From an uncultured virus (IMG/VR IMGVR_UViG_3300043410_000754) (taxonomy: Duplodnaviria > Heunggongvirae > Uroviricota > Caudoviricetes): a DNA stretch of 20,000 nt. Each line of letters starts with the position of its first letter. Within the stretch, counting starts at the first letter, position 1. The DNA lies in IMG/VR virus record IMGVR_UViG_3300043410_000754. One strand, written 5' to 3'. This document shows, piece by piece, positions 1-20,000 of this stretch. The notes beneath the pieces are model-generated. The model was given only the letters and a program-made list of their open reading frames with translations, did not search any database and was not told where the DNA came from. Position numbers and translations under genes: made by a program.

Positions 1-132
1 GTCCAAGGCATGAGCCTTGGTTTTCGCGTGACGGCCCGCGTTGCGGAAAGGCTTTTGCACCAGTTCCCGCACGACAGGGTTACGCCCGCGACTGCGTGGC
101 TTTCCATTCTTTGAGTTTCCTAATCGCCTCAT
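1..132 (-). CDS. small basic hypothetical protein, runs off window edge (MRRLGNSKNGKPRSRGRNPVVRELVQKPFRNAGRHAKTK...)
   Basis: Hand-translated; ATG at 132 preceded by GGAG; frame open to position 1; same strand as the rest of the array. Confidence 0.5.
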   Translation of the reverse strand, partial: MRRLGNSKNGKPRSRGRNPVVRELVQKPFRNAGRHAKTKAHALD

Positions 133-271
133 TCCTGACTCCTTCGTTCTCAAGTATCTCGCGCATCATGTGTGCCGTCACGTTGCGTTCGTGGTGGTAC
201 TTCAACGCTTGACCCGTGGCGAGAACCGCCCAGGCAAACAGACCTAACTCTGTTAGGGTAACTTCAATCAT
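80..271 (-). CDS. small hypothetical protein with N-terminal hydrophobic segment
   Basis: ORF 80..286 trimmed to ATG 271 (GGAG SD; ATGA overlap with upstream stop); LGLFAWAVLATG hydrophobic stretch. Confidence 0.65.
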   Translation of the reverse strand: MIEVTLTELGLFAWAVLATGQALKYHHERNVTAHMMREILENEGVRNEAIRKLKEWKATQSRA

Positions 272-402
272 TTTTTCTCCTTCCATCCGATCTCTTTATT
301 CAACCACCCGATACCGATCCACACTCCCTCGGTGTCGTTCTTCCCAAACGCAAGCACAGGCCACACAAGCCAGTGCGGTTGGTTCTTCTCAAAGTACATC
401 AT
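268..402 (-). CDS. 44-aa Trp-rich hypothetical protein (MMYFEKNQPHWLVWPVLAFGKNDTEGVWIGIGWLNKEIGWKEKK)
   Basis: Not in ORF track; ATGA overlaps at both ends; AAGGAG upstream. Confidence 0.65.
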   Translation of the reverse strand: MMYFEKNQPHWLVWPVLAFGKNDTEGVWIGIGWLNKEIGWKEKK

Positions 403-1436
403 GCTTCTTTCTCCTTCAATGAATACTTCTCGTCCTCGCATATCCAGTTGGCGTACTGCGGGTTGGGGATTCTCCCACTATTCAACTTGATCTTCTCAAG
501 CACCTCGTCTGCATGCCAGCGCATGAGGATCAAGTCATACAGTCTCGGCAACATCTTCAACTCCCTGCGAATCACCCGCTGGTCCTCCATGTTCAGGGTT
601 GTCTTGAATGTCACCAACGCTATCGCCGCCTTGTAGAACTGCTCCGTGTCACCAGACTCAATCCACCCAAAGAACTTCTCACCTGCACTGCGGTACTCGG
701 CAATCGCCTCGAATCTTTTGGCATCCGTGTACCCCGAATGGGTGAACGCATAATTCTCATACGGTCGCAGGTTCAAGCACTCGAACTGCTCCGTGTTCAC
801 CCACTGCGCTGTGTGAAACCTAACGGTCGTACCCAACAACTCACCAGCCTCAGCGGCTGTGTACTCCACACACGCCAGCTCCCCTCGGTGCGTACTCACG
901 TGCGCCTTGCGCAGGTTGAGGAACCCTTTGAAGTAGTCGGCGAACGCCTTGTACTTGGCCCTAACATTGTTAGCCGCCTTGCGGTTAAGCCGGTACCCAT
1001 AGCGAACCACGGGCGCATTAGCCAGGGACAACTCCCCGTCCAACGATCGCAACTCGATCCCGCCTTCGATCATGTGCTTCTCCTCCCCGAACTCGATGAG
1101 GGCATGGTTGCTCCGCGAGTAGCAACTCACGTTCAATACGCGCTCGATGAACATCCGTGTGGATACAGAGTTATACCCACCCATGTCGATCTTGATCTCG
1201 GTGGTGTTCAGCACCCGCGCCATGTCCTTCGTGAACGTGATCACGGGAGTCCGGTACAACACAAACTGAACCGCGTCCCCATTCATACGTACGCTGTATG
1301 AGTCGGCATCACGCCGCGCACCCAACGGGCGCAACTCAGTAGCACGACCACGGATCGGTACACTATTCTCAAAGATTGCTTTCGCCTCGTTGTAGTCACG
1401 GCAACGCGGCACGTGCTTCACAGTTCTGTATCCCAT
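399..1436 (-). CDS. phage hypothetical protein, 345 aa
   Basis: Long ORF; GAGGAG SD; protein-like composition; no family recognised. Confidence 0.85.
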   Translation of the reverse strand: MGYRTVKHVPRCRDYNEAKAIFENSVPIRGRATELRPLGARRDADSYSVRMNGDAVQFVLYRTPVITFTKDMARVLNTTEIKIDMGGYNSVSTRMFIERVLNVSCYSRSNHALIEFGEEKHMIEGGIELRSLDGELSLANAPVVRYGYRLNRKAANNVRAKYKAFADYFKGFLNLRKAHVSTHRGELACVEYTAAEAGELLGTTVRFHTAQWVNTEQFECLNLRPYENYAFTHSGYTDAKRFEAIAEYRSAGEKFFGWIESGDTEQFYKAAIALVTFKTTLNMEDQRVIRRELKMLPRLYDLILMRWHADEVLEKIKLNSGRIPNPQYANWICEDEKYSLKEKEA

Positions 1437-1439
1437 CTC

Positions 1440-1598
1440 TCACTCCTCTGAATAAAGCGGCAAGTAAAACAATGCCTCTTGGTTTGTCTTGAACCCTCGG
1501 GCTAGGATTTCCCAGTCCCCAGTCACATGCGGTATCAGCCTCGCCACTACCGCATCCTTGGATATAGGCAACCGCAGGATGCACCACTCCTCATCCAT
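1440..1598 (-). CDS. 52-aa micro-protein, paralog of 1591..1788 (MDEEWCILRLPISKDAVVARLIPHVTGDWEILARGFKTNQEALFYLPLYSEE)
   Basis: Not in ORF track; hand-translated; shares EEW-I-R-P-SK and LARGFK--QEA--YLPLY with its neighbour. Confidence 0.8.
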   Translation of the reverse strand: MDEEWCILRLPISKDAVVARLIPHVTGDWEILARGFKTNQEALFYLPLYSEE

Positions 1599-1788
1599 CT
1601 TCTGCCCCCTCGTTGTAAAGCGGCAAGTAGAGTCTTGCCTCTTGGACTGACTTGAAACCTCGGGCTAACAATGTTAGGGAAGGATAGAAGGGTATGGGGT
1701 CCTCTAGGCCGTACATCCTCAACACCACCAGCTCCTTCGACCTGGGCATGCGCATGATTACCCATTCCTCCTTCTTCTCATCCATCAT
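1591..1788 (-). CDS. 65-aa micro-protein (early family)
   Basis: ORF with purine-rich SD; clear paralog of 1440..1598. Confidence 0.8.
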   Translation of the reverse strand: MMDEKKEEWVIMRMPRSKELVVLRMYGLEDPIPFYPSLTLLARGFKSVQEARLYLPLYNEGAEDG

Positions 1789-2047
1789 CCTTCCCCTCGA
1801 TCAGTGCCTTCATCTGCTCAAGCGATTCCTTGTCCTCACTCTCGGCGAGGAACGTGTACGTTAGCCCATGCAACGCTTGGACGGTCGGCCCCTTGTTCCG
1901 TTCCCAATGTATGCCCTTCTGCCACGCCGCTTTGCTCCGCACAAAGTAGCGGATTCTGGGGATGCTATGCAGGTGCACAAAAAACTTAGTGACCTGCCTC
2001 TCCGTCTTGAACAGCACCCACACTCGGTTGCGAAACCGACCCATCAC
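1778..2047 (-). CDS. 89-aa hypothetical protein (early family-like)
   Basis: Overlaps upstream stop by 4 nt; RVWVLFK near N-terminus, acidic C-terminus. Confidence 0.7.
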   Translation of the reverse strand: MMGRFRNRVWVLFKTERQVTKFFVHLHSIPRIRYFVRSKAAWQKGIHWERNKGPTVQALHGLTYTFLAESEDKESLEQMKALIEGKDDG

Positions 2048-2208
2048 CCGCCCCGTAACGCATACACCTTCACCATCTTGAGCGTGGGGTACTGCGTCAC
2101 GAACCGCTCACGTGCGGCCTCTCGGTTCCTGCACTCGTACGATTCAGTCATCCAATGCCCGAACCGAGCGCTCCACCCTGCCACCATGTATCTGCACATT
2201 CCACTCAT
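2044..2208 (-). CDS. 54-aa hypothetical protein
   Basis: ORF 2044..2238 trimmed to ATG 2208 (GGAGGAG SD, ATGA overlap). Confidence 0.7.
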   Translation of the reverse strand: MSGMCRYMVAGWSARFGHWMTESYECRNREAARERFVTQYPTLKMVKVYALRGG

Positions 2209-2528
2209 GACTCCTCCTTCTCGTGCGTCAGCATGCACATCTGCAATGCAGACTCCTCAGTCTCTAGTACACACACCTCGACCACGATGTCCGGCTTTAT
2301 GTCCACGGCATCGGATGTTTTGTACGTCTCCCATGCCTCCGTCTCGATGTAGTAGCACAGCCGGTTGTCCCTGCCTTGGTTTAGTCGGTGATCGGGGTTG
2401 GCCTTCAACACCGTCCAGCTTCCCGCAGGTCTGCGCCACACGTCACGGTCGCCATTCCCACGGTCCATGTACAGGCTCAGCTTCGGCCTGCCCGAACTCG
2501 ATTGTGAAATCATCAGTTTCATCATCAC
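2205..2528 (-). CDS. 107-aa hypothetical protein (early family-like C-terminus)
   Basis: GAGGAG SD; coupled to both neighbours. Confidence 0.7.
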   Translation of the reverse strand: MMMKLMISQSSSGRPKLSLYMDRGNGDRDVWRRPAGSWTVLKANPDHRLNQGRDNRLCYYIETEAWETYKTSDAVDIKPDIVVEVCVLETEESALQMCMLTHEKEES

Positions 2529-2722
2529 TCCTCATCTTGCAACAGCTTGATCATCTGCTCGACCTCTGCGTGTGTTCCTCGGAACAGCACCTCTCGAACG
2601 TAGTGGTCCTGCGGGTCGCGGTTCCCAAACAACCCCGCACTGCATCGGTAGTACAGCTTAGAGCGTGGATCGCTCCCATCCTTGCGCGTACGCCGGTACA
2701 GCACCCACTCATCCTCTAACAT
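2525..2722 (-). CDS. 65-aa micro-protein (MLEDEWVLYRR...)
   Basis: ATG lies inside the CTAACAATGTTAG palindrome; GAGG SD. Confidence 0.7.
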   Translation of the reverse strand: MLEDEWVLYRRTRKDGSDPRSKLYYRCSAGLFGNRDPQDHYVREVLFRGTHAEVEQMIKLLQDEE

Positions 2723-2891
2723 TGTTAGCCTCACGCTCGGCGAGCACCCCGATCAACTCCTTCATGTGCGGAGCGATCATCACCGCCACGCTTACAAACT
2801 CGGGCACCAAGATTAGTTTCTTGCGCAGGTACGTGTCCTTGCAGATCACTCGCACTAGTTCCCCGACTTTCTCAAGTTCTTCGTGTGTCAT
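2709..2891 (-). CDS. 60-aa hypothetical protein
   Basis: ATGA overlap with upstream gene; AGGT SD. Confidence 0.65.
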   Translation of the reverse strand: MTHEELEKVGELVRVICKDTYLRKKLILVPEFVSVAVMIAPHMKELIGVLAEREANNVRG

Positions 2892-3049
2892 TCTGTCACC
2901 TGCTTTTCTTGTATCCAGTAGATATACCCACGCCCGTCATCCGCGTCCTTCATGTGGCGCAGATGTGTCTCAGCTAGCACTTTGTCGATGAACAGCGCCT
3001 CGATATGGGCCTTCTCGGTATCGCTTTCCCACAGAATCCAAACCGTCAT
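2888..3049 (-). CDS. 53-aa hypothetical protein (MTVWILWESD...)
   Basis: ORF 2888..3088 trimmed to ATG 3049; GAGGAG SD; ATGA overlap. Confidence 0.7.
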   Translation of the reverse strand: MTVWILWESDTEKAHIEALFIDKVLAETHLRHMKDADDGRGYIYWIQEKQVTE

Positions 3050-3195
3050 TCCATCTCCTCCAATTCCCCGCACAGGGCGAGTATCCATATCTCCATCTCC
3101 ACAGCCTCCTCGGTCTTTCCCGCATCGCGGAGCGCCTCGGCTAACTTCATCCCCGCGTCATGTACGCGTTGCACATCTCGTTTCTCTAGCTTCAC
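3046..3195 (-). CDS. 49-aa hypothetical protein (MKLEKRDVQRVHDAGMKLAEALRDAGKTEEAVEMEIWILALCGELEEME)
   Basis: Not in ORF track; GTG start overlapping upstream TGA; GAGG SD; fills the gap exactly. Confidence 0.65.
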   Translation of the reverse strand: MKLEKRDVQRVHDAGMKLAEALRDAGKTEEAVEMEIWILALCGELEEME

Positions 3196-3380
3196 TTCGC
3201 ACCTCTGATCGTCACCGTCGATTGAATTCGCGCCCGCAGGATCACGGCCTTCATGTAGTGATTCACCGCCGACTTGAACTCGGCCTCGTCCATGTCACCG
3301 ATCTCCAGCATCTCGTCCAGGTGTTCCATCGCCACCTTGAGCGCGTCCAGCTCGGCTGTGTAGTCTGTTCTTTTCTCCAT
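3192..3380 (-). CDS. 62-aa acidic helical hypothetical protein (MEKRTDY...)
   Basis: GGAG SD before ATG 3380; an alternative in-frame start exists at 3497 inside the palindrome. Confidence 0.65.
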   Translation of the reverse strand: MEKRTDYTAELDALKVAMEHLDEMLEIGDMDEAEFKSAVNHYMKAVILRARIQSTVTIRGAK

Positions 3381-3537
3381 GCTCCAGCTCCTTGAGAATA
3401 CGTTTCCAATCAACTCGTCCAATGAACCACCCGAACAGCTTGCGGTCGCAGTCTTGGCACAGCAACTCCGGGTTATCTCCGTTGTCCCCGCTAACATTGT
3501 TAGGGCTGGGGCGGTTCCTCTCGTTCGTCTCCCCCAT
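3295..3537 (-). CDS. hypothetical protein with CxxC (LCQDCDRKLFGWF)
   Basis: GGAGG SD before ATG 3537; overlaps both neighbours, so uncertain. Confidence 0.45.
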   Translation of the reverse strand: MGETNERNRPSPNNVSGDNGDNPELLCQDCDRKLFGWFIGRVDWKRILKELEHGEKNRLHSRAGRAQGGDGTPGRDAGDR

Positions 3538-3727
3538 TCGCAAGCCTCCACATCATGTCCATGCGATCCCGTAGCGCCTTGGTCCGCTCCGGGTACAGAT
3601 CGAGAAGCGCTCGGCCCACCGGGAAACAGTTGTCCCCGCGTTGCGCCATGTGTACTGCGGCCTCGCCCAGTACTGCGTCCAGGTCGATGATCAACCTGCC
3701 TAGTCCTTCACCTTGGTGCATACTCAT
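3500..3727 (-). CDS. 75-aa hypothetical protein
   Basis: ATGA overlap at 3724-3727; its TAA stop lies inside the palindrome at 3491-3503. Confidence 0.65.
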   Translation of the reverse strand: MSMHQGEGLGRLIIDLDAVLGEAAVHMAQRGDNCFPVGRALLDLYPERTKALRDRMDMMWRLANGGDEREEPPQP

Positions 3728-4059
3728 CCTTCCCTGTTTTTGTGTTCTTCCGGCAGGAACTGCGCGTACGACCTGTCTGCCGCATCCCGGTCTTGCACCT
3801 CTGCCGCCTTGTCGTTGGTCATCAGCGCCGCGTACTTCAACAGCTTGGCTCGGTCCTGGCTCTTGTGCAGGATGCTCCACTTGCCGAAATACGCAGTTGG
3901 CCTGACATCTACCCCGATCCCATCGTATTTCTTGGCATCCGTCAGCCGGGTCACGCGCACCTCGCCATCGTCGGCATCCCGGATCATCACGTAAAAGTGA
4001 CGGACTTTGCGTACAGATTCCTTGTTATAGGCTGTATTCGCTTGTGGATTCTCTAACAT
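3724..4059 (-). CDS. 111-aa hypothetical protein
   Basis: ATG inside palindrome 4053-4065, 2 nt after the upstream TAA. Confidence 0.7.
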   Translation of the reverse strand: MLENPQANTAYNKESVRKVRHFYVMIRDADDGEVRVTRLTDAKKYDGIGVDVRPTAYFGKWSILHKSQDRAKLLKYAALMTNDKAAEVQDRDAADRSYAQFLPEEHKNREG

Positions 4060-4061
4060 TG

Positions 4062-4313
4062 TTAGTCCTTTTCTTCCGCTAGCTGGACCATTTGTAACGC
4101 TGTCGCATGGTCGTCGTGCATGCTGACAACAGGATGGTCACGCACCCATTGCCCGATGTACTCGTTGGTCATCACCGACTCGCCCGAACCAGCCAGCCTC
4201 TGGATGTGCCCGATGTACTCTGCCGCTCGCGTCACATACATACGACTCTCGCCGTTGCTCAGGTAGTACTTAATGACTAAGTACAGTTGGTTGTGTGCCT
4301 TGTTCCCTAACAT
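4062..4313 (-). CDS. 83-aa hypothetical protein (MLGNKAHNQLYLVIK...)
   Basis: GGAGGAG SD; start and stop codons both lie inside palindrome copies. Confidence 0.75.
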   Translation of the reverse strand: MLGNKAHNQLYLVIKYYLSNGESRMYVTRAAEYIGHIQRLAGSGESVMTNEYIGQWVRDHPVVSMHDDHATALQMVQLAEEKD

Positions 4314-4315
4314 TG

Positions 4316-4507
4316 TTACTCCTCCCTCGTCAGCGCCACGAACCGCAACGCCTCGTCCTCGGTCAGCCCCTCGGCAACCACCTCGGCAACCAAGTCCTTG
4401 ATCACCTCTGGGCGTACCTTCCAGCCATCCCATCGCTTCTGGGTAATAGCCTGCAACCAACCAGACTTCAGCCGGTACACGACCCAGTCGGCATCGTTGG
4501 TTCTCAT
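4316..4507 (-). CDS. 63-aa micro-protein (early family)
   Basis: ORF; ADWVVYR and EVVAEGLTEDEALRFVAL motifs. Confidence 0.75.
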   Translation of the reverse strand: MRTNDADWVVYRLKSGWLQAITQKRWDGWKVRPEVIKDLVAEVVAEGLTEDEALRFVALTREE

Positions 4508-4508
4508 T

Positions 4509-4739
4509 TCATCCCCTGGGTTGCTTCTGGTTGGTGTTCTTGAGCGAGACGAACGCGCTCTCGGTTGTTACGTATTGGTAGTTACCCTTGCCGTATTCCT
4601 GGATCACGCACCAGGATGCACGTTCGGTACGTGCGGCATCTTCACCGCAGAAAAGGCAATGGCGGTAGCCGAGTTGCCAGCGCTCGATGCGAACCTCGTC
4701 GCCGCATGACACACATTCTTTCCAATCTAGGTCTAACAT
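4509..4739 (-). CDS. C4 zinc-finger protein (DksA/TraR-finger-like spacing)
   Basis: CVSCGDEVRIERWQLGYRHCLFC; GGAG SD; first gene after the sigma70 promoter. Confidence 0.75.
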   Translation of the reverse strand: MLDLDWKECVSCGDEVRIERWQLGYRHCLFCGEDAARTERASWCVIQEYGKGNYQYVTTESAFVSLKNTNQKQPRG

Positions 4740-4782
4740 TGTTAGGGCTCCGGTTTGTTGATGAATTTCATTGTTTTCTTAT

Positions 4783-4811
4783 ATTGTACCATAATGTTAT
4801 GTAAATGTCAA
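4783..4811 (-). promoter_or_regulatory. strong sigma70-type early promoter
   Basis: Minus strand TTGACA (4811-4806), 17 nt, TACAAT (4788-4783), with TGn extended -10. Confidence 0.85.
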
Positions 4812-4980
4812 GTGTTGTGGCTTCGGGTGAGGCAAGAGCAGAGTAAAGAAACATAACAATGTTAGGTGAGCAGGCACTAACCAAAATAAACGTAACAATA
4901 GCTTTGTTATGAAATGAGGTGGGGAATGTGATAAAAATAATGTAACATTGTGATGAAACGTAACAGGAAACGTAACGCGC

Positions 4981-4993
4981 TAAGTTGTTGATT
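4981..4993 (-). promoter_or_regulatory. IHF consensus site
   Basis: Reverse complement AATCAACAACTTA matches WATCAANNNNTTR. Confidence 0.6.
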
Positions 4994-5178
4994 TGATTGA
5001 AGAAAATGATGTTTGTTGATATATTGTTATAAAGTTACGTGTTTTTTAAAGTATGAGTGTGGCCTGCAAAAATTGGTGAGGTGCGAACTGCACTTGCTGA
5101 CACCCTCGGTCTTGAAAAAGTTCTCTCTTAATTTGCCAAAAAAACGTAACATGTAACATTAGGCGTTTTTTCCTTTAA

Positions 5179-5191
5179 AATCAACGACTTA
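5179..5191 (+). promoter_or_regulatory. IHF consensus site
   Basis: AATCAACGACTTA matches WATCAANNNNTTR. Confidence 0.6.
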
Positions 5192-5251
5192 GCGTGTTAC
5201 GTTACGTTTTTGGAAATGTAACGCGTTACGTTTTCGCATAACATTGTTAGA

Positions 5252-5345
5252 CCCTAAGCCTACCCAGAGAACTGGTACATTTCCGTAACATCGTATTGTT
5301 ACGTTTCCACCGAGCCCCTAAGCCTATCCAGAGAACTGGTACATT
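5252..5345. repeat. 30-bp direct repeat pair with 34-bp spacer
   Basis: CCCTAAGCCTAyCCAGAGAACTGGTACATT at 5252-5281 and 5316-5345, one mismatch. Confidence 0.9.
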
Positions 5346-5410
5346 AGCCCTACGCGGGAATGAATAGAAACGTAACAATGCCCTAACATTGTTAGGGTGC
5401 AAAACGTAAC

Positions 5411-5446
5411 AAAGCAAAAAGCCCGCAGGGCGAACCTTGCGGGCTT
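5411..5446 (-). terminator. intrinsic terminator after 5466..5828
   Basis: Minus strand AAGCCCGCAAGG-TTCG-CCCTGCGGGCTT followed by TTTGCTTT. Confidence 0.85.
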
Positions 5447-5465
5447 GGGGTTAGGTGGGAATGGG

Positions 5466-5828
5466 TTAGTGCTTGGGCTGAACCTTCAGGCCGAGCCGAG
5501 CGTATTCCTCAGCCATGATAGGGTTGTTGGCCTGGACGGCGATGGTGGACACTAGATCGTAATCCTTCCAATTCATGCGCCCGGTTTGCTCGCAAGCCTC
5601 GGCCCACTTGAGAACCCGCAACAATGCCTGGGTGTCCAGTTTGTGCTCGCCGAGGGACTTGCCCAGGTTGATTTCATTTTCGACTAGCTCATGGCATAGG
5701 TTGATTGCCATACACGCGGCCTGGACGATCCCGGCGCGGGTCAGGGATACCGATTCCAAGATATCCATTAGGTCATCCGGGTTCGCGGGTGTCTGAAACA
5801 TGGGGAGAAAATCAATGGGGTTTTGCAT
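5466..5828 (-). CDS. 120-aa hypothetical protein
   Basis: ORF followed by terminator; GGA SD. Confidence 0.75.
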   Translation of the reverse strand: MQNPIDFLPMFQTPANPDDLMDILESVSLTRAGIVQAACMAINLCHELVENEINLGKSLGEHKLDTQALLRVLKWAEACEQTGRMNWKDYDLVSTIAVQANNPIMAEEYARLGLKVQPKH

Positions 5829-5870
5829 GGTGATTCCAGGGTAAGGGTAACAATGTTAGGGTGTGTGTCT

Positions 5871-5892
5871 CGGGCCGGGTTTCCCCGGCCCG
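5871..5892 (-). other. GC-rich GAAA-tetraloop hairpin without U-tract
   Basis: CGGGCCGGG-GAAA-CCCGGCCCG just after the stop of 5899..6423. Confidence 0.65.
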
Positions 5893-5898
5893 TCCCGA

Positions 5899-6423
5899 TT
5901 ACTTGACCATATTCAGATCAACACCCAGGGCCGCGAGGGCCGCGCAGATGTGGGCATGTGCGGCGCTTTGCTTTTCGTCCAGGTTGTTTTTACCTTCCTC
6001 ACGCTTGCATGCCTTGTGAAGTGCGGACAATTCCTCGACCATGCGCAAGGTCAACCCGCGCACTTGCTTAGCTCCGGCCTTGTCTCCCTCGCCCTCGCCG
6101 TCCTCGCCGTCCTCGCCGTCCTCGGACGCCTCGCCCTCGGCTAGCTTCGCGCCTTCTTGACGGACGCGAGTCCAGGCCACGCTCGGGTTAGAGTGTCCGG
6201 CCTTGCGCAAGGCATCCCGGAATTTTTGGCCTTCTTCTTGAATCGGCTTAGCCTCGGGGTCTTTGTCGTTGTACTCGAACGCGAACCAGTCGGACGCAAA
6301 GAAGCTAAACAAGTGTTCGGCGTAGGCGCGGGTCGCGCCGTATCCTCGCATAATGTCGCTGACAGTCTCGGCGCGGATGATATCCAGGGCGGACACTTCG
6401 GGGGTGATGATTTGATTTTGCAT
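5899..6423 (-). CDS. 174-aa hypothetical protein with acidic low-complexity linker
   Basis: GGAG SD; EDGEDGEDGEGEGD encoded by a 9-bp tandem repeat. Confidence 0.8.
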   Translation of the reverse strand: MQNQIITPEVSALDIIRAETVSDIMRGYGATRAYAEHLFSFFASDWFAFEYNDKDPEAKPIQEEGQKFRDALRKAGHSNPSVAWTRVRQEGAKLAEGEASEDGEDGEDGEGEGDKAGAKQVRGLTLRMVEELSALHKACKREEGKNNLDEKQSAAHAHICAALAALGVDLNMVK

Positions 6424-6787
6424 AACATTAAACTCCAGGTAAGTGATGATCCCTTGCGGGGTTTGTATCGAATGGGTTTCCCCCCTTCGATAACGCTATA
6501 TTCGCATTTTAGGGTACGATTTGCAAGGTTTCAGGAATAAATAATTTGATACCCGGCCTAGCCCTAACATTGTTAGGCTTGACCGATCCAGCCGACCCCA
6601 TCCCCCCGAACTGACACGAAGGAGTCCCTGGGTCCTATTACACAGTGTGTAGCACTCTCGATCACCTCGTTTCAACTTTATATAACACCGTAGTACAAAT
6701 ACCCCCCACCCCCATCATTTTTTCCCCACGTTTCTCATTGACGTTTCATGCAAAAACACCCCCCGTCAAGGGACCCAGAAACAAAAG

Positions 6788-6817
6788 TTGCACGGGTATA
6801 TATTTTTCTGTTACATT
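6788..6817 (+). promoter_or_regulatory. candidate sigma70-like promoter for the packaging operon
   Basis: TTGCAC, 18 nt, TACATT with TGn; about 30 nt upstream of ATG 6848. Confidence 0.5.
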
Positions 6818-6847
6818 TCGCGCACTCCCTTTTCATTAAGGTGCCAC

Positions 6848-7459
6848 ATGATTCCTGTTGAGCCCACAGCAGAACACCCTATTCCGTTCGACCTTTCGGA
6901 CGAGACCCCCGCTACACATAGCGACGCAGTAGCTACTGCGGTCAACACCGTCGATCTCATCGAGGAACTCGGCGGCGGGCTGGACTTCAGCAACCCGGAC
7001 CTGTTTCAAGCTCAAAAATTGGTGCTCGGCCAGGACAAACCGAACACACCCCGGCACATTTCCTCCCCCACCGAGGCTGCTGCAGCTCACGCAATCATCC
7101 GTCGGCACGACTTCACTGCGTTCCAAGACGCACTCCAGGCCCGGAACTTCATCACAAACAAGCTGGTAGCGCTCGCCGACTGCGGAGACCCAAAGTTGGA
7201 GCTCAAGGCGCTCGAGCTGCTCGGAAAACACTCGGATATTGGCCTTTTCACCGAGCGCAGCGAGATCACAATCACCCACACCACGTCCACAGCACTAGAA
7301 AACAGCATCAAAGAGCGGGTGAAGCGCCTTTTGGGGGCCGATACAGTGGACATCGTGCCCGAATTGATCGACGAATTGGACACTTTGAACGCGAAAAAAG
7401 AGGATGTGAGTTCAATTCACACCCCTGAAACCCCTGCCGAGGAGCCAGAAGATGAGTGA
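6848..7459 (+). CDS. probable terminase small subunit
   Basis: AAGG SD; position upstream of terL; LKALELLGK...GLFTER resembles small-terminase C-terminal regions; function inferred. Confidence 0.55.
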   Translation: MIPVEPTAEHPIPFDLSDETPATHSDAVATAVNTVDLIEELGGGLDFSNPDLFQAQKLVLGQDKPNTPRHISSPTEAAAAHAIIRRHDFTAFQDALQARNFITNKLVALADCGDPKLELKALELLGKHSDIGLFTERSEITITHTTSTALENSIKERVKRLLGADTVDIVPELIDELDTLNAKKEDVSSIHTPETPAEEPEDE

Positions 7460-7751
7460 TACCAGCCTGAGCGGGTTCAAAGCCCCGGATTTTGGAAAAA
7501 CCCACGAAGAAAAGACCCGGAGTCAGCTGCTCAAGCAGTTCATGGACGCGGAAACCCTCTCAAATCTGCCGTATGAAATTGCCAAAGGGCGCAAAGAGGC
7601 ACGCGAAGCCGAGCAAAGAGCGAAGATGGAGGCCCGTCTGGCAACTCGCATCACTCGGGACATCCCCATGGAGAACTACCGGGCCTCTTCTTCCTACGAC
7701 GACGATGCGACCTACAAACCTGGGGCTTTTTTAGGGCTGGGGAATGGCTGA
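7452..7751 (+). CDS. 99-aa hypothetical protein between putative terS and terL
   Basis: GGAG SD; 8-nt overlaps with both neighbours. Confidence 0.7.
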   Translation: MSDTSLSGFKAPDFGKTHEEKTRSQLLKQFMDAETLSNLPYEIAKGRKEAREAEQRAKMEARLATRITRDIPMENYRASSSYDDDATYKPGAFLGLGNG

Positions 7752-9264
7752 CATCACCCTCAAGGACATCGAACTGCTGATCAACTCGGGGAAGTTGTCC
7801 GAGAGTGACTTGCGCACGTTGGAGGCGCAGCTCATTCGACTAGAGAAGCTCAAGGATAGAGAACTCGCGCAGGAAAAGTTCATCAAGTTCGTGGAGAAGG
7901 TGTGGCCGACGTTCATTTCTGGGGCACACCACAAGCGGATGGCGGCTGCGTTCGAGCGCGTGGCGCGTGGAGAGTGCAAACGGCTCATCATCAACATGCC
8001 TCCCCGGCATACCAAGTCCGAGTTCGCGAGTTACCTGCTCCCGGCTTGGTTTTTGGGTAAGTTTCCACACAAGAAAGTGATCCAGGCGTCCAACACGGGC
8101 GAGTTGGCGGTGGGCTTCGGTCGTAAGGTGCGAAACCTTGTGGATTCCGAGGTGTACAAGGACATCTTCCCCGATCTCTCCCTGTCTGCCGACTCCAAAG
8201 CGGCGGGGCGGTGGAACACATCCAAGGGCGGGGATTATTTCGCTATTGGTGTGGGCGGTACGGTGACGGGTAAGGGTGCCGACGTGCTCATCATCGACGA
8301 CCCGCACTCAGAACAAGAAGCGGCCATGGCTGCTACCAACCCGGACGTGTATGACAAGGTAGAAGAGTGGTACACGTCAGGTCCGCGTCAGCGTCTGCAG
8401 CCGGGTGGGGCCATCGTGATCGTGATGACGCGTTGGGCGCAGAGAGATTTGACTGGCCGAGTGCTCAAAAGCGCGGCGCAGCGGGGTGGCGAAGAGTGGG
8501 AGGTCATTGAGTTTCCCGCGATCCTGCCGAGCGGCAATCCGCTGTGGCCGCAGTTCTGGTCCATCGAGGAGCTGGAGGCGCTCAAAGAAGAACTGCCCAA
8601 CGCCAAGTGGCAGGCGCAGTACCAGCAGAACCCGGTGGGCAACGAGTCCGCCATCATCAAGCGCGACTGGTGGCAGTGGTGGGAAGAGGACCGCCCGCCC
8701 GAGTGTGAGTACATCCTCCAGAGCTGGGACACGGCGTTCGAGAAGACCCAGCGGGCCGACTATTCCGCAGGGACGACGTGGGGCGTGTTCACCCACCACA
8801 AGGACAACACCAAGAACATCATTCTCCTGAACACGTACAAGAAGCGTGTGGAGTTCCCGGAGTTGAAGAAGGACGTGCTCAAGGAGTACACAAACTACGA
8901 CCCGGACACGCTGCTGGTGGAGAAAAAGGCGTCTGGAGCGCCTCTCATATATGACCTGCGAGCCATGGGTATACCGGTCAGCGAGTACACGCCGAGCAAG
9001 GGGCAGGACAAGATTGCCCGTTTGAACAGCGTCTCGGACATAATTGCCAGTGGGAAAGTGTGGGTTCCGCGCACAAGATGGGCGGAAGAGTTGGTTGATG
9101 AGGTTGCGGCGTTCCCGTCAGGCGAGCATGATGACTTGGTGGACGCAACGACGTTGGCGCTGATGCGCTTCCGTCAGGGTGGGTTCCTTCGCCTTCCGGT
9201 GGACGAGCCTGAAGAGATTACGTGGTTCAAAGGACACCGCCGAGAGCGGTTCTATTCGGTGTAA
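7744..9264 (+). CDS. terL: terminase large subunit
   Basis: Walker A-type MPPRHTKS, Walker B VLIIDD, coupling motif VMTRW, nuclease motifs SWDTA and HDDLVDA. Confidence 0.97.
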   Translation: MADITLKDIELLINSGKLSESDLRTLEAQLIRLEKLKDRELAQEKFIKFVEKVWPTFISGAHHKRMAAAFERVARGECKRLIINMPPRHTKSEFASYLLPAWFLGKFPHKKVIQASNTGELAVGFGRKVRNLVDSEVYKDIFPDLSLSADSKAAGRWNTSKGGDYFAIGVGGTVTGKGADVLIIDDPHSEQEAAMAATNPDVYDKVEEWYTSGPRQRLQPGGAIVIVMTRWAQRDLTGRVLKSAAQRGGEEWEVIEFPAILPSGNPLWPQFWSIEELEALKEELPNAKWQAQYQQNPVGNESAIIKRDWWQWWEEDRPPECEYILQSWDTAFEKTQRADYSAGTTWGVFTHHKDNTKNIILLNTYKKRVEFPELKKDVLKEYTNYDPDTLLVEKKASGAPLIYDLRAMGIPVSEYTPSKGQDKIARLNSVSDIIASGKVWVPRTRWAEELVDEVAAFPSGEHDDLVDATTLALMRFRQGGFLRLPVDEPEEITWFKGHRRERFYSV

Positions 9265-9273
9265 GGACACATC

Positions 9274-11811
9274 ATGGCAATGGAAAAAGGTTTGTACGCA
9301 GCGCCCGAGGGACTCGGGGCTTTGGCTGGGCCCGCGATGGAGATCGAGATCGAGGACCCCGAGGCGGTCCACATTGGGTTGGGCGACATCGAGATTGACC
9401 TCGAACCCCGCCAGCATGAAGAGGAAGACTTCGACGCGAACCTCGCCGAGCTGATCGACGGCAAAGAGTTGGCTGCTCTGGCCACCGACCTGATTGCCGA
9501 CTTTGACAAAGACATCAACGACCGCAAGGAGTGGATGCAGACGTACGTGGACGGCCTGAAGCTCTTGGGTCTCAAGTATGAAGATAGGACTGAGCCATGG
9601 CAAGGAGCCTGCGGTGTGTTTCACCCGATGCTGACCGAGTCCGTTGTGCGCTTCCAGTCGGAAGCCATGACCGAGACGTTCCCAGCGATGGGGCCTGTGA
9701 AAACCCAGATTGTTGGCGCGATCGACAAACTGCGCGAAGAAGCGGCCACACGCGTGCGCGAGGACATGAACTTCCAACTGACGGAGGTCATGACCGAGTA
9801 CCGTTCCGAGCATGAGCGCATGTTGTGGAGCCTGCCGATCACTGGCTCTGCGTTCAAGAAGGTCTACTACGACCCGAGCAAGGGACGCCAAGTAGCCATT
9901 TTCATCCCCGCCGAGGACATTGTCGTCCCCTACGGCAGCTCGAATATCGAGGACTCTGAGCGTGTTACCCACGTGATGCGCAAGACCGAAAACGAAGTGA
10001 CCAAGCTGATGGACGCCGGGTACTACCTCGACGTGGACCTGGGTGAGCCGTCATATCAGTTGGACGACATCGAGAAGCAGAAGGCCGAGGAGATGGGCCT
10101 CACAGCGATTGAAGATGATCGCTACCGTATCCTTGAGATGCACGTGCTGCTCGACCTGCCTGGGTTCGAGCACAAGGACAAGAAGGGCCGTGAGACCGGC
10201 ATCGCTCTGCCGTACGTGGTGACAATCGAGAAGGGAACGACTAATATCCTAGCCATCCGCAGGAATTGGTACGAAGATGACAAACTCCACACCAAACGAC
10301 AACACTTCGTCCACTACCAATACATCCCCGGATTCGGATTCTACGGGTACGGACTCATCCACCTCATCGGTGGCTACGCCAAGTCCGCGACCATGCTCAT
10401 TCGCCAGCTGGTGGATGCAGGCACGTTGTCGAACCTCCCTGGTGGCCTCAAATCACGAGGCCTTCGCGTTAAGGGTGATGACACGCCGATTGCCCCCGGA
10501 GAATTCCGGGACGTAGATGTGCCGAGCGGCTCGATCCGCGACAACATCCTGCCGCTGCCGTACAAAGAGCCGAGTCAGGTTCTGTACTCGCTGTTCCAGC
10601 AGATCGTTCAAGAGGGCCGTGCCTTTGCGTCTAGCGGAGACATGAAGGTGAGCGACATGAGTAGCCAAGCCCCCGTGGGCACCACGCTGGCTATTCTTGA
10701 GCGTACCCTGAAGGTGATGACGGCTGTGCAGGCCCGCATCCACAACGCGATGAAGCAGGAGTTCAAGCTCTTGAAGGTCATCATCGCCGACTACTGCCCG
10801 GAAGAGTACGACTACCAGCCGGTGGACGGTAGCCGACGCGCTCGTCGTAGCGACTATGACATGGTGGACGTGATTCCGGTGTCGGACCCCAACGCTGCCA
10901 CCATGGCGCAGAAAATCGTGACGTACCAAGCTGTGCTGCAGCTGGCTCAGTCTGCCCCTCAGTTGTATGACCTGCCCCTGTTGCACCGTCAGATGATCGA
11001 GGTGTTGGGCGTGAAGAACGCTGCCAAGCTCGTGCCCATCGAGGACGATGCCACACCGATGGACCCCATACAGGAGAACCAGAACCTCCTGACGCAGAAG
11101 CCCGTCAAGGCGTTCTTGGAGCAGAACCATCAGGCCCACATCCAGGTCCACATGTCTGCCATCCAGAACCCCAAGATTCAGCAGCTCATGCAGATGAACC
11201 CGTCCGCCCAGGCCATCATGGCTGCAGCGATGGCGCACATCAACGAGCACATTGCCATGGAGTACCGTATCCAGGTCGAGCAGGCCATGGGTATGCCGCT
11301 GCCCCCGATGGAGGACAAGAACTCCGAAGAGAAACCGCACATCCCGCCGCAGATGGCCGACCAGATCGCCATGATGGCCGCGCAAGCGTCTCAACAACTC
11401 TTGCAGCGCGACCAGCAGCAGGCTCAACAGCAGCAGGCCCAGCAGCAGATGCAGGACCCGGTGGTCCAGATGCAGATGCAGGAGCTTCAGATCAAGCAGC
11501 AGGAGTTGCAGCTCAAGCAGCAGAAGCAGCAGATCGAGGCCGTGGCCAAAGCCGACCAGCTCGAGATCGAGAAGGCTCGCATCGAGGCTCAGAAAGAGAT
11601 CGCCGCCATGCAGGTGGGTGCTACCGCTGCCGCTGCCAAAGACAAGGCTCAGCGCCAGTCGGAGATGGAGGGTATGCGCATCGGTGTTGACGTGGCCAAG
11701 CACAAGGCCCAGATGCGCCAGCAGAACATTCAGCAGCACCTGCAGCGACAGCACCAGACCGCGCAGTCCAAGGCGCAGCAGAAGGCTCAACCCAAGAAGG
11801 AAACTAAATGA
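9274..11811 (+). CDS. portal protein with long Gln-rich C-terminal coiled coil
   Basis: Directly after terL; GSAFKKVYYD and GFGFYGYGL portal-like motifs; Q-rich helical tail reminiscent of the P22-type portal barrel. Confidence 0.9.
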   Translation: MAMEKGLYAAPEGLGALAGPAMEIEIEDPEAVHIGLGDIEIDLEPRQHEEEDFDANLAELIDGKELAALATDLIADFDKDINDRKEWMQTYVDGLKLLGLKYEDRTEPWQGACGVFHPMLTESVVRFQSEAMTETFPAMGPVKTQIVGAIDKLREEAATRVREDMNFQLTEVMTEYRSEHERMLWSLPITGSAFKKVYYDPSKGRQVAIFIPAEDIVVPYGSSNIEDSERVTHVMRKTENEVTKLMDAGYYLDVDLGEPSYQLDDIEKQKAEEMGLTAIEDDRYRILEMHVLLDLPGFEHKDKKGRETGIALPYVVTIEKGTTNILAIRRNWYEDDKLHTKRQHFVHYQYIPGFGFYGYGLIHLIGGYAKSATMLIRQLVDAGTLSNLPGGLKSRGLRVKGDDTPIAPGEFRDVDVPSGSIRDNILPLPYKEPSQVLYSLFQQIVQEGRAFASSGDMKVSDMSSQAPVGTTLAILERTLKVMTAVQARIHNAMKQEFKLLKVIIADYCPEEYDYQPVDGSRRARRSDYDMVDVIPVSDPNAATMAQKIVTYQAVLQLAQSAPQLYDLPLLHRQMIEVLGVKNAAKLVPIEDDATPMDPIQENQNLLTQKPVKAFLEQNHQAHIQVHMSAIQNPKIQQLMQMNPSAQAIMAAAMAHINEHIAMEYRIQVEQAMGMPLPPMEDKNSEEKPHIPPQMADQIAMMAAQASQQLLQRDQQQAQQQQAQQQMQDPVVQMQMQELQIKQQELQLKQQKQQIEAVAKADQLEIEKARIEAQKEIAAMQVGATAAAAKDKAQRQSEMEGMRIGVDVAKHKAQMRQQNIQQHLQRQHQTAQSKAQQKAQPKKETK

Positions 11812-12008
11812 CGTTTGATTCCCGTGCGTTCGCGCACGTGCAAAAAGAAATCGCGAGAACTCGGCAAGAGCAGGTGGAATTCCTTGCCGCAGGAAGCGCA
11901 AAGACGTACGACGAGTACCAAAAAATCTGCGGAGTGATCCGGGGTCTTAACCTCGCAGATTCCACCATAAACGACCTCGTGCAAAGAATGGAAACATCTG
12001 ATGAGTGA
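11808..12008 (+). CDS. 66-aa helical hypothetical protein of the head module
   Basis: ATGA overlap with portal; AAGGA SD. Confidence 0.8.
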   Translation: MTFDSRAFAHVQKEIARTRQEQVEFLAAGSAKTYDEYQKICGVIRGLNLADSTINDLVQRMETSDE

Positions 12009-12411
12009 ATTCGACGTGAACGCCGTTGACCTGTCTGGAATCCTGAACAAGGACTCCGAACAGAAGGCCAAACAGCTCCCCGAGCCCGCAGGGTTCATGC
12101 TGCTCACCGTGGTCCCCGAGGCCATGGAGGAGTACGCGGATAGCGAGATTGGGATTGTGAAGTCCAGCGGTGACATCTGGCGTGAGGAAATGCTCACTCC
12201 GGTGCTGTTCGTGGTCAAGATGGGCCCCGAGGCTTATCAAGACAAAACGCGGTTCCCTAGTGGACCTCGCTGCAAGGTGGGCGACTTCGTTGTCGTTCGC
12301 CCCAATTCAGGCACCCGCCTGAAGATTCATGGCCGAGAGTTCCGCATCATCAATGATGATTCGGTCGAGGCTGTTGTTGAAGACCCGCGTGGTATCACCC
12401 GCGCTGCTTAA
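12001..12411 (+). CDS. groES: GroES/Cpn10-like co-chaperonin
   Basis: P-G--LL, GIV mobile loop, VVKMGP, KVGDFVVV, G-EFRIINDDSVEAVV pattern. Confidence 0.88.
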   Translation: MSEFDVNAVDLSGILNKDSEQKAKQLPEPAGFMLLTVVPEAMEEYADSEIGIVKSSGDIWREEMLTPVLFVVKMGPEAYQDKTRFPSGPRCKVGDFVVVRPNSGTRLKIHGREFRIINDDSVEAVVEDPRGITRAA

Positions 12412-12420
12412 GGAGCACAC

Positions 12421-13443
12421 ATGGCAACCCAAGCTAAGTACGACGAAGGGGAAGACTTCGAGTTCCCCGACGAGAAGGAAGAGAAGGCGAAGGCCAAGGC
12501 AAAAGCCAAGGACGACGACTTTGAAGTCGATATTGAAGACGACACCCCGGTCGCGGACCGTGGCCGCAAGCCCTCCAAGGAGCCCGTTGAGGACCCCACG
12601 GAAGACGAGCTTGCAAGCTACGACGAGAAGGTCCAGAACCGGATCAAGAAATTCACTCGTGGATATCACGATGAGCGACGTGCCAAGGAGCAAGCCCTGC
12701 GTGAGCGGGAGGCTGCTGAGTCGTTTGCCCGTCAGGTGTTCGACGAGAACAAGAAGCTGAAAGAGCAGCTGTCTGTCGGTAGCAAGGCATACGTAGAGAC
12801 GGCAAAAAGCGCCGCCGAAGCCGAGCTGGAAGCCGCCCGCGAGAAGTACCGCAAGGCGTACGAGACCGCCGACCCTGACGCACTCGTCAAGGCGCAAGAG
12901 GACATCGCCCGTGCCACGGTGAAAGCCGAGCGTGCTGGCCACCTGCAGCCGGTGGAGATGGAGGACGACAAGGAGTTCCGCATCCCTCAGAGCCAACAAG
13001 AGCAGGAAGCTCCTCGCGTGAGCCGCCGTACCCAGTCGTGGTTGGATAACAACTCGGACTGGTTCGGGAAAGATGACGAAATGACGATGGCTGCGATGGG
13101 TCTTGACAAGAAGTTCCAGAAGCAGTATGGTCCCGACTACGTTGGTACACCTGAGTACTTTCAGGCTATCGACAAAACAATGCGCAAGCGTTTTCCTGAG
13201 TATTTTGAAGATGCTCAGAGCGATGAGGATGACGAGCCGCCTCGAAAGAAAAGAGCTGAACCGGCAGATGAGGATGAACCTCCGCGCCGTGCCTCAAAAA
13301 CCGCTACGGTCGTGGCTCCGGCCTCACGTAGCACACCGCCTAGTCGTGTACGACTGAAGGCATCCGAAGCAGCGATCGCTCGCCGACTTGGGGTCCCTTT
13401 GGAAGAATACGCAAAACAGGTTGCTAAGCTAGAAAGAAGTTAA
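12421..13443 (+). CDS. probable capsid scaffolding protein
   Basis: Acidic N-terminus, central coiled coil, C-terminal helix-turn-helix (IARRLGVPLEEYAKQ); upstream of capsid genes. Confidence 0.75.
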   Translation: MATQAKYDEGEDFEFPDEKEEKAKAKAKAKDDDFEVDIEDDTPVADRGRKPSKEPVEDPTEDELASYDEKVQNRIKKFTRGYHDERRAKEQALREREAAESFARQVFDENKKLKEQLSVGSKAYVETAKSAAEAELEAAREKYRKAYETADPDALVKAQEDIARATVKAERAGHLQPVEMEDDKEFRIPQSQQEQEAPRVSRRTQSWLDNNSDWFGKDDEMTMAAMGLDKKFQKQYGPDYVGTPEYFQAIDKTMRKRFPEYFEDAQSDEDDEPPRKKRAEPADEDEPPRRASKTATVVAPASRSTPPSRVRLKASEAAIARRLGVPLEEYAKQVAKLERS

Positions 13444-13445
13444 AC

Positions 13446-13925
13446 ATGGAACAGACTACACAAACTCAGGCTGCAGGCCGTCAAAATCGTATGACTCGTG
13501 AACTCGATTCGCGGGCTACATTTCAACGTCCCACAGCGTGGCGTCCCCCGGAGACCCTCCCGTCTCCTGATGCCCGTCCGGGTTGGACCCATCGTTGGGT
13601 TCGCATCTCGATGCTCGGTAGCGCTGACGCGTCTAACATTTCTAGCAAGTTCCGCGAAGGATACGAACCCTGCAAAGCAGAGGAATATCCCGAGCTAATG
13701 ATGCACGCGACTACCGAAGGTCGTTTCAAAGGAAACATCGAGGTGGGCGGTTTGTTGCTCTGTCGTATTCCCGACGAGTTCCTGCGTCAACGGGAGGCGT
13801 ACTACGCCAACCAGAACAAGGCTCAGATGGAATCGGTGGACAACAATTTCATGCGTGACAGTGACCCCCGAATGCCGCTCTTCGCTGAGCGTAAGTCCAA
13901 CGTCACTTTCGGTCCCGGTTCTTAA
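13446..13925 (+). CDS. head-module hypothetical protein, 159 aa
   Basis: ORF; WTHRWVR, EGYEP and GGLLLCRIP motifs. Confidence 0.8.
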   Translation: MEQTTQTQAAGRQNRMTRELDSRATFQRPTAWRPPETLPSPDARPGWTHRWVRISMLGSADASNISSKFREGYEPCKAEEYPELMMHATTEGRFKGNIEVGGLLLCRIPDEFLRQREAYYANQNKAQMESVDNNFMRDSDPRMPLFAERKSNVTFGPGS

Positions 13926-13945
13926 ACTTTTTCAAGGAGTCTTAA

Positions 13946-14833
13946 ATGGCTTACCCCACGGTCTCGGCCCCCTACGGCCTAAAGCCTGTGAACTTGATTG
14001 GTGGTCAGGTGTTTGCGGGTTCTACCCGTAACATTCCTATCCAGTACGGATACGCTACCAACATTTTCTACGGCGATTTCGTCGCGATTACTCGCGGTTT
14101 CGCAACCCGTCTGGCAGTCACTGATGGCGGCACCGCTGCTACCGGCGCTCCCGGCTACGGTCAAGTTGGTATCTTCTTGGGCTGTTCCTACACGGACCCC
14201 GCCACCAAGCAAAAGCGTTACGCCCAATACTGGCCCGCTTCGACCTTGGCTGGTGACGCCGTCGCTATCGTGACGGACGATCCTGATACCATTTTCAAGT
14301 GCGCTGTTGTGACGACCCAAGGTGGTACCACCATCGGTTCCGCCGCTCGCGCAATGGTCGGTCTGAACATGACCGTTTCCAACTTGGCTGGTAGCCCCAA
14401 CACGGGTAACTCTTCCAATGGTATCCTGGCTAGCTCCGCCGCTACTACCGCCGCTCTGCCGGTGCGTGTGATCGACGTTGTGCCTGAGACCGCTGTGGCT
14501 CTGGGTACGGCAACTTGGTCGAGTGGTACCACCACCCTGACCACCTCTGCTCTGCCGCAGGCTCTGCCGGTTGGTACGGACGTTGGTTTCGTTGCTGCTA
14601 ACGGCCAGTTTGTCTCCACGGGCAACTGGGTGTCTACCGCCGCTGCCGCTGGCGCTACTTCGGTGGTGCTGAACGCTCAGTACGGTGTGATGAACGCTGG
14701 TGGTGTTGCTGCTACGGCTACCGCCATTCCGGCTAGCTCCACTCTGGTGTTTACGCAGTACACCGAGGTGTTGGTGAAGATCAACTTCGCTAACCACTCG
14801 TATTACACTGCGCTGGGCACTCAAACCGCTTAA
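13946..14833 (+). CDS. probable capsid decoration/minor capsid protein
   Basis: AAGGAG SD; Ala/Thr/Gly-rich, beta-rich composition; immediately upstream of MCP. Confidence 0.7.
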   Translation: MAYPTVSAPYGLKPVNLIGGQVFAGSTRNIPIQYGYATNIFYGDFVAITRGFATRLAVTDGGTAATGAPGYGQVGIFLGCSYTDPATKQKRYAQYWPASTLAGDAVAIVTDDPDTIFKCAVVTTQGGTTIGSAARAMVGLNMTVSNLAGSPNTGNSSNGILASSAATTAALPVRVIDVVPETAVALGTATWSSGTTTLTTSALPQALPVGTDVGFVAANGQFVSTGNWVSTAAAAGATSVVLNAQYGVMNAGGVAATATAIPASSTLVFTQYTEVLVKINFANHSYYTALGTQTA

Positions 14834-14846
14834 GGAGTAATACAAA

Positions 14847-15758
14847 ATGGCAATTTCACGCGCACAACTACTCAAAGAACTCCTGCCCGGTCTTAATGCA
14901 CTGTTTGGCCTTGAGTACGCCCGTTACGGCGAGGAGCACAAGGAAATCTACGAAACCGAGACCTCGGAGCGTAGCTTTGAAGAGGAAACCAAGCTGTCTG
15001 GCTTCTCCGCCGCTCCGGTGAAGAACGAAGGCTCTGCGATTGCTTATGACAACGCGCAGGAAGCGTGGACGACTCGCTACAACCACGAGACCATCGCCCT
15101 GGGTTTCTCGATCACTGAAGAAGCGATCGAAGATAACCTGTACGACAGCTTGTCTGCTCGCTACACCAAGGGTCTGGCCCGTGCCATGGCATACACCAAG
15201 CAGGTGAAAGCCGCTTCTGTCCTGAACAACGGCTTCAGCTCTGCCTTCACCGGCGGCGACGGCGTTGCTCTGTTCAGTGCAGCCCACCCCCTGGTGAGCG
15301 GCGGTACCAACGCTAACACCCCCACAACCCAAGCCGACCTGAACGAGACTTCCCTGGAAGCCGCCGTTATTCAGATCGCCGGTTGGACGGATGAACGTGG
15401 TCTGCTGATCGCTGCCAAGCCCAAGAAGCTGGTAATCCCGCCTGCTCTGCAATTCGTTGCTACTCGTCTGCTGGAAACCGAACTCCGTGTCGGTACCAAC
15501 AACAACGACATCAACGCGATCAAGAGCAATGGTGCGATCCCCGATGGTTACACCATCAACCACTTCTTGACCGACAACAACGCATGGTTCCTGACGACTG
15601 ACGTTCCCAACGGTCTGAAGCACTTCGTTCGTACCCCGCTGCAAAACAGCATGGACGGCGACTTCGACACCGGTAACGTCCGTTACAAGGCCCGTGAGCG
15701 TTACAGCTTCGGCTGGTCGGACCCTCTGGGTGTGTTCGGGTCTTCGGGCTCGTTCTGA
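14847..15758 (+). CDS. major capsid protein (HK97 fold, Mu gpT-like family)
   Basis: MAISRAQLLKELLPGLNALFG, LGFSITEEAIED, PKKLVIPPAL, DFDTGNVRYKARERYSFGWSD; TAAGGAG SD; followed by terminator. Confidence 0.93.
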   Translation: MAISRAQLLKELLPGLNALFGLEYARYGEEHKEIYETETSERSFEEETKLSGFSAAPVKNEGSAIAYDNAQEAWTTRYNHETIALGFSITEEAIEDNLYDSLSARYTKGLARAMAYTKQVKAASVLNNGFSSAFTGGDGVALFSAAHPLVSGGTNANTPTTQADLNETSLEAAVIQIAGWTDERGLLIAAKPKKLVIPPALQFVATRLLETELRVGTNNNDINAIKSNGAIPDGYTINHFLTDNNAWFLTTDVPNGLKHFVRTPLQNSMDGDFDTGNVRYKARERYSFGWSDPLGVFGSSGSF

Positions 15759-15759
15759 T

Positions 15760-15784
15760 AAAAGGGGGCTTCGGCCCCCTTTTT
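15760..15784 (+). terminator. intrinsic (bidirectional) terminator after MCP
   Basis: AAAAGGGGGC-TTCG-GCCCCCTTTTT. Confidence 0.9.
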
Positions 15785-15786
15785 AG

Positions 15787-15814
15787 TTGACACGCCATTC
15801 TTTTGGTGTATATT
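15787..15814 (+). promoter_or_regulatory. sigma70-like promoter
   Basis: TTGACA, 16 nt, TATATT directly after the terminator. Confidence 0.6.
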
Positions 15815-15820
15815 GGCGGC

Positions 15821-15895
15821 ATCTGGGTGATCCGCCTTGCCGCCACTGCCCCAGCAGACGATGCAACGATTGGCAAGGTACTTTTGCATAAGGAA
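15821..15895 (+). ncRNA. candidate structured leader RNA (interlocked helices); possibly the Mu-gpT-DE motif
   Basis: Three complementary pairs in interleaved order; downstream of a Mu-gpT-like capsid gene. Confidence 0.55.
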
Positions 15896-15903
15896 TCTTT
15901 GCT

Positions 15904-16587
15904 ATGGCACGCGCAACATTCGACGGTCCGGTCCTCGTTGGTGACAACCGTTTTGGCCCCCTCCGTAACGTCGGCACCGCCGAACTCGTTCAGGGCATTA
16001 CCCTCAACTTTGGCAACGTGACCCCCGCTACGGCTGGGTACGGCGGCGGCTCCGGCATTTTTGCCGGCAGCAACAACATCCTGAACACCCCGGCGCAGGT
16101 CTATACCCCTGGCTCCAACCCCCCCACCGCGCAGACGATCACCGCTGACGTGGTCAACGCTTCCTCGTTGTATCGTGGCGCTGTGTTCTATGTGCCGGTT
16201 GGCGCTGATCTGCATGACCTGCTGATCGACGTGCAGGCAGTCCCCACGTTTGGTTCCGGTTCGTTCGGTAACCTCCAGTTCTTCTGCTCCAACAAGTTTG
16301 ACGGCGCGGCTGGCAGTTACTTCCAAACTGGCGCTACGGGCGGTATTGGTCGTACGGCGCTATCCACGTTTACCGCCGCACAGATGGCTGCGCAGCAATC
16401 TACGTCCGCCGATATTCTGCAGGGTAGCGGCCAGCCGAACGTTTCTCAGGTTGTCGTGACTTGCGTTATCAACGGCACGACCATGAACTCGCTCAACGGC
16501 GGCATCATCAACATCACGCTGCGCTACGGTGTGCCCGATAACAACATCGGCAACGCCACCACGTACCCCTACGGTAACCTGGACTGA
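15904..16587 (+). CDS. probable virion structural protein, 227 aa
   Basis: AAGGA SD; Gly/Thr/Asn-rich; MARATFDGPV start. Confidence 0.75.
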   Translation: MARATFDGPVLVGDNRFGPLRNVGTAELVQGITLNFGNVTPATAGYGGGSGIFAGSNNILNTPAQVYTPGSNPPTAQTITADVVNASSLYRGAVFYVPVGADLHDLLIDVQAVPTFGSGSFGNLQFFCSNKFDGAAGSYFQTGATGGIGRTALSTFTAAQMAAQQSTSADILQGSGQPNVSQVVVTCVINGTTMNSLNGGIINITLRYGVPDNNIGNATTYPYGNLD

Positions 16588-16594
16588 TGGTTGA

Positions 16595-16619
16595 CGGGGG
16601 CTCCGGCCCCCGCCTTTTT
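16595..16619 (+). terminator. intrinsic terminator
   Basis: CGGGGGC-TCCG-GCCCCCG then CCTTTTT. Confidence 0.7.
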
Positions 16620-16630
16620 GGAGTACGAGC

Positions 16631-16921
16631 ATGATGCAGACTGATGTAAGCAGCAGCCACCTGAGCACCAGCGGCACGATGTATAACGGCCCGACTCGTT
16701 TGCGCGGGCTGATTATTTGCCCCGCTGTGAGCACAGCCGCTACGATTCGTTTCCGTGACGGTAGCGCCACCGGGAGCATCCTTTTGGAAATCGACGTGGT
16801 TGCCAACACGAACCCCAATACCTACACCTTCGATATTCCGGGGGAAGGCATCCGTTTCCCTACGTCGTTGTATATGACAACGAGCGCGGCAGTCACGGGT
16901 GTTACGGTGTTCTATGGCTAA
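16631..16921 (+). CDS. 96-aa beta-rich probable virion protein
   Basis: GGAG SD; IPGEGIRF and VTVFYG end. Confidence 0.8.
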   Translation: MMQTDVSSSHLSTSGTMYNGPTRLRGLIICPAVSTAATIRFRDGSATGSILLEIDVVANTNPNTYTFDIPGEGIRFPTSLYMTTSAAVTGVTVFYG

Positions 16922-17159
16922 GTCGCCCGCATGGCAGCGCAAGGAAGGCAAGAACCCCAATGGCGGACTCAACGCCAAGGGGCGAGCCTCTGCGAAAAAG
17001 CAGGGGATGGACCTCAAGCCTCCGCAGCCCGAGGGCGGCAAACGCCGCGACTCTTTTTGCGCCCGTATGGAGGGCATGAAGAAGAAGTTGACCGGCGAGA
17101 AGGCCAAGAAGGACCCGAACTCCAGAATCAATAAAAGCCTGAAGGCGTGGAATTGCTGA
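16914..17159 (+). CDS. 81-aa basic phage protein (GGLNAKGRAS...SFCARM...WNC)
   Basis: ORF trimmed to ATG 16914; overlaps upstream stop; motif set recalled from uncultured phages. Confidence 0.8.
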   Translation: MAKSPAWQRKEGKNPNGGLNAKGRASAKKQGMDLKPPQPEGGKRRDSFCARMEGMKKKLTGEKAKKDPNSRINKSLKAWNC

Positions 17160-17160
17160 G

Positions 17161-17415
17161 ATGGACCCGGTACATATCCTGTGGAGTAGCGTGCTGTCGT
17201 TCCTGACCGCGATCGTTATGTGGACGCTGAAAGAGAAGTCGGCGGACATCAAGCGATTGGAAGTGTTGTTGAGCAAGACTCGTGAAGAACACGCACGTGA
17301 CTACGTGACCAAGGCTGATGTCCATAGCGATATCAACCGTGTGCTGTCTCGATTGGACCGCTTGGAGGGCAAGCTCGACGAGTTCATGAAGGAGCAGAGA
17401 AGTGCCCTCGGCTAA
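17161..17415 (+). CDS. 84-aa protein, N-terminal TM helix plus coiled coil (holin-like topology)
   Basis: ILWSSVLSFLTAIVMW followed by heptads; function inferred. Confidence 0.7.
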   Translation: MDPVHILWSSVLSFLTAIVMWTLKEKSADIKRLEVLLSKTREEHARDYVTKADVHSDINRVLSRLDRLEGKLDEFMKEQRSALG

Positions 17416-17803
17416 TAAGCGTCAACACAATCTGATGGCGATGGTCGCTAACGACCCCGCTGCAGCAAAGCGGACCGGCATCCCCCAGTCCGTGGGTAAG
17501 GAGTTCGTGCAAGCGGACAAAGGACTGAAGTTGAAAGGGAGCGCCGAACAGCGCCCTGATCGGCAAGTGGTTAACCGTTCCGAAACCAGCCACGGCAAGT
17601 CCGGGCTATTCAAACAAGGAGGCCTTATGGCTACGAAGAAAATGGCATCTGGTGGTAGCGTTGACGCTGGTAACAGCACGAAGATGCAAAAAGTTAAAAC
17701 GGCTGCTCCCAGCCGCGATGGTGTTGCTTCCAAGGGCAAGACCAAAGGTAAGCAAGTTTCCATGCCCGGTAACAAAGGCATGAAAAAAGGCGGCAAGTGC
17801 TGA
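17402..17803 (+). CDS. basic protein with xxGG motifs and DGVASKGKTKG
   Basis: GTG start with AAGGAG SD; second in-frame ATG at 17627 with AAGGAGG. Confidence 0.75.
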   Translation: MPSANKRQHNLMAMVANDPAAAKRTGIPQSVGKEFVQADKGLKLKGSAEQRPDRQVVNRSETSHGKSGLFKQGGLMATKKMASGGSVDAGNSTKMQKVKTAAPSRDGVASKGKTKGKQVSMPGNKGMKKGGKC

Positions 17804-17817
17804 TTTAGGAGATCACG

Positions 17818-18351
17818 ATGCCTGAAATGGACCCCTTAGAAGAAGCGAATGCGAGCGAAGACCCGATTGCGGCTTTGAACAAGCGCAAAGGGTGGACCGG
17901 CACGGACGAAGAGCCCGCTGCCCCCGCTGTGTCTAAACCCAGCTTCAAAGAGGCGTTCGCTTCTGCGCGTCGTGCTGGCGACAAAACCTTTGAGTGGAAC
18001 GGCAAGAAGTTCACGACCGAGCTGGCAACCGAAAAGAAGCCCGCGCCGAGAGCTGAACCCAAAGCTGAGGCGGAAAAGCAAGCTCCCAAAGCTCCCCTGC
18101 GGCAGGAGACCATGCAGGAACGAGCTGAGAGCTATGTTGCCAAACGCGCTGCGCAACGGGCAGCGGACGCCGCTGCAAAGAGTGCCGCTGCCGCAAATAA
18201 GCCCGCTGTGGCTATCCCCAGCCGTGGCCGCATCGACACGTCTCGGGTCAATCCGAACACGCTGTTGCCGATGAAGAAGGGTGGTGTGACAGCCTCCCGT
18301 CGCGCCGACGGTATCGCCTCTCGGGGCAAAACTCGTGGAAAGATTTACTGA
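17818..18351 (+). CDS. 177-aa protein with shared C-terminal tail
   Basis: AGGAG SD; FKEAFASARRAGDKTFEWNGKKFTT module; ends MKKGGVTASRRADGIASRGKTRGKIY. Confidence 0.85.
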   Translation: MPEMDPLEEANASEDPIAALNKRKGWTGTDEEPAAPAVSKPSFKEAFASARRAGDKTFEWNGKKFTTELATEKKPAPRAEPKAEAEKQAPKAPLRQETMQERAESYVAKRAAQRAADAAAKSAAAANKPAVAIPSRGRIDTSRVNPNTLLPMKKGGVTASRRADGIASRGKTRGKIY

Positions 18352-18352
18352 C

Positions 18353-18634
18353 ATGGGAAAAGGTATCTACACCGCCGACATGGGCCAACCGCCCATGGAC
18401 CCCGAAGTGGCTCCCCCGTCTAAACCCAAGGCCAAGAAGGAAGCTCCGAAGCCGAAGGAAAAGACCAAGGGCGACTCCGTTTGGACGGAGCAGTCTGGCA
18501 TTCCGGTTCCGCAAGAACCCGAAGTCGCCAAGCGCAAAGGTGGCTATGTTGCTGCAGCCGACGGGATCGCTTCTCGCGGCAAGACTCGCGGCACCATGGT
18601 CATGTGCGGTGGCGGCATGGCCAAAAGGAAGTAA
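18353..18634 (+). CDS. 93-aa protein with shared C-terminal tail
   Basis: ATG separated by 1 nt from upstream stop; KRKGGYVAAADGIASRGKTRG. Confidence 0.8.
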   Translation: MGKGIYTADMGQPPMDPEVAPPSKPKAKKEAPKPKEKTKGDSVWTEQSGIPVPQEPEVAKRKGGYVAAADGIASRGKTRGTMVMCGGGMAKRK

Positions 18635-18636
18635 TC

Positions 18637-19002
18637 ATGCCGAAGCCCACCGAGGAAAGCCGGGAAAGCGACATCGCCAAGCTATCTCTTGAGCTGAAAA
18701 AGCTCAATGACGAACACAAGCGTGAGGGCGCGGAGCGCCTGTCAAAGTCTTCCAACGCCGCCGACAGAGAAATGGCGGAAAACTGGAAGAAAAACCTAGC
18801 TAACGATACGTCCACCATGATCCAAACCCGTGAGGGTTCTGGGCGACGTATTGGCCCCGATGGGCGCCCTGTAGGCCCCGAGTTGAAAAAGCTCGGACAT
18901 GGAGAGTACCAAACCGAAAAGAAAGCTAAAGGCGGTATGACCGCTTCCCGCCGTGCTGATGGCATCGCCTCTCGCGGCAAGACTCGGGGGAAATATCTAT
19001 GA
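18637..19002 (+). CDS. 121-aa protein with shared C-terminal tail
   Basis: ORF trimmed to ATG 18637 (AAGGA SD); ends KAKGGMTASRRADGIASRGKTRGKYL. Confidence 0.85.
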   Translation: MPKPTEESRESDIAKLSLELKKLNDEHKREGAERLSKSSNAADREMAENWKKNLANDTSTMIQTREGSGRRIGPDGRPVGPELKKLGHGEYQTEKKAKGGMTASRRADGIASRGKTRGKYL

Positions 19003-19481
19003 TGGCCAGCCGGGGTATGGGCGCAATTCGTGCATCCAAGATGCCGAAGAAGGAAGTTATTCACCGCAAGGACAAGCCGCAAGACGTGGACATGTACGCT
19101 GCTGGTGGCATGACCGTGCGTAACGCCCGCGCCCCCGGCGCGATCGAGAACGCTGACACGGTTGACAAACCTAAAGGCCCCGGTAACCCCGCAGGTAGGT
19201 ACAGCACGCTGCTGGACTCAGACCTGCAAAAAGCCAAGGCCAAGGCCCAGAGCATGGGGCTCAGCAAAGAAGTCCAAGCCATCGGCGAGGAAGAAGCCCT
19301 GCGTGGCCGACTCAAAGGCATGAAGCGTGGGGGCAATGTGTGGTCGGAGCCGCGCCCCCAGAAACTTGGCAAGTCCAAGGAGCTGACGGAGTACCAGAAG
19401 CACACTGCCCAGTCCCGCGCTCGTCGCAAGGGTCGGGCGTACCCCAACCTCATCGACAACATGTGGGCCACAAAGGAGTGA
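18999..19481 (+). CDS. 160-aa basic protein with YAAGG/MKRGG motifs
   Basis: ATGA overlap; C-terminal GRAYPNLIDNMWA. Confidence 0.8.
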   Translation: MMASRGMGAIRASKMPKKEVIHRKDKPQDVDMYAAGGMTVRNARAPGAIENADTVDKPKGPGNPAGRYSTLLDSDLQKAKAKAQSMGLSKEVQAIGEEEALRGRLKGMKRGGNVWSEPRPQKLGKSKELTEYQKHTAQSRARRKGRAYPNLIDNMWATKE

Positions 19482-19483
19482 TC

Positions 19484-19660
19484 ATGGCTGAGAAATGGAT
19501 TCAGAAAGCAATCAAGAAACCCGGTGCCTTGCGCAAGGAGCTTGGTGTCCCCGCTGGGAAGACTATCCCGGCAAAGAAGTTGGCTTCCGCTGCTAAGAAA
19601 CCCGGTAAACTGGGCCAACGAGCACGCCTAGCCGAAACCCTCAAAGGCATGAAAAAGTAA
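19484..19660 (+). CDS. 58-aa Lys-rich protein (MAEKWIQKAIKKPGALRKELGV...)
   Basis: AAGGAG SD; ORF trimmed to ATG 19484. Confidence 0.8.
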   Translation: MAEKWIQKAIKKPGALRKELGVPAGKTIPAKKLASAAKKPGKLGQRARLAETLKGMKK

Positions 19661-19669
19661 GGAGCCGCT

Positions 19670-19897
19670 ATGTCCCAGTTCAATTTGACCCCTGAAGAAG
19701 ACCAACTCGTGGTGGATGCCCTGCAGGCTAAGACCGCACAGTATCTGGCCATGTACGGCGTTATCGACCCCGTCGCGTCGTCTCTGCTGGAAAAGCTGTT
19801 GGGCCAATTGCCCGCCGTCGTGGCCGCAGCACCCGAGGCTGTCGTCGAGCAAGCACAAGCTGAAGCAGCCCCCGCCGAAGTTCCCGCTGAGGAGTAA
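19670..19897 (+). CDS. 75-aa acidic Ala-rich hypothetical protein
   Basis: TAAGGAG SD. Confidence 0.75.
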   Translation: MSQFNLTPEEDQLVVDALQAKTAQYLAMYGVIDPVASSLLEKLLGQLPAVVAAAPEAVVEQAQAEAAPAEVPAEE

Positions 19898-19899
19898 TC

Positions 19900-20000
19900 A
19901 TGGCCAACACGTCTGGCACCGCATCATTCAACCTTGACTTAGCCGAGCTGGTCGAGGAAGCGTTCGAGCGTGCCGGACGTGAGCTTCGTTCCGGCTACGA
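19900..20000 (+). CDS. N-terminus of probable head-tail adaptor/virion protein (MANTSGTASFNLDLAELVEEAFERAG...)
   Basis: GAGGAG SD; frame open to window end; function inferred. Confidence 0.6.
   Translation, partial: MANTSGTASFNLDLAELVEEAFERAGRELRSGY

Follow-up and report, generated by a model that had tools for sequence, protein, structure and literature searches.

The interval between the major capsid gene and the next gene of this phage raises a question: what kind of RNA is encoded there, and on what does it act? The window, meaning the whole 20,000-nucleotide stretch of DNA that was analyzed, holds a tailed-phage head module with terminase, portal, a GroES-like gene, and a capsid gene with Phage_capsid_4 and Mu-like_gpT matches (Pfam and PHROGs). 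A reading made without database searches (here, the sequence-only reading) had proposed a chained double-pseudoknot RNA after the capsid gene, with a translational switch, a ribozyme, or an assembly/packaging RNA as its possible function. The features on which the analysis draws are these.

14847..15758, + strand: major capsid protein gene (Pfam Phage_capsid_4, E 1.9e-14; Mu-like_gpT, E 1.7e-9)
15764..15784, + strand: intrinsic-terminator-like hairpin, GGGGGC-TTCG-GCCCCC followed by T5, the putative end of the capsid transcript
15787..15814, + strand: sigma70-type promoter with 11/12 consensus matches
15823..15854, + strand: P1, the 5' pseudoknot, in which CUGGG (15823-27) pairs with CCCAG (15850-54), the loop of P4
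15834..15879, + strand: P2, the main 9-bp stem (15834-42 with 15871-79), in which CCUUGCC (15835-41) pairs with GGCAAGG (15872-78), extended by the G-U pairs G15834-U15879 and G15842-U15871
15845..15869, + strand: conserved core, common with Mu-gpT-DE, made up of A15845, P4 (CUG 15846-48 with CAG 15855-57), AC (15858-59), and CGA (15867-69)
15861..15889, + strand: P3, the 3' pseudoknot, in which AUGCAA (15861-66) pairs with UUGCAU (15884-89) and abuts the Shine-Dalgarno (SD) sequence
15890..15894, + strand: SD sequence AAGGA, read from the sequence
15904..16587, + strand: the putatively regulated gene, encoding a 227-aa protein whose model (pLDDT 84) is a single jelly roll bearing an arm at the N terminus
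16595..16612, + strand: terminator-like hairpin after this cement-like gene

All three helices named by the sequence-only reading, P1 to P3, were found exactly where it had placed them, and the order P1a-P2a-P1b-P3a-P2b-P3b was correct. The double pseudoknot itself is conserved and supported by covariation, although the original description overlooked P4, a 3-bp helix with a 6-nt pseudoknotted loop that, by comparison of homologues, consists nearly entirely of P1b. With P4 included, the ~70-nt element is predicted to be one hairpin (P2, an asymmetric internal loop, and P4) with a pseudoknot at each end, such that the terminal loop would pair with the 5' end of the element and the internal loop with its 3' end. 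The SD sequence lies 11 nt past P2. Perfect 5-, 7-, and 6-bp helices in the claimed order arose in 3/20,000 dinucleotide shuffles of the 75-mer, and only two of the 75-nt segments taken at a step of 5 along both strands of the 20 kb passed the same test, both overlapping the site. Nested folding of the element was unremarkable (z scores of 0.08 and 0.40), as expected for a pseudoknot. The calculated duplex energy in the window is -4.6 kcal/mol for P3 versus -14.5 kcal/mol for P2. Loop-loop dimerization via palindromic P4 loops was also considered and was dropped, as the CCCAG loop of the window is not palindromic.

The fold was next compared across homologues, in which P1, P2, and P3 all covary. 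Among the best 80 of 601 loci, chosen by capsid similarity alone, 68 carried the element: 56 were recovered with a scripted anchor, 9 with our window-type model R1 (four of these only at E 0.03-0.83), and 3 by eye. The remaining 12 loci comprised 7 that end too early, 3 without a cement-type gene in the retrieved stretch, and 2 (L068 and L071) with the gene but without the element. We note that in L068, the one of these two leaders that was read (L068:3500-3610), the cement-type gene stands behind a different leader that lacks the core (fold z score of -0.34) and has no Rfam match. P1 had a perfect upstream complement in 238/239 instances versus 11/2861 mismatched controls; search patterns fixed P1 and P4 in 240 loci (P1 only partly in one further set), and the anchor fixed the outer C-G, AC, and GA bases, so that part of the constancy of the core bases stems from the anchor itself. 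Unbiased support for the parts fixed by pattern thus comes from the capsid-selected loci, the cultured phages, and the Rfam consensus; swapped or altered P1 pairs were seen in the first two of these sources.

When 103 sequences were aligned and trimmed at sequence anchors, pairing held in 93.4% of cells, and 11/12 core pairs changed on both sides. The covariation score of 0.842 was reached by 0/500 shuffles, which ignore relatedness, and slid registers scored 0.07 to 0.12. For P2, 9/9 pairs showed changes on both sides in the sequence-anchored alignment, and in 95 disjoint nearest pairs, 165 double changes led from one Watson-Crick (WC) pair to another and 59 further changes preserved pairing; pairing was broken by 89 changes (66 single and 23 double), which count against the model. 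The middle pair of P4 was UA in 51, AU in 49, CG in 2, and GC in 1 of the 103 sequences. P3 formed at least 5 WC pairs in 171/178 instances versus 684/4403 controls, with its 3' end 0 to 1 nt before the SD sequence in 118/171. R1 retrieved one strong copy each from HTVC023P, DSL-LC04, and one complete IMG/VR genome (3/3 genomes with a strong match). The R1 search of the Pag-Yong1 genome returned no element match, nor was one found at the QDWS535 locus.

The cultured relatives of the window phage include Pelagibacter phages HTVC023P and HTVC027P, DSL-LC04, and Roseobacter phages CRP-901/902; the capsid protein is 64% identical to that of HTVC023P and 57% identical to that of CRP-901. When host assignment was attempted, capsid matches spread over bins of many unrelated phyla, which we read as mis-binned phage contigs. 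The element belongs to phages abundant in lakes and oceans. Several observations concern other parts of the window. The GroES-like co-chaperonin gene lies within the head module (12001-12411; PHROG E 8e-8), and the cultured relatives have one too. Positions 17402-19481 hold several consecutive small basic ORFs with a near-identical terminal motif (SRRADGIASRGKTRG-like); one has a weak PHROG match to a virion structural protein, and none matched a Pfam family. The long stretch at 4740-5460, with no ORF of at least 60 aa beyond 4804, contains divergent promoter-like sites (4758-4785, +; 4811-4783, -; 4997-5025, +; 5153-5181, +) and a perfect inverted repeat (5380-5398), and is possibly a control region or origin.

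The sequence-only reading had tentatively linked the element to Mu-gpT-DE, an RNA motif found downstream of Mu-gpT-like capsid genes. The motif is reportedly from Weinberg 2017 (PMC5737381), although the name is absent from the main text of that paper. This link proved right in part. By score it fails: no Rfam family reached its gathering threshold in the window, and RF03012, the Mu-gpT-DE model (threshold, 49 bits), was absent up to E 10. RF03012 likewise retrieved 0/5 records above its cutoff (the nearest record, G001, had no match) and 0/20 homologous loci. As a positive control, the same model scored 72.3 bits in CRP-901/902 and 74.5 bits in L397, which overturned our first reading of the element as unrelated to Mu-gpT-DE. 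Subthreshold Rfam matches near the site (DicF at 26.5 of 48 bits, STnc320, sraA, and others) were set aside as promoter or terminator look-alikes.

By position and core, the link holds. Within this phage group, Mu-gpT-DE members occupy the corresponding site ahead of the same cement-type genes, with downstream protein families in common. The window element follows a capsid gene with a Mu-like_gpT match (Pfam E 1.7e-9) and precedes a cement-type gene, while 106/114 Mu-gpT-DE-type loci have a capsid gene nearby on the same strand. Their core runs as in the window: P2, a bulged A, a C-W-G helix, AC, the loop strand, (A/C)GA, and P2'. The peripheries differ. Mu-gpT-DE has an extended inner stem-loop where the window has the 5' pseudoknot P1; its SD sequence lies inside P2 (a CCUG/CAGG outer helix), whereas the 9-bp P2 of the window contains none; and its P3 pairs with the AUG, in contrast to a position just 5' of the SD sequence. 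The Rfam model, typed as an sRNA, comprises 53 positions and 9 nested pairs, stops at the AUG, and lacks the start-codon pseudoknot. In the reverse direction, R1 matched 2/16 short-loop Mu-gpT-DE-type loci, in the right place and weakly (E 0.038 and 0.18). Because true members sit at the same site and the core is common to both, we take the window element to be an elaborated variant of Mu-gpT-DE and not a member by score. In Table S1 of Rivas 2020 (PMC7657543), Mu-gpT-DE appears under loop and non-WC covariations and not under new pseudoknots. The original ZWD alignment, as given in the same source, has 11 bp, two pairs more than that of Rfam, and these two pairs may bear on the start-codon helix.

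Sorted by periphery, the loci fall into three types.

Type A, 167 loci, the window among them: P1 present, P3 beside the SD sequence
Type B, 64 loci: P1 present, P3 on the start codon
Type C, 114 loci, equal to Mu-gpT-DE: no P1, SD sequence within P2, P3 on the start codon

A further 8 loci fit none of these. On a 215-row capsid tree (FastTree), types A to C require 17 changes, and downstream protein families are common to them; P1 was lost or gained repeatedly (15 changes) while the core persisted. We read the three types as one superfamily with interchangeable peripheries, a grouping drawn from sequence comparison. The short leader after the capsid gene of L383 retains the P3-SD portion, but its 5' half seems reduced; neither R1 nor RF03012 detected it, and it is possibly a fourth type.

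The principal new result is the start-codon pairing of types B and C. In type B, GCCR faces UGGC in 61/61 Met-Ala starts; opposite the UGGG of the Met-Gly starts (n = 12), we found CCCA in 9, UCCA in 1, and ACCA in 2, such that 2/12 Met-Gly loci break the covarying pair (ACCA:UGGG). All 114 type C loci were concordant (90 GCCR:UGGC and 24 CCCA:UGGG); these distinct loci are the 111 parsed from 120 plus L326, L397, and L398, and the search pattern left both the covarying base and the start free. Between the two pairings, 11 changes are needed among 63 tree rows, with concordance in 7/7 independent contrasts (p 0.016). The start-pairing loci have Ala or Gly at codon 2 in 178/178 cases, and 9/167 window-type loci have Ser, Thr, or Pro there. 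In type C, the SD sequence and AUG are both paired and the P2 core has only 4 bp. By this comparison, the element extends into the site of initiation of one particular gene, and in all three architectures the fold reaches the ribosome-binding region, where it abuts the SD sequence, covers the AUG, or covers both. Since base changes in the RNA track those at codon 2 of the downstream gene, the family is probably a leader that acts in cis on translation initiation.

The transcription signals place the element at the 5' end of the downstream mRNA. The capsid terminator named by the sequence-only reading stands as a hairpin with its T5 tract (fold z score of -3.37), but it was not listed by the terminator scan. 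The promoter was confirmed as TTGACA-16-TATATT and, lying just upstream, would start transcription near 15821, two bases before P1. Among the 167 window-type homologues, TA...T hexamers end 7, 8, and 9 nt before P1 in 21, 21, and 63, respectively; 37 have none. Where the capsid gene is present in the locus, inserted genes put 43/263 instances at least 200 nt away from it; these instances still directly precede a gene with the same N-terminal arm. The element thus travels with the cement-like gene and not with the capsid gene. A general monocistronic cement unit was unsupported, as a strict terminator test after the cement gene was positive in 20/120, 0/31, and 13/72 loci of the three types (window type first).

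Two kinds of insertion were seen at this site. A 23-aa PqqA-family peptide gene lies between the capsid terminator and the leader in L008:3041-3109 and L077:1706-1774 (Pfam E 3e-10 and 6e-11), and ORFs of ~190 to 250 aa often directly follow the capsid terminator (L013:3085-3825, L046:2624-3199, L032, L068, and others). Some of these ORFs presumably resemble homing endonucleases; the site looks like an insertion hotspot.

Published expression data are available for HTVC027P. Its cement gene, gp62, is late, with mean TPM values of 1,501, 12,786, 22,241, and 28,568 at the last four time points; those of the capsid gene at the same points are 3,102, 10,371, 33,390, and 74,585 (PMC12753301, Table S3). 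In these data, cement mRNA reaches ~0.4 times the capsid mRNA at the last time point, with no surplus evident, and the differing kinetics fit a separate promoter without proving one. RNA contigs of relatives gave thin cover of the element in 2/4 runs, without ends or strand.

The product of the downstream gene is probably a capsid cement or decoration protein, given its predicted fold and its annotation in relatives: the gene at the same site is called "cement protein" in DSL-LC04 and "minor capsid protein" in Pag-Yong1. The best structural match of the 227-aa model, chain H of the Pam1 capsid, is middling (Z 6.9, with an rmsd of 6.3 across 134 aligned residues); chains of GP4, KHP40 cement, and BPP-1 reach Z 5.2 to 6.0, and non-cement jelly rolls score alike. 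Foldseek with this model gave no match at E 0.001, PDB sequence searches retrieved nothing, Pfam and PHROGs offered no family, and the ESM Atlas returned only unnamed viral clusters. A complex prediction for capsid plus cement scored 0.00 and weighs neither way. The downstream protein bodies range from 57 to 315 aa and form 22 unlinked groups for residues 21 onward, only the N-terminal arm being shared; the capsid protein, in contrast, is conserved throughout. The arm is not consistently basic and occurs in several dissimilar types.

Of the functions proposed by the sequence-only reading, the translational switch is the best supported, while the ribozyme and the assembly/packaging RNA found no support. 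Our best guess, with a probability of roughly 0.5, is a protein-stabilized OFF switch. In this model, the cement-gene mRNA would have the element as its entire 5' leader, which would serve as a cis translational operator. Transcription would start 0 to 3 nt before P1; P2 and P4 would then fold as a hairpin, with the P4 loop capped by P1 where Mu-gpT-DE has an extended stem-loop. P3, as a weaker duplex than P2, would be the switchable part of the fold, closing against the SD sequence in the window type or on the AUG in the two other types, and the folded state would block or trap 30S initiation. A phage protein would recognize the A / C-G / AC / (A,C)GA core and stabilize P3. The likeliest ligand would be free cement protein, bound via its N-terminal arm once capsid sites are full, followed by a capsid or scaffold protein, and the outcome would be cement kept in step with capsids. 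The constant unpaired core suggests a ligand, and a phage protein is favored over a metabolite by the single gene context and the virion product; we consider a protein ligand about an even bet. As cement bodies vary widely, autogenous binding would rest on the short arm. Against the OFF switch, the SD sequence and AUG of the window type are unpaired and P3 only abuts the SD sequence, such that repression in the window would be an extrapolation from its relatives. The same side of the balance holds the L068 gene with its different leader, the negative results for Pag-Yong1 and the QDWS535 locus, the two ACCA:UGGG loci, and the lack of a cement mRNA surplus in HTVC027P.

There is precedent for such control. 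Autoregulation of the P22 scaffolding protein provides a phage leader analogue. The E. coli rpsO/S15 and alpha-operon/S4 leaders are likewise pseudoknotted over the initiation region (PMC3985624). As described there, the rpsO pseudoknot holds the SD sequence in a loop and traps a pre-initiation complex; type B resembles it in having the SD sequence in a connecting loop and in pairing into the coding region. The logic proposed for the phage leader is the same, with excess product acting as the repressor. The phage leader differs from both in lacking sequence or Rfam similarity to them, and the virion protein that it would control is not known to bind RNA. The T4 gene 32 leader and the phage GP20-a/-b motifs are also phage leaders tied to one gene, and gene 32 reportedly autoregulates at the level of translation (PMC10690425). 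Gene 32, GP20-a/-b, and P22 involve different genes and structures, and the present leader has no Rfam match to them.

Because both the SD sequence and the AUG are unpaired in the window type, a serious rival is a fold that binds no ligand and sets a fixed translation rate or delay, with P1 hiding the 5' end from decay enzymes; in the window type, it could even act as a ribosome standby site. P1 indeed begins ~0 to 3 nt after the inferred start, and in 113/121 CCGGG-type leaders (e.g., L038, L041, and L044) a different 5' hairpin is possible, at the expense of P1 and the base of P2, which could delay folding. This hairpin is available to 15/112 CUAGG types and to 0/20 window-like CUGGG leaders; L027 has a compensatory version of it. 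P1, however, changes 15 times on the tree while the core persists, and an RNA that only sets a rate would have no need of identical unpaired bases (A, AC, and GA) in three architectures. Mu-gpT-DE, with its paired SD sequence and AUG and 4-bp P2 core, suits a switch. We regard a ligand-free tuner or stabilizer as unlikely. The constant core, held despite varied downstream proteins and in phages of different hosts (Pelagibacter and Roseobacter), would also suit a riboswitch in which a small molecule or ion stabilizes P3 and turns cement synthesis off, as would a compact pseudoknot touching the SD sequence or AUG. The element is nevertheless found with one gene type only, a virion protein, once per genome and with no metabolic gene context (the genome-collection loci were selected by capsid gene), and only ~8 to 10 bases are conserved. 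The class models of known riboswitches and self-cleaving ribozymes in Rfam 15 gave no match. A riboswitch is, in our estimation, quite improbable. Doubtful to the same degree is its extension to the whole Mu-gpT-DE superfamily as a virus-encoded riboswitch class, with the core as ligand pocket linking a metabolite or ion to synthesis of a capsid-stabilizing protein. The three interchangeable expression platforms that such a class would have (P3 next to the SD sequence, P3 on the AUG, and SD sequence and AUG both paired) share these long odds.

Small ribozymes have double pseudoknots with a short 3-bp helix, as does this ~70-nt element, and self-cleavage could process a capsid-cement transcript. 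The helix order is nonetheless unlike the topology of HDV-like ribozymes, no Rfam ribozyme matched even at E 10, the terminator and promoter already separate the capsid and cement genes, and cleavage would leave the start-codon covariation unexplained; we consider a ribozyme very improbable. A discrete assembly/packaging RNA or trans-acting small RNA would agree with the element having its own promoter, adjoining the capsid gene, and being typed as sRNA by Rfam in the case of Mu-gpT-DE. Such an RNA is equally hard to credit, as no terminator separates the element from the ORF, the spacing to the AUG is near constant, two types pair into the coding sequence, and the element follows the cement gene where other genes are inserted.

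The family is of a kind already known, as an orphan Rfam motif; its double-pseudoknot form fits no Rfam model. Our literature search, which covered the main text of Weinberg 2017 and the smaller part of the Fremin 2023 files, found Mu-gpT-DE named in one work only and no paper describing a double-pseudoknot leader. In the part of the Fremin 2023 supplements that was covered (PMC10690425; 8,495 IMG/VR candidates), six short motifs of the element were absent. No case of a phage matching a cement or decoration protein to shell number in this way was found in the literature searched, which excluded most subscription papers.

Taken together, an orphan Rfam "sRNA" gains a testable role, and its family is broader than the Rfam model shows and richer in pseudoknots. 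Among cultured phages, HTVC023P, HTVC027P, and DSL-LC04 carry versions of the leader and CRP-901/902 the Mu-gpT-DE form, which makes the proposal accessible to experiment. If the riboswitch reading were true, a metabolite or ion would be linked to capsid stabilization in a phage group that ranks among the most abundant in aquatic habitats. For the protein-stabilized OFF switch, if a virion protein is the ligand, the leader would be a compact example of how a phage matches an accessory capsid protein to the number of shells.
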